From contig OZ244799.1 in NCBI GenBank assembly GCA_965219955.1, positions 960,001 to 1,024,000 on the forward strand: a DNA stretch of 64,000 nt, given 5' to 3'. The notes under the pieces are model-generated. The model did no database searches. It saw nothing but the letters and a program-made list of their open reading frames with translations, and was not told the origin of the DNA. Each line of letters opens with the position of its first letter. Positions within the stretch are counted from its first letter, which is position 1. Source of the DNA: a bacterium. GTDB lineage: Bacteria > UBA8248. Below are positions 1-64,000 of this stretch, in pieces. The position numbers and the translations under genes are program-made.

Positions 1-114
1 GCCATGGTGCTCATGATGGTGCTGAAGCCCCAGGGACTGCTGCAGGCCAGGGGACAGCGCCATCATCTTGAACGCGGCGGTGAACCAGAAAGCCGGGTGG
101 GGGCGGGGCGATGA
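1..114 (+). CDS. livM: Branched-chain amino acid ABC transporter permease, C-terminal fragment (partial)
   Basis: Frame 1 reads AMVLMMVLKPQGLL..., the typical LivM C-terminal PxGL motif; TGA at 112-114 overlaps the livG ATG. Confidence 0.75.
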   Translation, partial: AMVLMMVLKPQGLLQARGQRHHLERGGEPESRVGAGR

Positions 115-887
115 ACGCAAAAGTGCGTCTTTTGCTGCTCAAAAATCTCACGCGGCGTTTCGGCGGCGTGGTGGCGCTCGATTCTCTGGACCTGAACGTG
201 CACGAGGGCGAGGTGTTAGGCCTCATCGGCCCGAACGGCGCCGGCAAGACGACGGCCTTCAACGTGGTGACGGGCCTCTACGCGCCCACCGGGGGCGACG
301 TCATATTCAAGGGCAAAAACCTCGTGGGGCTCAAGCCCAGCGCCGTCACGAGCCGTGGCATCGCGCGCACGTTCCAGAACATCCGCCTGTTCCGGGGGAT
401 GACGGTGCTGGAAAACGTCCTCGTCGGACGCCACTGCAAGATGCGCACCGGCCCTGTCGGCGCGATTTTCAGGCTCCCCGGAATGGTGGCCGAGGAGCGT
501 CAGGCGGTGGCCGATGCCATGGAACTGCTCGAGTTCACGGGCATCGGCGCCTACGCCTCGGGCATGGCGGAGACGCTCTCCTACGGGGATCAGAGAAGGC
601 TCGAGATCGCCCGCGCCCTCGCGAGCGAGCCCAGCCTCTTGCTGCTCGACGAGCCCGCCGCCGGCATGAACCCGCGCGAGAAGGGCGTGTTGAACGAGTT
701 GATCCTGGCGATCCGCGATCGCGGCGTCACCATCTTGCTGATTGAACACGACATGAAGGTGGTCATGGGCATCTCGGATCGCGTGGTCGTTCTCGATCAC
801 GGGGAGAAGATTGCGGACGGAACCCCCGCCGAGGTGCGGCGCGACCCCAAGGTGCTGGAAGCCTATCTGGGGACTTCCGATGCTTGA
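111..887 (+). CDS. livG: Branched-chain amino acid ABC transporter ATP-binding protein
   Basis: Walker A GPNGAGKTT, ARTFQNIRLF, LSYGDQRRLEIARALA, LLLDEPAAG, IEHDM, EAYLG. Confidence 0.93.
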   Translation: MNAKVRLLLLKNLTRRFGGVVALDSLDLNVHEGEVLGLIGPNGAGKTTAFNVVTGLYAPTGGDVIFKGKNLVGLKPSAVTSRGIARTFQNIRLFRGMTVLENVLVGRHCKMRTGPVGAIFRLPGMVAEERQAVADAMELLEFTGIGAYASGMAETLSYGDQRRLEIARALASEPSLLLLDEPAAGMNPREKGVLNELILAIRDRGVTILLIEHDMKVVMGISDRVVVLDHGEKIADGTPAEVRRDPKVLEAYLGTSDA

Positions 888-1584
888 ACTAAGGGATGTT
901 CATTTCCACTACGGCCACATCCATGCGCTCCAGGGCGTGTCGCTGGAGGTGCGCTCGGGGCAGGTGGTCTGTCTCATCGGCAGCAACGGGGCGGGGAAAT
1001 CCTCCACCCTCATGGCGATCAGCGGCGTCAACGCCGTCTCCCGGGGCGAGATACTCCTGGAGGGCGAGGCCATCCACGCCCGGGAGCCGGACGACATCGT
1101 GAGGCGCGGCATCTGCCAGGTGCCCGAGGGCAGGCGCATCTTCCCGCACCTGACCGTGCTCGAAAACCTGGAGATGGGCGCTTTTTTGAGGAACGACGCC
1201 GGGGGCGTGAGAGAAGACCTCGACTACGTCTGCTCCCTGTTTCCGGTGCTGCACGAGCGGCGCGCCCAGAGGGGCGGCACGCTCTCGGGCGGGGAGCAGC
1301 AGATGCTGGCCATCGCGCGCGCCCTGATGTCGCGGCCCAGGCTCCTCCTGCTCGATGAACCCTCTCTCGGCCTCGCGCCCCGGATCATCGAGACCATCTT
1401 CGAGGTTCTGGCGCGGATTCGCGACGAGGGGACGGGCATTTTTCTCGTCGAGCAGAACGCGCACCTGGCGCTCAATTTCTCGGACTGGGCCTACGTGATG
1501 GAGACGGGGCGCATCGTCATGGGCGATGAACCCGGCGTCCTGCGCGATTCGCCCGCCGTCCGCGAAGCCTACCTGGGCGAATAG
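880..1584 (+). CDS. livF: Branched-chain amino acid ABC transporter ATP-binding protein
   Basis: ATG 880 (MLELRDV); GSNGAGKS, VPEGRRIF, LSGGEQQMLAIARALM, DEPSLGLAP, VEQNA. Confidence 0.93.
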   Translation: MLELRDVHFHYGHIHALQGVSLEVRSGQVVCLIGSNGAGKSSTLMAISGVNAVSRGEILLEGEAIHAREPDDIVRRGICQVPEGRRIFPHLTVLENLEMGAFLRNDAGGVREDLDYVCSLFPVLHERRAQRGGTLSGGEQQMLAIARALMSRPRLLLLDEPSLGLAPRIIETIFEVLARIRDEGTGIFLVEQNAHLALNFSDWAYVMETGRIVMGDEPGVLRDSPAVREAYLGE

Positions 1585-1674
1585 GGAGGCTTTTCCGATC
1601 GCGCTTCCGGGGTTTGCTGAGAAAAATCCTGATTTCGTGATTCGATGTATCGAACCGACCGGAGAGGCGGGTTC

Positions 1675-1700
1675 GTAGGGGCGGCCCTGTGTGGCCGCCC
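1675..1700 (+). repeat. GTAG-type REP-like hairpin
   Basis: GTAG followed by perfect 8-bp stem GGGCGGCC-CTGTGT-GGCCGCCC. Confidence 0.6.
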
Positions 1701-1839
1701 AGCCCCCTGTGGTTGTCCCGCGCAGAACAGGGCACCGGACAGGCTCTTCCATTGCAGGGTGCCAAGCAAGCACTTCCCGCTCGAGAGGGTTGTTGAAAAA
1801 CCCCCGTCTTCGACCCCTGCAAACCCCCAACGCCTCTTT

Positions 1840-1956
1840 CCTCACCCTGAGTAGCCGCCGAAGGCGGCGTATCGAAGGGCGAGGGGAGTCGAACGCCTCG
1901 CGCCGGGGCGTGAGGACATCCTTCGATACGCGGCTTCGCCGCTACTCAGGATGAGG
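1840..1956. repeat. Long imperfect palindromic element (RPE-like)
   Basis: CCTCACCCTGAGTAGC...CGTATCGAAGG (1840-1879) pairs with CCTTCGATACG...GCTACTCAGGATGAGG (1919-1956); each arm has its own small hairpin. Confidence 0.7.
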
Positions 1957-2074
1957 CGGTCGGGGAGGCCCTGCGCACCGAATCACGAAGTCAGGGCCTT
2001 TCAGCAGCTACGAATTGAAGTGCTTCCCGATCGCTCGGGCTGAGCCCGTCTGGGCGAATAAAGCCCTCGCCTCC

Positions 2075-2103
2075 TTGCCCGCCCGCGCGCTTCGGCCTAC
2101 ACT
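2075..2103 (+). promoter_or_regulatory. Putative sigma70 promoter of the NIPSNAP gene
   Basis: TTGCCC-17 nt-TACACT upstream of GGAGG RBS. Confidence 0.4.
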
Positions 2104-2147
2104 TCGGGGCGTATCCCTTTTCAACAACCATCCTGGAGGAAAGTTGC

Positions 2148-2762
2148 ATGATCTACGAGATGCGCACTTACCGGCTCACCGTCGGCGGCGTGGACGAGTT
2201 CGAGGAGAATTTCGCTAAAGTCATCGACAAGAGGAACGAAGTTTCTCCGATCATGGGGTTCTTCCATACCGAAGTCGGGGACCTGAACCGCATCAGGCAC
2301 ATCTGGCAGTACGAGAGCCTGGACCACCGCGCCGAGGTGCGCGCGAAGACGATGTCGATGGACTGGTGGCCGCCGCCCAACGGGCATCTCATTCTCGAGC
2401 AGGAGAGCGTGGTCATGGCGGCGCCCCCGTTCCGGCCCGAACCGCGCCTGGGAGCCTACGGCGGCGTATATGAGTTCAGAACCTACACCGTGCAGCCCGG
2501 CAAGACGGGAGAGGTCCTGAGCCGCTGGAGCGAGCACATCGCGGCGCGGGAAGAGCTCTCCCCGCTGGCGGCGCTTTTCATGACGGACGTGGGGCCGCTC
2601 AACCAGTGGATTCACGTCTGGGCGTATGAGGACATGAACCACCGCGCCGAGATCCGCAAGAAAGCGCATGAGCTTCCGAACTGGCCTCCGGGCTCGCGTC
2701 CGTTCCTGGACGCGCAGAATTCGGAAATCTGGGTGCCCTCTTCGTTCTCACCCATGCACTAG
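2148..2762 (+). CDS. NIPSNAP family protein (tandem domains)
   Basis: Two repeats of YExRTY...GxLN...HxWxYE...R; strong RBS GGAGG. Confidence 0.88.
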   Translation: MIYEMRTYRLTVGGVDEFEENFAKVIDKRNEVSPIMGFFHTEVGDLNRIRHIWQYESLDHRAEVRAKTMSMDWWPPPNGHLILEQESVVMAAPPFRPEPRLGAYGGVYEFRTYTVQPGKTGEVLSRWSEHIAAREELSPLAALFMTDVGPLNQWIHVWAYEDMNHRAEIRKKAHELPNWPPGSRPFLDAQNSEIWVPSSFSPMH

Positions 2763-2772
2763 GCGGCAAGCG

Positions 2773-3579
2773 CTACCCCGCAGCGAACAGGTAGAGCAGG
2801 GCCAGTGCGCCCGCGCCCCAGCAGTAGTAGCGAAAGCGCGCCAGGTTGCCGCCCCGCACGAGGCGGATGAGCCAGCCCAGGGCGACTGTCCCCACGATGG
2901 CCGCTGCGAGCGCGCCGACGGCGTAGGGGAGCAGTTTGGCGCCGAGCGGACCTTCCAGGTCTTTTATCTTGAGCGCGAATGCGCCCAGGATCGCGGGCAC
3001 CGATAACAGGAAGCTGAAGCGCGCGGCCTGCTCGCGCGCCACGCCGCGCATGAGGGCGGCGGCGATGGTCGCTCCCGAGCGCGAGATGCCCGGAACGATG
3101 GCGAACGCCTGAAAGACGCCGATGACGAGGGCGTCTTTGGCCGTCATCTCGGCTTCTCCCCGGCCCGCGCCCTCCCGGGGTTCGCCCAGGCATAAAATGC
3201 CGCCCGTCACGAGCAGCGCGCAGGCGGCGAGCCCGGGCGATGCGAACATCTCCTCGACCAGACCACCCAGAAAAACCCCCACGATGCCTGCGGGAACCGA
3301 GCCGAGAATCAGGAGCCAGCCCGTTCTGGCCGCGCCCTCGTCTGAATCTCCGCCCACGAGGGACGAGACCCACCCCCGCGCGATGCGCCAGAGGTCCTTT
3401 CCGTAGAAGACGAGGACGGCGGCGAGCGTGCCGACGTGTAGCAGGACGTCGAAGAGCAACTCGGGCTCTTTCAAGCCCAGAATGCTCTGGCCCAGGACGA
3501 GATGCCCCGAACTGCTCACCGGCAGAAATTCGGTCAAGCCTTGCACGATGCCGAGAATGAGGGCGTGTTCCCAGAGCAT
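2773..3579 (-). CDS. uppP: Undecaprenyl-diphosphate phosphatase
   Basis: GIVQGLTEFLPVSSSGHL and PGISRSGAT signature motifs. Confidence 0.95.
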   Translation of the reverse strand: MLWEHALILGIVQGLTEFLPVSSSGHLVLGQSILGLKEPELLFDVLLHVGTLAAVLVFYGKDLWRIARGWVSSLVGGDSDEGAARTGWLLILGSVPAGIVGVFLGGLVEEMFASPGLAACALLVTGGILCLGEPREGAGRGEAEMTAKDALVIGVFQAFAIVPGISRSGATIAAALMRGVAREQAARFSFLLSVPAILGAFALKIKDLEGPLGAKLLPYAVGALAAAIVGTVALGWLIRLVRGGNLARFRYYCWGAGALALLYLFAAG

Positions 3580-3600
3580 ATCAGCCTTCCGCAGGATGCT

Positions 3601-4716
3601 TCATTGAAATCTGGCGTTGCCGCGCCCGAGATTCTTGACCATCTCGCCGATTTTTTCCGCGTTCTCGGCCGAACAGATGAGCAGCGCGTCGTCCGTCTCG
3701 ACGATGATGACGTCCTCGACCCCGACCGCTGCGACGAATTTCTTGTTCGAGCGGACGATGAGGTTTTTCGCGTCGATGGATTCGGTCCTGCCCCCTTTGG
3801 GCAGCATCCAGACGTTGCCGGCCTCATCGCGCGGCAATGCGCCTCGCAGAGCCGGCCACGTGCCCAGATCGTTCCAGCCGACGTCGGCCGGCAAGACGAT
3901 GAGCTTGCGCGTTTTCTCCATCACCGCATGATCGATGCTGATGGATTCGCACTTCGCCCACAATTTCGCGAAAGCGGCGTCGTCGCGCTTCTCCTGTGCG
4001 GACCCCGCCCGGCTCAAAAGTTCGCTCAGCCGGGGCTGGTGGGCATCGAGTTCTTCGATCAGGCGGGCGGCCCGTGAGATGAAAATACCGGTGTTCCAGT
4101 AATGTTTCCCGGAGGCCGCATACCGCTTTGCCCGTGCGAGCGGGGGCTTTTCAATAAACCTCTTTGCGCGGAACGCCTCGATTTCTCCTGAAAGCGCGAT
4201 TCGCTCGCCGCGCTCGATGTAGCCGAAGCCGGTCTCGGGCGAGTGCGGCGGCGCCCCGAGTGAGACGATTGAACCATGCTCACGCGCCATGCGCGCGCCC
4301 GCCTTGACGAGTTTTCGGAATTCCCTTGTCTTCGCGATGAACTGGTCTGCGGGCACGGCGCACATCGCAGCGCCCGGCTCGCGCATTTCGATGATGCGGG
4401 CCGCGAGGCCGAGGCAGGGAGCGGTGTTTCGCGGATCCGGCTCATAGACGACGTTGCGTTTGGGGATATCGAGGTTTTTCAGGAATTTCCGGTGCGCCGC
4501 AGAGGCCACGACGAGCGTCCGCTCGGGCGGGGCGAGGCCGCGCACGCGCTTGAGCGTCATTTCGAGCAGCGTGGGGCCGGCCATATTCTGAGGAATCCCT
4601 CCCCCCAAGGGCAAAAATTGCTTGGGCTTCGACTTTCTGCTCACGGGCCAGAAGCGCGTTCCCGAGCCTCCCGCCATGATGACCGCCCACAAGGGGGGCG
4701 TCCTGCGCCGGGTCAC
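3601..4716 (-). CDS. manC: Mannose-1-phosphate guanylyltransferase (no PMI domain evident)
   Basis: MAGGSGTRFWPVSRKSKPKQFL, EPDPRNTAP, FIEKP, SIDHAVMEK, GWNDLGTW. Confidence 0.9.
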   Translation of the reverse strand: MTRRRTPPLWAVIMAGGSGTRFWPVSRKSKPKQFLPLGGGIPQNMAGPTLLEMTLKRVRGLAPPERTLVVASAAHRKFLKNLDIPKRNVVYEPDPRNTAPCLGLAARIIEMREPGAAMCAVPADQFIAKTREFRKLVKAGARMAREHGSIVSLGAPPHSPETGFGYIERGERIALSGEIEAFRAKRFIEKPPLARAKRYAASGKHYWNTGIFISRAARLIEELDAHQPRLSELLSRAGSAQEKRDDAAFAKLWAKCESISIDHAVMEKTRKLIVLPADVGWNDLGTWPALRGALPRDEAGNVWMLPKGGRTESIDAKNLIVRSNKKFVAAVGVEDVIIVETDDALLICSAENAEKIGEMVKNLGRGNARFQ

Positions 4717-5303
4717 TGGAGAAATCCTTTGAACAGGAGAAAACCGCCCAAAAGCAATACGATAAAGAGGATGGTCAATAAATTAAAGTAGCGATCGATG
4801 AAACTTCTTATCGGCGGGCCGAAGCGGTGGATGAGCGCGGCCTCGATGAAAAAGCGCGCCGAGCGGCTTAAAGCCGATGCGATGAGGAAAACGAGGAAAT
4901 CGATTTCGAACGCGCCCGCCGAGATCGTGAACACTTTATAGGGGATCGGCGTGAAGCCTGCGATCCCGACCGCCCAGGCGTCATAGGCGCGGTAGTATTC
5001 CTGAACGACTTGGTATTTGTCCGCCACGCCGTAGAACGCGATGATGGGCTCGCCGACGCTTTTCAGGAGGTAAAAGCCAATAAAATAGCCCAGCGCGCCG
5101 CCCAGCACGGAGGAGGCCGAGCAGACGGCGGCGTAGAGATACGCTCTTTGCGGCCTGGCGAGGGCCAGGGCCATCAGGAGCGGGTCCGGCGGTATGGGGA
5201 AGAAGACGGATTCCGTCGCCGATACGACGATGAGGACGGGCAGGGCGTAGCGCGAATCCGCCCAGCTCAGCACCCACTCGTAGAGCGCGCGGAGGCTACG
5301 CAT
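4713..5303 (-). CDS. YqaA/DedA (VTT domain) membrane protein
   Basis: ESVFFPIPPD, SVLGGALGYFIG, AGFTPIPYKVFTI, SRSARF. Confidence 0.88.
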   Translation of the reverse strand: MRSLRALYEWVLSWADSRYALPVLIVVSATESVFFPIPPDPLLMALALARPQRAYLYAAVCSASSVLGGALGYFIGFYLLKSVGEPIIAFYGVADKYQVVQEYYRAYDAWAVGIAGFTPIPYKVFTISAGAFEIDFLVFLIASALSRSARFFIEAALIHRFGPPIRSFIDRYFNLLTILFIVLLLGGFLLFKGFLQ

Positions 5304-6705
5304 CCGGCAGGGAGACGGCGGGGTATTTTTTTATCTCTTCGTATACTTCGCTCTGGTACGCCTGCAGGGAGGGTTCATCGAGCGCCTCGAAACGCATGAC
5401 GAGCACGGGCTGGGTGTTCGAGGCGCGGATGAGGCCCCAGCCTTTTTCGAAGTTGATGCGCGCCCCATCTACTTCAATGGTTTCATAAAGATTCCTAAAG
5501 TGGTTCTTTAAGTCTTCGACGATCTGGAATTTCTCCTCATCCGGACACGCGACCCTGATCTCGGGCGTCGAGACCGAGGTGGGGATTTCAGACACCCGCT
5601 CGGCGAGCGTATCTTCTGAATCGCAAAGAAGGTGCAGGAGCCTGGCGGCGGTGTAGATGGCGTCGTCATAGCCGAGATAGCCGTCCACGAAGAAGATGTG
5701 GCCGGAGAGTTCGCCGCCCAGAGGGGCTTCCTCCTCCAATATCTTGGCGCGCACGAGCGAGTGGCCCGTCGCGCTCATCACCGGACGCCCGCCCATCCGC
5801 TTCACGGCGTCGGCGAGGCGCGAGGAGCATTTTACGTCGAATACGACAGCCTCGCCGGGGCTTCGCGCCAGAATGGGCGCCGCGAGCAGCATGAGCAACT
5901 CATCCCCCCAGATGATTCTGCCCGTGGCGTCCACCGCGCCGATGCGGTCGCCGTCGCCGTCCAGCCCGATGCCCGCCTCTGCGCCCGTTTCCTGGACTTT
6001 CGCTATCAGGGGTACGAGGTTTTCGGGCACCGTGGGGTCGGGGTGGTGGTTGGGATAGGAGGCGTCGGGCTCGGTGAAGAGCTCCACCACCTCGGCGCCG
6101 ATTTTTCTCAACACCTGTGGCGCCACCGTGCCGCCGACCCCGTTCCCCGCATCGACGACCACCTTGACGGGCCGCGAGAGCGCCAGATCCTGAGACGCCC
6201 GCTCGATGTATCGGGGCCTGATGTCGACTTCCGTGAACGCGCCCCGCGCCGCGGAGCGGTGGATCCGGCCCTCTTCGATGATTTTCCGTATCTCCTGGAT
6301 TTCCGCGCCGTGAATCGCCTCGCGCCCCCGGGTGATCTTGAAGCCGTTGAATTCGGGCGGGTTGTGCGAACCCGTGATCTGTACGGCGCCCGCCACGTCC
6401 AGGTGGTGCGTCGCGAAGGAAACCACCGGGGTGGGCACCATGCCGATTCCGATGACGCGGCAGCCTGCGGCGGTGAGACCTTTCTGGAGCGCGTCGTAGA
6501 AATCGGGGGAGGAGAAGCGGTTGTCGCGCCCGACGGCGACGGCGGCCCCCTGCGCGCCGCCCAGGTGCGTGCCGAGAGCGCCGCCGATGGTCTCGACGAT
6601 CCCGGTGGTGAGGTCTTTCTCCACAACGCCGCGAATGTCGTATTCCCTGAAGATCAGCGGGTTGATGCCGGGCACGAGAAGCTCCTGTTCCGGGCGGGTG
6701 CGCAT
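5296..6705 (-). CDS. algC: Phosphomannomutase/phosphoglucomutase (AlgC type)
   Basis: IFREYDIRG, ITGSHNP phosphoserine loop, DGDGDR metal loop, GELSGH, RASNT. Confidence 0.92.
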   Translation of the reverse strand: MRTRPEQELLVPGINPLIFREYDIRGVVEKDLTTGIVETIGGALGTHLGGAQGAAVAVGRDNRFSSPDFYDALQKGLTAAGCRVIGIGMVPTPVVSFATHHLDVAGAVQITGSHNPPEFNGFKITRGREAIHGAEIQEIRKIIEEGRIHRSAARGAFTEVDIRPRYIERASQDLALSRPVKVVVDAGNGVGGTVAPQVLRKIGAEVVELFTEPDASYPNHHPDPTVPENLVPLIAKVQETGAEAGIGLDGDGDRIGAVDATGRIIWGDELLMLLAAPILARSPGEAVVFDVKCSSRLADAVKRMGGRPVMSATGHSLVRAKILEEEAPLGGELSGHIFFVDGYLGYDDAIYTAARLLHLLCDSEDTLAERVSEIPTSVSTPEIRVACPDEEKFQIVEDLKNHFRNLYETIEVDGARINFEKGWGLIRASNTQPVLVMRFEALDEPSLQAYQSEVYEEIKKYPAVSLPDA

Positions 6706-6915
6706 TTCCCAAAAGCGGGCGAATTATTGCACCCCCTTCTTCGCCGGGCAACCTCATTTTTCCATCCCGCCCTTTGTTCTTCTCCATCGTGAGGGGGTAT
6801 AATGCGCTTCCGTCCGTTTGCGGACAGTTGCGCCCTGCGCCTTCTGGGTGGTTCGGCCATTGAAAACCATGAAATTCAATGATTTTTCATCCCTGTATGA
6901 GGGGAGATTTTCGAG

Positions 6916-7614
6916 TTGATCACAGGCACGGGTCCATGGATCGAGCGAGTGATGATAAAGCTGGGGCGCGGCTTCGTGGGTCTTCTGGTGCGCCTGTTCA
7001 CGAAAATGAAAATCAGCGGAATGGAAAACATCCCGCCGGGTGGGAACATCCTCTTTTTGAGCAATCATGTCTCCGCCCTCGACGTCCTGGTGATACCCTG
7101 GGCCATCTATACGAAATATCCCGAAGAACTGCTTCGCCAGGCGGGCAAGGAAGAGCTGTTCGACATCCCCGTCGTGGGGTGGATACTGCACAAATGGCGG
7201 GGTTTCCCCATCAAGCGCGGCGGAGCCGACAGGAAATCCATCCGCATGATCGAGGAATACATCAAAGAGGGGAAGGTCATCCTCTACCCGGAGGGGACGC
7301 GGAGCCGCGACGGGAGGCTTCTGCGGGGGAACCGCATGGTGGGCCGGATCGTGAGGAACACCACCCCCACGGTCGTCCCCGTCTCCATCAAGGGGACGGA
7401 CCGTGTGATTCCGGTGGGCAAGACCATACCCCGCCCGGGGACGAGGGTCGAGTTGCGATTCGGCGCGCCGATGGATTTAGACGACGAGTATTCCATCGCC
7501 AACACGAAAGAGGCGAGCCAGAAGATCATCGATCGCGTCATGACGGCGATTGCGGAACTCCAAAACGGGGGAGCCGCCGAAGCCGTTCACAAAAAGGGTG
7601 TTGCGAGTGAGTAG
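6916..7614 (+). CDS. plsC: 1-acyl-sn-glycerol-3-phosphate acyltransferase
   Basis: NHVSALD (NHx4D), KEELF, YPEGTRS. Confidence 0.85.
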   Translation: MITGTGPWIERVMIKLGRGFVGLLVRLFTKMKISGMENIPPGGNILFLSNHVSALDVLVIPWAIYTKYPEELLRQAGKEELFDIPVVGWILHKWRGFPIKRGGADRKSIRMIEEYIKEGKVILYPEGTRSRDGRLLRGNRMVGRIVRNTTPTVVPVSIKGTDRVIPVGKTIPRPGTRVELRFGAPMDLDDEYSIANTKEASQKIIDRVMTAIAELQNGGAAEAVHKKGVASE

Positions 7615-8098
7615 GCGACCCTTCTCGAAGCCCAGGCGGTTTGCCTCCATTCTGAAGGAGGTGCGCCGAAAAGAGCCGTGGGGCAGGCGGCTGGCCAGTA
7701 ATTTCGTGTTCCGCATCTGGCCGAGGGCCGTGGGCGAGGGCATCTCCCGGGCGGCGCGGCCGGTATTTCTCAGGAATCGTTGTCTGTATGTGGAAGTCGC
7801 GGACTCGAGCTGGCTGCATGAACTTGAGTTCAGGAAGCAGGATTTGCTCGCGAGAATCAATGAGCACATGGAGGATTCCCGCATCGACGAGATTCGCTTC
7901 AAGTTGTCGGACTCAGGGATCGCGTTCGACCATGATGGCGAGGAGAGTGAATCGGCGCCGTTTTCCCGGGAAGCGACGCCGATTTCCCCGGGCGATGACG
8001 CAGCCATAGAAGACGCCATCACCGATGTGGGGGATGAGCAATTGCGCCGGGCGGCGGAAAAACTCATTCGCCACATTCGGACGCACGGAAACTCCTGA
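7607..8098 (+). CDS. DUF721/DciA family protein (putative helicase loader)
   Basis: WPRAVG...RPVFLRNRCLYVEVADSSWLHELEF...LLARIN...IDEIRF pattern; GTG start overlapping plsC stop. Confidence 0.72.
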   Translation: MSRRPFSKPRRFASILKEVRRKEPWGRRLASNFVFRIWPRAVGEGISRAARPVFLRNRCLYVEVADSSWLHELEFRKQDLLARINEHMEDSRIDEIRFKLSDSGIAFDHDGEESESAPFSREATPISPGDDAAIEDAITDVGDEQLRRAAEKLIRHIRTHGNS

Positions 8099-8143
8099 TT
8101 ATGATAGTATCTGACTGAAAGTCCGCTGGAGAGGTTGCATGTA

Positions 8144-9883
8144 ATGTTGAAATTCTACGGCAAGATGATTTTCCCCCTCATCCTGATCCTGGCGGGATGC
8201 GCGCCCCTGGAGCCCGAGGTGAAGCCCGCCGCGCCTGCGCCCGCCCTCAAGCTGCGCCCGCCTTCAGGCAAAGTCAAGGAAACGTCAAAGTCCTATTTCC
8301 ACTTCATCGCCGGGTACCGCGAAGAGATGGCCGGAAACCTCAAAGAAGCGGAATCGTCTTATTCTCAAGCGGTCAGAAACAACCCGGATTCCTCTTTTTT
8401 GTCGACGCGCCTCGCATCGCTTCTCGTCCGCCGGGGGAAGCTGGACGAGGCCGAAAAATTCGCCCTCAAGGCGACGACGCAGAATGAGAAGAACCTCGAG
8501 GCCCACTTCGTGCTGGGGGGCATCTATGCTTCGCGGACGAAGCTGGAGAAGGCCGTCGCCACCTATACCGAGTTGCTGAAAATGAGCCCCGATCACCAGG
8601 AAACCCGCCTGCTCCTGGGCAGCGTCTACCTGGATCTGGGCAAGTTTGCCGAAGCCGCCGAGACGCTGGAAGTCCTGGTCAAGTCGGGGAAGAGGCCCGT
8701 GCTCGGCAGGTACCATCTGGCGCAGGCCTATGCGGGCTTGAAAAAATACGCCGAGGCGGAGAGGGAAATATTCAAACTCCTGGAGGGACAGCCTGGATTC
8801 ACGCGGGGATTGCTTCTTCTCGCCAGAATCTATGAAGTTCAGGAAAAATTCGACGAGGCGGAAGCGACCTACAAAAAAGCGCAAAAAATCGAACCCGACA
8901 ACCGGCTCATTCGCTCTCGCCTGGGGCAGCTCTATATCCGGAAAAAGAATATGAAGCAGGCTCTGGAGGAGTTCAAAGTGCTCGGCTCGAAGGAGCCCGA
9001 TAACGTGAATGTGCACCGAACCCTCGGCTTTTTGAACTTTGATCAAAGAGAGTACCAGGAGGCGCTTCAGGAATTTCGATTCGTCCTGGCGAGGACCCCG
9101 AAAGACGAAATGGTCCGCAAGTATGTTGCGAGGATTTATGAAGAACTGAAGCAATATGAGCGCGCCGAGGAGGAGCTTCTCGAATTACTGGCGCTGTTTC
9201 CCAAGTCGCTGGACGGACACATCCAACTCGCCTGGTTGTACATCGACCAGAAAAAATGGAAGGAGGCGAGCGGGATTTTGGAGAAAGCCGTAAAACACCA
9301 CCCCGAGCAGGGGCGGGTGCATTATACGCACGGTTTGCTCCTGTCCAGACAAAAGAAATTCGTCGAGGCTCTGCCCTACGTTCAAAGAGCGGTGAAGCTG
9401 GAGCCCGAACGAGAGGGTTATTTGTATTCTCTCGCCTCGGTGTCATATGAATTGAAGCGCTGGGACGACGTGGAAACGGTGACGAGAAAGATCATTCAAA
9501 AGAACCCGAAGCATGCCAACGCCCTGAACCTGCTGGGCTATATGTTCTCCGAGCTGGACAAGAACCTCGATGAGGCGGAAAAACTACTGGATCGCGCCTT
9601 GGCGATCGAGCCGGAAAACGCCGCTTTTCTCGACAGCATCGGGTGGATTTATTATCGCCAGCGCCGCTTTCAGGAAGCGCTCGTGAAAGTGCGGCACGCG
9701 GCGACGAAGATGCCGAAAGACGCCGTGATCCTCGAACACCTGGGCGATATCTTTCTCGCCTTGCACGACCTCGAAAACGCGCTTCTTCACTGGAAACGCG
9801 CCTCCGAGGCGGATCCGGAAAACGAGAAATTGAAGAAAAAGATTCGGACGCATCTCTCCAAACACAAAAAACCCCTCATGTAG
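8144..9883 (+). CDS. TPR-repeat lipoprotein
   Basis: Lipobox LAGC, many TPRs, C-terminal NALNLLGY...LDSIGW...EHLGD typical of the TPR gene upstream of lolB/ispE. Confidence 0.85.
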   Translation: MLKFYGKMIFPLILILAGCAPLEPEVKPAAPAPALKLRPPSGKVKETSKSYFHFIAGYREEMAGNLKEAESSYSQAVRNNPDSSFLSTRLASLLVRRGKLDEAEKFALKATTQNEKNLEAHFVLGGIYASRTKLEKAVATYTELLKMSPDHQETRLLLGSVYLDLGKFAEAAETLEVLVKSGKRPVLGRYHLAQAYAGLKKYAEAEREIFKLLEGQPGFTRGLLLLARIYEVQEKFDEAEATYKKAQKIEPDNRLIRSRLGQLYIRKKNMKQALEEFKVLGSKEPDNVNVHRTLGFLNFDQREYQEALQEFRFVLARTPKDEMVRKYVARIYEELKQYERAEEELLELLALFPKSLDGHIQLAWLYIDQKKWKEASGILEKAVKHHPEQGRVHYTHGLLLSRQKKFVEALPYVQRAVKLEPEREGYLYSLASVSYELKRWDDVETVTRKIIQKNPKHANALNLLGYMFSELDKNLDEAEKLLDRALAIEPENAAFLDSIGWIYYRQRRFQEALVKVRHAATKMPKDAVILEHLGDIFLALHDLENALLHWKRASEADPENEKLKKKIRTHLSKHKKPLM

Positions 9884-9968
9884 GGATATCCGTTCTTTGA
9901 GCAGTTGGCTGCGCCCGTTGACTCTCGCCCGGAATTTCCAGACTTCTCTCACCGGGGACTTTTGATTT

Positions 9969-10808
9969 TTGCGAGCTTTGCGTCTTTGTCTGGCATTTTT
10001 ATGTTGCGCCCTGGCCGGTTGCGCGCTCTTTCAGACCCGGCAAGCCGGGGAAGTCCCGCCCCGCGACGCGTCACCGGCGGAAATTATCGCCGAACTCAAA
10101 GCGAGGCGATCTCCCCGCGCGTACCGGGGCGCCGTATCCATGCAGCTGCGGTTTCACGGCAACCGGGCGGGAGCGGGAGTCACGAACCCCCTGGTTCCCC
10201 AGGGTTCGTTTTCCGGCCATGCGGCGCTCGTGCTGCGCGAACCCGACTCGCTGCGAATCGAACCCCTCTCCCCGTTCGGGACGCCCCTGGTCGTCGTCGT
10301 CGCGCAAGGCGCCTCGTTCCGCGCCTATTCTCCCTCCCGGAACACGGTATACATGGGCAGGACGAACAGGCAGGGAATCGAGCGGATTTTGGGAATTCCG
10401 CTGAACAGCGAAATTGTCATCAAGCTGTTGCTGGGAGATTGGGCCGCTGTGCTGGGGGGCGAGGAAAACCTGGATCTGAAGAAATCGGGCTCCGTCTACC
10501 TGCTGGAGACGAGGAGGGAATCCGGAGGAGTGGCCTCGGGTTTCGCCGAATTGGAGCCGCGCGGTTTGCATCCGGTGAAAATGGGTATCCGCACGCAGCG
10601 GGGAACGATTGCGGTTCGCTATGGCGGCTTTGTCAAAAACGGGGGCGTGTGGCGGCCGGCGCAGGTGGAGATTCTGGGGCCTGGCGGGAAGAACCGGCTC
10701 CACATCTCCTATCCCGCGGATGAGGGCGCGGGGAAGGCGGCGCTTCCGGACGAACTGTTCCGCCTGGAGCCGCCCCGGGGCGCCAGAACGCTGTGGCTGG
10801 GAGGATAA
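9969..10808 (+). CDS. Lipoprotein of LolB-like/DUF4292 type
   Basis: Lipobox LAGC; PDSLRIEPLSPFGTP motif; position between TPR gene and ispE. Confidence 0.6.
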   Translation: MRALRLCLAFLCCALAGCALFQTRQAGEVPPRDASPAEIIAELKARRSPRAYRGAVSMQLRFHGNRAGAGVTNPLVPQGSFSGHAALVLREPDSLRIEPLSPFGTPLVVVVAQGASFRAYSPSRNTVYMGRTNRQGIERILGIPLNSEIVIKLLLGDWAAVLGGEENLDLKKSGSVYLLETRRESGGVASGFAELEPRGLHPVKMGIRTQRGTIAVRYGGFVKNGGVWRPAQVEILGPGGKNRLHISYPADEGAGKAALPDELFRLEPPRGARTLWLGG

Positions 10809-10816
10809 GCCGTCTC

Positions 10817-11704
10817 ATGAGCGGTAAAGACGTTTCCGGACCCGTGGTTTTGAAGACGCCTGCGAAGCTCAACCTGTGCCTGAGGATTCTGGGTCTGCGC
10901 GCCGACGGCTATCACGAACTCATCACGTGGATGCAGCAGATATCGCTGTACGATGAGGTTCGAATCGAGCCGGGCGGCAAGAGGATTCTCGTTTATGCGG
11001 ATCGGGATGATGTTCCCGGCGGCAGGGAGAACATCGTGCATCGCGCGGCGAGGGCCTTGAGAGCGGCATCGGGGCGCAAAGGACTCGGCGCGCGCATCCA
11101 TCTGAAGAAGAACATCCCCGCGGGCGGGGGTCTGGGCGGGGGGAGTGGCAACGCGGCGGGAGCGCTCTGGGCGCTGAATCGGGCCTGGGGCCTCGGGATG
11201 CGCAAGGCGGAACTCTGCGAAGTGGCCGCGCGGGTCGGTTCGGACGTTCCGTTCTTTCTCCATGGGCCGGCGGCGGTGTGCCGGGGGCGGGGCGAGCGAG
11301 TCGAGGCGAAAGAAGCCCTGAAGAGCGGCTGGTTCCTGCTGGTCAAGCCGCCCGTGGCCTTATCCACGCAGGACGTCTATGGCTGGTCTCGTCAAAAACT
11401 GGGCCGGGAAGAACAGAATGACGAAGGGAAAAACGGCCCGGCGCGTCTCGGGCGGTATGAATACGGCAATGATTTGCAGGAAATCGTTTTTCCAAGATTT
11501 CCGGAACTTGAGAGCCTGTGCGGCGTGCTCGTTCGACATGGCGCCGCAAGGGCGATGATGAGCGGCAGCGGTTCGACGGTTTTCGGTATTTTTCGCCGAA
11601 AAGGGGAGGCCGAGCGGGCGGCGATCCGTATCAGGAAAAGCGAAAAGGGAAAGGAATGCGAATGTTTTCTCGCGGCCCCACTCCAGGAGATGTGTTTTCA
11701 ATAA
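10817..11704 (+). CDS. ispE: 4-diphosphocytidyl-2-C-methyl-D-erythritol kinase
   Basis: PAKLNLCLRI, DGYHEL, KNIPAGGGLGGGSGNAA, GSDVPFF, MSGSGSTVF. Confidence 0.95.
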   Translation: MSGKDVSGPVVLKTPAKLNLCLRILGLRADGYHELITWMQQISLYDEVRIEPGGKRILVYADRDDVPGGRENIVHRAARALRAASGRKGLGARIHLKKNIPAGGGLGGGSGNAAGALWALNRAWGLGMRKAELCEVAARVGSDVPFFLHGPAAVCRGRGERVEAKEALKSGWFLLVKPPVALSTQDVYGWSRQKLGREEQNDEGKNGPARLGRYEYGNDLQEIVFPRFPELESLCGVLVRHGAARAMMSGSGSTVFGIFRRKGEAERAAIRIRKSEKGKECECFLAAPLQEMCFQ

Positions 11705-11848
11705 AAAAAATCGAAAAAAGGGGTAAAAGTTCTAAAAAAATGGGAAATGGAGGGAATTTCGCCTCTCGCCACTTGCCTCCGCCTGGAAAATCAAGTATCA
11801 AAAATCGCCCTATGTGATTGAATGAACAATACCATGTGAGCAGGAACG

Positions 11849-12793
11849 GTGAACGGACATCAGCTAAAGGTATTTGGCGGGCGCTCGAATCCGGCTCTGA
11901 ACCAGAGTATTTTTGATTCGTTGTACATCCGGCCCGGCTCGGTTGAAATCATCGATTTCAGCGATGGAGAAACGTTTGTCCGAATCAACGAGAACATCCG
12001 GGGCGCGGACGTATTCGCCGTGCAGAGCCTTTGCACCCCCGGCAATGCGAATCTGATGGAAATGCTCATCATGCTCGATGCGTTCCGGCGCTCATCCGCC
12101 GAGCGCATCACCGCGGTGATTCCCTATTTCGCATACGCCCGCCAGGACCGGAAGGTGCAGCCCAGGGTGCCGATTACCGCGAAACTCGTCGCCAACCTGC
12201 TGGCCGCCTCGGGTGCGGACAGGGTCATCGCCATGGATTTGCATGCGGGCCAGATACAGGGGTTTTTCGATATCCCCGTGGACCATCTGTACTCGGCGCC
12301 CATCATGATAGAGTATTTCAAGAAGAAGGAATTGAAGGATTTGGTGGTCGTATCGCCCGACGCCGGAGGCGTGGAGAGAGCCCGGGACTACGCGCGAAGG
12401 CTGAACGCGGGCCTGGGCATCATCGACAAGCGGCGCGAGCGGGCGAACCACTCGGAAGTGATGAACATCATCGGCGACGTGAAAGGATGCGACGTTCTGG
12501 TCGTGGATGATCTTTGCGATACGGCGGGCACCATAAGCCAGGGCGCCGATGCGCTCATGGCGGCCGGCGCGCGGCAGGTATACGCATGCTGCACGCACGC
12601 GGTGTTGTCGGGTCCGGCGGTGGAGAGAATCGAGAAATCGGGCATCGTCGAATTCGTCGTGAGTGATTCGATACCGCTTTCGGATAAAGCGAGAGGCTGC
12701 TCTCGCATTCAGGTCCTGGAGGTGGGGAGGCTTCTGGCCGAGGCGATCCGGCGGATCCACGAGAATGCTTCCGTGAGCAGCTTGTTCGAATAA
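11849..12793 (+). CDS. prs: Ribose-phosphate pyrophosphokinase
   Basis: FSDGE, YARQDRK, DLHAGQIQGFF, VSPDAGGVERA, VDDLCDTAGT. Confidence 0.97.
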   Translation: MNGHQLKVFGGRSNPALNQSIFDSLYIRPGSVEIIDFSDGETFVRINENIRGADVFAVQSLCTPGNANLMEMLIMLDAFRRSSAERITAVIPYFAYARQDRKVQPRVPITAKLVANLLAASGADRVIAMDLHAGQIQGFFDIPVDHLYSAPIMIEYFKKKELKDLVVVSPDAGGVERARDYARRLNAGLGIIDKRRERANHSEVMNIIGDVKGCDVLVVDDLCDTAGTISQGADALMAAGARQVYACCTHAVLSGPAVERIEKSGIVEFVVSDSIPLSDKARGCSRIQVLEVGRLLAEAIRRIHENASVSSLFE

Positions 12794-12826
12794 CTATTCT
12801 GGTCGACGGCATATCTGGAGCGAAAA

Positions 12827-13504
12827 ATGGAAAATTTATCACTCTCGGTGGATAAGAGAGCACTAACGGGAAAAAGTGGCGCCCGTGCGGTGAGAAGAGC
12901 CGGCAGCATACCGGGCGTCGTGTACGGGATAAAGGATTCTACGCCTTTGGCCATTCCGCCACAGGAACTGGAGGCCCTGCTCGGCACGAGGGCCGGCGCC
13001 AACGTCGTATTCCAGCTCAACGTGGAGGGGGAAACCGCCTCGGAGCGTCCGGTTATCGTAAAGGAGCTTCAGCGCGACCCGATGAGGGGCGACATCATCC
13101 ATGCGGATTTTCTGGAAATCCGGATGGACGAGAAGATAGAGATCGCCGTGCCTCTCTCCCTGTCGGGTGAATCGCCCGGAGAGAAAATGGGCGGAACGAT
13201 TTCTCAACTGCTGCGCGAACTGGAGGTATCCTGTCTGCCGAACGCCATCCCGGAACAGATCGAGGTCGATATTTCGGAGGTGGAAATTGGCGACGTTCTC
13301 CACGTGCGCGATCTGCAAATTCCCGCAGGCGTTGAGCTGGTGGCCGACCCCGATGATCCCGTCATGACGGTAATCGTTCCTGTGGAAGAGGAAGAAGAAG
13401 TGGAAGAGGATGAATTGCTTGTCGGCGAAGCCGAAGGAGAAGAAGGGGCGGAGGCCGAGGCTTCAGACGATGAAGGGGACAAGCCGGCTGATTCTTCCGA
13501 CTGA
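12827..13504 (+). CDS. rplY: 50S ribosomal protein L25/Ctc
   Basis: GKSGARAVRRAGSIPGVVYG, HADF, C-terminal Ctc domain and acidic tail. Confidence 0.93.
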   Translation: MENLSLSVDKRALTGKSGARAVRRAGSIPGVVYGIKDSTPLAIPPQELEALLGTRAGANVVFQLNVEGETASERPVIVKELQRDPMRGDIIHADFLEIRMDEKIEIAVPLSLSGESPGEKMGGTISQLLRELEVSCLPNAIPEQIEVDISEVEIGDVLHVRDLQIPAGVELVADPDDPVMTVIVPVEEEEEVEEDELLVGEAEGEEGAEAEASDDEGDKPADSSD

Positions 13505-13549
13505 TGGTTCTTCTTGCAGGGAGCCGGTGAAAATGAAACCGGGATTCGA

Positions 13550-14095
13550 ATGGCTGCTGCTGTCTTGATCGTCGGTCTTGGCAATCCCGGGATAGAGTAT
13601 GCGTTGACGAGGCACAACCTGGGGTTCTGGGCGGTGGATAGAATGGCCCGCGCCCATCGCGTATCGATGAATGATACGAAATACCATTCCGTCCTGGGAA
13701 GCGGGTCGCTCAGGGGCTGGAAATTCATGCTCGCGAAGCCGCAGACGTATATGAATTTGAGCGGCAAGGCGGTGCGGGCGCTCCTGCTTGGGGAAGGGCT
13801 GGCGCCTGAGCAACTGCTTGTGATGCACGACGACATGGATATCGAACTCGGTCGTGTGAAGTACAAGAAATCGGGTGGAGACGCGGGCCATCACGGCATC
13901 GGCAGCATCATCCACTCATTGGGAACGGACGCGTTTTCTCGTCTGCGCATCGGGGTGGGCAGACAGCCGGGTGGAGTGAACGGCGCGGATTGGTTGTTGG
14001 ATTCTTTTCTCGATCATGAACTCGAAGCAGTGGAACCTGCTGTTGATGAGGCGGTGAGGCGGGCGTTTGATTTTGTTGTCGGCAATAGACCCTGA
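13550..14095 (+). CDS. pth: Peptidyl-tRNA hydrolase
   Basis: VGLGNPG, TRHNLGF, KPQTYMNLSG, HDDMD, RLRIGVG. Confidence 0.95.
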   Translation: MAAAVLIVGLGNPGIEYALTRHNLGFWAVDRMARAHRVSMNDTKYHSVLGSGSLRGWKFMLAKPQTYMNLSGKAVRALLLGEGLAPEQLLVMHDDMDIELGRVKYKKSGGDAGHHGIGSIIHSLGTDAFSRLRIGVGRQPGGVNGADWLLDSFLDHELEAVEPAVDEAVRRAFDFVVGNRP

Positions 14096-14176
14096 ATCCG
14101 TCTTTTTCATTGCAAAATGCAAGTCCATCTTAATACCTCTCGCTAAACAGCCCGTGAGGAGGAGGAAAGGAAGATA

Positions 14177-16174
14177 ATGGTTGCTTTCTCAAACATGGCC
14201 GCAGTCTTCGGGATTGCGGGATTGGTTCTGGCGGCGGCGATTTACAGTTGGATTTCCAAACAATCCGACGGCAACGATCTGATGCGGAAACTCGCCGGCC
14301 AGATTCATGAAGGCGCAATGGTGTTCCTGAAAAGGGAATACAAGATTCTCGCGATTTTCGTTGTGGTCGTCTTCGTGCTTCTGAGCGTCGCCATATCCGC
14401 GAAAACGGGTATCGCCTTCATCGTCGGCGCCATCTGCTCGGTCCTCGCCGGATTTTTCGGCATGAACGCGGCCACGAAGGCGAACGTGAGAACGGCGGCG
14501 GCGGCGAATTCGGGCGGTGGTCAGGCGGGCGCGCTTTCCATGGCGTTCTTCGGCGGAACCGTCATGGGTCTTTCCGTCGCGAGCCTGGGGCTTTTGGGCG
14601 TGGGCGTGTTGTTCTGGTATTTCGACGTGCTGGGGAACGCGGCGAACGTGACCATCATCAGCGGCTTCTCGATGGGGGCGAGCTCCATCGCGCTGTTTGC
14701 GCGTGTGGGCGGCGGCATTTTCACGAAAACGGCGGACGTGGGCGCGGACCTCGTCGGCAAGGTGGAGGCGAACATTCCCGAGGACGATCCGAGGAATCCC
14801 GCCGTCATCGCCGACAACGTGGGCGATTGCGTGGGCGACGTCGCCGGCATGGGCGCCGACCTGTTCGAATCCTACGTCGGCGCCATCATCTCGACGATAT
14901 TCATCGGCTCGACCATCGGCGTCACCCTGGGCGCGAACAGCGCGGCGGCGATGGCGCTGCCCCTGCTGCTCGCCATGATGGGTCTCATCGCCTCCTCGGT
15001 AGGCATCGCCTCGATGAAGGTGCTGGCCTCGAAAAACCCGGCCGTCGCCCTCAGGAGCGCCACCGGAATCGCGACGGTCATATTCATCATCCTGGCTTTT
15101 TTCGTCACCAGCACGCTGGGCCTGAATAACGGCGTGTTCGGCTCGGTTCTCTTCGGCGCGGCGGGTGGCGTCCTCATCGGCTGGCTCACCGAGTATTACA
15201 CCGGAACGGGCGGAAAGCCCGTCGGCGAAATCGTCGCCGCATCCGAGACCGGCGTGGCGACGAACATCATCGGCGGCTTCGCCGTGGGTCTCGAGAGCGT
15301 GTGCGCTCCCCTGCTCGTATTGGCGGTGATTACCCTGGTTTCGAACGGCTGGGCGGGGCTCTACGGCATTTCCATCGCCGCAGTCGGAATGCTGGCGACC
15401 ATCGGCATCACGATGTCGGTCGATGCGTATGGCCCGATTGCCGACAACGCGGGCGGGATCACGGAAATGAGCGAGTTGGGGCCGGAGACGCGGAAGATCA
15501 CCGACGGCCTCGACGCGCTGGGCAACACCACGGCGGCCATCGGCAAGGGATTCGCCATCGGCTCCGCCGCCCTGACGGCGCTGGCTTTTTACGCCGCGTA
15601 CACGAAAGCGGCCGACCTGCAGCAGATCAACCTCACCGAGGCGAAGGTGGTGGCCGGCATGTTCATCGGCGGGGCGATTCCGTTCCTCATCGGAGCGCTC
15701 ACCATGAAATCCGTCGGCAAGGCCGCCTTCATCATGATCCAGGAGATCAGGCGTCAGTTCCGCGAGATTCCCGGCATCATGGAGGGAACGGCGGACCCCG
15801 ACAGCGCGCGCTGCGTCGACATCAGCACCCAGGCCGCTCTCAAGGAGATGGTCCTCCCCGGCGTTGTGGCCGTGGTCGCGCCCATCGTGGTGGGCTATCT
15901 GATGGGCAAGGAAGCGCTTGGCGGCATGCTCGCCGGCGCTCTGCTCTCGGGCGTTCTCGTCGCCTTGCTGATGGCGAACGCGGGCGGCGCCTGGGATAAC
16001 GCGAAAAAAGAGATAGAAGACGGCAAGCTCGGCGGCAAGGGCTCCGAGGCCCACAAGGCGGCGGTCGTGGGCGATACGGTGGGAGACCCGATGAAGGATA
16101 CCTCGGGCCCCTCGATGAACATCCTGATCAAGTTGATGTCCATCGTCTCCCTCGTGTTGGCGCCGCTGTTCTAG
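14177..16174 (+). CDS. hppA: Membrane-bound pyrophosphatase, K+-dependent, probably Na+-translocating
   Basis: [32 protein letters not shown] (Ala, K+-dependent type), [17 protein letters not shown]. Confidence 0.93.
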
Positions 16175-16273
16175 TGAAAGCGGGGGTCTGAAGCGAAGTA
16201 AAAAATTTTGAGGCGTCTTTTGAGACGCTATGGCCTGCCGGGGGCAAGTGTGCTAACCTCCGGCCATTATTGG

Positions 16274-16327
16274 CTCCTCGCTCCGGTCGACACGGGCCGG
16301 GGCCGCTCAGTCCGGGAGGAGGACGAG
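16274..16327 (+). promoter_or_regulatory. S6:S18 ribosomal protein leader RNA
   Basis: CTCCT (16274-78) can pair with SD AGGAG (16317-21); inner stem 16280-88/16295-303 followed by CCG; directly upstream of rpsF. Confidence 0.7.
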
Positions 16328-16732
16328 ATGAGACAGTACGAAACGATGGTTTTGCTGTCCCCCGAACTCACCGACGAAGCCGTGGACGAGAAGATCGCCG
16401 GTTTCGAAAAAAAGGTGACCGAGGGGGGCGGAGAAGTTCTGAACGTGGATCGATGGGGCAAGAAGCGCCTCGCCTATCCCATCAACCGCCAGCGTCACGG
16501 CATCTACTTCATCGTCACATATCATTCGGAATCGGAAGTCGTGGCGGACATCGAGCGCGATATGCGCATCGATGAAGAGACGTGGCGCTACATGACGGTG
16601 CGGATGGATGAAGCCCTCCTGAGAAAGCTCGAGAAAAACGCAAAAAGCGCTGCCGCCAGGGAAAGAGAGGGGGATTCCGAGGGTGGTGATTCTCCACGCC
16701 GGCCCGCGACCGCCTCTTCGAGCGATTCGTAA
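16328..16732 (+). CDS. rpsF: 30S ribosomal protein S6
   Basis: MRQYETM, WGKKRLAYPI. Confidence 0.95.
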   Translation: MRQYETMVLLSPELTDEAVDEKIAGFEKKVTEGGGEVLNVDRWGKKRLAYPINRQRHGIYFIVTYHSESEVVADIERDMRIDEETWRYMTVRMDEALLRKLEKNAKSAAAREREGDSEGGDSPRRPATASSSDS

Positions 16733-16749
16733 ATCGTGGGGGTATCGTT

Positions 16750-17172
16750 ATGGCTCAGATGAATTCCGTTTATCTTCGAGGCAACATGACGCGCGATCCG
16801 GAAAAACGGTTTCTGCCTTCCGGGAATTCCGTGGTTTCTTTCGGGTTCGCGGTCAACCGGCGGTATCGCAGCGGAGAAGAGTGGAAAGAAGACACGTGCT
16901 TCGTGGACGTCGTAGTCTACGGACGCCAGGGCGACTGGGTGATGGAGCAGACGGGCAAGGGCAGCCCGCTCGTGGTGGAAGGGCGCTTGAGTTTCCGTTC
17001 CTGGGAAGCGCAGGACGGTTCGAGGCGCAGCAAGCACGAGGTGGTGGCGCAAAACGTCCATTTCCTGACCACCCGGGGCGAAACGACGGGAGGCGGCGGG
17101 TCGAGGAGCACGGAATCCTACGCGCCGCCGCCGCAGGACTCGCCCATGACGGATGACGACATCCCGTTTTGA
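16750..17172 (+). CDS. ssb: Single-stranded DNA-binding protein
   Basis: GNMTRDPE, VEGRL, C-terminal DDDIPF. Confidence 0.97.
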   Translation: MAQMNSVYLRGNMTRDPEKRFLPSGNSVVSFGFAVNRRYRSGEEWKEDTCFVDVVVYGRQGDWVMEQTGKGSPLVVEGRLSFRSWEAQDGSRRSKHEVVAQNVHFLTTRGETTGGGGSRSTESYAPPPQDSPMTDDDIPF

Positions 17173-17207
17173 CATCGAAAATTGTTGATCAGCTTTAGGA
17201 GACAGAT

Positions 17208-17477
17208 ATGGCGCTTGTTCCCCGTGGATTCGGCGATAAGAAGAGAAAGAGAAAAAAGCGTTTTCAGCGAAAGAAGATATGCCGCTTCTCGGCGGACGGC
17301 GTGGCGTATATCGACTACAAGGACGTGAAAACGCTTCGGAACATGGTGAGTGAGCGGGGCAAAATCATTCCCCGCCGCGTGACCGGCACCTCCGCCCGCT
17401 TTCAGCGGCAGTTGACGACGGCGATTAAGCGCGCCCGCTACATGGCGTTGATGCCCTATACCGTAGACCATTCATAG
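17208..17477 (+). CDS. rpsR: 30S ribosomal protein S18
   Basis: [22 protein letters not shown]. Confidence 0.96.
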
Positions 17478-17493
17478 TCGGAGATTCTGAACG

Positions 17494-18162
17494 ATGCGCT
17501 TGATATTGCGTAAGGACATAGAACATCTCGGAGAGGTGGGAGACGTCGTCGAAGTAGCCGACGGCTACGGGCTCAACTACCTCATTCCGAAAGGCCTGGC
17601 GCTTCACGCCACGGCGAGCACGGTGCGCGCGACGCAGCATGAGCAGCGGTTGCGGGAAGCGCAAATCCAGGCGGCGAAACGAAGCGCGCAGGATTTTGCG
17701 GGCGAATTCTCAGGTGTCGAGGTTGAATTCTCGATGCGCGTAGGCGCGGACGCCAGGCTGTTCGGCTCGGTGACGAATCGGATGATCGAGGACGCCCTGC
17801 AGGAGAAGGGTCTCGAGGTGAACCGCAGGAGAATCGTTCTGGAAGAGCCGATTAAAAAGGTCGGCACTTACGACGTCGACATCCGGCTGCACCAGGAAGT
17901 CAGAGCGTCGGTGCAGGTGAAGGTGATGCCCGATGAGGCGTCCCTGGCGGCTGCGGCCGAGGCGGAAGAAGCCGCTGAGGCGGAGACGGAAGAGGGAGCT
18001 GCCGCAGAAGCGGCGGAAGCCGCAGAGGCTGCGGATGGGGAGCAGGCCGAAGCGGAAGCGACGGCGGAGGCGACCGATGCCGCTCAAGAGGAAGTGCCTG
18101 CGGAAAACCGGGACGCGGAAACCGGGGAAGAGGCAGAAACCGGGGAAGAGAAAGCCGACTAG
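17494..18162 (+). CDS. rplI: 50S ribosomal protein L9 with acidic C-terminal extension
   Basis: LGEVGDVVEVADGYGLNYLIPKGLA, LFGSVT. Confidence 0.95.
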   Translation: MRLILRKDIEHLGEVGDVVEVADGYGLNYLIPKGLALHATASTVRATQHEQRLREAQIQAAKRSAQDFAGEFSGVEVEFSMRVGADARLFGSVTNRMIEDALQEKGLEVNRRRIVLEEPIKKVGTYDVDIRLHQEVRASVQVKVMPDEASLAAAAEAEEAAEAETEEGAAAEAAEAAEAADGEQAEAEATAEATDAAQEEVPAENRDAETGEEAETGEEKAD

Positions 18163-18225
18163 CGTTTCGCATACCCGGTCGTTTCCCGGTGTATGATGGC
18201 AAGGCCAAGGATTTCATAGAGATAG

Positions 18226-18257
18226 AAGGGGCAGCCGAAAACCGGCGCCCCTTTTTT
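18226..18257 (+). terminator. Putative Rho-independent terminator after rplI
   Basis: AAGGGGCAGCCG-AAAAC-CGGCGCCCC followed by a T run. Confidence 0.6.
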
Positions 18258-18365
18258 CCTTTGAATTCGGTAAATACGGTTTCTGGCGTTTTGATCTTGG
18301 CTCCATCTGATGTAAACTAACGATCTCGCCCGTTCTTTCCACTTAGCAGACATCGGAGTTTTGAA

Positions 18366-19790
18366 GTGGAAACGCCCGCTCGTGAAGAGCGGTCCGCGGA
18401 GTCGGGCCATCTCCCCCCACAGAACATAGAAGCCGAACAGCGCGTTCTGGGCGCTTTGCTGCTCGACGGCGCGATGGTGCCGCCCGTCATGGAAGTGTTG
18501 CGGCCGGAGCATTTCTACCGCATGAGCCATCGTGTGATCTACGAGGGCATGCTCAGCCTTTTCGAGAAATCCGAACCCATCGACCTCCTCACCCTGGCCG
18601 ACGCCCTGAAGAAGGCGGGTACGCTCGATACGGCGGGCGGGCCTGAATACGTCGCGCGTCTGGCGGACGATGTTTCAAGCGCCCGGCGCGCGGAAACCTA
18701 CGCGAAACTCGTCAGAAGCACGGCATTGCTCAGAGAACTCATACACACCTCGAACGCCATCGCGCAGCGAGCGTTTACGGGCGAGGAGGATATCGATACG
18801 CTCGTGGACGACGCCGAGCGCGCCATGCTGGAAGTTTCATCCGGGCGCTACCAGCAAAGCGTGGAGGGCATGCGCGACATCATCAAACATACGTTCCCTT
18901 ATCTGGAGGACCTCTACGATCGCAAGGAACTGGTCACCGGCGTCCCCACGGGGTACTCGGATCTGGATAAGCTGACGAGTGGCTTGCAGCCCGGGGAATT
19001 GATCATCGTGGCCGGTCGTCCCAGCATGGGGAAGACGGCGTTCGCCCTGTGCGTCGCGGAATACGCCTCTTTGGCGTCGAAAACCGCCACGGCGATATTC
19101 AGCCTGGAGATGAGCGCGCGCGCATTGGCGATTCGCATGATGTGCGGGCGCGCCATGGTGAATTCCAGGCAGCTTCAAAGCGGCTACATGCCCTCTCAGA
19201 AATGGCCGGATTTGATTCGGAGCGCGGGCGAACTGTCGGAGGCGTCCATTTACGTGGACGACGCGACGGATTTGTCCGTGTTCGACATCCGGGCGAAATG
19301 CCGCCGCATCCAGGCGGATCAGGGTCTCGGCCTCGTGGTGGTCGATTACCTCCAGCTTGTGCACCACAGGGGCCGTTCCATGGAGAACCGCCAGCGCGAG
19401 ATCAGCGAAATATCCCGGGGGCTGAAAAGCCTGGCGAAAGAACTCAACGTGCCCGTCGTGGCCTTGAGCCAGCTGTCGAGGGCGGTGGAATCGAGAGAGG
19501 GCAAGCGCCCCAACCTGGCCGACCTGCGTGAGTCGGGCTCGATAGAACAGGATGCGGATGTCGTGGCCTTGCTGTATCGCGAGGAGTATTATGACCCCAA
19601 ACCCGACAACAAAGGGGTCGCCACCGTCATTCTCGCCAAACAGCGCAACGGGCCGACCGGTGAACTCGAACTCAAGTTTTTTCCGGATTATGCGCGGTTC
19701 GTAAACCTGGATGCATATCACGAGGGCGCGGCCGTAGGCTCGCAGCATGCGGAACCGGGCTATCCCGAAGAAGCGGATGCGCCGTTCTAG
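18366..19790 (+). CDS. dnaB: Replicative DNA helicase
   Basis: PPQNIEAE, GRPSMGKT, FSLEM, VDYLQL, DLRESGSIEQDAD, KQRNGPTG; no intein. Confidence 0.97.
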   Translation: METPAREERSAESGHLPPQNIEAEQRVLGALLLDGAMVPPVMEVLRPEHFYRMSHRVIYEGMLSLFEKSEPIDLLTLADALKKAGTLDTAGGPEYVARLADDVSSARRAETYAKLVRSTALLRELIHTSNAIAQRAFTGEEDIDTLVDDAERAMLEVSSGRYQQSVEGMRDIIKHTFPYLEDLYDRKELVTGVPTGYSDLDKLTSGLQPGELIIVAGRPSMGKTAFALCVAEYASLASKTATAIFSLEMSARALAIRMMCGRAMVNSRQLQSGYMPSQKWPDLIRSAGELSEASIYVDDATDLSVFDIRAKCRRIQADQGLGLVVVDYLQLVHHRGRSMENRQREISEISRGLKSLAKELNVPVVALSQLSRAVESREGKRPNLADLRESGSIEQDADVVALLYREEYYDPKPDNKGVATVILAKQRNGPTGELELKFFPDYARFVNLDAYHEGAAVGSQHAEPGYPEEADAPF

Positions 19791-19832
19791 CAGCGGAGCG
19801 ACGAAGACGTCTCCCCGAAGAGGGTCTTCTTT

Positions 19833-21008
19833 TTGAGCGAACATTTGCTGCCGGCCGGGTATCGGAACGCTCTTTTCGTTGATCTGGACATCCTGACCCG
19901 AAATTATGAAAATCTGACCGGTCTGCTCCTCTCCCGGGAGCCGTTCGCCGTCGTGAAGGCGGAAGGCTACGGGCACGGCGGCGTGGAGGTCGCCCGCGCC
20001 GTATATGAGGCGGGCGCCAGATGGTTCGGGGTCGCGGCGGTTCAGGAGGCGGAGGCGCTTCGCGCCGCTGATGCGGGGGACGGGTTCGCCGATGCGCGCA
20101 TATTGGTGATGAGCGATACGCTGGCGTATAACGCGAAAAGGCTGGTCGAGGCGGATTGCGACGCCGCCGTCTGGCGCATGGAGCAGGTGGAAGGCCTGGC
20201 GGCCGCGGCGAGAGGAGCGGGCGGAAAAGCGGGAATCCACGTCAAGGTGGACACGGGGATGGGGCGTCTGGGGTTGCGCCCGGCGGAAGCCGTCGATTTC
20301 ATCGAAAGGGCCTCCCGGGTGGAGAATGTCGAGGTTGCCGGTCTGATGAGCCATTTCGCGCGGGCGGACGAAGAAGAAGGAGAGGCCGCGACGAGCGCGC
20401 AAATTCGCGAGATGGAGGCGCTTATCCAAATGCTTCGGGAGAAGAGTCTGCTTCCCCCCCATGTCCACATGTCGAACAGCGCGGGCTTGTTGAATTATCC
20501 CCATGCGCCCGGCAATCTGGTGCGCCTGGGGCTGGCGCTGTATGGCTCCTCGCCACAGTTTTCAGAGAGCGTGGCATTGAAATCCGCCATGACGTGGGTC
20601 GCGAGGGTACTGCAGGTGAAAGAAGTCGGCGCAGGCCGGCCGGTCGGATACGGCGGAACTTATGAGAGAAGTTCTCCCGGGCGAATCGCGATGGTGGCGA
20701 CGGGGTATGGGGACGGCTATCCGCGCATCCTTTCCAACCGTGCGGATGCGCTGGTCGGCGGTGTACGGGTTCCGGTGGCGGGGCGCGTATCCATGGACAT
20801 GCTGGCGCTCGATGTGACGAAGATCGAAAACATCGCGCCGGGAGACCAGGTCGTCCTGATGGGAGAGGGGGGCGATGGAGCCGTCAGTTGCGAGGAGGTG
20901 GCCGACAGGGCCGAGACGATACCCTATGAGATCATGTGCGGGGTGGGCGTCCGCGTGCCGAGAATCTATTTGCGGGATGGCCGGGCCACCCATGTTCGCA
21001 AGTTGTAG
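19833..21008 (+). CDS. alr: Alanine racemase
   Basis: VVKAEGYGHG, KVDTGMGRLG, GYGDG, GRVSMDM, TIPYEI. Confidence 0.95.
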   Translation: MSEHLLPAGYRNALFVDLDILTRNYENLTGLLLSREPFAVVKAEGYGHGGVEVARAVYEAGARWFGVAAVQEAEALRAADAGDGFADARILVMSDTLAYNAKRLVEADCDAAVWRMEQVEGLAAAARGAGGKAGIHVKVDTGMGRLGLRPAEAVDFIERASRVENVEVAGLMSHFARADEEEGEAATSAQIREMEALIQMLREKSLLPPHVHMSNSAGLLNYPHAPGNLVRLGLALYGSSPQFSESVALKSAMTWVARVLQVKEVGAGRPVGYGGTYERSSPGRIAMVATGYGDGYPRILSNRADALVGGVRVPVAGRVSMDMLALDVTKIENIAPGDQVVLMGEGGDGAVSCEEVADRAETIPYEIMCGVGVRVPRIYLRDGRATHVRKL

Positions 21009-21040
21009 CGGGTGGTTGTTCTACAGAGGCGAGAGCGGTC

Positions 21041-22995
<1,955 letters not shown>

Positions 22996-23097
22996 GCGAC
23001 TGATTCTTAATGCCTTTGTTGACAAGGAGCGGGGGCTTTGCTACGAAGCCTTGGCTATGAGGACAGGCGGAGCGCTTTTTCCATGGAGATACAGGGA

Positions 23098-23487
23098 ATG
23101 TTGGATTCTTTAGCGGCATGGTTGGCTGATTTTTCGGTAGCGTACGCCATGGCTCCTCCTTCCGGCGGGGGTGGCGGGCAGCCCAGTTTCCTGATTCAGC
23201 TGGCGCCGTTCCTGATGATTTTCGCCATCATCTATTTCATCATGATCAGGCCCCAGCAGAAGAAGCAGCAGGAAATTCGCAGGATGCAGGAGGCCCTCAA
23301 GCCCGGAGATCAGGTCGTCGCGAGTGGAATTCTGGGAGAAGTGGCGAGAATCAAAGACGAAATCGTGACGCTGAAAGTGGATGAGAACGTGCGTATTCGC
23401 GTGCAAAAGTCTTTTGTCACGGCTGCGGGTTCGAGCGCGAATACGGAGCAGAACAAGGCTCCCCAGAAAGAAAAACCAGAAAAATAA
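23098..23487 (+). CDS. yajC: Preprotein translocase subunit YajC
   Basis: IYFIMIRPQQKKQ, LKPGDQV; between tgt and secD; start uncertain (23083 or 23098). Confidence 0.92.
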   Translation: MLDSLAAWLADFSVAYAMAPPSGGGGGQPSFLIQLAPFLMIFAIIYFIMIRPQQKKQQEIRRMQEALKPGDQVVASGILGEVARIKDEIVTLKVDENVRIRVQKSFVTAAGSSANTEQNKAPQKEKPEK

Positions 23488-23569
23488 AAGTGAAGTCATT
23501 TCACCCTTCACCCGGTGAAATGATTTTCGATAGGGGTGGCCTGGAGCCGCCCGGCGTAAGGAGAGTTTC

Positions 23570-25120
23570 ATGAGGGGTGTTAGCTGGCGGGCAGGCCTGA
23601 TAGCCATCGTTATCGTCGTCTCCGCGTTTTATCTGATTCCACCGGAGGAGCGCATCAACTTAGGCCTTGATCTGCAGGGCGGGATTCATCTGGTCCTCGA
23701 GGTACAGTCCGAAAAGGCGGTGGAATCGAAAATGAGCCGCTATTTCACAGAACTTCGAAACCGCCTTTCCATAGACGACATCCGCACCCGGACCTTCAAG
23801 CGCGACGGCTTGAGGCTGACCGTGACCCTCCACCGCCCCGGCGACAGGGGCCGATTCCTCTCGATGATGCAGAATTATCCGGATCTCACCCTGCAGCGCG
23901 AAGAGGGAACCCCGCCGACGTTCGAGTATTTCCTCTCCTCGCAACAGGTGGAGCGCACGAAAGAGCAGGCCATCATCCAGGCGCTCGAGACGATTCGGAA
24001 CCGAATCGATCAGTTCGGCGTGCGCGAACCCACGCTCCAGCGTCAGGGAGAGCGGCGCATCATCATCCAGCTTCCGGGGGTGGAAGACCCCTCACGGGCG
24101 AAGTCTCTGATCGGGAAAACGGCGCTCCTGGAGTTCAAGATGGTGGACAGCCAGGCCAACGTCGCCAGCGCGATAGAGCGTGGCCGCGCGCCCGAGGGTC
24201 TGCAGCTTTTATATGAAGTATCGAGAGACAGGCAGACGGGTGAGGTGATCGAGCGCACCCCCTTGCTGGTGAAGAGAGAAGCCGCCCTGACGGGCGACAA
24301 TCTGACCGATGCGCGCGTGGAAATCGGAGATCGCTTCAACCAGTCCTACGTGGCCATCGCGTTCGATTCCGTGGGGGCGGACGCGTTCGACCGCCTCACG
24401 GCGGCCAACGTGGGCAGGCGTCTCGCCATCGTGCTCGACGGCGTCATCTACAGCGCGCCCGTCATTCAGGAGCGAATCAGCCAGGGCAGGGCGCAGATCA
24501 CGGGGAGTTTCACGCTCGAAGAAGCGACGGACCTGGCGATCGCGCTGAGAGCGGGTGCGCTTCCCGCCCCGGTGGAAGTTCTGGAAGAGAGAAACGTCGG
24601 CCCATCTCTGGGGGCCGATTCCGTTCGCCAGGGGCTCATCAGCATCATCGTCGGGTTCGTTCTCGTCCTGATATTCATGGGGATCTATTACAAGCTGAGC
24701 GGCGCGGTGGCCATCATGGCGCTCCTGTTCAATCTCTTGATACTCATGGGAGCGCTTGGGTTCTTCGGCGCCACGCTGACCCTGCCGGGGATCGCCGGCA
24801 TCGTGCTCACGGTCGGTATGGCGGTCGACGCCAACGTATTGATCTTCGAACGCATCCGGGAGGAATTGCGGTTGGGGAAAACCATCCGCTCCGCTATCGA
24901 TTCGGGGTACGGCAAGGCGTTTCTCACCATCCTGGACGCGAACGTAACGACGCTCATCGCGGCGCTTGTGCTCCTGCAGTTCGGGACGGGACCCATCAAG
25001 GGATTCGCCGTCACCCTGAGCATCGGCATCGTGGCGAGCATGTTCACCGCGATCTTCGTCACCCGATTCGTATATGACTTCTTCTTGTACAGAACCGACG
25101 TGAGGAGTTTGAGCATCTAA
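23570..25120 (+). CDS. secD: Protein translocase subunit SecD
   Basis: LGLDLQGG, RIDQFGV, VGPSLG, GMAVDANVLIFERIREE. Confidence 0.96.
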   Translation: MRGVSWRAGLIAIVIVVSAFYLIPPEERINLGLDLQGGIHLVLEVQSEKAVESKMSRYFTELRNRLSIDDIRTRTFKRDGLRLTVTLHRPGDRGRFLSMMQNYPDLTLQREEGTPPTFEYFLSSQQVERTKEQAIIQALETIRNRIDQFGVREPTLQRQGERRIIIQLPGVEDPSRAKSLIGKTALLEFKMVDSQANVASAIERGRAPEGLQLLYEVSRDRQTGEVIERTPLLVKREAALTGDNLTDARVEIGDRFNQSYVAIAFDSVGADAFDRLTAANVGRRLAIVLDGVIYSAPVIQERISQGRAQITGSFTLEEATDLAIALRAGALPAPVEVLEERNVGPSLGADSVRQGLISIIVGFVLVLIFMGIYYKLSGAVAIMALLFNLLILMGALGFFGATLTLPGIAGIVLTVGMAVDANVLIFERIREELRLGKTIRSAIDSGYGKAFLTILDANVTTLIAALVLLQFGTGPIKGFAVTLSIGIVASMFTAIFVTRFVYDFFLYRTDVRSLSI

Positions 25121-26049
25121 TGGAAATTATCCGGCCAGACGCATCGTTCGACATCATCGGCAAGATCAAGCTCTTCGTCGGCGTTTCCACCGTGGTCGTC
25201 GTGCTGTCCCTTCTCCTGCTGATGACCAAGGGGATCAACTACGGCATCGATTTCACCGGCGGAACGCTGGTGCAGGTCCAGCTCAAAGAGGCCAAGCCGA
25301 TTGGCGACGTGCGAAGCGCTCTCGCGGGGCTTTCCTTGGGCGATACCGTCATCCAGAATTTCGGCTCCGAGAGGGAGTTCCTGATTCGCGTGGAGAAAAG
25401 CTCGGGCGACATCAAGGGCGTCGAATCCGTCGTGAGAACCGCGCTCATCAAAAAATTCGGCAAAGACGCGTTCGAGATGCGCAGAACCGAGATGGTGGGT
25501 CCCAAAGTGGGCGCGGACCTGCGCCAGAAGGCGCTCAGCAGCATGCTCTTCGCCCTTATCGGCATTCTCATCTACATCAGCTTCCGTTTCCAGTTTCGAC
25601 AGGCGATTGCCTCGGTCGTGGCGCTTTTGCACGACGTCATCATCACGCTCGGCGTCTTCTCCCTGTCGGGCAAGGAGTTTTCCCTCCCGATCGTGGCCGC
25701 CGTCTTGACGATCATCGGTTATTCGCTGAACGACACCATCGTCGTGTTCGACCGCATCCGCGAGAATACGCGCGCTTCGAGGCGCGCCGAGTTTTCAGGA
25801 CTCGTCAACAAATCCATCAACCAGACGCTTTCGCGCACGCTCCTCACCTCAGGCACGACGCTCGTCGCCGTGCTGGCATTCCTCATCCTGGGTGGCGACA
25901 TCATCTCCGACGTGGCGTTCGCCCTGGCGGTGGGCATCTTGGCCGGTACGTATTCCTCGATATACGTGGCGAGTCCCATCCTGCTGGCGTGGCCGGAGCC
26001 GGCCCGCCGAGGCTCCCGAGGCAAGAGAAGCTCCGCCGCCAAAGCCTGA
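25120..26049 (+). CDS. secF: Protein translocase subunit SecF
   Basis: GIDFTGG, VGPKVG, GYSLNDTIVVFDRIRE, GTYSS. Confidence 0.96.
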   Translation: MEIIRPDASFDIIGKIKLFVGVSTVVVVLSLLLLMTKGINYGIDFTGGTLVQVQLKEAKPIGDVRSALAGLSLGDTVIQNFGSEREFLIRVEKSSGDIKGVESVVRTALIKKFGKDAFEMRRTEMVGPKVGADLRQKALSSMLFALIGILIYISFRFQFRQAIASVVALLHDVIITLGVFSLSGKEFSLPIVAAVLTIIGYSLNDTIVVFDRIRENTRASRRAEFSGLVNKSINQTLSRTLLTSGTTLVAVLAFLILGGDIISDVAFALAVGILAGTYSSIYVASPILLAWPEPARRGSRGKRSSAAKA

Positions 26050-26188
26050 TTTTCTCGATACAGGGTGAGGGTGGTTTGGCCCCTGAAGGCTGTTGATCAC
26101 GAAGATCGGCTTGTGCCGCATCTCCGAATGACATCCAGAAATAGATAAATATATTCAGTAAGTTACAACGTATCGTTCAAGAATTACG

Positions 26189-27403
26189 TTAGGAATCGCG
26201 TTGCGCGCGCACCCGCAGCCGCAGGGCGTTCAGGCGGATGAATCCTTCCGCGTCTTTTTGGGAATAGACGGCGTCTTCCTCGAAGGTGGCGAGGTCGGAA
26301 CGGTAGAGGGTCAGGTTCTCGGGGGCTTTCCTGCCCACGACACTGCAGGCGCCCTTGTAGAGTTTCACGCGGGCTGCGCCGCATACGGATTCCGCCGCGC
26401 CGTCGATGGCGGATTGCAGGAATTCCCGCTCCGGCGCGAACCAGAAGCCGTTGTAGACGAGTTGCGCGTATTTGGGGATCAGGGAATCGCGCAACTGCAG
26501 GACTTCCCGGTCCATCGTGAGGGACTCCACGGCCCGGCGCGCCGCGTGCAGAACCGTGCCCGCGGGCGTCTCGTACACGCCTCTGCTCTTCATGCCGACG
26601 AAGCGGTTTTCCACCAGGTCCACCCGGCCCACGCCGTGCGCGCCCGCCAGGGCGTTTAACTGCTCCATCATGGCGACTGGCGAGAGCGCCTCTCCGTTCA
26701 AGGCCACGGGGTCGCCTCTTTCGAACTCGATTTCGACGTACTCGGGCGCGTCGGGCGCTTTTTCGGGTGACACGCTCAAGACGTACATATCCGCTGGCGG
26801 CTCCGCCCAGGGGTCTTCCAGAACGCCGCCCTCGAAACTGATGTGCAGGAGGTTTCTGTCCATCGAATAGGGCTTTTCCGCCGTCACGGGTATCGGTATG
26901 CCGTGTCTTTCCGCGTAGGCGATGAGATGGGAGCGCCCCCCGAAATCCCAGTCGCGCCAGGGCGCGATGATGGTGACGTCCGGGTCGATGGAGGCGTACG
27001 TCAACTCGAAGCGCACCTGGTCATTCCCCTTGCCCGTGGCGCCGTGGGCGACGGCGTCGCCACCTGTTTTCTTGAGCACGTCCATGTGGCCCTTCGCAAT
27101 GAGGGGCCGGGCGATGGACGTCCCCAGCAGATAGGCGCCTTCATAGACGGCGCCCGCGCGGAGCATGGGGAAGATGTAGTCGCGCGCGAATTCCTCCCTC
27201 AAATCCAGGATGTGGCAGGACTCCGCACCCGTGGCCAGCGCCTTTTCCTCCAGACCGTCGAGTTCGCCCGCGCCCTGGCCGACGTCTGCCGCAAAGGCGA
27301 CGACGGGGCACTCGTATGTTTCCTTGATCCACTTGAGCATGACGGAGGTGTCCAGCCCGCCTGAATAGGCGAGGACCACCCTGCTCGGCTTAGGCGCCAT
27401 CAT
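26189..27403 (-). CDS. argG: Argininosuccinate synthase
   Basis: [37 protein letters not shown]. Confidence 0.97.
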
Positions 27404-28328
27404 TTCCTCCGGCTAGAATTTGAAGGAGTATCTTCTGTGCGTGGAGCCGGTTCCCGGCCTGCGTGAAAACGACGCTCCTCGGGCCGTCGATGACGTCCGC
27501 CGTCACTTCCTCCCCCCTGTGCGCGGGGAGGCAGTGCATGAAAACGGCGTCCTCGCTCGCGGCCCGGAAAACTTCCTCGTTCACCTGGTATGGAGCCAGG
27601 ACTTTCTGGCGGCGTTCGTTCTCATCCTCCTGTCCCATGGAAGCCCACACGTCCGTATAGACGGCATGCGCGCCCGCGCACGCTTCTTCGGCGTCCTCGG
27701 TGACGTGGATTTGCGCGTTCGATTCCTGCGCCGAACCCCGCGCCTGCTCCAGAATTTCGGAATCGGGCCAGTACCCTTTCGGACACGCCGCGCTGACGTC
27801 GACGCCGATCAGAGCGCCCACGATGAGCAGCGAATGCAGCACGTTGTTCCCGTCTCCCAGGTAGGCGAGCTTGAGGCCATCGAGCGTTCCGTAGCGTTCT
27901 CTCATCGTGAGGAAATCGGCGAGCGCCTGGCAGGGGTGGTGGAGGTCCGTCAGGCCGTTGATGACGGGAACGCTCGCGTTCGCGGCGATCTCCTCCACGC
28001 GCGCGTGCGCATACGTTCTGACGACGATGCCGTCCACGTATTCGCTCAAAACCCTGGCGCTGTCCGCAGGGGTTTCTCCCCGGGCGATCTGCGTGTCGTT
28101 CGGCGCCAGGAAAATGGTGCTGGCCCCCAGTTGGGTGAGGCCTGCCTCGAAGGAAACCCGCGTCCTCGTGGAGTGCTTCTCAAAAATGAGCGCGAAGTTC
28201 TTTCCCGAGAGCGCGGGGCGGAGTTTTCCCTCGGCCGTTTCTTTTTTCTGGACGAGCGCCTCTTCGATGAGTTCGAGCGTTTTGGCGGCGCTCAGCTCAA
28301 AGCCTGTAAGATAGTCGAGCTTGCTCAT
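27390..28328 (-). CDS. argF: Ornithine carbamoyltransferase
   Basis: Start MSKLDY; [25 protein letters not shown]. Confidence 0.96.
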
Positions 28329-29518
28329 TTCGCCAGATCCGCCAGCGCCCCGTCGAGGAAATCCATCAGCTTGTCGATCATCTCTTTTTCCACGACGAGG
28401 GGAGGGATGAGGCGGATGACCTTCTGGACGGCCACGTTGAGCAAAAAGCCGGCTTCCAGCCCCTTCGTGACGATGGAAGTCGCGTCCACGTCCACCTCGC
28501 AGCCGATGATCAGCCCCTTGCCCCTGATCTCCTTGATGATGGCGTGCCGCGTCGCCAGTTCCTCGAGACCCGCGGTGGCGTATGCCCCCATCTCCTGGAC
28601 GTGTTCCAGGAAGCCGGGCGCGGTCACGGCGTCCATCGCGGCGCATCCCGCGGCGGTGGCCAGGGGATTGCCGCCGAACGTGGCGGCATGGTCGCCGGGC
28701 TCGAACGCCATCGCCTTGTCCGAGGCGACAAGCGCGCCGATGGCCGTTCCGCCCGCCAGGGCCTTCGCCAGGCTCATGGCGTCGGGCGCGACGCCCTCGT
28801 GCTCGTACGCCCAGAGTTTTCCCGTCCTGCCCAGACCAACCTGGACCTCATCGAACAACAGCAACAAATCGTTCGCGTCGCAAATTTCTCTCAAACCCTT
28901 GAGATAGCCGTCGGGCGGCACGTTCACGCCGCCCTCGCCCTGGATGGGCTCCACCATGACGGCGCAGGTTTGCTCACTGACCGATGCGGCTACCGACTCC
29001 AAATCGCCGAAGGGCACGTAGCGGAACCCGGGCAGCAGGGGCTTGAACGCCCCGTGAAACTTCGTCTGGCCCGTGGCGGTGAGCGACGCCATGGTGCGGC
29101 CGTGGAAGCTCATGTCGAAGCTCAGTATCTCGTGGCGGCCTTCCCCGTATTTCTGGAACGAATACTTTCGGGCGAGCTTGAGCGCCGCTTCGACTGCCTC
29201 GGTTCCGCTGTTGCAGAAAAACGCCTTATCCCCGAAAGAGAGGCGGTTGAGCCTTTTGGCCAACTCGATCTGGGGTTCGATGTGATAGAGGTTCGAGACG
29301 TGGATCAGCTTTCCGGCCTGTTCCCTGATGGCGGCCACGACGCCCGGGTGGCAATGCCCGAGGTTGCACACCGCCAGACCGGACACGAAATCCAGATACT
29401 CTTTCCCGTCCGCGTCCCAGACGCGGCATCCCTCGCCGCGGACCAGCGCGATGGGGTAGCGCCCGTACGTGGGGGCGACGTTGCGTTCGGCGTCCGAGAT
29501 TAGAGTTACGTTGTCCAT
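28325..29518 (-). CDS. argD: Acetylornithine aminotransferase
   Basis: NSGTEA, FHGRT, EPIQGEGG, DEVQ, AKALAGG, TFGGNP; in arg operon. Confidence 0.93.
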   Translation of the reverse strand: MDNVTLISDAERNVAPTYGRYPIALVRGEGCRVWDADGKEYLDFVSGLAVCNLGHCHPGVVAAIREQAGKLIHVSNLYHIEPQIELAKRLNRLSFGDKAFFCNSGTEAVEAALKLARKYSFQKYGEGRHEILSFDMSFHGRTMASLTATGQTKFHGAFKPLLPGFRYVPFGDLESVAASVSEQTCAVMVEPIQGEGGVNVPPDGYLKGLREICDANDLLLLFDEVQVGLGRTGKLWAYEHEGVAPDAMSLAKALAGGTAIGALVASDKAMAFEPGDHAATFGGNPLATAAGCAAMDAVTAPGFLEHVQEMGAYATAGLEELATRHAIIKEIRGKGLIIGCEVDVDATSIVTKGLEAGFLLNVAVQKVIRLIPPLVVEKEMIDKLMDFLDGALADLAK

Positions 29519-29538
29519 GCTTTTCCCCAAAAAAGAAG

Positions 29539-30414
29539 CTATCTGACGATTTGCGTGCCCACGCCTTCATCCGTGAACACTTCGAGCAAGACCGCGTGAG
29601 GAACCCTGCCGTCGACGATGTGGGTTTTCGTCACGTTCGATGAGAGCGCGTCCAGGCACGCGTCGACCTTCGGGATCATCCCGCCGGTGATGATTTTCTT
29701 CTCTTTGAGCCTTTTGACGTCATCGCGCCTGATGGTGCTGATGAGGTTCTCGTCATTGTCCAGAATGCCGGGCACGTCCGTCAGGAGGATGAATTTTTCC
29801 GCATGAAGCGCCCCGGCGATGGCGCCCGCCGCCGAGTCGGCGTTGATGTTGTAGACGTTGCCGTCCTGCCCCACGCCCAGGGGCGCAATGACGGGGATGA
29901 AACCGCCGTCTGCGAGATGGTGGATGATGTCGGGCTTGATGGCCAGGACCTCGCCGACGCGCCCCAGGTCATACTCCACGTCCTCGCCGCCCGGTCCTTT
30001 TCTGCTCATGATCAGTTTCTTCGCCGTCGTGAGGCCGGCGTCCGAGCCGGAAAGGCCCACGGCGTTCCCTTCGTGCCGGTTGATGAGCCTCACGATGCTC
30101 TTGTTCGTGGCGCCGGAGAGCACCATCTCCACCACGCCGACCGTTTCCTCGTCCGTCACCCGGAGGCCTTCAATGAACTCGCTGGTCTTGCCGATTTTCC
30201 TTAAAGTTTCGCCGATTTGAGGGCCGCCGCCGTGGACGACGACCACGTTGATCCCCACGTACTTGAGAAGCACGATGTCCTGGGCGAAGGGAGCGTGGAG
30301 TTCCGGCTGCACCTGGGCCGCGCCGCCGTATTTGACGACGATGGTCTTGCCCGCGAACTGTTGGATGTAGGGCAGCGCTTCAACCAGCGTCGCCGCCCTG
30401 TCTCTTGGTTCCAT
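29539..30414 (-). CDS. argB: Acetylglutamate kinase
   Basis: EALPYI, VKYGG, VHGGGP, NINAD, GGMIPK. Confidence 0.96.
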   Translation of the reverse strand: MEPRDRAATLVEALPYIQQFAGKTIVVKYGGAAQVQPELHAPFAQDIVLLKYVGINVVVVHGGGPQIGETLRKIGKTSEFIEGLRVTDEETVGVVEMVLSGATNKSIVRLINRHEGNAVGLSGSDAGLTTAKKLIMSRKGPGGEDVEYDLGRVGEVLAIKPDIIHHLADGGFIPVIAPLGVGQDGNVYNINADSAAGAIAGALHAEKFILLTDVPGILDNDENLISTIRRDDVKRLKEKKIITGGMIPKVDACLDALSSNVTKTHIVDGRVPHAVLLEVFTDEGVGTQIVR

Positions 30415-30516
30415 GTCCGAGCCTTCAAAAACGAAGAATGAGAGACGGGTCTCTCGCCGTAAGCCGAGGAATATACACTCCCCCGATGCGCAAGGCCAAG
30501 GGGAGGGGCAGAAGGT

Positions 30517-31875
30517 TTAGAGAATATAGCGGCTCAAGTCAAGGTCTTCGACGATGTCGGTGAGGCGCTCGCGCACGTAGGCGGCGTCTATCCCCACGCT
30601 TTCGCCGGACATCTCGGGCGCCCGGAAGGAAATTTCCTCGAGAAGCCGCTCCATGATGGTGTGGAGCCTTCTGGCGCCGATGTTCTCGGTCTGCTCGTTG
30701 ATGCGGAAGGCGAAGTCGGCCACTTCCTTCACGGCGTCTTCCCCGAACGTGATGTTGACGCCCTCGGTCGCCAGAAGGGCGGGGTATTGGCGCACCAGCG
30801 CGTTCTCGGGCTCCTGGAGTATGCGGATGAAATCGTCGCGGTCCAGCGAGTCCAGTTCCACGCGGATGGGAAAGCGGCCCTGGAGTTCGGGCAGGAGGTC
30901 CGAGGGCTTGGCCATGTGGAACGCGCCCGCCGCGATGAAGAGGATGTGGTCCGTCTTCACCGGGCCGTACTTGGTCTGTACGGTGGAGCCTTCCACGATG
31001 GGGAGCAGGTCCCTCTGAACGCCTTCGCGCGAGACGTCCGGGCCTCCTCTCCCGTTGTTCTGGGCGGCGACCTTGTCGATCTCATCGAGAAACACGATGC
31101 CGGACTGCTCGGTGCGCTCGATGGCTTCGGCGTTCAGGCTGTCCGGGTCGATGAGCTTGTCCGCCTCTTCCTGCGCGAGATACTCGAAAGCTTCGGGCAC
31201 CTTCATGCGCCTGCTCTTGGGGGCCTGGGGCATGAAGTTTCCCATGATTTCCTTCATGTTGATGCCGATCTGCTCCATGTCGCTCCCGCCCATGAAGTGG
31301 ATTTCGGGGCCTTTGTCCGCCACCTCCATCTCCACTTCCCGGTCGTCGAGCTTTCCCTCGAGCAACAGGGCGCGGAACTTCTCCCTTGATCGCTGGTAGC
31401 TCTCATCGCCGAGCGGGTCCTTGGATTGGCCGCGTTCGTCCATCGCGCCGAACCCGGGAGGATGCGGCAAAAGCATGTCGAGGAGCCGCTCTTCGGCCAG
31501 TTCCTGGGCTTTGGCTTTGTTGACCTCGCGCTGCTCATCCTGGACGATGTTGCGCGCCAGTTCGACGAGGTCGCGAATCATGCTCTCCACGTCGCGGCCC
31601 ACGTAGCCCACCTCGGTGAATTTGCTGGCCTCGACCTTGATGAAGGGGCTTTTCGCGAGCTTGGCCAGGCGTCTTGCGATCTCGGTTTTCCCGACGCCGG
31701 TGGGGCCTATCATGATGATGTTCTTGGGCGCCACGTCCTCAGCCATCTCGGGCGGGAGTTGCTGTCTGCGCCAGCGGTTTCTGAGCGCGACCGCCACCGC
31801 CCGCTTGGCGTCTCCCTGGCCGATGACGTAGCGGTCGAGTTCCTCGACGATTCGTGCAGGCGTTAAATTTTCCAT
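30517..31875 (-). CDS. hslU: ATP-dependent protease ATPase subunit HslU
   Basis: [38 protein letters not shown]. Confidence 0.97.
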
Positions 31876-32423
31876 CAAAGGGTTTCCACGGATATGTTGT
31901 TGTTGGTGTAGACGCAGATGTCGGCTGCGATTTCCAGAGATTTTCTTACGATATCATCGGCGCCGAGGTCGGGTTCCAGGCTCAGGATTCCGCGCGCGGC
32001 GGCGATGGCCATCGACCCGCCGCTGCCGATGCCGAGCACGCCGTCGTCGGGCTCGATGATGTCGCCCGTGCCCGAGAGGATGAGCGAAGTATTCTCGTCC
32101 GCCACCGCCAGAAGGGCTTCGAGGCGGCGCAAGACCCTGTCCGTTCTCCAGTCCTTGCCCATCTCCACGGCGGCGCGCGAGAGGTTCCCCCGGTATTCCT
32201 CGAGTTTGCCCTCGAAGCGCTCGAACAGGGCGATGGCGTCGGAAGCGGAACCCGCGAAACCGGCGAGCACCTTGCCGTCGCCGAGCTTGCGGATATTCAC
32301 GGCCCCGTGCTTCACCGCCGCATTCCCCATGGTGACCTGCCCGTCCCCGCCCAGGGCCGTTCGCCCCCTGTAGCGCAGCGCGAGAATGGTTGTGGAGCGG
32401 ATGATTTCACCTGGCGTCGTCAT
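31875..32423 (-). CDS. hslV: ATP-dependent protease subunit HslV
   Basis: STTIL (Thr nucleophile after short propeptide), GDGQVT, GFAG, GSGG, CVYTN. Confidence 0.96.
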
Positions 32424-32426
32424 CAG

Positions 32427-33365
32427 TCATCCTCGTTCGTGCTTCATCTTCGCCCTGGGGTGCGCGTCGTCGTAAACGGCGCGCAGGTGCGAGAAATCCA
32501 CCTGCGTGTATCTTTGCGTCGTGGACAGGCTCGCGTGCCCCAAAAGTTCCTGAATCGATCTCAGGTCGGCCTCCTGGCTCTCCAGCAAATGCGTCGCCGC
32601 CGTATGGCGGAGGGCATGAGGTGTGAAATGATAGCTGAAACCGCCTTTTTTTTCATACGCGCTGAAGATGGAGCGCACGAAGGCCGGCGAAATCCGCTTG
32701 TTCCGCTTGTTGATGAAAAGGGGAGAATCCTCGTTCGGATCTGTTTCTGCTTGCGTGAGATGGCCGGTTACGGCTTTGGCCGCCTCTTTGGTGATCGGCA
32801 CGATTCTCTCTTTTCTTCCTTTGCCGCGAACGCGGATGAGCCTTTCCGCCATGTTCAAATCCGAGTGGTTGAGCCCCGTCAATTCGCTGACCCGCAGGCC
32901 CGATCCGTAGAGAAGCTCGAAAATCGCCTTGTCCCTCATGCCTTCGGGGGTCGAGGTGTCGGGCATCTCCATGAGGCGAACGGCGTCATCGACGGGCAGG
33001 AAGGCAGGCAGGGGCCTTTTCTCTTTGGGAGAGGGCACCTCCCCCGCCGGGTCGGCCAAGGGCAATCCCTCTCGCCTTAAAAACCGGAAGAGGCTGCGTA
33101 TGGTCGACAGGTGCCGGTTCACCGTCGTCGCAGATACGCCCTTGCGGTATAAAAACCCGAGGTAGCCGCGGACGGCCAGCGAATCGATCTTGTCCAGCGG
33201 AACCGGCTGTTGCGCCCAATCGGTGAGAAACTCATCGAAATCTCTCAGGTCCGACGCGTACGCGCGAACGGTGTGCTCCGAACTGTCGCGCTCATCGCGC
33301 AGGTGCGCTTCAAACAACTCCCGGGCTTCGCTCAGGCTGTTTGTGAGGCGAATTTGTTTCGCCAT
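32427..33365 (-). CDS. xerC: Tyrosine recombinase XerC
   Basis: GLRVSEL, GKGRKER, HALRH, LGH, TQRY; conserved trmFO-xerC-hslV context. Confidence 0.88.
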   Translation of the reverse strand: MAKQIRLTNSLSEARELFEAHLRDERDSSEHTVRAYASDLRDFDEFLTDWAQQPVPLDKIDSLAVRGYLGFLYRKGVSATTVNRHLSTIRSLFRFLRREGLPLADPAGEVPSPKEKRPLPAFLPVDDAVRLMEMPDTSTPEGMRDKAIFELLYGSGLRVSELTGLNHSDLNMAERLIRVRGKGRKERIVPITKEAAKAVTGHLTQAETDPNEDSPLFINKRNKRISPAFVRSIFSAYEKKGGFSYHFTPHALRHTAATHLLESQEADLRSIQELLGHASLSTTQRYTQVDFSHLRAVYDDAHPRAKMKHERG

Positions 33366-34666
33366 TGCTCCAGATCCTCGATAGCGCGATTGGTGACGTG
33401 CTTTTTCCTGAATTTTTTGGGAACGCGCTTTTCCAGGGGCGGAAAGAGGCCGAAGTTGATGTTCATGGGCTGGAAATTTCTCGGATTCGCTTCGATGATG
33501 TAGCGGTTCAAGGCGCCGAGCGCAGTCGTCGCGGGCGGGGGCGTGATGGGTTCCCCCTGCATGATGGCCGCCGCGTTGATCCCGGCGATCAGGCCGATGG
33601 CGGCCGATTCGAGGTATCCCTCGACGCCGGTGAGTTGGCCCGCCATGAAAATATGCGGGTGACGCTTGAGTTGCAAGGTTATCCGCATCAGGCGCGGCGC
33701 ATTGATGTAGGTGTTCCGGTGGAGGCTTCCGTAGCGCAGAAAGCGCGCATTCCCGAGAGCGGGGAGCGTCGAGAAGATGCGCTTCTGCTCCGGGTAGCGC
33801 AGCCGGGTCTGAAAGCCCACCATGGAGAAGTAATCTCCCGTCAGATCCTCGCGCCTGAGTTGCGCGACCGCGCAGTAGGTCTCTCCCGTTTCGGGATGCT
33901 CCAGGCCCACGGGCTTCATGGGCCCGAACGCCAGGGTGTCTTTTCCGCGGGCGGCCATTTCTTCGAGAGGCAGGCAGCCCTCGAAGTAGATGGCGCGCTC
34001 GAATTCCCGCAGAGGGATTTTCTCGCCGTCGAGCAGATCCCCGACGAATTGGTAATACTGCGCTTCGTCGAGGCCCAGGTTGAGATAGTCGCCCTCGCCG
34101 CCTTCTTCGTTGCCCTTTCCGTAGCGCGACGCGGTGAACGCCACCGACATGTCGATGCTGTCCGCGTGCAGGATGGGCGAGATGGCGTCGTAGAAATAGA
34201 GGTACTTGCCTTGCGTCAGGCGGGCGATTTCTGCGGAGAGGGAATCGCTCGTCAGCGGGCCGGTGGCGACGATGGTGAGGGTTTTAGCCTCCAAATCCCT
34301 GATTTCTTCTCTGTGGATGGTGATTCGCGGGTCGTTTTCGATCGTTTCGGTGATCGCCTTGCTGAAAGACGCCCGGTCGACGGCCAGCGCCAGGCCAGCG
34401 GGAATCCGGCAGGAATCCGCTCCCCGCAGGATGAGCGAATCGAGCTTGCGCATCTCATCCTTCAGAAGGCCCGAGGCGTTTTCCACCGAATTCGAGCGGA
34501 AAGAATTCGAGCAGACGAGTTCGGCCAGCCCGCTGGTTTCATGGGCGGGCGTTTTCCTGTGGGGGCGCATCTCGTAGAGGTCGACTTCGACGCCCCGTCT
34601 GGCCGCCTGCCAGGCGGCCTCACAGCCCGCAAGGCCGCCGCCGATGATCCGCAGTCTCTCGCTCAA
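33332..34666 (-). CDS. trmFO: tRNA (uracil-5-)-methyltransferase TrmFO
   Basis: GGGLAGCEAA, AELVCSNS, YFYDA, GPMKPVGL, GVEGY. Confidence 0.96.
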   Translation of the reverse strand: MSERLRIIGGGLAGCEAAWQAARRGVEVDLYEMRPHRKTPAHETSGLAELVCSNSFRSNSVENASGLLKDEMRKLDSLILRGADSCRIPAGLALAVDRASFSKAITETIENDPRITIHREEIRDLEAKTLTIVATGPLTSDSLSAEIARLTQGKYLYFYDAISPILHADSIDMSVAFTASRYGKGNEEGGEGDYLNLGLDEAQYYQFVGDLLDGEKIPLREFERAIYFEGCLPLEEMAARGKDTLAFGPMKPVGLEHPETGETYCAVAQLRREDLTGDYFSMVGFQTRLRYPEQKRIFSTLPALGNARFLRYGSLHRNTYINAPRLMRITLQLKRHPHIFMAGQLTGVEGYLESAAIGLIAGINAAAIMQGEPITPPPATTALGALNRYIIEANPRNFQPMNINFGLFPPLEKRVPKKFRKKHVTNRAIEDLEQWRNKFASQTA

Positions 34667-37209
34667 GCCGAGGCCTCCCGGGCGGGAGCGTTTTTCGAGG
34701 CTTCCATCCGCTCGACGAGTTCAGGAGGGCATTCTACCGCATATCCGCACTCTTTTTGCGGGCAGACGAGTTGGTCCCCGTTCTTCTTTGTCGTCTTGAT
34801 GGTGAGGATGGGGTTCCCGCAGGAGGGGCAGGGCTGCGCCACGGGCCAGTCCCAGGCGACGGTCTTGCACCCGGGGAAGCGGTTGCACCCGTAAAACGGC
34901 TTTCCGGTGCGGCGGGAGCGCCGCTCCACAAACTCACCGTCGCAACCCTCGCGGGGGCAGGGCACGCCGGTCGACCTGGGCGCAGAAGCGGCCTGCCCGT
35001 TTCCGAGCGCCTTTCTTTTCTTATGGGTATCCGGGGATGCCGTGCACGAAAGATATATCCCGTAAGGCCCGCGTTTCGCCTGCATGGGCGCGCCGCACTC
35101 CTCGCAAGGCTGGGCGATTTCCTCGATGCGGGCCATCTCTTCCGCCGCTTCCGGCTCAGGCTCGCTATCGGTGGGGATATTCTCCGAATACCGACAGCCC
35201 GGATATCCCGAACAGGAGATGAACCAGCCGTTTCTGCTGAATTTCTTCACCAGTTCGCGCTCGCATTCAGGGCAATTCCTGCCGATTGGCTCTCCCTTCG
35301 TCTTCAGGTTCGGCAGTTCCTTTTTGGCTATCTGAATTTTCTTGTCGAAGTTGTCATAGAAATCTCTCATCACGGGCAGCCAGGGCGTCGTCCCGTTTTC
35401 GATGTCGTCGAGGTATTTTTCCATCTTCGCCGTGAAGCCCACGTCGATCTGGTCGGGAAAGCCCCGGATGAGGAGGCGGTTCACCTCCCGGCCAAGGGAG
35501 GAAGGCGTGAATTGCCTGCGTTTTCTTTCGATGGTGACGTATTTGCGCTTCTCCAGCGTGTCCAGGATGCTCGCGTATGTGCTCGGGCGGCCCACGCCGT
35601 CTTCCTCAAGCTCCTTCACCAAAGAGGCCTCCGTATAGCGCGGGGGAGGCTGGGTGAAGTGCTGCTCGGGCTTGACGCCCGTGGGAGCGGATTCGGATTT
35701 TATGAGCGATAGCGGGTCACCGTCTTCCAGGGGCGGCAGAAGCCTGTCCTGATCGGAGTTGGCTGGCCTGGCTTTCGGGGCGTCCACGTTGTTCGCAGGC
35801 TCGAAACTGGTTTCATATACCTTCAGGAAACCTTTGAATTTCAATATGGAACCGCTCGCCCGCAGGAGGAGTTCCTCATTGCCTTGAGGGTCGAGGGTGA
35901 TGTCCACGCTCGTCTGGTCGTAGACGGCCGGCGCCATCTGGCTTGCGAGGAAGCGCCTCCAGATGAGGCTGTAGAGGGAGAATTGCTCCGGTTTCAGGAA
36001 AGTCCGCACCTTCTCGGGCGTGAGCCCGACGTCGGTGGGCCGGATCGCCTCGTGCGCGTCCTGGGCGGTCTCTCTCGTCTTGAAGACGTTGGGTTTTTCG
36101 GGAAGGTGGTCTCGCCCGTATTTCGTCTCGATATAGGCGCGGGCCGCAGTGATGGACTCGGGCGCCAGGCGCACGGAATCCGTCCTCATGTAGGTGATGA
36201 GGCCGACGTTGCCCGCTTCGCGCCCTAAATTCACCCCTTCATACAATGACTGGGCGATGCTCATGGTCTTTTTTGCGCCATAGCGCAGTTTGCCGGAGCT
36301 TTCCTGCTGAAGGGTGCTGGTGATGAAAGGAGCGGGCGGCCTGCGCCGACGCTCTTTTTTCTCCACCCTGGAGACCCGCAAGCCGCCGCTCGCTATTTTC
36401 CCCGCCAGTTCCATCGCCCTGGCTTCATCCGGAATTTCCGCCTCTATCCCGTCGATTCGGTGCAGTTTGGCCTCAAAGGGGGGCTCAAGACCCGCTTTTT
36501 CCAGATGCGCCGTGATGCTCCAGTATTCTTTCGGCTCGAAGGCTTCTATCGCGTCTTCGCGCTCGCATATCAGTTTGAGCGCGACCGACTGCACCCGGCC
36601 CGCGCTGAGGCCGAATGCGACCTTGTTCCAGAGTATTTCGCCGGAGAGCTTGAAGCCGACGATTCTGTCCAGCTTCCGGCGGGTTTCCTGCGCGTCCACT
36701 TTTTTCTGATCGATCCGGCCGGGTTTCGAGAGCGCCTCCTGCACCGCCCGTTTCGTGATCTCGTTGAACGTCACCCGGTAGAATTCGCTTTCGGCCCCGG
36801 AAGCCCCGAGGAGTTCCTGGATATGCCAGGCGATGGCCTCACCCTCGCGGTCCGGGTCGGGGGCCAGATAAATCTCCTTCGCCGCCGTAGCCGCCCTGCG
36901 CAACTGGTCGATGGTCTTTGCTTTTTTCTGAATGACGCCGTAATCGGCCTGGAAATCGTTGTGGACGTCTATCCCCATTTTGCGCTCGCCCGTTTTCATC
37001 AAGTCCCGCACATGGCCCCGCGATGCGAGGATGTCGAAATCCGGGCCCAGGAATTTCTGGATGGTGCGCACCTTCGTCGGCGATTCCACGATGAGGAGCT
37101 TGGACGCGGATTTCCCGGCCTGCGCGGTTCGAGAAGCGCTTTTCCGGGTATTCTTCTTGCTCGAAGATCGCTTCGAAGCCGCTTTGTTCGGCGTTTTTTT
37201 GTCGTTCAT
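34663..37209 (-). CDS. topA: DNA topoisomerase I
   Basis: IVESP, DPDREGE, SAGRVQS, ITYMRTDS, GRPSTYA, C-terminal Zn ribbons. Confidence 0.97.
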   Translation of the reverse strand: MNDKKTPNKAASKRSSSKKNTRKSASRTAQAGKSASKLLIVESPTKVRTIQKFLGPDFDILASRGHVRDLMKTGERKMGIDVHNDFQADYGVIQKKAKTIDQLRRAATAAKEIYLAPDPDREGEAIAWHIQELLGASGAESEFYRVTFNEITKRAVQEALSKPGRIDQKKVDAQETRRKLDRIVGFKLSGEILWNKVAFGLSAGRVQSVALKLICEREDAIEAFEPKEYWSITAHLEKAGLEPPFEAKLHRIDGIEAEIPDEARAMELAGKIASGGLRVSRVEKKERRRRPPAPFITSTLQQESSGKLRYGAKKTMSIAQSLYEGVNLGREAGNVGLITYMRTDSVRLAPESITAARAYIETKYGRDHLPEKPNVFKTRETAQDAHEAIRPTDVGLTPEKVRTFLKPEQFSLYSLIWRRFLASQMAPAVYDQTSVDITLDPQGNEELLLRASGSILKFKGFLKVYETSFEPANNVDAPKARPANSDQDRLLPPLEDGDPLSLIKSESAPTGVKPEQHFTQPPPRYTEASLVKELEEDGVGRPSTYASILDTLEKRKYVTIERKRRQFTPSSLGREVNRLLIRGFPDQIDVGFTAKMEKYLDDIENGTTPWLPVMRDFYDNFDKKIQIAKKELPNLKTKGEPIGRNCPECERELVKKFSRNGWFISCSGYPGCRYSENIPTDSEPEPEAAEEMARIEEIAQPCEECGAPMQAKRGPYGIYLSCTASPDTHKKRKALGNGQAASAPRSTGVPCPREGCDGEFVERRSRRTGKPFYGCNRFPGCKTVAWDWPVAQPCPSCGNPILTIKTTKKNGDQLVCPQKECGYAVECPPELVERMEASKNAPAREASA

Positions 37210-37345
37210 TTACTTTCTCGCGCCCACCGGCTGTTTTTCGGGGCGCCACCTGCGGGTGAATTTTCCTGGTGAGCGGCTATTGTTATTGCGCGGGCCAATT
37301 CCTCAAGTCTGAATTTCCCTGTCGACGAGCGAACCGGACCTCCTT

Positions 37346-38533
37346 TCATGAAACCCGTTCGTACGTTCCTGAATTCGTCTGTCTCACGAGGCCTCCCAGC
37401 TCCAGGCGCAACAAGGCGGATGAAACTTCCTGCGCCGGCAGCCCCCGCTTCCGGGTCAGGCCCTCTATGGTGCTGTCTCCATTCTCCAGCAAGCGCAAAA
37501 GCGCGTTTTCATCATCCGTGAGATTCGGGTGCGGCGTCGCCTTTGGAACTTCTCCGGCTTCGCTTTTTTCGGGACCCAATCCCTTGACTCGAATCTGCGC
37601 TGGATTATCTAGCATATTTCGGGCGTATTCGGGAAGAGCGTTGATGATGTCATCCGCATTTTCCACCAGATGCGCTCCCTCCCGGAGGAGGTAATGGCAG
37701 CCGGCGCTCTTCCGGGTATGAACGGACCCGGGCACGGCCATCACCTCGCGCCCCTGTTCGAGCGCCAGCCGGGCGGTCAGGAGAGCGCCGCTTCGCTGCG
37801 CCGCCTCGACGACGACCGTCGCCAGGGACAAGCCGCTGATGAGCCGGTTTCTCCGGGGGAAATTCTCTTTTCTCGGTTGAGCGTGAAGGTGGAATTCGGA
37901 TACCACGGCGCCCTGGGCGGCGATCTCTTGTCTGAGTTCCTTGTGCTCGGCGGGATAGTTCCGGGTCAAACCGCACCCGAGGACGGCGATGGTTCTTCCC
38001 CCTGCCTCGAGCGTGGCCTTGTGGGCTTCCGCGTCGACCCCGTAGGCCATTCCGCTTACGATGGTGACTCCCTTTCTGGAGAGGTCGGCCGCAAGCTGTC
38101 TCGCCACTCGCCTTCCGTAGTCCGTCGGGCGCCGCATCCCGACGATGGCGACTGCAAGGCGATCCGCGGCAAGGATTTCCCCTTCGGTGAAAAATGCGCC
38201 CGGAGGGGCGAAGATCTCATGCAGGGGCTCGGGATATCGGGCGGAATCGCGCGTGATGACACTTGCGCCCAGGTTCGACGCCTCCCGGCGGATTCTGGCG
38301 GCCAGGTCGACCGGAGAATCCTTATCGAGAACTTCACGCGCCTTTCTGCCGCAAAGGCGGGCGAACACGTCGGGGGGCGCTTCCAGGGCATCCGCAGGGT
38401 GGGCGAATGCTTCCGTCAGCCGGTTCAGGCGCTCGGGCGTCATGCCCGGCAGGGTCTGCAAGACGAGCCAGGCATCGGCTTCGCTCAAAGAGTCCCGGTT
38501 CCCGGAACGCGTCATGGGATTGGAGGCGCTCAT
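37346..38533 (-). CDS. dprA: DNA-processing protein DprA
   Basis: VSGMAYGVD, FPRRNRLISG, SGALLTA, GREVMAVPG, C-terminal winged helix; start approximate. Confidence 0.93.
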   Translation of the reverse strand: MSASNPMTRSGNRDSLSEADAWLVLQTLPGMTPERLNRLTEAFAHPADALEAPPDVFARLCGRKAREVLDKDSPVDLAARIRREASNLGASVITRDSARYPEPLHEIFAPPGAFFTEGEILAADRLAVAIVGMRRPTDYGRRVARQLAADLSRKGVTIVSGMAYGVDAEAHKATLEAGGRTIAVLGCGLTRNYPAEHKELRQEIAAQGAVVSEFHLHAQPRKENFPRRNRLISGLSLATVVVEAAQRSGALLTARLALEQGREVMAVPGSVHTRKSAGCHYLLREGAHLVENADDIINALPEYARNMLDNPAQIRVKGLGPEKSEAGEVPKATPHPNLTDDENALLRLLENGDSTIEGLTRKRGLPAQEVSSALLRLELGGLVRQTNSGTYERVS

Positions 38534-38628
38534 CCACGATCTCCGGCTTTCATGAACCCTGAACCCATAACATGGATTCCGCATCTCCTGTCAAGATGCC
38601 GGAAAATTCAAGGCGAGGGGAGAAAGAT

Positions 38629-39432
38629 TTATTTTTTGTCATCGGGCTTTTTCCGTGTGAAATGCCGGAGATTCTGGAGCTGGACCCTCGCTTTTTTCGA
38701 TATGGGGTGTGCGGGGAAACTTTCCACCAGTTTTTCAAATTCAAGCGCTGCGTTGAGGGGGAAGTTCCGCCGGAGATAGGTGAGTCCCCGTTTGTAATAG
38801 GCGTCCGGAACTTTCCGGCTGTCGGGGTATCTTTTGATGAGGTTGAGGAACTCGTCCAGCGCTTCAGGGTATTGTTTGCGGGCGTAGTAGGCTTCCCCGA
38901 GCCAGTACCGGGAGTGAGCGGCCAACTGGCTTTTGGGGAACAGGCGCAGGAAAAGGCGGAATCCGCGAATGGCCGCCTCGTTCTTCCCGTCCCGGACGGC
39001 GCGATAGGATTTGTTGTAGAGCACTTGCGGCGTGACTGACGCGCGCCCGGGTTTTTCCGGCGCTGCGGCCGGCTTGTCGGGCGCGGGTTTGGGTGTTCCC
39101 GCCGGTCGTCGCGGGGGCGAGGAAGCCGGAAAACTCTTTGCGATGATGTTTTCCCGCCTCAGCCTTTCTACAGTGGCTCCCAGATTACTGCCTATCATTT
39201 TCAGTTCGCGGATTTCCCCGGTGAGCCTCTCGATTTTCCTGGTGGATTCGGACACTTGAGCCTCGAGGCGCGCATTTCGTTCTTTGGCGGCGGACAGTTC
39301 TTTTTCAAGCGCTTTCGTGTCGGAAGCACGCTGTGGCGCATCTGAAGTGGCCGATTCTGGATTGAACTGGGGGAAATTGGCGCACCCCGCCATGAACATA
39401 GCGAATGCCAGCGCGCATGCACTCCGCCGCAT
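38629..39432 (-). CDS. ybgF: Tol-Pal associated protein YbgF/CpoB (lipoprotein, coiled coil + TPR)
   Basis: MAGC lipobox, coiled coil, YWLGEAYY, YPDSRKVPDA. Confidence 0.8.
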   Translation of the reverse strand: MRRSACALAFAMFMAGCANFPQFNPESATSDAPQRASDTKALEKELSAAKERNARLEAQVSESTRKIERLTGEIRELKMIGSNLGATVERLRRENIIAKSFPASSPPRRPAGTPKPAPDKPAAAPEKPGRASVTPQVLYNKSYRAVRDGKNEAAIRGFRLFLRLFPKSQLAAHSRYWLGEAYYARKQYPEALDEFLNLIKRYPDSRKVPDAYYKRGLTYLRRNFPLNAALEFEKLVESFPAHPISKKARVQLQNLRHFTRKKPDDKK

Positions 39433-39483
39433 GTCGTCTGTCCTCAGGGCGGCAACATCACAGAAAAAACGCAGGGCGCCTCG

Positions 39484-41094
39484 TTACAGGCGGACGACCT
39501 CGAAGCCTTCGCGATGCAGTTCGGCGTCGCCTTTGATGACGAGTTGTATGTTGAGCAGGCTTTCGAGTTCTTCCACGTGTCGTCTTTCTTCATCGAGAAG
39601 AAGATCCACAACCTCGGGGTGGACGTTGATGAGGAATTTTGCGGCATCCTTGTGCGCTCTTCTCATCCGGCGCACTTCCCGCATGGCTTCATAGCTCACC
39701 GAAATCGCGGATTTCACCTGTCCACGACCCTCACAGTAGGGGCACGCGGTGCAGAGTGTTCTCTGGATGCTGTCGCGGACGCGCTTTCGGGTCATCTCGA
39801 CGAGCCCGAGTTCGCTTATCTTCAGGATGTTGGTGCGCGAGCGGTCTTTTCTGAGTTCTTCCTTGAAGGTGTTGAATACTTTGTCCCTGTTCTCTTCTTT
39901 TTCCATGTCGATGAAATCGACGATGATGATTCCGCCCAGGTTGCGCAGGCGCAACTGGGCTACGATTTCCCGCACCGCCTCGAGATTGGTTTCGAGAATC
40001 GTCTCCTCCGGGCTCTTCTTGCCCACGAATCGTCCGGTGTTGACGTCGATCGTCGTAAGCGCCTCGGTCTGATCGATCACGATGTAGCCGCCGTTCCTGA
40101 GCCACACGCGCTGCCCGAGCGCGCGTTCGAGTTCGAGTTCGACCCCGAAATAATCGAATATCGGTTCATCGCCGTCGTAGTGCTGGAGTTTTGGAACCAG
40201 GTGCGGATAGTAGTTCTGCAGGAATTTCCTGGTCTTCAGGTATTGATCCTTGTCGTCGATGATCATCCTGGAGACGGAAGAGTTGAACAGGTCCCTGACG
40301 GTCCGCTCTATGATGTTCAGATTCATGTGAATCCGGGACGGGGCGGAAGCCGAGTCGTTTTTGATCAGAATATCTTCCCAGAGCGCGTGCAGGAAGTTCA
40401 CGTTGGCTTCGATGTCCTGGGCCGGCATGGTTTCGCTCGCCGTGCGCACGATGTATCCGGCTCCTGGCTGACGGTTTCTGCGCACCAGTTTTTTGAGCCT
40501 TTTTCGCTCATCTTCATTTTCGATTCGTCTGCTGATGCCGATTTGCTTGATGGTGGGCATGTAGACCACGTACCGGCCGGGCAGGGTGATATAGCTCGTA
40601 AGCCGGGACCCTTTGGTGCCCAGGGGTTCTTTGCTGACCTGGACGATGACGTCCTGGCCGTCTTTCAGCAGGTCTTCTATGTGTCGGTCTTCCTTATCCC
40701 AACGACGCGAACGTTTGCTGATTATGGTGCGCTGAGAACCGTTCTGCTGCTCGTAATCGCCGTTGTCGTGTTCATCCCCGTTGCCGAAGTCATTGCCCTC
40801 GAAATCCAGGTCATCGTCGTCATCCGCCTGTTCGGCCGCGAGTTTTCTGTAATTCTCGATGGACTCGATGGTATCCACGTCGCTCACGTAGAGAAAGCCC
40901 GCTTTTTCCAGCCCGATGTCCACGAACGCCGCCTGCATCCCGGGCAGCACTTTCGTCACTTTTCCCTTGTAAATGTTGCCGACGATGCTCTTGCCGCTTT
41001 CGCGTTCGATATACAGCTCGGCCGCCACCCCGTTTTCAAGCAGAGCGATGCGCGTCTCGAACGGCTCGGCGTTGACGACGATTTCAGACGGCAT
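39484..41094 (-). CDS. rng: Ribonuclease E/G family
   Basis: GNIYKGKV, AAFVDIG, IDVNTG, GGIIIVDFIDM, CPYCEG; no long degradosome scaffold. Confidence 0.92.
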   Translation of the reverse strand: MPSEIVVNAEPFETRIALLENGVAAELYIERESGKSIVGNIYKGKVTKVLPGMQAAFVDIGLEKAGFLYVSDVDTIESIENYRKLAAEQADDDDDLDFEGNDFGNGDEHDNGDYEQQNGSQRTIISKRSRRWDKEDRHIEDLLKDGQDVIVQVSKEPLGTKGSRLTSYITLPGRYVVYMPTIKQIGISRRIENEDERKRLKKLVRRNRQPGAGYIVRTASETMPAQDIEANVNFLHALWEDILIKNDSASAPSRIHMNLNIIERTVRDLFNSSVSRMIIDDKDQYLKTRKFLQNYYPHLVPKLQHYDGDEPIFDYFGVELELERALGQRVWLRNGGYIVIDQTEALTTIDVNTGRFVGKKSPEETILETNLEAVREIVAQLRLRNLGGIIIVDFIDMEKEENRDKVFNTFKEELRKDRSRTNILKISELGLVEMTRKRVRDSIQRTLCTACPYCEGRGQVKSAISVSYEAMREVRRMRRAHKDAAKFLINVHPEVVDLLLDEERRHVEELESLLNIQLVIKGDAELHREGFEVVRL

Positions 41095-43906
41095 GGTCGA
41101 TTGCGCGGGACGCTCCCGCTCTCCAGTGGACGGAGATTTTCCGGATCCGGGCCCTCAGGCATGCCTCGGGAGACAAACCGAAGCACCTTGCGAGTATTTC
41201 CGTTACCTTCGGTTTCATGCCGTCCCCATAGCGCAGCGTGAGGTGCAGGCGGATGACGGCGTCCGTCGGTGGTTCGAACGTGAAGCGGGCGATGGATGGC
41301 CGCGCGTCGAATTGCTTTATCTTTCCCTTGTGTTCGCGCGTGATTTCAATGCTTTTCTCATCCATGAACGCTTCGATGGTGGTTTCGATTCGCCTATCCT
41401 GCGCTTCATGCGGGTCCAGGTCTTTTCGCAACAGGGAAATTTCATAGGTCGCCGCGCTGAGCGCATTGGCGGAGGAAGGCGTTTTCCCCTCGATGCGCCA
41501 TCCGGAACGGGGCCTGAGGCCTCGCGGGAGTTCCCGTTTCAGGTTTTTGAATAAATCGCCCAGCCGGATTTGTCCGTCGACCTCCAAAAGCGAGAAATCC
41601 ACCACCTCCGCGCGGCTTTCCACCCCGACGGGCAAAGCATGGGAGAAGACGATTTTGGGATGCGGGTTGAAGCCTTTGGAGTGTTCGAGGCGATAGCCCG
41701 CGCGCTGAATGGCGCGGATGAAGGTTCTCAGAATCTCCAGGTGACTCAAAAAGCGCAGGTCCCCGGATTTTTCGTAGATAAACCTGAATTTGCGGATGGG
41801 GGCGTCGGGCTGTTCCTCGCCGAGGCCGGGATTGTCGTCGTGCGCGCCCTCGAAGCCCACCGGAACGGGGCCGGACTCCCGGGCGACGCTCTTGCGCCTC
41901 CTCTGCCTGGGACGCTGCGCCTCGGGCCGGGCCTTGGCGATGGCGAGTTCCACCGGCTCGGCGGGAGAAATATCCAGTCCGGGCGGCAAATCCGCCGCCT
42001 GAGCCATGCCGCCAGCCCGGATGGGCGCGTTGATGACCGGGAGAGGGGAGTTCCCGGGCGGCAGGGGTTTTTCGTAGTGGTATTTGATGCCCTTGTATTT
42101 ATCCAGAATCCCGCATTGGCCGCACGCCTCGTAGCGGCAATCGCCGATGGTGACCTCTCGCAGGGAGCGTTTCCAGTCGGCGAGTTGGTACTCCTTCGTC
42201 ACACCGCAGTCGAGGTGGTCCCAGGGCAGCGGGGCGTCTTCGGCTATTTCGCGGTAGGCGTACCATTCCGGGTCGAGGCCATGGGCTTCAAAGGCGGCCA
42301 TCCACTTCCCGTAATCGAAAAACTCCATCCAGCCGTCGAATTTGCATCCCATGTCGACCGCCGTCTCGATGACGTCCGCCTGGCGGCGGTCGCCCTTCGA
42401 GATGACCGCCTCCAGAAAACTGTGTTCGGGGTTCGACCAGTGCAGCTTGATCCGCCGGTCGGGTACCGCCCGCTTGATGAAATCGAGTTTCGCCTTGATT
42501 TCCTCTTTCGTGTTCTGGGGGAACCACTGGAACGGCGTATGGGGTTTCGGCACGAAGGTGGAAAGGCTGACGTTGATGAAGCGGAACGGCTCGCCTGTTT
42601 TTCGCGAGCGCATCTTCATGCAGGAGGCGAGCATGTCCGCCATTTCCTGCAGGTCGTCGAAATTCTCGGTGGGAAGTCCGAGCATGAAATAGAATTTCAC
42701 GCCCGGCCAGCCGGTATCGAGGATGTCCTGAAGGTTTCGCTTGAGGTCCGCCTCGGTCAGCACCTTGTTGATGACGTTGCGCAGGCGCTCGCTGCCCGCC
42801 TCCGGCACCAGGGTGAAGCCCGTGCGGCGCACCCGCGCAATCTGGGCCAGGAGGTCCGGGCTCATCGCACCGACGCGGAGCGACGGCAGGGAGATGGAGG
42901 TCTGCATGGGAGCGAGGCGCTCCATCATGCGGGGCACCAGGCCCTTCAAGGGCTGATAATCGGCGATGCAGAGCGATGAGAGGCTGATTTCTTCATAGCC
43001 TGTGTTCTTGAGGGATTCCTCGGCGAGTTCGAGGACTTTGTGCGGCTCCCGGTCCCGAACGGGGCGGTAGACCATCCCCGCGTGGCAAAAACGGCACCCC
43101 CTCGTGCACCCGCGCTGCACCTCGAGCGTCACCCGGTCGTGAACCACCTGGGTGTAGGGGATGACGGGCTGCGTGGGGTGGGGCGAATCGTTCAAATCCT
43201 CCAGCACGCGCGCCAGAACGGGTTCCTGGTGTCCGCTGACGTGATGGAAGCTCTTCACCTCGCCGTCGGACTCGTGCTCGACCATATAGCGGCTCGGGAC
43301 GTAGATTCCGTCGATCTCCTCCAGCATCCCGAGCAGCGTTTCCCTGGGCGCGCCCGTTTCCCGCCAATTTTCGTGAGTCTTGATGACTTCGGGGAAAAGT
43401 TCCTCTCCGTCTCCGAGGGCGACGACGTCGAAGAAAGGCGCCATCGGCTCTACGTTGAACGTCACGGGACCGCCTGCGATGACGAGCGGGTCTTCTCTCC
43501 GCCTTTGGGCGGACCGCCTGGGGATGCCGGCCAGATCGAGCAGCAAGACGATGTTGCTGGCGGCCAGTTCGTAGAGAAGCGATATTCCCAGGATATGGAA
43601 TTCCCGGACGGGCGTTCGGCTCTCCAGCGTGGTCAGGAGCGCATTCTTGCTTCTCAGGATGGTTTCGAAGTCATCCCAGGGGAGAAAAACCCGCTCGGCG
43701 GCGACGTCTTCGGCTTCGTTCAACAGGTGATAGAGTATGCGGATGCCGTTGTGCGACATGCCGACTTCGTAGGTATCCGGGAAGGCGAGAGCGACGCGGT
43801 TCTTCACCCCGGCGAGGTCTTTGTGGATCGAATTGACCTCGTTGCCCAGATAACGCGAGGGTTTCTGGACGAATGGGAATACGTCCCGTGCGTAGTCTAA
43901 ATTCAT
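41084..43906 (-). CDS. B12-binding radical SAM protein (TIGR03960-like) fused to TIGR03936-like domain
   Basis: KPSRYLGNE, FPDTYEVGMS, RGCTRGCRFCHAG (CxxxCxxC), then LRFLSHLE...GFNPHPK...ALPVG; start approximate. Confidence 0.85.
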   Translation of the reverse strand: MNLDYARDVFPFVQKPSRYLGNEVNSIHKDLAGVKNRVALAFPDTYEVGMSHNGIRILYHLLNEAEDVAAERVFLPWDDFETILRSKNALLTTLESRTPVREFHILGISLLYELAASNIVLLLDLAGIPRRSAQRRREDPLVIAGGPVTFNVEPMAPFFDVVALGDGEELFPEVIKTHENWRETGAPRETLLGMLEEIDGIYVPSRYMVEHESDGEVKSFHHVSGHQEPVLARVLEDLNDSPHPTQPVIPYTQVVHDRVTLEVQRGCTRGCRFCHAGMVYRPVRDREPHKVLELAEESLKNTGYEEISLSSLCIADYQPLKGLVPRMMERLAPMQTSISLPSLRVGAMSPDLLAQIARVRRTGFTLVPEAGSERLRNVINKVLTEADLKRNLQDILDTGWPGVKFYFMLGLPTENFDDLQEMADMLASCMKMRSRKTGEPFRFINVSLSTFVPKPHTPFQWFPQNTKEEIKAKLDFIKRAVPDRRIKLHWSNPEHSFLEAVISKGDRRQADVIETAVDMGCKFDGWMEFFDYGKWMAAFEAHGLDPEWYAYREIAEDAPLPWDHLDCGVTKEYQLADWKRSLREVTIGDCRYEACGQCGILDKYKGIKYHYEKPLPPGNSPLPVINAPIRAGGMAQAADLPPGLDISPAEPVELAIAKARPEAQRPRQRRRKSVARESGPVPVGFEGAHDDNPGLGEEQPDAPIRKFRFIYEKSGDLRFLSHLEILRTFIRAIQRAGYRLEHSKGFNPHPKIVFSHALPVGVESRAEVVDFSLLEVDGQIRLGDLFKNLKRELPRGLRPRSGWRIEGKTPSSANALSAATYEISLLRKDLDPHEAQDRRIETTIEAFMDEKSIEITREHKGKIKQFDARPSIARFTFEPPTDAVIRLHLTLRYGDGMKPKVTEILARCFGLSPEACLRARIRKISVHWRAGASRAIDHAV

Positions 43907-44227
43907 TGTAATCAACCTGTTAGAGCCTCTCGCCATATGCGGTGAGGCATATATTCATCTTTCAGGTTCCCGACCTGCGCCTATTGGGGGTCTGGGCGAA
44001 CCGATCCCTTATAATGACGGAAACGGAAGGAATTGGCAACCGGGGTATATGCGGAGTGCGCACCGTCTCGTTTCCGGGCGAATGCTCCCGCATGTTGGTC
44101 GTCAGGTTTGCACGATTGCGCTTTGCCGTAATTCAATATAGCAGGTATTTTCTCAAAGTGTTTCCGGGAGATATGTATGATTCTACGAATTCTTGACCAC
44201 CTCTAATCGACTCGGGGAGTTTCGCTG

Positions 44228-45691
44228 ATGGAACCGATGAATTTCTTGCTCTTGATGGATGATGAGCACACCCAGCAAACCCTGGGTTGCTATGGCCACC
44301 CACTCGTGAAAACGCCGAACATCGACGCGCTCGCTGCGGGGGGCACGCGGTTTGAGAGCGCCTATACGAACTGCCCCATCTGCGTGCCTGCCCGCGCGAG
44401 TTTCGCCACGGGCAGGTATGTGCATGAGATCAGCGCCTGGGACAATGCTCACCCCTACGAGGGAGAGCCGCCGAGCTGGGGTCATCGCCTTCAGGAAGCC
44501 GGCGTGAGAACCACCTCGATCGGCAAGCTCCACTACCGAAACGCCGAGATCCCCGTGGGTTTCGACGAGCAGATCATCCCCCTGCATCTGCCCAAAGGCG
44601 GAATAGGTGATATCCACAGCGCGGTTCGCGATGAGCAGGGCCTGCCTCCCAGGAACAATCCGGAGTGGATGGCCGAGCGCATCGGGCCGGGAGACTCGAA
44701 ATACATCGCATATGACGGGCAAATCACGGAATTGGCCTGCGAGTGGATAGCTCACGAAGCGCCCAGGCACGGCGAGCGTCCCTGGGCGTTGTTCGTCTCC
44801 CTGACGTGCCCTCATTTTCCCTTCATCGGGCCGCCCGAGTTTTACGAGCACTATCCGCTGGAAGACATTCCCCTGCCCAAGCCGCACCCTTCGGGTGGTT
44901 ACGATTGGCACCCGTGGATCGCGGCGCTTCATGAATGCGCCCCGTACGATATTTATTTCGATGACCACAAGCGCCGCGTCGCTCTGGCGTCTTATTTCGC
45001 CATGATCAGTTTTGTGGATTCGAACGTCGGAAAAATCCTGAACGCCCTGGAGGAATCGGGTTTTCAGGACAACACGCGGGTGCTCTTCGCCAGCGATCAT
45101 GGGGACAATCTGGGCGAGCGCGGCCTTTGGGGAAAATCCACGATGTATGAGGAATCCGTCTCCGTGCCTCTCATCGTCTCAGGCCCGGGCCTTCCGAAGG
45201 GCAAGGTATCGCGAACGCCGGTCTCGCTTATCGATCTTTATCCCACGGCGCTCGATTGCGCGGGTTTGCTCGAGAGCGGCGAGGAAGCGCGGCTGCATGG
45301 CGATTCCATGTTCCGGCTCGCGAATGAGCCCGACGACCCCGAGCGCGAGATTTTCAGTGAATTCCACGCGCTCGGCGCCAAGACGGGGTTGTTCATGATT
45401 CGTCGCGGACGCTACAAGTACATCCATTACGTGGGGCACGAACCCGAACTCTTCGACCTGGAGACCGACCCCGAAGAGCGGCGCGACATCTCCGGGAGCC
45501 CGGCGCACCAATCCATCCTCTCGGAGCTTGAAGCGTGCCTTTTCCGCATCCTGGACCCCGATGAGGTGGACAGGCGCGCAAAAGCGGAGCAGGCGGCGCT
45601 GGTCGAGCAGCACGGCGGGCGCGACGCCGTGATCGCTATCGGGAACAGTTTCGCGTCTCCGCCCCCGGGAGAGAAGGAGTACGGGGAATAG
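44228..45691 (+). CDS. Cys-type sulfatase (choline-sulfatase-like), no signal peptide
   Basis: CVPARAS (CxPxR), GKLH, PHFP, SDHG, MYEES, ELFDLETDPEE. Confidence 0.88.
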   Translation: MEPMNFLLLMDDEHTQQTLGCYGHPLVKTPNIDALAAGGTRFESAYTNCPICVPARASFATGRYVHEISAWDNAHPYEGEPPSWGHRLQEAGVRTTSIGKLHYRNAEIPVGFDEQIIPLHLPKGGIGDIHSAVRDEQGLPPRNNPEWMAERIGPGDSKYIAYDGQITELACEWIAHEAPRHGERPWALFVSLTCPHFPFIGPPEFYEHYPLEDIPLPKPHPSGGYDWHPWIAALHECAPYDIYFDDHKRRVALASYFAMISFVDSNVGKILNALEESGFQDNTRVLFASDHGDNLGERGLWGKSTMYEESVSVPLIVSGPGLPKGKVSRTPVSLIDLYPTALDCAGLLESGEEARLHGDSMFRLANEPDDPEREIFSEFHALGAKTGLFMIRRGRYKYIHYVGHEPELFDLETDPEERRDISGSPAHQSILSELEACLFRILDPDEVDRRAKAEQAALVEQHGGRDAVIAIGNSFASPPPGEKEYGE

Positions 45692-45697
45692 GGGAGG

Positions 45698-46840
45698 TCA
45701 GCTGAACATGGAAGAGAGGCTCTTCCTCCTCACGCCGACGTTCAAGACCAGGCCGATGGCGATGAAAGACGAGATGGAGGCGCTCCCCCCGTAGCTGACC
45801 AGGGGAAGCGGGATTCCGACGATGGGCATCAGGCCGAGCGTCATCCCGATGTTGAAGATGACGTAGAGGAAAAACGCCGTGGCGATGCCTATGGCGAGCA
45901 GGGCGCCTTCCTTGTCGGCGGCGTTCAGCGCTGCGCTCAGACACCGCAGAATGAAAATAACGAACAACGCCAGGACAGTGACGCTGCCGATAAAGCCCAG
46001 TTCTTCGCTCAGTACGGAGAAGATGAAATCGGTGTGTTTCTCCGGCAGGAAATGGAGCCTGCTCTGCGTTCCCTGGAGAAGTCCTTTGCCCCATATTTCC
46101 CCGCTGCCGACGGCGATGATGCTCTGCATGCTCTGGTAGCCGGCGCCGAGGGGGTCGGCGTCGGGGTTGAAAAGCGTCAAGATTCGGCGGCGTTGATATT
46201 CCTTGAGAAAAAACCAGCCCAGGGGCGCGCACGCGACCGCCAGGCAGCCGATGGTGATGATGACTCTTTTTTTGACGCCGACGGCGAGGACCATTGCTCC
46301 CGCTATCAGGAAAACGGTGAGCCCGGTGCCCAAATCGGGTTGTCGAACGATCAGCAGCACAGGCGCGAGCACCAGTAAAAGCGCCGGGAAGAGTTCTTTG
46401 AACCCCACGGGTTCTTCTCCCACGCGGGAGCCGAAATATCTGGCCAACACGAGGATGACCGCCAGGCGCGCGAGTTCGGAGGGTTGCAGGCGCAAGGGGC
46501 CGAAAACGAGCCAGCGTTTCGAGCCGCCGACCACCTGTCCCGAGAAGAGGACGGCGATGAGCAAAACGATGACGAGGGCGTAAAAGAAATAAGCCCACCG
46601 CGTAAAGAAGTGGTAGTCGAAGAAGAGGATGGTGAGCAGCACGCATAATCCGATGGATGACCACAGCGCTTGCTTGAGGTGCAGGGAATTATTCAGGAAA
46701 ACGGGGTTGGAATGAATGGCGCTGTAGATCATGTAGACGCCCGTCAGGCTGAGCAGAAGCGTTGCGAGAACGAGCAGCCAGTCCATCTGCGCGACGGCTC
46801 GCTGAAAAGGGGATGATTGAGAAGTAGCGATGCCTGTCAT
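45698..46840 (-). CDS. rodA: Rod shape-determining protein RodA (SEDS)
   Basis: QPSE, QPDLGT, PEKHTDFIF, GIPLPLVSYGGS. Confidence 0.95.
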   Translation of the reverse strand: MTGIATSQSSPFQRAVAQMDWLLVLATLLLSLTGVYMIYSAIHSNPVFLNNSLHLKQALWSSIGLCVLLTILFFDYHFFTRWAYFFYALVIVLLIAVLFSGQVVGGSKRWLVFGPLRLQPSELARLAVILVLARYFGSRVGEEPVGFKELFPALLLVLAPVLLIVRQPDLGTGLTVFLIAGAMVLAVGVKKRVIITIGCLAVACAPLGWFFLKEYQRRRILTLFNPDADPLGAGYQSMQSIIAVGSGEIWGKGLLQGTQSRLHFLPEKHTDFIFSVLSEELGFIGSVTVLALFVIFILRCLSAALNAADKEGALLAIGIATAFFLYVIFNIGMTLGLMPIVGIPLPLVSYGGSASISSFIAIGLVLNVGVRRKSLSSMFS

Positions 46841-48738
46841 CGCCGCTCTCCCCGAGCCCGCCTGAGCGGGGCGGGCTGTTTTTCTTCGGTCGCGTCGTTC
46901 GAGGCGAGAATCCTTGTTTCGTTTTTCTTGAGATAAAAGGAAATGAGCTCTTTTGCGTACGGGGCGAAAAAAGACCCCGGCCTGCCGGCGTTTTCTCCTA
47001 AAATGGCGATCGCGATGGAGGGGTTTTCGTAAGGGGCGAAAGCGACGAACCAGCCGTGGTCCCGGAATTTGCGCGGCAATTCCTCGGGCTTCCTTTTGCG
47101 GCCCGTGTATTTGAGGTCGACGGTCTGGGCGGTGCCCGTCTTGCCGGCCACGGAGATGCCGGGCACCCGGGCCTTTTTCGCCGTACCTTTTTTGCCATGG
47201 ACGGCTTCCTTGAGCCCTTCTCGAACTTTCCGGAAGATTTTCCGGGATATCGGGATTTTGCGGATGAGTCGGGGCCTGGATTCGAAGAGCGGCTTGCCAT
47301 CGGGGCTCAGCACTTTTTCCACGACGTAGGGTTTCCACAGGTTGCCGCCGTTCGCCACGGTGGCGATGAGGTTGGCGGCCTGCATGGGCGTGATGAGATT
47401 AAAGCCCTGCCCGATGGATACGCTGATCGTCTCGCCTTCGTACCATCTTTCCTTGAATCGGCGGCGCTTCCAGGCATCCGACGGCACGAGCCCTCCTTTT
47501 TCGGCCGCTCCGAACCCGGTGGGTGAGCCCAGGCCGAACATGCGCGCGTAGTGCGCGATTTTCTCGATGCCCAGCTTGTGGCCGTTCGTGTAGTAGTAGA
47601 CATCACAACTCTGGGCCAGGGACTGGATGAAGTCGATGCGTCCGTGCCCCCCTTTCTTCCAGTCCTGAAATATCCTTTTTCCGAACGGAAATGAGCCGTG
47701 ACAAAGGATCTTCTCATTGGAACGCGCGACTTTCTCGTTGAGAATCGCGAAACCCATCACGATTTTGAAAATCGAGCCGGGAGGGTATTGCCCCCGGATG
47801 GCCCGGTTCTCGAGCGGCTTCAAGGGGTCTTTCATGAGGCCTTTCCAGTCTTTGGCTTCAATGCCGCCGGCAAAGATGTTCGGGTTGAAGGATGGCTTGC
47901 TCACCATGGCCAGAATCGCGCCGTCCGACGGGTCGAGAATGACGATGCTGCCCTCGTGCGCTTCGAACAAATCTTCCGCCTTTTTCTGGAGTTCCATGTC
48001 AATCGTCAGATAGACGTTGTTCCCCGCCTTTTCCACAAATGGGCGGACGATGCGCAACTCTCGTCCGTAGGCGTCCACCTCCACCTGTTTGAAGCCGCTT
48101 TGCCCGCGGAGGAATCTTTCCTGGGTTCGCTCGACGCCGTATTGTCCGAGCAGGTCTCCCTGCCGGTAGTTTCGTTTTTTCAGGCGTTGCAGCTGGCGGT
48201 TGCTGACCTCTCCCAAATAACCCAGGAGATGGCTCGCCTGTTCTTTGGAGGGGTATTGCCTGAGAGGCGTCACTTGAACGAATACGCCGGGATATTCCGG
48301 CTTGTGCTCTTCCAGGAAGGCCATGGTTTTGCGGCTGATGTCCGCCTTGATCAGAAACGGCCGGAAGGGATTCGCAAGCCGCGTTCTTTTGTAGAGTTCC
48401 TCAAACGGTTGTTCCGTGATCTCGGACAGCAGCCGAATCGTCTGTTTCAGTTTTTTTACATTTTCCCGGATGAGATAAATGTTGAACGACGCGCGGTTGT
48501 CGGCAAGAAGCTCTCCATTCGAGTCGAACACCATGCCCCTGGGGCTTTGCACGAGGCGGTAAGCGATCCGGTTGTCTTCGGAGAGGGTTCGGAATTTTTC
48601 GCCCTGGATCACCTGAAGGTTCCAGAGTCTGATGAACAGGCCGAGAAGAATGAGGCCGAAACAGATGCCGAAAATGAGAACACGCCGCCTGAGCGCGTCA
48701 CTCGTCGAGGGATTTGAGTTGAACGGCGACTCTTTCAT
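46837..48738 (-). CDS. mrdA: Penicillin-binding protein 2
   Basis: PPGSIFK (SxxK), SCDVYYY, AGKTGTAQ. Confidence 0.95.
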   Translation of the reverse strand: MKESPFNSNPSTSDALRRRVLIFGICFGLILLGLFIRLWNLQVIQGEKFRTLSEDNRIAYRLVQSPRGMVFDSNGELLADNRASFNIYLIRENVKKLKQTIRLLSEITEQPFEELYKRTRLANPFRPFLIKADISRKTMAFLEEHKPEYPGVFVQVTPLRQYPSKEQASHLLGYLGEVSNRQLQRLKKRNYRQGDLLGQYGVERTQERFLRGQSGFKQVEVDAYGRELRIVRPFVEKAGNNVYLTIDMELQKKAEDLFEAHEGSIVILDPSDGAILAMVSKPSFNPNIFAGGIEAKDWKGLMKDPLKPLENRAIRGQYPPGSIFKIVMGFAILNEKVARSNEKILCHGSFPFGKRIFQDWKKGGHGRIDFIQSLAQSCDVYYYTNGHKLGIEKIAHYARMFGLGSPTGFGAAEKGGLVPSDAWKRRRFKERWYEGETISVSIGQGFNLITPMQAANLIATVANGGNLWKPYVVEKVLSPDGKPLFESRPRLIRKIPISRKIFRKVREGLKEAVHGKKGTAKKARVPGISVAGKTGTAQTVDLKYTGRKRKPEELPRKFRDHGWFVAFAPYENPSIAIAILGENAGRPGSFFAPYAKELISFYLKKNETRILASNDATEEKQPAPLRRARGERR

Positions 48739-48739
48739 C

Positions 48740-49261
48740 TCAGATTCGCTCCGGGTAGGGCGTGTCCGCCTCGGATGGTAGCACCTTTTCCTCCATCTTT
48801 CCCAGAAGGCTGATGACGATGGGCGCCAAAACGACGGTCAAGCCCGCCGTCTTGATCGAATCCATCCAATAGGTGATGGGCAGGATTTGTGAGGGCACGA
48901 ATATCTGCACGAGAATGAAAGAACATAAAATGTTGAATATCGAGGCGAAAAACACCACCGCGCAGTGAAACACGACGAAGCGCGCCGTCATATTGGGTTT
49001 CAGGCCGCCCGTATAATGGCCAATCAGCCCTTTGAGCAGCGCGTTGAAGCCCAGCAGGCCCCCTGAGAGCACGTCCTCGAAAATTCCGAGGCTGAATCCT
49101 CCTATCAGGCCCGTTTCCCTGTCGCGATTCAGACCCAGGTAAATTGTCGTGAGAAGCATGGCGTCCGGCCTGGCGCCAATCCAGATCGAGAAATAATCCG
49201 CCACGGACGTGTGCAGGACAATTGTCAGGATGGCGAGTATAATATAAAATAAAACAATCAT
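48740..49261 (-). CDS. mreD: Rod shape-determining protein MreD
   Basis: Hydrophobic, PD...GIFEDVLSG; between mreC and mrdA. Confidence 0.88.
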   Translation of the reverse strand: MIVLFYIILAILTIVLHTSVADYFSIWIGARPDAMLLTTIYLGLNRDRETGLIGGFSLGIFEDVLSGGLLGFNALLKGLIGHYTGGLKPNMTARFVVFHCAVVFFASIFNILCSFILVQIFVPSQILPITYWMDSIKTAGLTVVLAPIVISLLGKMEEKVLPSEADTPYPERI

Positions 49262-50091
49262 TTCCAGGGACTATCCTTGGGCTTCGTCATCAGGATCAGC
49301 GCCTCTTCCAGATTGGAAAAATCCACAATCGCCTTGGCCTTTATATTCGGGAAAAGCCCTCTGACGTCTACGATTTCCGTTATGTGGGCCACGGGGAGTC
49401 CTTTGGGAAAAATGCCCCCCAACCCGGAGGAAATGAGCAGGTCTCCACGCTTCATTTCCGCGTTGAACGGCATGTAGCGCACCTCGCTCTCTCCTTCCGA
49501 GGAGATGGCGAAAACCCCCTGCGCGCGCGAGCGCTGGGCGATGACGTTGACGGCGCTTCTCGAGTCGAGCAGGGTCAGTACCTGGCTCACGTTGTTCCCT
49601 ACACGGGTAATTCTTCCCACGAGGCCTTCCTGGTGTATGACCGGCATGTTCTTGCGCACGCCATGTTGCGAGCCAAGGTCCACCAGCAGCGACTCTCCAT
49701 AGATGCTCCTGTTGCGAGCCACGATCCGGGCGAGGCGAACAGGCGTCTCCTGACCCTTGGAAGCGGCAAGCAGTTTCTCCAGACGCGCGATTTTCGATTT
49801 CAACTCCTGCACCTGCGCATGGTTCGCCCTGAGCGATTGCAGCTTCTGTTTCAACACGACGTTTTCTTCATGCGCATTCTTGAGGAGCAGGTATTTTTGC
49901 CAGAGTTCGGCCGACCATGTCCTGGGGATGTCGGCGACCCGGATGGTCGATCCGACGAGGGAGAGAAGCGCTCTTTCAATCAGGGTGGATTGTCCCCGAA
50001 AGCGCACGCTCAGCGTCATGAGCGTGAAGCAGACGACAAACAATCCCAGGAGGAGGGCCAGGCTTCTGCGTTCGACGAAAAACTGAAACAT
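49258..50091 (-). CDS. mreC: Rod shape-determining protein MreC
   Basis: TM + coiled coil, GLVGRI, SSGLGGIFPKGLPV. Confidence 0.92.
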   Translation of the reverse strand: MFQFFVERRSLALLLGLFVVCFTLMTLSVRFRGQSTLIERALLSLVGSTIRVADIPRTWSAELWQKYLLLKNAHEENVVLKQKLQSLRANHAQVQELKSKIARLEKLLAASKGQETPVRLARIVARNRSIYGESLLVDLGSQHGVRKNMPVIHQEGLVGRITRVGNNVSQVLTLLDSRSAVNVIAQRSRAQGVFAISSEGESEVRYMPFNAEMKRGDLLISSGLGGIFPKGLPVAHITEIVDVRGLFPNIKAKAIVDFSNLEEALILMTKPKDSPWK

Positions 50092-50170
50092 AGTATTCTA
50101 GGGTTGATTATCGGAAACGCGTGAAAGCGCTATTGCGGGCAGTGACCGAAGCTTCTTTGAAGCAAGGCGG

Positions 50171-51229
<1,059 letters not shown>

Positions 51230-51477
51230 TTATTCCATGGGCGGTATTTCGATTCGGCCTATGATTACATTCCAAGTGAGAATACTCAAGGAAACCGGCA
51301 ATATCAAGGATAAAGGCGCTCGATTCGATAAAAATTTTATCGGGCAGCGGGCCGGGTTCGTGAATATCGTCTCCTCCGGTTTGCGATGACACGAGAGGTG
51401 GGCTATTTTCTCTCTTGTTTGCCGCTGAAATCGTGCTCGATCGCATGGGTGGTCGATTTAGAAGGAGTGCAACATTG

Positions 51478-53376
51478 ATGCTTCGCTTTTTGAGGGAAAA
51501 GGGCAAAAGCTGGGTCCTGAAGGCGCTGCTGGGCTTCGTAGCGCTCACGTTCGTGTCTTTCGGCGGGTTCGCGCTCACGGACAGGCAGGCCGACACCGGA
51601 GGCGGCCGGGTTGCGGCATGGGTGGAAGATACGCCCATATCGGTGCACGAATTCGAACAACGCTATTATCAGCGGGCGGAAACGCTCAGGCGGCAACTGG
51701 GCGCCGCATATAACGAGGAACTCGCGCGCAGGCTCGGCCTGAGGCGCCAGACGCTCGATTCTCTCATTTCAGAGAAACTCCAGTTGCGCGAAGCCCGGCG
51801 GCTCGGCATCGAGGTCACCAACGCGCAAGTCGCCCTCCAGATACAGGCGCTCGCCCCCTTTCTGAGGGACGGGAAATTCGACGCCCAGCGGTATCGCAGC
51901 ATCCTGGAGTCGAACGGCATCACTCCCCGTCAGTTCGAGGAAGAACAAAGGCGGGTCGTTTTGCTCAATCAGCTCCAGGACTATGTGAACCTGGGCGTGT
52001 TGGTCAGCGATCAGGAAGCGCGGGGCGCCTATGAGTGGAGAAACGCGGAAATCAGGTTGGCCGCCGTTCGCCTGAAACCGGAAACCTTCGCATCGGATGT
52101 GGCGAAGATCGAAGCCGACCTGAAGGCCCATTATGAAAAAAACAAGGACCAGTTCAAGACCGGTCCCCAGCGGAAGGTGTCCTGGTGGCATCTGCCGTTT
52201 TCCGCGGTGGCGGGAGGGGTCGTGCTCAGCGACTCGGACTTGAGGTCGCACTACACGCGGACTCGCGCGAAGTATGAGCGCAAGGAGAGCGTGTCGGTGA
52301 ACCAGATTCTGCTGAAACTGCCTCCCGGTGCCAAGGAAGAGCTAATCGAGGCGAGCCGCAAGCGGCTCGAGGGTCTGCGCGAGCGCGTCTTGAAAGGCGA
52401 GGAATTCACCGAGCTGGCCAAAGCGCACTCCGAGGGCCCGGGAGCGAAGCGCGGGGGCGAGCTCGGCGTTTTCGGCAGAGGCCAGATGCTGCCCGAGCTG
52501 GAGCAGGCGGCCTACGCCCTGAAAAAAGGAGAGGTGAGCAAACCGGTGAAGACTTCTTTCGGCATGCACCTGCTGTGGGTGCGGGAGAAGGTCTTGCCGG
52601 GCGAGAAGCCCTTCGAGGAAGTGCGAAAGCAGGTGGAAACAGATTTGCGGGCCTTGCGCTCCAGGGAGCGGGCGAAAAATGAATTGAGGAAAATCCGCTA
52701 CGCGGTGGAGGACAAGAAGGCGGAGCCTGCCCTCGCCGGGTTGCGGAAGGGGGAAACCGGTTTCTTTGAGAGAGGCCGCCCTCCGCAGGCGGTGCCCGCA
52801 TCCGGCGTCGTGAGTGGGCTTGCGTTCTCTCTGAGCGGCGAGGAGAAGATATCCAGAGAGCAGGAAGGAGCTGGGGGCGTCAGCTTCGTGCGGCTCGAGG
52901 CGAAAAAAGCGCCTTTCGTCCCGGAATTCCCGGATGTCCGCAAACAGGTGGAGGCTTCATTCCTGCGCTTGAAGGGAGCCGAGATCGCGAAGCGAAATGC
53001 GGCGCTTTGGCTCCAGGAGCTCAAGGATAAAAAACGCGACCTCTCCTCTATCGCCGGGGAACTCGAGCTTGAAGTCCTCAGGCCAAAAGCCTTCAAGCGG
53101 ACGGACGTGCCGGATGAGCTCGGGCCTTCCGCGGATATCTCGAATCTCGCTTTCACCCAAAAGAAGGGCGGGTTCGGGATGGCCCGGGCCGGCAGCGACG
53201 TGATTCTGTTCGAGGTGTTGGAGGGGCCGCAGACGGACATGCAGAAGTTCGATTCCGAGAAAACGGATTTCCTCCAGGGCCTGCTTCACCTGAAGAAGGC
53301 GATGGTGTTCAACCGGTATCTGGACAAGCTCCGGCAGGCGGCCAACATCCGCTTCGAGGAAGGGTTCAACCTGTAG
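51478..53376 (+). CDS. PpiD/SurA-type periplasmic chaperone with parvulin domain
   Basis: N-terminal TM, SurA N domain, FTELAKAHSE...GGELG...SKPVKTSFGMHL. Confidence 0.85.
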   Translation: MLRFLREKGKSWVLKALLGFVALTFVSFGGFALTDRQADTGGGRVAAWVEDTPISVHEFEQRYYQRAETLRRQLGAAYNEELARRLGLRRQTLDSLISEKLQLREARRLGIEVTNAQVALQIQALAPFLRDGKFDAQRYRSILESNGITPRQFEEEQRRVVLLNQLQDYVNLGVLVSDQEARGAYEWRNAEIRLAAVRLKPETFASDVAKIEADLKAHYEKNKDQFKTGPQRKVSWWHLPFSAVAGGVVLSDSDLRSHYTRTRAKYERKESVSVNQILLKLPPGAKEELIEASRKRLEGLRERVLKGEEFTELAKAHSEGPGAKRGGELGVFGRGQMLPELEQAAYALKKGEVSKPVKTSFGMHLLWVREKVLPGEKPFEEVRKQVETDLRALRSRERAKNELRKIRYAVEDKKAEPALAGLRKGETGFFERGRPPQAVPASGVVSGLAFSLSGEEKISREQEGAGGVSFVRLEAKKAPFVPEFPDVRKQVEASFLRLKGAEIAKRNAALWLQELKDKKRDLSSIAGELELEVLRPKAFKRTDVPDELGPSADISNLAFTQKKGGFGMARAGSDVILFEVLEGPQTDMQKFDSEKTDFLQGLLHLKKAMVFNRYLDKLRQAANIRFEEGFNL

Positions 53377-53415
53377 AGGATTTCGGAGCAGTTTCTATTT
53401 TCCGGCTTTTCGGCC

Positions 53416-53730
53416 TCATCGCCAGAAATCTTCCCGGTCCTCGGGCCTGATTTCGTGTTTTTCCTGCATTCCTTTCTCGAAGAGGTCGGCCGCTTCTTTC
53501 TTTCGGGCTTCTTGCCGGCTCATCAAGTCCTGAATGTCGGGGGTCTTCTTCCTGGCCGCTTCGGCGAACGGGTCTTTCACCTGATGCCGCAGAATCCGCA
53601 CGGAATCCTCCCCGATCTCGAAGCGGATTTGATTCCCGGGTCCGGCGTCCAGGGATTTCATGATGTCCTTGGGAAGATGGATTCTTCCCCCCTGACCGAT
53701 TTCGACGATATATGGTTTCCTTTCGTTCAT
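53416..53730 (-). CDS. AbrB/MazE/SpoVT family DNA-binding protein
   Basis: IGQGGRIHLPKDIMKSLDAGPGNQIRF; RBS GAGGAG. Confidence 0.7.
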   Translation of the reverse strand: MNERKPYIVEIGQGGRIHLPKDIMKSLDAGPGNQIRFEIGEDSVRILRHQVKDPFAEAARKKTPDIQDLMSRQEARKKEAADLFEKGMQEKHEIRPEDREDFWR

Positions 53731-53827
53731 GAATAGTTCTCCTCAGAACCTGTTGTCCAGCACCTCGTTTCGATTAGCTTAACAGGAGCGAGGAGAAACT
53801 TGAAATACGCCTTTGGGCGCGCCGGGC

Positions 53828-56377
53828 CTAGCCCCAGGTCAGGAGATGCAGGCTGAGCGGATGAATGAGGTGCGGGTGATGGGGCACGGCGCGCACCGAC
53901 ACGCCGTGCATGCCCGGGCTGCGGCATTCGATCTCGCCATGAAAACGGTATGCGCCGCCGCCCAGGTCTTCGGCGAAGACCATGGGAGAGACGGCCTCTG
54001 CGGACAACAGGTTTTCCTCTTTCAAGCGTCCTTCGTAAATCTCGAGGCGGACTTCTTCGGGGGAGAGATTACCGAGAGAGGCCTCCGCTTCGACCCTCAT
54101 TTTCGCGCCCAGGGGAACGACGCCGTTTTGCGCCATCGATATCCGGGTGATCTCCACCCCGGGCCATGCGCGGTGCACGCGCTCTTTCCAGTCGGAGAGC
54201 GATTTGGCGGGGGTTCTTTCGTCCGCCATGAGACGCGCATGGTGCGCCCCCAGGGGCAGGTAGAATTTTTCCGCGTACTCGCGCACCATCCGACTCGTGT
54301 TGAAATAGGGGCAGAGGGACTGCAGCGAGTTCTTGATCATCTCCAGCCAGCCGTATGGAATGTCCTCGTCGTCCCGTTCATAGAAAAGGGGAATCACGAC
54401 CTGCTCGAGCGTGTTGAACAGGCTCTCGCACTCCATCTCGTCCTGGTAGCCGGGGTCGTTGTAGTTCTCGAGGCCGCCGATGGCCCACCCCAGGTGGCTC
54501 GCATACCCCTCCGCCCACCAGCCGTCCATGATGCTCAGGTTCAAGGCGCCGTTGGCGGCGGCCTTCATGCCGCTGGTGCCGCTCGCTTCCTGCGGGCGGC
54601 GGGGGTTGTTCAACCACAAATCCACCCCCTGCACGAGTTGCCGCCCGACGTGGATGTCGTAATCCTCCACGAATACGAGCTTGTCCCGCACGTTTTCCCT
54701 CCGGGCGAAATGGAGGAGTTCGCGAATGAAACTTTTGCCCTCCATGTCCCTCGGGTGGGCTTTGCCGGAGAATATGATTTGAACGGGCTTTTCCCTGTTC
54801 GTGAGTAGCGAGACCAGGCGCTCGGGCCTCTTGAGCAGCAAGGTGGCGCGCTTGTAGGTGGCGAAGCGTCTCGCAAAGCCGATCGTCAGCGCCCCGGGGT
54901 CGGGGAGGATGGTGACGTTGGGGCGCGTGACGCTTCCCAACGGCCGCTTGAGGGCGTGCGCGCGGCAAAATTCGATGAGACGCTCGCGGTTTTTCTCCCG
55001 GACGCCCCAGAGTTCGTTCTCAGGTATTGAGGCGACTCTCTCCCAGATCTCCGGCTTGTCCGTCTCGTCCACCCAGCCGCCGCCCAGATGCCTGTCGAAC
55101 AACTCCTTCATCCCGGGCGATACCCAGGTGGGGAAGTGAACGCCGTTCGTGATGGAGTCGATGGGGATGTCCTGCTCGGGGACTTCCGGCCACATGGATT
55201 GCCACATCTTTCGCGAAACCTCGCCGTGCAGTTTGCTGACGCCGTTCGCCGCCGATGAGAGGCGCAGCGCGAGGACGGCCATGTTGAAAGGCTCGTCCCC
55301 CTGTTCGGGGTTCACCCGGCCCAGACCCAGAAATTCGTCCCACTCCATGGAGAGGGATTGCGCGTAGGTGCGGAAGTATTTTTCCATCATGTCGGGCGGA
55401 AAAATGTCGATGCCCGCCGGGACGGGCGTGTGCGTCGTGAAGACGTTCCCGGCGGAAGTCAACTCCCGGGCCGCGCCGGGGTCGATGCCGAATTTCCCCA
55501 TCGCATAGCGGATTCTCTCGAGCGCCAGGAAGGCGGAATGCCCCTCGTTCATGTGGCAGACGACGGGCGGTAGGTTCAGCTTGTGGAGCAGCCTCACGCC
55601 GCCGATGCCGAGCAGGATCTCCTGGCGGATCCGCGTCTCCATGTCCCCGGCGTAGAGGGCCAGCGTGATTTCGCGCAGCGAGGGCGCGTTTGTGGGCACG
55701 TTGGCGTCCAGGAGGTAGATGGGTATTCGGCCCACCTGCACGTGCCAGACCTGTGCGGTGAGTGGACCGTCGGGGAAATCGACTTCCACCGTGATGGGCT
55801 CTCCGTTCTCATCGTGATCGAGATGGAAGGGCGTGTGATGAAAATCGTTGTCCGGGTAGCGCTCCTGCTGCCAGCCGTCGGGCCCCAGGTGCTGGCGGAA
55901 ATATCCCTGGCTGTAGGCGAGACCCACGCCGATGAGGGGGAGCCCTAAGTCACTCGCGGATTTCATGTGGTCACCGGCGAGGACGCCCAGGCCGCCCGAA
56001 TAGTTGGGCACGGATTCCGTCAGTCCGAATTCCATGCTGAAGTAGGCGATGCGCTGGTCCTCGCTCTTTTCGCTCTCGGGCAGGTTCTGGTACCAGGACG
56101 GTTTGTGGAGATACGCGTGAAGCTCTTTCAGTACGGCTTCCATCTCGCGGAGGAAATGCGCGTCGCGCGCCGCCGCGTCGAGCCGCTCCTGGGAGACGGA
56201 GCGCAGCATTTGCGCAGGATTATAGTGGCAATCCTCCCACAGGGCGTCGTCCAGCCTGCTGAAAAGCGCGCGCGCGCGATGGTTCCAGTCGAAGGCGATG
56301 TTGTCTGCGATTTCCTCGAGACCTTTTAATTCCGGAGGAATGTTGGGCACTACCTGAAACGAAAGCACGGTCGTCAT
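53828..56377 (-). CDS. glgP: Alpha-glucan phosphorylase
   Basis: YSGGLGVLAGD, HMNEGH, ARRFATYKR, EASGTSGMK (PLP Lys). Confidence 0.93.
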   Translation of the reverse strand: MTTVLSFQVVPNIPPELKGLEEIADNIAFDWNHRARALFSRLDDALWEDCHYNPAQMLRSVSQERLDAAARDAHFLREMEAVLKELHAYLHKPSWYQNLPESEKSEDQRIAYFSMEFGLTESVPNYSGGLGVLAGDHMKSASDLGLPLIGVGLAYSQGYFRQHLGPDGWQQERYPDNDFHHTPFHLDHDENGEPITVEVDFPDGPLTAQVWHVQVGRIPIYLLDANVPTNAPSLREITLALYAGDMETRIRQEILLGIGGVRLLHKLNLPPVVCHMNEGHSAFLALERIRYAMGKFGIDPGAARELTSAGNVFTTHTPVPAGIDIFPPDMMEKYFRTYAQSLSMEWDEFLGLGRVNPEQGDEPFNMAVLALRLSSAANGVSKLHGEVSRKMWQSMWPEVPEQDIPIDSITNGVHFPTWVSPGMKELFDRHLGGGWVDETDKPEIWERVASIPENELWGVREKNRERLIEFCRAHALKRPLGSVTRPNVTILPDPGALTIGFARRFATYKRATLLLKRPERLVSLLTNREKPVQIIFSGKAHPRDMEGKSFIRELLHFARRENVRDKLVFVEDYDIHVGRQLVQGVDLWLNNPRRPQEASGTSGMKAAANGALNLSIMDGWWAEGYASHLGWAIGGLENYNDPGYQDEMECESLFNTLEQVVIPLFYERDDEDIPYGWLEMIKNSLQSLCPYFNTSRMVREYAEKFYLPLGAHHARLMADERTPAKSLSDWKERVHRAWPGVEITRISMAQNGVVPLGAKMRVEAEASLGNLSPEEVRLEIYEGRLKEENLLSAEAVSPMVFAEDLGGGAYRFHGEIECRSPGMHGVSVRAVPHHPHLIHPLSLHLLTWG

Positions 56378-56454
56378 TTTCTGTTCCCGATAAGGATTGC
56401 GAGTCGGCTCATTATACCGATTTCACGAGGACGATTTCACGCATCGGACCCGAA

Positions 56455-56865
56455 TTATTCGGCGAGTCCATAGCCGCCTTTTTCACGGAGCGCCACGTTG
56501 GGTCCCGGCGGCGAATATAAAACCATATATTTGAACAGCGCGTCACCCGTGCTCGTGATTTGGTGCATCTTGCCCGGAGGCACGAAAACCGCGTCGCCCG
56601 CCTCGACCGAAATCTTCTCCCCCTCGATGTCGATCACCCCCGTTCCGCTGATGATGTAGAAGGCGTGCTCCTCGGCGTCGTGCTTGTGGGCGGTGGAGGT
56701 GAGACCCGGGTCGAATTCGTTGATGAGCAGGGCGAACTGTTTGGCGCCCACGGTCTCCTCATCGAGGAGAATCCGGAACATGCTCCTGCCGCCGGGCACG
56801 GGCAACTCTCCGCTCAGGGCTTCGCTCTCCCGCACGCGCAGGGGTTTGTTATGCTGCTCGCTCAT
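56455..56865 (-). CDS. Cupin domain protein
   Basis: HKHDAEEHAFYIISGTG and GDAVFVPPGKMH cupin motifs; RBS AGGAG. Confidence 0.85.
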   Translation of the reverse strand: MSEQHNKPLRVRESEALSGELPVPGGRSMFRILLDEETVGAKQFALLINEFDPGLTSTAHKHDAEEHAFYIISGTGVIDIEGEKISVEAGDAVFVPPGKMHQITSTGDALFKYMVLYSPPGPNVALREKGGYGLAE

Positions 56866-56933
56866 AATGGCTCCTTCCTTTCGTGGAATCGTGGCTTGGA
56901 ATATGAAAATCCGGCTGCCGGAGAATCAGCGGT

Positions 56934-57755
56934 TCATGGCGCCTTTTGCTTCGTTTGCCGGTACATGTGGTTGAGCGGGCCTCTGCCGTTTCCGATGGCG
57001 AGCGCGTTCTCGATGGCGCCCTGGATGAAATCTTTCGCCCGCCTCACCGCTTCGATAGTCGGCTCCCCCTGCGCCAGCCCCGCCGCGATGGCCGAGGAGA
57101 GCGTGCATCCCGTGCCGTGGGTATGGGGGGTGTCGATGCGCCTGCCCTCGAGCGCGACCTCGTTTTCTCCGTCGAAGAAAATGTCCACGGCGCCATCGGT
57201 AATGTGGCCTCCTTTGAGCAGAACGCATTTCGCTCCCCGCTCGTGGAGGGCCCGGGCGGCGTCTCTCATCCGGGCGAGGGTTTCGATTTCTCCGGTTTCC
57301 AGGATGTCGCGCGCTTCTTCCGTATTGGGCGTGACGACCTCGGCCAGCGGGAAGAGGTTGTCGACGAGGGCGTCTCTCGCGTCGGGCGCGAGGAGGCGGT
57401 CGCCGCTTTTGGCGACCATCACCGGGTCGAGCACGACGCGCGCGAGCGCGTGCTCTTTGAGTTTCGCGGCGACGACCTCGATGACGTCGACCGTGGCGAG
57501 CATGCCGATTTTCGCGCTTGCCACGTCCAAATCCGAGCACACCGAGTCGAATTGCGCCGCGATGAAGTCGGGCGGTGCGCCGTGCACCCCTTGTACGCCC
57601 ACGGTGTTCTGCGCCGTCAGCGCGGTGATGACCGAAGCGCCATAGACCCCGAACGCGCTGAAAGTCTTGAGGTCGGCCTGGATCCCGGCTCCGCCGCCTG
57701 AGTCCGAACCCGCTATCGTCAGGGCGATGGGGGGAGGGCTCCCGGGTTTCGCCAT
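56934..57755 (-). CDS. thiD: Hydroxymethylpyrimidine/phosphomethylpyrimidine kinase
   Basis: [37 protein letters not shown]. Confidence 0.92.
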
Positions 57756-57879
57756 GTCTTTCTCCTTTCGCTTCACATCATAAGGCGATGCGACATGAAA
57801 ATGTAGCACACCGGGAATATATTGGGAGGTTGTCGGGAATATGACGAAGAGAAAAAAACGGGGAACCGCTTTAATGGGG

Positions 57880-57913
57880 AATTCTTGACAAATTTGTTTG
57901 GGAATTATAGTCT
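57880..57913 (+). promoter_or_regulatory. sigma70 promoter of the cysK operon overlapped by a candidate Rrf2 operator
   Basis: TTGACA (57885-90)-17 nt-TAGTCT (57908-13); imperfect palindrome ATTCTTGACAAATTTGTTTGGGAAT (57881-905). Confidence 0.6.
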
Positions 57914-57957
57914 CACGCTCGGCTGGTTCGGTGTAAAAGGATTGGAAGGGCACTCTC

Positions 57958-58917
57958 ATGGCATTGGGCACCCGGGGCCGTCCGCCCCAGATTCTGAGGG
58001 CGCTTCCCTCGCTCATCGATCGCATCGGAGGCACGAGCCTCGTCCAGTTGCAGCGTCTTCCCGATGCTTCCGGCGCGCGCGTGTTCGCCAAGCTCGAGCA
58101 ATACAACCCCGGCGGGAGCGTGAAGGACAGAATCGCGCTCAGCATGGTGCTCGACGGCGAGCGGCGCGGCCTCCTGAAGCCCGGCGGGACGATCATCGAG
58201 CCCACGAGTGGCAACACGGGCATTGGCTTGGCGCTCATCGGCGCCATTCGCGGCTACAGGACGATCATCGTGCTCAGCAAGAGCATGAGCCACGAGCGCA
58301 ACTCCCTGCTCACGGGCTACGGGGCCGAGGTGGTCTTCAGCTCCAGCGAGGGCGGCATGTACGGCTCGCTCGTGCTGGCCGAAGCCATCCTGGAGGAGAA
58401 CCCGGACTACTTCATGCCCCAGCAGTTCAACAACCCGGCCAACCCGGAGATCCACCGCAGGACCACGGCGCGCGAGATCCTGCGCGACATGGGCGCGGAA
58501 TCGGTGGACGCCTTCGTGGCGGGCGTGGGGACGGGAGGCACCATCACGGGCGTGGGTGAGGTCCTGAAGGAGAGAAGGCCGGAAACGCTCGTCATCGGCG
58601 TGGAGCCCGCCGCGTCCCCCGTTCTCACGGGCGGGGAACCCGGCCCGCACCAGATTCAGGGGATCGGCGCGGGCTTCGTGCCTGCGGTGTTGAACCGGGC
58701 GATCATCGACGAGGTGATGCCGGTGAGCGATTCGGACGCGTATGAGGTGAGCAAGGCCCTGAGCCGGGAGGAGGGCATGGCCGCAGGCATTTCGGCGGGA
58801 GCGGCGGTAAGCGCGGCTCTTGAGGTGGCGCGGCGGATGGGGCCTGAGGAAAACGTGGTGGTCGTCATTCCCGACGGCTGGGAGAGATATTATAGTCTGG
58901 AGCAGCATTTTCGTTAG
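57958..58917 (+). CDS. cysK: Cysteine synthase A
   Basis: NPGGSVKDR, PTSGNTG, GVGTGGT, PGPHQIQGIG loop of CysK type. Confidence 0.88.
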   Translation: MALGTRGRPPQILRALPSLIDRIGGTSLVQLQRLPDASGARVFAKLEQYNPGGSVKDRIALSMVLDGERRGLLKPGGTIIEPTSGNTGIGLALIGAIRGYRTIIVLSKSMSHERNSLLTGYGAEVVFSSSEGGMYGSLVLAEAILEENPDYFMPQQFNNPANPEIHRRTTAREILRDMGAESVDAFVAGVGTGGTITGVGEVLKERRPETLVIGVEPAASPVLTGGEPGPHQIQGIGAGFVPAVLNRAIIDEVMPVSDSDAYEVSKALSREEGMAAGISAGAAVSAALEVARRMGPEENVVVVIPDGWERYYSLEQHFR

Positions 58918-58970
58918 GCAACTTACTTCAGCATCCCCGGAGAGCGGGGTTTTCAGATCAGGAGAGAGAA

Positions 58971-59249
58971 ATGGCGGTAACGGTTCGTATTCCGACACCT
59001 TTACAGGAGTTCACACAGCAGCAGGACGCCGTGGAGATCGCGGGCGCGGACGTGAAGGAAGTGCTCGCGAACCTCGACAGCCAGTTCGCGGGCATCGGCC
59101 AGCGCCTCTATGACGAGGAGGGCAAGCTGCGGCGTTTCGTGAACATTTACGTGAACCAGGAGGACATCCGCTTCCTGCAGGGAGAGGGAACGGCGGTGAG
59201 CGATGGAGATGAGGTCTCCATCGTGCCGGCCATCGCGGGCGGCCTGTAA
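58971..59249 (+). CDS. MoaD/ThiS/CysO-type ubiquitin-like sulfur carrier
   Basis: VRIPTPL...LRRFVNIYVNQEDIRF...GDEVSIVPAIAGG-L. Confidence 0.92.
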   Translation: MAVTVRIPTPLQEFTQQQDAVEIAGADVKEVLANLDSQFAGIGQRLYDEEGKLRRFVNIYVNQEDIRFLQGEGTAVSDGDEVSIVPAIAGGL

Positions 59250-59281
59250 TCGTCCGCAAACCCCGAGAGGAGAGTCGCCCC

Positions 59282-59932
59282 TTGGGCTTGAGCGAAGAGC
59301 AGATTCAGCGCTACAGCCGCCACATTCTGCTCCCTGGTGTGGGAGGAGTCGGGCAGGAGCGCCTGCTGGCCTCTTCCGTCCTCATTGCCTATTCGGAGGA
59401 TGAGGAGAGTGCTGCGCTCACCGCCCTGGCGTATCTGGCGGCTGCGGGCGTGGGCCGGATCGGCTGGTGTCCGCTCGATGGGGGCGACGGGCTCAAGCAG
59501 AAATCGCCGCTCTCCGCCTTCTATGGCGGCAGCCTGGGAGGTGGCCTCAAGAGGTTCAACCCCGATACGAGGCTGGTTCCCGTTCGACCGGACGAGGGAG
59601 CAGGGGAGGTTTTCGACGTCCTCATCCGGCTGGGCGATGAAGGAGCCTCAGATGATGAGAGATTCGAGGCTTCGGCGAAAGCCGCGCTGCGAGGCGTCTC
59701 CCGTGGGGAGGCCGGAGAAATTCTCGAGGGACCCGGCGGTTTCGGGGAGCCGGACGCAATACCATCTCCGAGGGGCGCATCGACAGTGGCGGCCCAGGGC
59801 GCTTTGGGCGCATGGCTGGCCGCGAGAGCCTTGCGGCATCTGGTGGATGAAATGGAAACAGTGGGGTCGACTGCGCAGGCCCGATTCGATTTTTCGCACG
59901 GCCTGATGGAGGCGCGTGCGAACCTTTCCTGA
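59282..59932 (+). CDS. Degenerate ThiF/MoeB (E1-like) protein lacking ATP-binding motifs
   Basis: RYSRHILLPGVGGVGQERL, YLAAAGVG and FNPD retained; GxGxxG, NLxRQ, DN and CxxC absent; intact ORF with RBS GAGGAG. Confidence 0.8.
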   Translation: MGLSEEQIQRYSRHILLPGVGGVGQERLLASSVLIAYSEDEESAALTALAYLAAAGVGRIGWCPLDGGDGLKQKSPLSAFYGGSLGGGLKRFNPDTRLVPVRPDEGAGEVFDVLIRLGDEGASDDERFEASAKAALRGVSRGEAGEILEGPGGFGEPDAIPSPRGASTVAAQGALGAWLAARALRHLVDEMETVGSTAQARFDFSHGLMEARANLS

Positions 59933-59965
59933 GATTTTCAGGAGCTAAGTGCGAGGGCCATACCA

Positions 59966-60904
59966 ATGGTCGAATCGACGGTGGAGAATCCCGCGAGCGC
60001 GTTCAGAAATTTAGAGGATTCCCCAATCATCAAGTGTATCGGCAACACCCCTCTGCTGGAAGTCAAGCTGTTCGAGAGCGAGTTCCCGGACGTGGAGGTC
60101 TACGCCAAGGCGGAGTGGTTCAACCCGGGCGGCTCGGTGAAGGACAGGCCGGCGCTCTTCATGGTGAAGGACGGCCTGGAAACGGGAGCGTTGCGCCCCG
60201 GCAGGATTCTGCTCGATTCCACGAGCGGCAACACCGGCATCGCCTACGCCATGATCGGCGCGGCACTGGGGATTCCGGTGCGCCTCGTCCTGCCTGCGAA
60301 CGCGAGCGACGAACGCAAGGCGACCTTGAAGGGCTACGGGGCCGAGATCGTTTTCTCGGACCCCCTGGAGGGCTCGGACGGCGCGCAGCGCCTCGCGGCG
60401 AAGATGTATCAGGACGAGCCGGAAAAATACTTTTTGCCCTGCCAATACGACAACCCGGCGAACCCGCTCGCCCACGTCGAGACCACGGCGTCCGAGATTC
60501 TCGAGCAGACGGGTGGCCGCGTGGAGCACTTCGTCGCGGGTCTCGGCACTACCGGCACCCTGGTGGGCACGGGGCGCGGCCTCAAGGCGAGAAAACCCGA
60601 CGTCGTGGTGCATGCGGTCATGCCGTCGGAATCGTTTCACGGCCTGGAGGGCATGAAGCATATCCCCACGGCCATTCGCCCGAAGATTTACGATGAGAGC
60701 GTGCACGACAACCTGATTCCGGCGAGCACCGAGGAGAGCTACGAGCTCGCCGAGCGCATCGCGAAAGAAGAGGGTCTCTTCATCGGCCACTCGGCAGGCG
60801 CCGCGCTCGTGGGCGTGCGCGAGGTGGCGAAGCAGATAGGCAAGGGCGTTATCGTCACCCTGTTCCCCGACGGGGGGGACAGGTACCTGAGCGAAGCGCG
60901 CTAG
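59966..60904 (+). CDS. cysM: Cysteine synthase B-like PLP enzyme (CysM type)
   Basis: NPGGSVKDR, STSGNTG, GLGTTGT, short HGLEGMKH loop. Confidence 0.8.
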   Translation: MVESTVENPASAFRNLEDSPIIKCIGNTPLLEVKLFESEFPDVEVYAKAEWFNPGGSVKDRPALFMVKDGLETGALRPGRILLDSTSGNTGIAYAMIGAALGIPVRLVLPANASDERKATLKGYGAEIVFSDPLEGSDGAQRLAAKMYQDEPEKYFLPCQYDNPANPLAHVETTASEILEQTGGRVEHFVAGLGTTGTLVGTGRGLKARKPDVVVHAVMPSESFHGLEGMKHIPTAIRPKIYDESVHDNLIPASTEESYELAERIAKEEGLFIGHSAGAALVGVREVAKQIGKGVIVTLFPDGGDRYLSEAR

Positions 60905-60906
60905 GA

Positions 60907-61213
60907 GGGGGTGTTGAAAAAGTCCCGTGGAGCGATTTTGGTTGAGCGCCCGGTCTTGAAGTTCACTCCCCCCTTGAGGGGGTCGGGCTTCCCGAGGGGA
61001 AAGCCCGACAGAAGCCGAGCGTTTTTTGCGAAGGCTGATGCGGTGGGGGGTAAAATGCGTTTTATCGCCACTCCGAATTATACCCCCCACCGAATCGCTT
61101 TCGGGCTTACGCCCTCAGCTCTTCGACTCCCCCTCAAGGGGGGAGTGATTTTTCTCTCTCGTCGGTCAGTTACATACGACAAATCCAGAGTTTCGGACTT
61201 TTTCAACAACCCC
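60907..61213. mobile_element. MITE-like non-autonomous element (307 bp)
   Basis: 19-bp terminal inverted repeats GGGGGTGTTGAAAAAGTCC / GGACTTTTTCAACAACCCC (18/19); nested internal inverted repeats; no transposase. Confidence 0.75.
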
Positions 61214-61226
61214 GAGGAGGCTTGGT

Positions 61227-61721
61227 TTGCGTCTGAATCGTGAACAGGTGGAGGCGATGCACCGCCATGCGCGCGAGGCGTATCCCGATGAGTGCTGCGG
61301 GCTGATCATCGGGCCTCCGCGCGGGCGGGGTGGTGCGGAAGAAACGCTCGCCCTCCTGCCTTGTAAGAACGTGCAGAACGAGATGCACGAGAAGGACCCC
61401 GAATTTTATCCCCGGACGGCGCGGCGCGCATTCCTGATCGATCCCTTCGAGTTCGAGCGCATCGTGAGAGAGGCGGAGAAGGGGGGCGAGGTGGTGCGCG
61501 GCATCTTCCACAGCCACCCGGACGAGGACGCCTATTTTTCGCAGGAAGACGTGGATGCGGCGGTTCCTTTCGGGGATATCCCGTCGTTCCCGGAGGCGGA
61601 GCACGTCGTCATGAGCGTGCGCGAAGGCGCCGTACTCGGGCAGAAGGTGTATTCCTGGGACGCGGAGCAAAAGACCTTTATCGAGAGCGATCTGGAAATT
61701 CTCGAGGAGGCGGGCGCGTGA
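61227..61721 (+). CDS. JAMM/MPN+ (M67, Mec-like) metallopeptidase
   Basis: YPDECCG and FHSHPDEDAYFSQED (E...HSHx7SxxD); RBS GAGGAGG. Confidence 0.92.
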   Translation: MRLNREQVEAMHRHAREAYPDECCGLIIGPPRGRGGAEETLALLPCKNVQNEMHEKDPEFYPRTARRAFLIDPFEFERIVREAEKGGEVVRGIFHSHPDEDAYFSQEDVDAAVPFGDIPSFPEAEHVVMSVREGAVLGQKVYSWDAEQKTFIESDLEILEEAGA

Positions 61722-62527
61722 GCCTGCATCATCCTCGCGCGGGGTTGCCCGGTGAAGCGCCGCCGGCGGCCGTGAACGCATCCACGGCGCGCGTGATCGA
61801 TAAAAGCGCACTGGCGGGTTCATCCGTCCTCATCGTGGGCGTCGGCGGCCTGGGCTGCCCTGCGGTGCTCGCCCTTGCGGCTGCGGGCGTGGGGCGGGTC
61901 GGCCTTGCGGACCACGACACGGTGACGCTCGACAACCTCGCGCGCCAGATTCTCCACCGCACCGAAGACATCGGCCGCCTGAAGGTGGACTCGGGCGCCG
62001 ATTCCATATTCAGGCTCTCCGCCCAAGTAGCGGTGGACAAGATTCCCCAAAGGCTCACGCGCGAGAACGCCGCCAGAGTCATCGCGCCCTATGACGTAGT
62101 AATCGACGGCAGCGACAACCTCGCGGCCAAACTCGCGCTGAACGACGCCTGCGCCGCCACGGGCAAGCCGTGGGTGATGGGCGGCGTTTTGCGATTTTTC
62201 GGCCAGGTGATGACAATTCTGCCGGGCCGGAGCGCGTGTCTGAGGTGCCTGGTGGGCGAGGAGGGCGCGGACGTCCGCGGACTCGATTGCGGGGATGCGG
62301 GCGTTTTCGGCGCGGTGGCCGGTTTCGTGGGCATGGCGCAGGCAGCGGACGCGCTGCGGGTCCTCAAGGGGCTTGCGCCGGCCTGGTCGAACAGGCTGAT
62401 GACGGCCGATTTACGGAAAAACGCCGTCGGGAGCGTGCGCGTGGTCCGGGATCCGGATTGTCCCGCCTGCGCGCTCGCCGGGAGCGGGCAAACGAAAATC
62501 CCCGCGGGGCGGGGAGCGCTCGTTTAG
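61718..62527 (+). CDS. ThiF/MoeB adenylyltransferase (E1-like) lacking the N-terminal RYSR helix and rhodanese domain
   Basis: GVGGLG, DNLARQ, KV, DGSDN, CLRC, DCGDAGV, CPAC. Confidence 0.88.
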   Translation: MSLHHPRAGLPGEAPPAAVNASTARVIDKSALAGSSVLIVGVGGLGCPAVLALAAAGVGRVGLADHDTVTLDNLARQILHRTEDIGRLKVDSGADSIFRLSAQVAVDKIPQRLTRENAARVIAPYDVVIDGSDNLAAKLALNDACAATGKPWVMGGVLRFFGQVMTILPGRSACLRCLVGEEGADVRGLDCGDAGVFGAVAGFVGMAQAADALRVLKGLAPAWSNRLMTADLRKNAVGSVRVVRDPDCPACALAGSGQTKIPAGRGALV

Positions 62528-62565
62528 CGAATGGGGCAGGGAGAGACGATGAGAGGATGCCGCCG

Positions 62566-63018
62566 ATGAAGATATCGACCAAAGGGCGATACGCCGTGCT
62601 CGCCATGATAGAGCTGGCCCGGCATTCGCAGACGCATCCCGTGCCCCTGCCGCAGATTGCCGGCAAGCTCGGCATCAGCCAGCACTATCTCGAACAGTTG
62701 TTCGTGAAGATGCGCAGGGCCTCTCTGGTGAGCAGCACGCGGGGGCCGGGAGGCGGCTACATCCTCGCGCTGCCGCCCTCTGGGATCAACATGCGCGACG
62801 TTCTCTGCGCGGTGGGCGAGACGATTCAGCCCGTCGATTGCGGCGAAGAACCTCCCTCGGCGCCGTGTCCGAACATTTCGGTGTGCGGAAGCCGCGCGCT
62901 TTGGAAAAAACTCGAAGACGCCATAGACAAAACGCTGCGCGAGACCACGCTGGAGGAGTTGAGCGCGCCGCCGCCCGGCTCTGGCGTCCGGCTGCCCAAC
63001 TTCGAGGTGGGTATCTAG
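62566..63018 (+). CDS. Rrf2 family transcriptional regulator (IscR/CymR-like)
   Basis: MKISTKGRYA, YLEQLF, STRGPGGGY, Cx8Cx5C; start 62557 or 62566. Confidence 0.92.
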   Translation: MKISTKGRYAVLAMIELARHSQTHPVPLPQIAGKLGISQHYLEQLFVKMRRASLVSSTRGPGGGYILALPPSGINMRDVLCAVGETIQPVDCGEEPPSAPCPNISVCGSRALWKKLEDAIDKTLRETTLEELSAPPPGSGVRLPNFEVGI

Positions 63019-63054
63019 GATTGCTACGAAGAATTTTCTAAGTGGAAATTCTCT

Positions 63055-63285
63055 TTAGCTTTTTCTGTCTTGTTTAGCCCATCCCCTCTTAAACCACTCT
63101 CTTTCCTCTATTTCTTCGTCTATCAGTCTTTCAATTTCATTCTGGGCTTTAGGATTGTCTTTGTATTTGATCCACATGGCATCGAGTTTATTTAATGCAT
63201 CGTTAAAATCTCCTAAAACTTCATCTCGCTCTTCGTCCTTTTTCAGGGTTTCTTCGTCCGGCCTATTTGGTCCCACCCATGACAT
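63055..63285 (-). CDS. Hypothetical small acidic protein
   Basis: 76 aa ORF, ATG with AGGAG RBS, in AT-rich segment; no recognised motif. Confidence 0.55.
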   Translation of the reverse strand: MSWVGPNRPDEETLKKDEERDEVLGDFNDALNKLDAMWIKYKDNPKAQNEIERLIDEEIEEREWFKRGWAKQDRKS

Positions 63286-63428
63286 TTATATTGCTCCTAG
63301 GTGAAAGATTAGTAATGTGTAATTGGCTTGTTCTATTTAGTTTCTATGCAAACATCCAAGATAGCCAAAATGCTCAAGGTGTTTAGGTCTCATTTAAATT
63401 TTTTGGCTCTTGATTGAGGAGAATGATA

Positions 63429-63749
63429 CTAAAACGATTGTTGCCACACGGATTTACCTCGTGAAGAATCAGGCCATACGACTTTCACACCTTTTTGTTG
63501 CTGCCCTTTCTGATGCACAAGCAAAATAGTTTCAGGGTCTAGGGTATAAATTTCTTCATTTTCCGTTCTAATAAACCCTTCTGCTTTTTTCTGTTTGACC
63601 TGCGCATACAAAACACCATTATCATCTTTTCTTGGATTTTCTACCTCAACAGTGAGCACATGCTTCCAGTCATTCTTATTGTCGGGCAGGTTGAATTCCC
63701 ATGAAAAATCATCCTTGAATTGAAAAATTTTGTAACACTCTATTACCAT
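63429..63749 (-). CDS. Hypothetical protein
   Basis: 106 aa ORF, ATG with GAGGAG RBS, in AT-rich segment; no recognised motif. Confidence 0.55.
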   Translation of the reverse strand: MVIECYKIFQFKDDFSWEFNLPDNKNDWKHVLTVEVENPRKDDNGVLYAQVKQKKAEGFIRTENEEIYTLDPETILLVHQKGQQQKGVKVVWPDSSRGKSVWQQSF

Positions 63750-64000
63750 TGACTCAATCTCCTCGCATTGAAGTTTTCTTCCCAGAATGCCATTGATGGT
63801 TCTAGCACAATTCCATAACTCCTGTTACGAAAAGTCAGCAAAGAAAACTGGCGCTTTATTGGGGATCCTCCGGAGGAACTCGGAAAAACTGATACAAACG
63901 TGTTTCTCGACGCAGCTTCCCATCTGTCATCGTCTCTGTGTATGTTGATTCAAACTGAAGGAATAGGGCGAACAAACGCAAGCTTTTACATCAGCTATCC

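What the first reader, a model, noticed from the sequence alone, without database searches (positions are those of the whole stretch)
59282..62527. Complementary pair of ThiF/MoeB genes: candidate bacterial heterodimeric E1 (pseudo-enzyme + active subunit)
Seen: ORF 59282-59932 keeps the N-terminal RYSRHILL...GQERL helix, YLAAAGVG, FNPD and a C-terminal helix (QGALGAWLAARALRHL). Its P-loop is replaced by AYSEDEESA, and it lacks NLxRQ, the DxxDN Mg site, both CxxC and the catalytic-position Cys. ORF 61718-62527 is the mirror image: it has GVGGLG, DNLARQ, K, DGSDN, CLRC/CPAC and DCGDAGV, but its N-terminus is a Pro/Ala-rich stretch with no RYSR. Established: in the E. coli MoeB homodimer Arg14 (RYNR) of one subunit completes the ATP site of the other. 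Eukaryotic SUMO and NEDD8 E1s (Sae1/Sae2, APPBP1/Uba3) are heterodimers whose inactive subunit donates this Arg. Inference: neither protein works alone, and together they form a single-active-site heterodimeric E1 for the co-encoded ubiquitin-like protein, paralleling eukaryotic E1 subfunctionalisation. An open frame with an RBS and selective retention of the Arg finger argue against simple decay.
Basis: partly seen in the sequence, partly recalled or inferred. Interest (0 to 1): 0.85.

Follow-up and report, generated by a model that had tools for sequence, protein, structure and literature searches.

The report
Two-gene bacterial E1 with dead partner
A bacterial cysteine-synthesis operon encodes its sulfur-carrier-activating enzyme as two related genes, one catalytically dead but keeping the helix that normally completes the partner's active site and one active but lacking that helix, which resembles the two-subunit ubiquitin-type E1 enzymes of eukaryotes.

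Summary
ORF 59282-59932 (psE1) is a full-length but catalytically dead ThiF/MoeB fold. It keeps the N-terminal RYSRH...GQERL helices. ORF 61718-62527 (E1s) has every catalytic motif but lacks the first ~25 residues of MoeB.

Both lie in a CysO/CysM/Mec-type cysteine-biosynthesis operon of a Nitrospinota genome, so the "Ubl" is a sulfur carrier.

psE1 is not decaying:
- It is conserved at 40-100% identity.
- It is syntenic with E1s in every relative whose contig reaches that far.
- dN/dS is 0.054 over residues 1-33, against 0.35 for the whole protein.

A complex model scores 0.92 (best control 0.00). It lays psE1 residues 9-14 on the NLARQ segment of E1s. This pass may only reflect likeness to solved E1 dimers.

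The same pairing recurs elsewhere:
- A second lineage (19 loci) has a 112-140-aa mini pseudo-E1 with an invariant RQ, next to an N-truncated E1.
- One metagenome contig has a Zn-site-bearing dead E1 plus an E1 whose RYSR segment is missing.
- The reference library holds about 48 further dead-E1 clusters.

"Neither works alone" is not shown. The MoeB and ThiF arginine fingers are reported non-essential, one psE1 subclade has His at position 13, and an E1s homodimer could not be modelled. Verdict: partly supported; a new variant of a known kind.

The parts
57958..58917 (+). CysK1, a PLP-dependent cysteine synthase A and first gene of the cluster
   Evidence: PF00291 at 257 bits. TIGR01139 cysK at 393.8 bits, above its cut-off of 350.95. 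Syntenic in all loci fetched.
58971..59249 (+). CysO-like ThiS/MoaD sulfur-carrier protein (92 aa). It ends ...AGG-L, one residue beyond the Gly-Gly.
   Evidence: PF02597 ThiS at 64.6 bits. The sequence end is read. dN/dS is 0.073.
59266..59275 (+). Shine-Dalgarno-like GAGAGGAGAG before the TTG start of psE1
   Evidence: Read directly.
59282..59932 (+). psE1, a catalytically dead ThiF/MoeB-fold protein (216 aa). It keeps the N-terminal Arg-finger helix pair, the helix after the lost P-loop, LNPD and the C-terminal interface helix.
   Evidence: for identity and fold. for the family and its invariant residues. for dN/dS. for the modelled interface.
59966..60904 (+). CysM-like PLP enzyme, the presumed CysO-thiocarboxylate-dependent cysteine synthase
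   Evidence: PF00291 at 219.7 bits. TIGR01138 cysM at 340 bits, below its cut-off of 394.2.
60905..61226 (.). Dispersed repeat (MITE/REP-like) inserted between CysM and the JAMM gene. It carries a terminator-like hairpin at 61126-61146.
   Evidence: 76 matches in the own genome from only 40 scored candidates of 419, many at 87-98% identity. Hairpin. In several relatives this gap is only about 15 nt.
61227..61721 (+). Mec-like JAMM/JAB metalloprotease (164 aa)
   Evidence: PF14464 Prok-JAB at 72.3 bits.
61718..62527 (+). E1s, an active-site-complete ThiF/MoeB adenylyltransferase (269 aa) that lacks the N-terminal RYxR helix pair. Residues 1-28 are a variable Pro/Ala-rich stretch that many orthologues lack.
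   Evidence: An indel at 61723-61820 is seen in DNA and RNA-library contigs.
62560..63018 (+). Rrf2-family (IscR/CymR-like) regulator, last gene of the syntenic block
   Evidence: PF02082 at 122.2 bits. TIGR00738 at 123.6 bits, above its cut-off of 73.3. Syntenic.

Best explanation
The window carries a sulfur-carrier-protein cysteine-biosynthesis operon: CysK1, CysO, psE1, CysM, a repeat insertion, a Mec-like JAMM protease, E1s and an Rrf2 regulator.

The ThiF/MoeB-type adenylyltransferase in this operon has been split, by duplication and complementary loss, into two paralogous genes.
- E1s keeps the whole catalytic apparatus: P-loop, NLARQ Arg, Lys89, DGSDN Asp, the Zn site and the crossover-loop Cys. 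It has lost the N-terminal helix pair.
- psE1 has lost the nucleotide site, the Zn site and the Cys. It keeps the N-terminal helix pair and the helices that form the MoeB dimer interface.

Proposed mechanism:
1. The two proteins form a MoeB-like heterodimer with a single composite active site.
2. psE1 lays its RYSRH helix across the E1s nucleotide site. Arg13 is the equivalent of MoeB Arg14; Arg10 is invariant in the family.
3. E1s adenylates the C-terminal Gly of CysO, after the extra Leu has been trimmed, presumably by the JAMM protease.
4. The acyl-adenylate is converted to CysO-thiocarboxylate.
5. CysM condenses it with an activated serine.
6. The JAMM protease releases cysteine.

Shown: the sequences, the fold homology, conservation, synteny and selection. 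Modelled only: the dimer and the helix contact. Inferred: the catalytic role of the donated helix, and every pathway step, by analogy with the M. tuberculosis CysO/CysM/Mec/MoeZR pathway.
For: 1. Complementary motifs.

2. psE1 is a real, conserved gene.
- 62 of the first 69 listed homologues cover at least 94% of it at 40-100% identity and are 210-232 aa long.
- 20 of 22 same-genus genomes and 2 of 2 genomes of other genera of the family hold it.
- Invariant in 48 sequences: R10, Y11, S12, H14, L16, L17, P18, G21, G24, Q25, L28 and L29.

3. Selection (Nei-Gojobori, pairs with dS below 1, 21 loci).
- psE1 overall: 0.35.
- psE1 by residue range: 0.054 (1-33), 0.26 (34-62), 0.42 (63-110), 0.49 (111-170), 0.28 (171-216).
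- Neighbours lie at 0.07-0.12; E1s is 0.22.

4. Partner state.
- All 66 listed E1s homologues P0121-P0186 (E no higher than 1.7e-66, 52-91% identity where the alignment covers most of the query) show no RYxR. This counts 3 fragments or fusions.
- 44 of the 54 more distant homologues do have RYxR.
- In-frame upstream sequence is not conserved and is closed by stops in several loci.

5. Synteny and ancestry.
- All 20 genus-level loci and G023 show CysK1-CysO-psE1-CysM-JAMM-E1s-Rrf2. G024 shows the same order over two contigs.
- In four outgroup loci a single full-length RYSR-bearing E1 follows CysO.
- The two same-genus genomes without psE1 (G001, G007) also lack E1s.

6. Complex model of E1s + psE1 + ATP.
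- Score 0.92; best of 3 controls 0.00.
- That mark was reached by 58 of 80 solved complexes and 2 of 110 mismatched pairs.
- The runs agree in at least 96% of contacts, and the partner's pLDDT is at least 78.
- psE1 residues 6, 9-14, 16-18 and 20 touch E1s residues 71-72, 74-78 and 81-83.
- Solved MoeB, ThiF and eukaryotic E1 dimers exist, so the pass may come from memory of those.

7. Modelled interface residues of psE1 are more conserved than the rest. Mean column entropy is 0.77 against 1.33. Without residues 1-33 it is 0.91 against 1.46.

8. Recurrence.
- In relatives of G042, 20 of 31 genomes (one of them, G054, unpublished and not fetched) hold a 112-140-aa mini pseudo-E1.
- It sits in CysK-E1-CysO-mini-CysM-JAMM in 17 of 19 loci. 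In 17 of 19 loci the E1 starts a few residues before its P-loop.
- R6 and Q7 of the mini protein are invariant in 19 of 19.
- On metagenome contig L133, a dead E1 with RYSR and two CxxC shares an operon with CysO, CysM and an active E1 in which the RYSR segment is missing.

9. Precedent. IAD subunits or domains donate an Arg in eukaryotic E1s and in bacterial BilD (passages read, PMC10557695). Yeast Tcd1 does so for Tcd2 (PMC13139853).

10. RNA-library contigs of related strains bridge CysO-psE1 and psE1-CysM. This is weak, because DNA can be present in such libraries.
Against: [quoted passage not shown] E. coli TcdA works as a homodimer without one (PMC13139853, passages). Loss of the helix therefore need not disable E1s.
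- The finger-equivalent Arg13 is only nearly invariant. P0060, a cluster of 22 member sequences, has His there.
- Binding rests on one model that resembles solved dimers. An E1s homodimer was not modelled (cap reached), so a preference for the heterodimer is not shown.
- The tool did not report where ATP sits.
- Co-occurrence within each lineage is largely presence or absence of one operon, so it is not independent evidence.
- Evolutionary-rate covariation gave psE1-E1s a partial r of 0.24, rank 8 of 21 gene pairs. That is no special signal.
- One dead-E1 locus with 6-kb flanks (L199) has no CysO and no second E1 nearby.
- 5 or 6 truncated E1s outside the family (P0190, P0200, P0205, P0209, P0221, perhaps P0218) have unknown context.
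Confidence: 0.6

Rival explanations
1. E1s works as a self-sufficient homodimer, like TcdA without an arginine finger. psE1 is a conserved non-catalytic accessory with another job. It might be a scaffold or adaptor that binds CysO, CysM or a sulfur donor, or a regulator of flux. Its conserved N-terminus would then serve that other contact.
For: - The arginine finger is reported non-essential in MoeB and ThiF and is absent in TcdA.
- His stands at position 13 in P0060.
- Rate covariation shows no special psE1-E1s signal, while CysK1-psE1 ranks third.
- The cluster has no rhodanese domain, so some sulfur-delivery partner is still unaccounted for.
- A dead E1 stands alone in L199.
Against: - The parts of psE1 under the strongest constraint are those that make the MoeB-type dimer and the trans contact to the active site.
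- The mini pseudo-E1 of the second lineage keeps the N-terminal helices, the helix after the lost P-loop, the LNPD region and the interface helix. Of 55 modelled interface positions, 36 align to a mini residue.
- The partner E1 has lost its own N-terminal helix in every lineage where a dead copy sits in the operon.
Confidence: 0.25
2. psE1 modulates a different E1 of the cell, such as the full-length MoeZ-like enzyme at G000:C1:2320751-2321461, by forming inactive or altered heterodimers. On this reading it is a regulatory decoy subunit, not a partner of E1s.
For: The genome holds three ThiF-family genes, one of them full-length with an RYxR N-terminus. Any ThiF fold might be modelled as a dimer with psE1.
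Against: - psE1 is strictly syntenic with E1s, not with the MoeZ-like gene.
- G001 and G007 keep the MoeZ-like gene but lack both psE1 and E1s.
- A full-length E1 has no need of a donated helix.
Confidence: 0.05
3. psE1 is a decaying remnant (pseudogene) of the ancestral E1 that followed CysO, or a spurious ORF in GC-rich DNA.
For: It sits where the full-length E1 sits in the outgroups. It is the fastest-evolving gene of the cluster. It has no Pfam hit.
Against: - The frame stays open at a constant length of about 216 aa, down to 40% identity, in dozens of clusters.
- dN/dS is well below 1, and 0.054 at the N-terminus.
- It has a ribosome-binding site.
- The fold is recognisable.
- RNA-library contigs cover it.
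Confidence: 0.02

Closest known systems
E. coli MoeB and ThiF homodimers (PDB 1JW9/1JWA/1JWB, 1ZUD/1ZFN)
   Same: - Same fold and the same catalytic motifs in E1s.
- psE1 is homologous over nearly its whole length.
- The substrate is a sulfur-carrier protein.
- The N-terminal Arg of one subunit reaches the other's ATP site (stated in PMC13139853).
   Different: Here there are two different genes. One subunit has no active site and the other has no N-terminal helix, so at most one active site per dimer. psE1 has also lost the Zn site.
M. tuberculosis CysO-CysM-Mec+ cysteine pathway with MoeZR (PMC3227635, passages read); operon type 4c of Iyer et al. 2006 (PMC1779556, passages read)
   Same: The gene set is the same: a ThiS/MoaD-like carrier, a PLP cysteine synthase, a JAMM protease and an E1-like activator.
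   Different: - The activator carries no rhodanese domain and is encoded as an active/dead pair.
- A second cysteine synthase (CysK1) and an Rrf2 regulator belong to the block.
- CysO carries one extra C-terminal residue.
- None of the passages I read mentions an inactive E1 partner.
Eukaryotic heterodimeric E1s: SAE1-SAE2 (SUMO) and NAE1/APPBP1-UBA3 (NEDD8)
   Same: An inactive adenylation subunit is paired with an active one, giving a single active site, and a key Arg comes from the inactive side (PMC12355090 and PMC10557695, passages). SAE1 and APPBP1 chains appear among the Foldseek matches of psE1.
   Different: There is no catalytic-cysteine domain, no UFD and no E2. The outcome is a thiocarboxylate, not a thioester cascade. 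The origin is independent and bacterial. psE1 is far smaller than those subunits.
Yeast Tcd1-Tcd2 (ThiF-type ct6A dehydratase) heterodimer (PMC13139853, 2026)
   Same: This is the closest analogue in logic. Two ThiF-domain paralogues are involved, Tcd1 is inactive but needed, and Tcd1 contributes Arg59 to the Tcd2 site.
   Different: - It is eukaryotic and membrane-anchored, and it acts on tRNA.
- Tcd1 still binds nucleotide-site elements.
- Tcd2 has not lost a whole N-terminal segment.
- R59A had little effect there.
Bacterial BilD E1 of Bil antiphage operons (PMC10557695)
   Same: It is bacterial, it has an inactive and an active adenylation domain forming a pseudo-dimer, and Arg9 of the inactive domain completes the site.
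   Different: - BilD is one polypeptide with a CYS domain and works with an E2 in protein conjugation.
- The present case is two separate genes in sulfur metabolism.
[quoted passage not shown]
E1-like non-catalytic partner proteins of YcaO cyclodehydratases in RiPP pathways (recalled, not checked in any call)
   Same: They are bacterial ThiF-fold proteins that have lost adenylation activity and serve as partner subunits.
   Different: Their partner is a YcaO enzyme, not an E1. They bind leader peptides. To my recollection they do not keep the RYxR helix.

Membership tests
ThiF/MoeB adenylyltransferase (PF00899): E1s | Pfam ThiF domain above the gathering score | tested here: met
   208.9 bits against a cut-off of 28.1.
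ThiF/MoeB adenylyltransferase (PF00899): E1s | Nucleotide-site residues: GxGGxG loop, NLxRQ Arg, Lys, DxxDN Asp | tested here: met
   G41, G43, G46, N73, R76, Q77, K89 and D133 are invariant in a 72-sequence alignment. They align to MoeB.
ThiF/MoeB adenylyltransferase (PF00899): E1s | Two CxxC motifs (Zn site) and the crossover-loop Cys | tested here: met
   C174, C177, C248 and C251 are invariant. C191 aligns with the MoeB loop Cys.
ThiF/MoeB adenylyltransferase (PF00899): E1s | N-terminal RYxR helix that carries the trans arginine finger | tested here: not met
   The match starts at Pfam profile position 16 and at MoeB residue 26. No RYxR is present in any of the 66 close homologues listed.
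ThiF/MoeB adenylyltransferase (PF00899): psE1 | Pfam ThiF domain above the gathering score | tested here: not met
   No Pfam family at E up to 0.1. NCBIfam matches cover residues 3-66 only and lie far below the cut-offs.
ThiF/MoeB adenylyltransferase (PF00899): psE1 | ThiF/MoeB fold | tested here: met
   The family profile matches MoeB 3-212 and ThiF 4-210. Foldseek puts Uba4, ThiF and MoeB first, probability 1.00. The model is of moderate quality, pLDDT 68.5.
ThiF/MoeB adenylyltransferase (PF00899): psE1 | Nucleotide-site and Zn-site residues | tested here: not met
   The aligned positions read D, E, S, A for the loop glycines. The Arg and Asp positions are gaps or other residues, and there is no Cys.
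Heterodimeric E1 with an inactive adenylation subunit (SAE1-SAE2 / NAE1-UBA3 type) | Two paralogous adenylation folds, one inactive, encoded together | tested here: met
Heterodimeric E1 with an inactive adenylation subunit (SAE1-SAE2 / NAE1-UBA3 type) | Physical heterodimer in which the inactive subunit's N-terminal Arg reaches the active site | tested here: inconclusive
   Model only. Score 0.92 against a best control of 0.00, with the helix on NLARQ. The pass may come from likeness to solved dimers, and the ATP contact was not reported.
Heterodimeric E1 with an inactive adenylation subunit (SAE1-SAE2 / NAE1-UBA3 type) | Catalytic-cysteine domain, UFD and a cognate E2 for thioester transfer | tested here: not met
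   E1s is 269 aa with a ThiF domain only. No E2-like gene lies in the block. It is therefore not a member; it works like one only in its adenylation core.
CysO/CysM/Mec sulfur-carrier cysteine pathway | ThiS/MoaD-like carrier with a C-terminal Gly-Gly | tested here: met
   PF02597 at 64.6 bits. The protein ends GG plus one Leu, so trimming is implied.
CysO/CysM/Mec sulfur-carrier cysteine pathway | CysM-type PLP enzyme and JAMM protease in the same operon | tested here: met
   PF00291 and PF14464. However, TIGR01138 cysM scores 340, below its cut-off of 394.2.
CysO/CysM/Mec sulfur-carrier cysteine pathway | CysO thiocarboxylate formation, use of O-phosphoserine, and release of cysteine | not testable with these tools
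   This is biochemistry and is inferred by analogy with PMC3227635.

The most novel reading that the evidence does not exclude
Bacterial sulfur-carrier E1s have repeatedly turned from MoeB-type homodimers into two-gene heterodimers with one active site. A dead paralogue is kept only as a docking scaffold for the N-terminal active-site helix.

The dead partner spans a graded series:
- a form with the P-loop still present (G025);
- Zn-site-bearing dead forms, about 48 clusters at 50% identity, commonest in candidate phylum Binatota;
- the 216-aa Zn-less psE1 of Nitrospinota;
- a mini-subunit of about 116 aa.

This would be a living prokaryotic series for the duplication-and-complementary-loss route that produced the inactive/active adenylation-domain asymmetry of eukaryotic E1s. 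In the mini-subunit lineage the donated helix would be indispensable.
Probability: 0.45. Interest if true: 0.82.

Novelty: new variant of a known kind. Interest (0 to 1): 0.7.

Why it matters
E1 enzymes of eukaryotes are asymmetric. An inactive adenylation domain or subunit supports a single active one. The bacterial sulfur-carrier activators from which they are thought to derive are described as symmetric homodimers. [quoted passage not shown]

A two-gene MoeB-type pair in ordinary sulfur metabolism would show that this asymmetry arises readily in bacteria and without any conjugation machinery. Here that pair is conserved, under selection and recurrent in several lineages.

The small proteins involved (216 + 269 aa, or 116 + about 250 aa) would give tractable material for three questions:
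- what the trans N-terminal helix and its arginine really contribute;
- why a dead subunit is retained;
- how paralogue heterodimers become locked in.

There is also an annotation consequence. Genomes that list psE1-type genes as "hypothetical" are in fact missing a pathway component, and the same holds for dozens of further dead-E1 clusters.

Tried and rejected
- **Evolutionary-rate covariation** among the 7 cluster genes over 21 loci. The psE1-E1s partial r was 0.24, rank 8 of 21 pairs. This is uninformative, the test is weak, and the genomes are close kin.

- **Hidden N-terminus of E1s.**
  - Window lineage: the in-frame upstream sequence overlaps the JAMM gene, holds no RYxR, and is closed by stops in several loci.
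  - G042 lineage: the in-frame upstream sequence reads like R-H/Y-G-R-A-L-L-Q-P. That is another reading frame of the conserved CysK C-terminal G-E-R-Y-F-S-L-E-G motif. The spacing to the P-loop is wrong, and the frame is closed just upstream in L217, L219 and L229. I rejected it as coding.

- **Simple regular expression for the P-loop.** It gave false positives, because GVGGVG in the N-terminal GxxGQ segment also matches. therefore undercounted dead proteins and overcounted P-loops. I replaced it with alignment-based site reading. That mapping uses mafft --keeplength and is approximate for very divergent rows.

- **Scan of genome contigs with the psE1 alignment**. Only 5 of 80 loci were true family members, so it gives no family range.

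- **Profile A4 against five genomes reached through loci**. Canonical E1s score as high as dead ones, so the profile score cannot separate them. It did lead by chance to the G042 locus.

- **Tree of E1s homologues**. This was the quick method only; the careful search did not finish.
  - The Nitrospinota truncated E1s form one clade of 37 rows (support 99).
  - Starred branches force at least 2 changes of the "truncated" label.
  - The E1s of L133 and L213 sit on long unresolved branches, so independent origin of those pairs is not shown.
  - P0191 was mislabelled "trunc". It has an RYHYN variant.

- **Rfam** found nothing in 57400-63400.

- **RNA-library contigs** did not cover 61902-62771 (most of E1s). 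This is no evidence of silence.

- **Not tried.**
  - Contexts of the roughly 48 other dead clusters and of P0190, P0200, P0205, P0209 and P0221.
  - Supplementary files of papers were not opened. Those of PMC13139853 (alignments S1 and S23) may bear on which ThiF proteins lack the finger.

- **Literature.** No paper describing a two-gene bacterial MoeB/ThiF heterodimer turned up in searches. This covers open-access full text only. Burroughs et al. 2009 on the E1-like superfamily and Lake et al. 2001 are not held, and an inactive bacterial E1 paralogue may be mentioned there.

Full report
**What is in the window**

Between 57958 and 63018 the plus strand carries seven tightly packed genes:
- a cysteine synthase A (CysK1; TIGR01139 at 393.8 bits, above its cut-off);
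- a 92-aa ThiS/MoaD-family carrier (CysO-like);
- the 216-aa ORF of the finding (psE1, 59282-59932);
- a second PLP enzyme closest to CysM;
- a JAB/JAMM protease;
- the 269-aa ThiF-family protein of the finding (E1s, 61718-62527);
- an Rrf2-family regulator.

This is the gene set of the sulfur-carrier route to cysteine known from M. tuberculosis. There CysO-thiocarboxylate, made by MoeZR, is condensed with O-phosphoserine by CysM, and Mec+ releases cysteine (PMC3227635, passages read). It also matches operon type 4c of Iyer et al. 2006 (PMC1779556, passages read).

Names that sources give to close homologues and to related contigs place the genome in Nitrospinota/Nitrospinaceae. Related strains are present in sponge-metagenome runs that I laid on the region.

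psE1:
- It has the N-terminal QRYSRHILLPGVGGVGQERLL segment, then a strand followed by AYSEDEESA where the GxGGxG loop should be.
- It keeps YLAAAGVG, FNPD and a C-terminal QGALGAWLAARALRHL helix.
- It has no NLxRQ, no DxxDN and no cysteine motif.
- Pfam sees nothing in it. NCBIfam MoeB, MoeZ and UbaA models match only residues 3-66.
- It is nevertheless a whole ThiF fold. A profile of its family matches E. coli MoeB residues 3-212 and ThiF 4-210. The AlphaFold2 model (pLDDT 68.5, pTM 0.75) retrieves Uba4, ThiF and MoeB first, and further down SAE1 and APPBP1 chains.

E1s:
- It has every catalytic and Zn-site residue.
- It aligns to MoeB only from MoeB residue 26 onward.
- Its first 28 residues are a Pro/Ala-rich stretch. 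Many orthologues simply lack this stretch and start 11-17 residues before the P-loop. The indel is also seen in DNA and RNA-library contigs.

A good ribosome-binding site precedes the TTG start of psE1. The GTG of E1s overlaps the stop of the JAMM gene.

**psE1 is a conserved gene under selection, most strongly at its N-terminus**

- Of the first 69 listed homologues, 62 cover at least 94% of psE1 at 40-100% identity with lengths of 210-232 aa.
- In 48 aligned members R10, Y11, S12, H14, L16, L17, P18, G21, G24, Q25, L28 and L29 are invariant. So are a few residues of the later helices and the N93/D95 of LNPD. R13 is at 90% or more. One cluster, P0060, has His at position 13.
- Among relatives, 20 of 22 same-genus genomes and 2 of 2 genomes of other genera of the family hold a full-length copy without internal stops.
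- Nei-Gojobori dN/dS over 21 loci (pairs with dS below 1) is 0.35 for psE1. The neighbouring genes lie at 0.07-0.12 and E1s at 0.22.
- Within psE1 the value is 0.054 for residues 1-33, 0.26 for 34-62, 0.42-0.49 for 63-170 and 0.28 for 171-216.
- The protein is therefore relaxed in its former catalytic core and as constrained as a housekeeping enzyme in the helix pair that, in MoeB-type dimers, reaches into the other subunit.

**The partner has lost exactly that helix pair, and the two genes travel together**

- All 66 listed E1s homologues P0121-P0186 (E no higher than 1.7e-66, 52-91% identity where the alignment covers most of the query; three of the rows are fragments or fusions) show no RYxR before the P-loop.
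- Of the 54 more distant ones, 44 have it. Two more have an RY-variant and one was missed by my pattern. That leaves 5 or 6 truncated outliers of unknown context.
- The order CysK1-CysO-psE1-CysM-JAMM-E1s-Rrf2 is identical in all 20 genus-level loci and in G023. It is consistent over two contigs in G024.
- The only genome with psE1 but without a detected E1s orthologue, G005, has psE1 on a 3.2-kb contig.
- G001 and G007 lack both genes.
- In four outgroup loci a single full-length E1 with RYSR follows CysO. psE1 thus sits in the ancestral E1's place, and E1s looks like the added copy.
- A genome of the same order (G025) shows an intermediate: an RYAR protein after CysO that still has a GLGGVG loop but no NLxRQ region. 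It is cut by the contig end.

**Modelled complex**

E1s (72-row alignment) plus psE1 (48-row alignment) plus ATP gave a score of 0.92 in all three runs (0.91-0.92), with a best control of 0.00. That mark was reached by 58 of 80 solved complexes and by 2 of 110 mismatched pairs in the tool's calibration. The runs share at least 96% of contacts, and the partner's pLDDT is at least 78.

- The core of the interface is the helix-on-helix packing of psE1 170-185 against E1s 199-214.
- psE1 residues 6, 9-14, 16-18 and 20 lie on E1s 71-72, 74-78 and 81-83, which is the NLARQ phosphate-binding segment.
- Solved MoeB and ThiF homodimers and eukaryotic E1 heterodimers exist. The pass may therefore only show likeness to them.
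- ATP contacts were not reported, and I could not model an E1s homodimer for comparison.
- The modelled interface positions of psE1 are more conserved than the rest. Mean entropy is 0.77 against 1.33, or 0.91 against 1.46 without residues 1-33. Burial was not controlled for.

**The pattern recurs outside this family**

1. *A wider set of dead E1s.* A profile search of 1.84 billion representatives found only 8 hits at E up to 1e-30. These are the psE1 family itself and its fragments.
   - Among the 85 listed library proteins of 190 aa or more, plus psE1 itself, 53 rows keep at most 3 of 6 catalytic markers. Five of those rows are the psE1 family.
   - A further 7 rows keep 4-5 markers and 26 keep all six.
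   - Every one of these rows that starts at its N-terminus has RY[SAC]R, and most of the dead ones keep both CxxC motifs.
   - A language-model look-up puts one of them (P0279) in clusters commonest in candidate phylum Binatota.

2. *Metagenome contigs.* A metagenome scan gave 7 such dead-E1 loci among 80.
   - In 5 of the 7 the dead gene follows CysO and/or CysM.
   - The one such operon with long flanks (L133) also holds an active E1 whose N-terminus reads as if the YSRQIILPEVG stretch had been deleted.
   - One long locus (L199) has a dead E1 with unrelated neighbours and no second E1 within 6 kb.

3. *A mini pseudo-E1 lineage.* In a GC-rich MAG titled "uncultured delta proteobacterium" (G042) the order is CysK, an E1 starting 6 residues before its P-loop, CysO, a 116-aa protein, CysM and JAMM.
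   - The 116-aa protein is a mini pseudo-E1. Its first 50 residues align to the psE1 profile, and Pfam gives a weak ThiF N-terminal match.
   - It is found at full length in 20 of 31 genomes sampled around G042, at 42-61% identity. One of these genomes is unpublished and was not fetched.
   - In the 19 loci examined, 17 show the full gene order. One (L222) lacks CysK and CysM hits, and one (L229) ends after the mini gene.
   - In 17 of 19 the E1 match begins at or near its first residues, just before the P-loop. In L215 and L221 only the 3' part matched.
   - The alignment of the 19 mini proteins has an invariant R-Q, the counterpart of the MoeB Arg14-Gln15 pair by motif position. Also invariant are GxxGQ, the Y of RYLAGAGVG, and G-A and A-L in the last helix.
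   - Aligned to psE1, the mini form keeps the N-terminal helices, the helix after the lost P-loop, the LNPD region and the interface helix. It drops the former catalytic core and the C-terminal strands. Of the 55 modelled interface positions, 36 align to a mini residue.

**How it most likely works**

The simplest reading is duplication followed by complementary loss inside a dimer. Once an active copy and a decaying copy co-assemble, the dead site no longer needs the active copy's N-terminal helix. The active site, however, can still use the dead copy's helix.

The result is an obligate or near-obligate heterodimer with one active site. Within it:
1. psE1 is a docking scaffold that presents the RYSRH helix.
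2. E1s adenylates CysO.
3. Sulfur is added by a donor not encoded here. No rhodanese domain is present.
4. CysM and the JAMM protease complete cysteine synthesis.

The extra Leu after the Gly-Gly of CysO implies trimming, presumably by the same protease.

The sequences, fold, selection, synteny and recurrence are shown. The dimer and the helix contact are modelled. The catalytic contribution of Arg13/Arg10 and all pathway chemistry are inferred.

**What speaks against the strong form**

[quoted passage not shown] It adds that R59A hardly mattered and that E. coli TcdA has none (PMC13139853, passages).
- His replaces Arg13 in one psE1 cluster.
- Rate covariation gives no special signal.
- Orphan dead E1s (L199) and truncated E1s of unknown context exist.
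- "Neither works alone" is therefore unproven. psE1 could matter mainly for stability or solubility, as reported for Tcd1, or for an extra contact.

**Comparison and novelty**

Inactive/active adenylation pairs are textbook in eukaryotic E1s. In bacteria one is known in the single-chain BilD E1 of antiphage operons, where Arg9 of the inactive domain completes the site. [quoted passage not shown]

I found no paper describing a two-gene MoeB/ThiF-type pair in bacterial sulfur metabolism in seven full-text searches. Two key subscription papers are not held.

I therefore file this as a new variant of a known kind. It works like the adenylation core of a heterodimeric E1. It is not a member of that family, because it has no Cys domain, no UFD and no E2. 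Nor is it a canonical MoeB/ThiF homodimer.

The look-up of encoding contigs is marked closed and was not called.

Noticed in passing
window 60905-61226: The 322-nt gap between CysM and the JAMM gene is a dispersed repeat. It gave 76 matches in the own genome from only 40 scored candidates of 419, many at 87-98% identity. It carries a terminator-like hairpin at 61126-61146. In several relatives the same gap is only about 15 nt, so this is a MITE/REP-like insertion inside the operon. DNA contig depth there is 20-80 times that of the flanks.
   Followed up: partly
window 59235-59249: The CysO-like carrier ends ...A-G-G-L, one residue beyond the Gly-Gly. The carriers of L133 and L213 end at Gly-Gly. 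This implies C-terminal trimming before adenylation, perhaps by the operon's JAMM protease.
   Followed up: no
window 61721-61820: The roughly 25-residue Pro/Ala-rich N-terminal stretch of E1s is an indel polymorphism. Many orthologues lack it. A DNA contig and an RNA-library contig of related strains join 61723 to 61820 with 21 other letters between them.
   Followed up: partly
window 62900-64000: G+C drops from about 0.65 to 0.40-0.52 right after the Rrf2 gene. The two small minus-strand ORFs there (63055-63285 and 63429-63749) have a different composition. This may be foreign or mobile DNA.
   Followed up: no
L213 6938-7288 (G042) and L214-L231: A 112-140-aa mini pseudo-E1 family with an invariant R-Q near the N-terminus. 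It sits between CysO and CysM, next to an E1 that starts a few residues before its P-loop. It was found in 20 of 31 genomes sampled around G042.
   Followed up: yes
P0245-P0382; L133, L134, L135, L143, L163, L199, L206: A large and diverse set of 200-260-aa ThiF-fold proteins with a conserved RYSRQ N-terminus and two CxxC motifs but no P-loop, Arg, Lys or Asp. A language-model look-up points to candidate phylum Binatota. Most of the metagenome examples follow CysO-CysM. L133 adds a ThrC-like gene and a possible NIL domain (my recollection; no family search was run on it). L199 stands alone beside an Era-like GTPase gene.
   Followed up: partly
L052 1-233 (G025): A genome of the same order has, after CysO, an RYAR-bearing E1-like gene that still has a GLGGVG loop but no NLxRQ region. 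It is cut by the contig end. This may be an intermediate stage of degeneration.
   Followed up: no
G006:C6 and G006:C8 (L036, L037): One relative holds two full copies of the whole cluster on different contigs. Its contamination estimate is 16%, so these may be two strains binned together.
   Followed up: no
G000:C1:4275237-4275914 (L003): The genome has a third ThiF-family gene (115.7 bits, 545-aa open frame) besides E1s and a MoeZ-like gene. I did not examine it.
   Followed up: no
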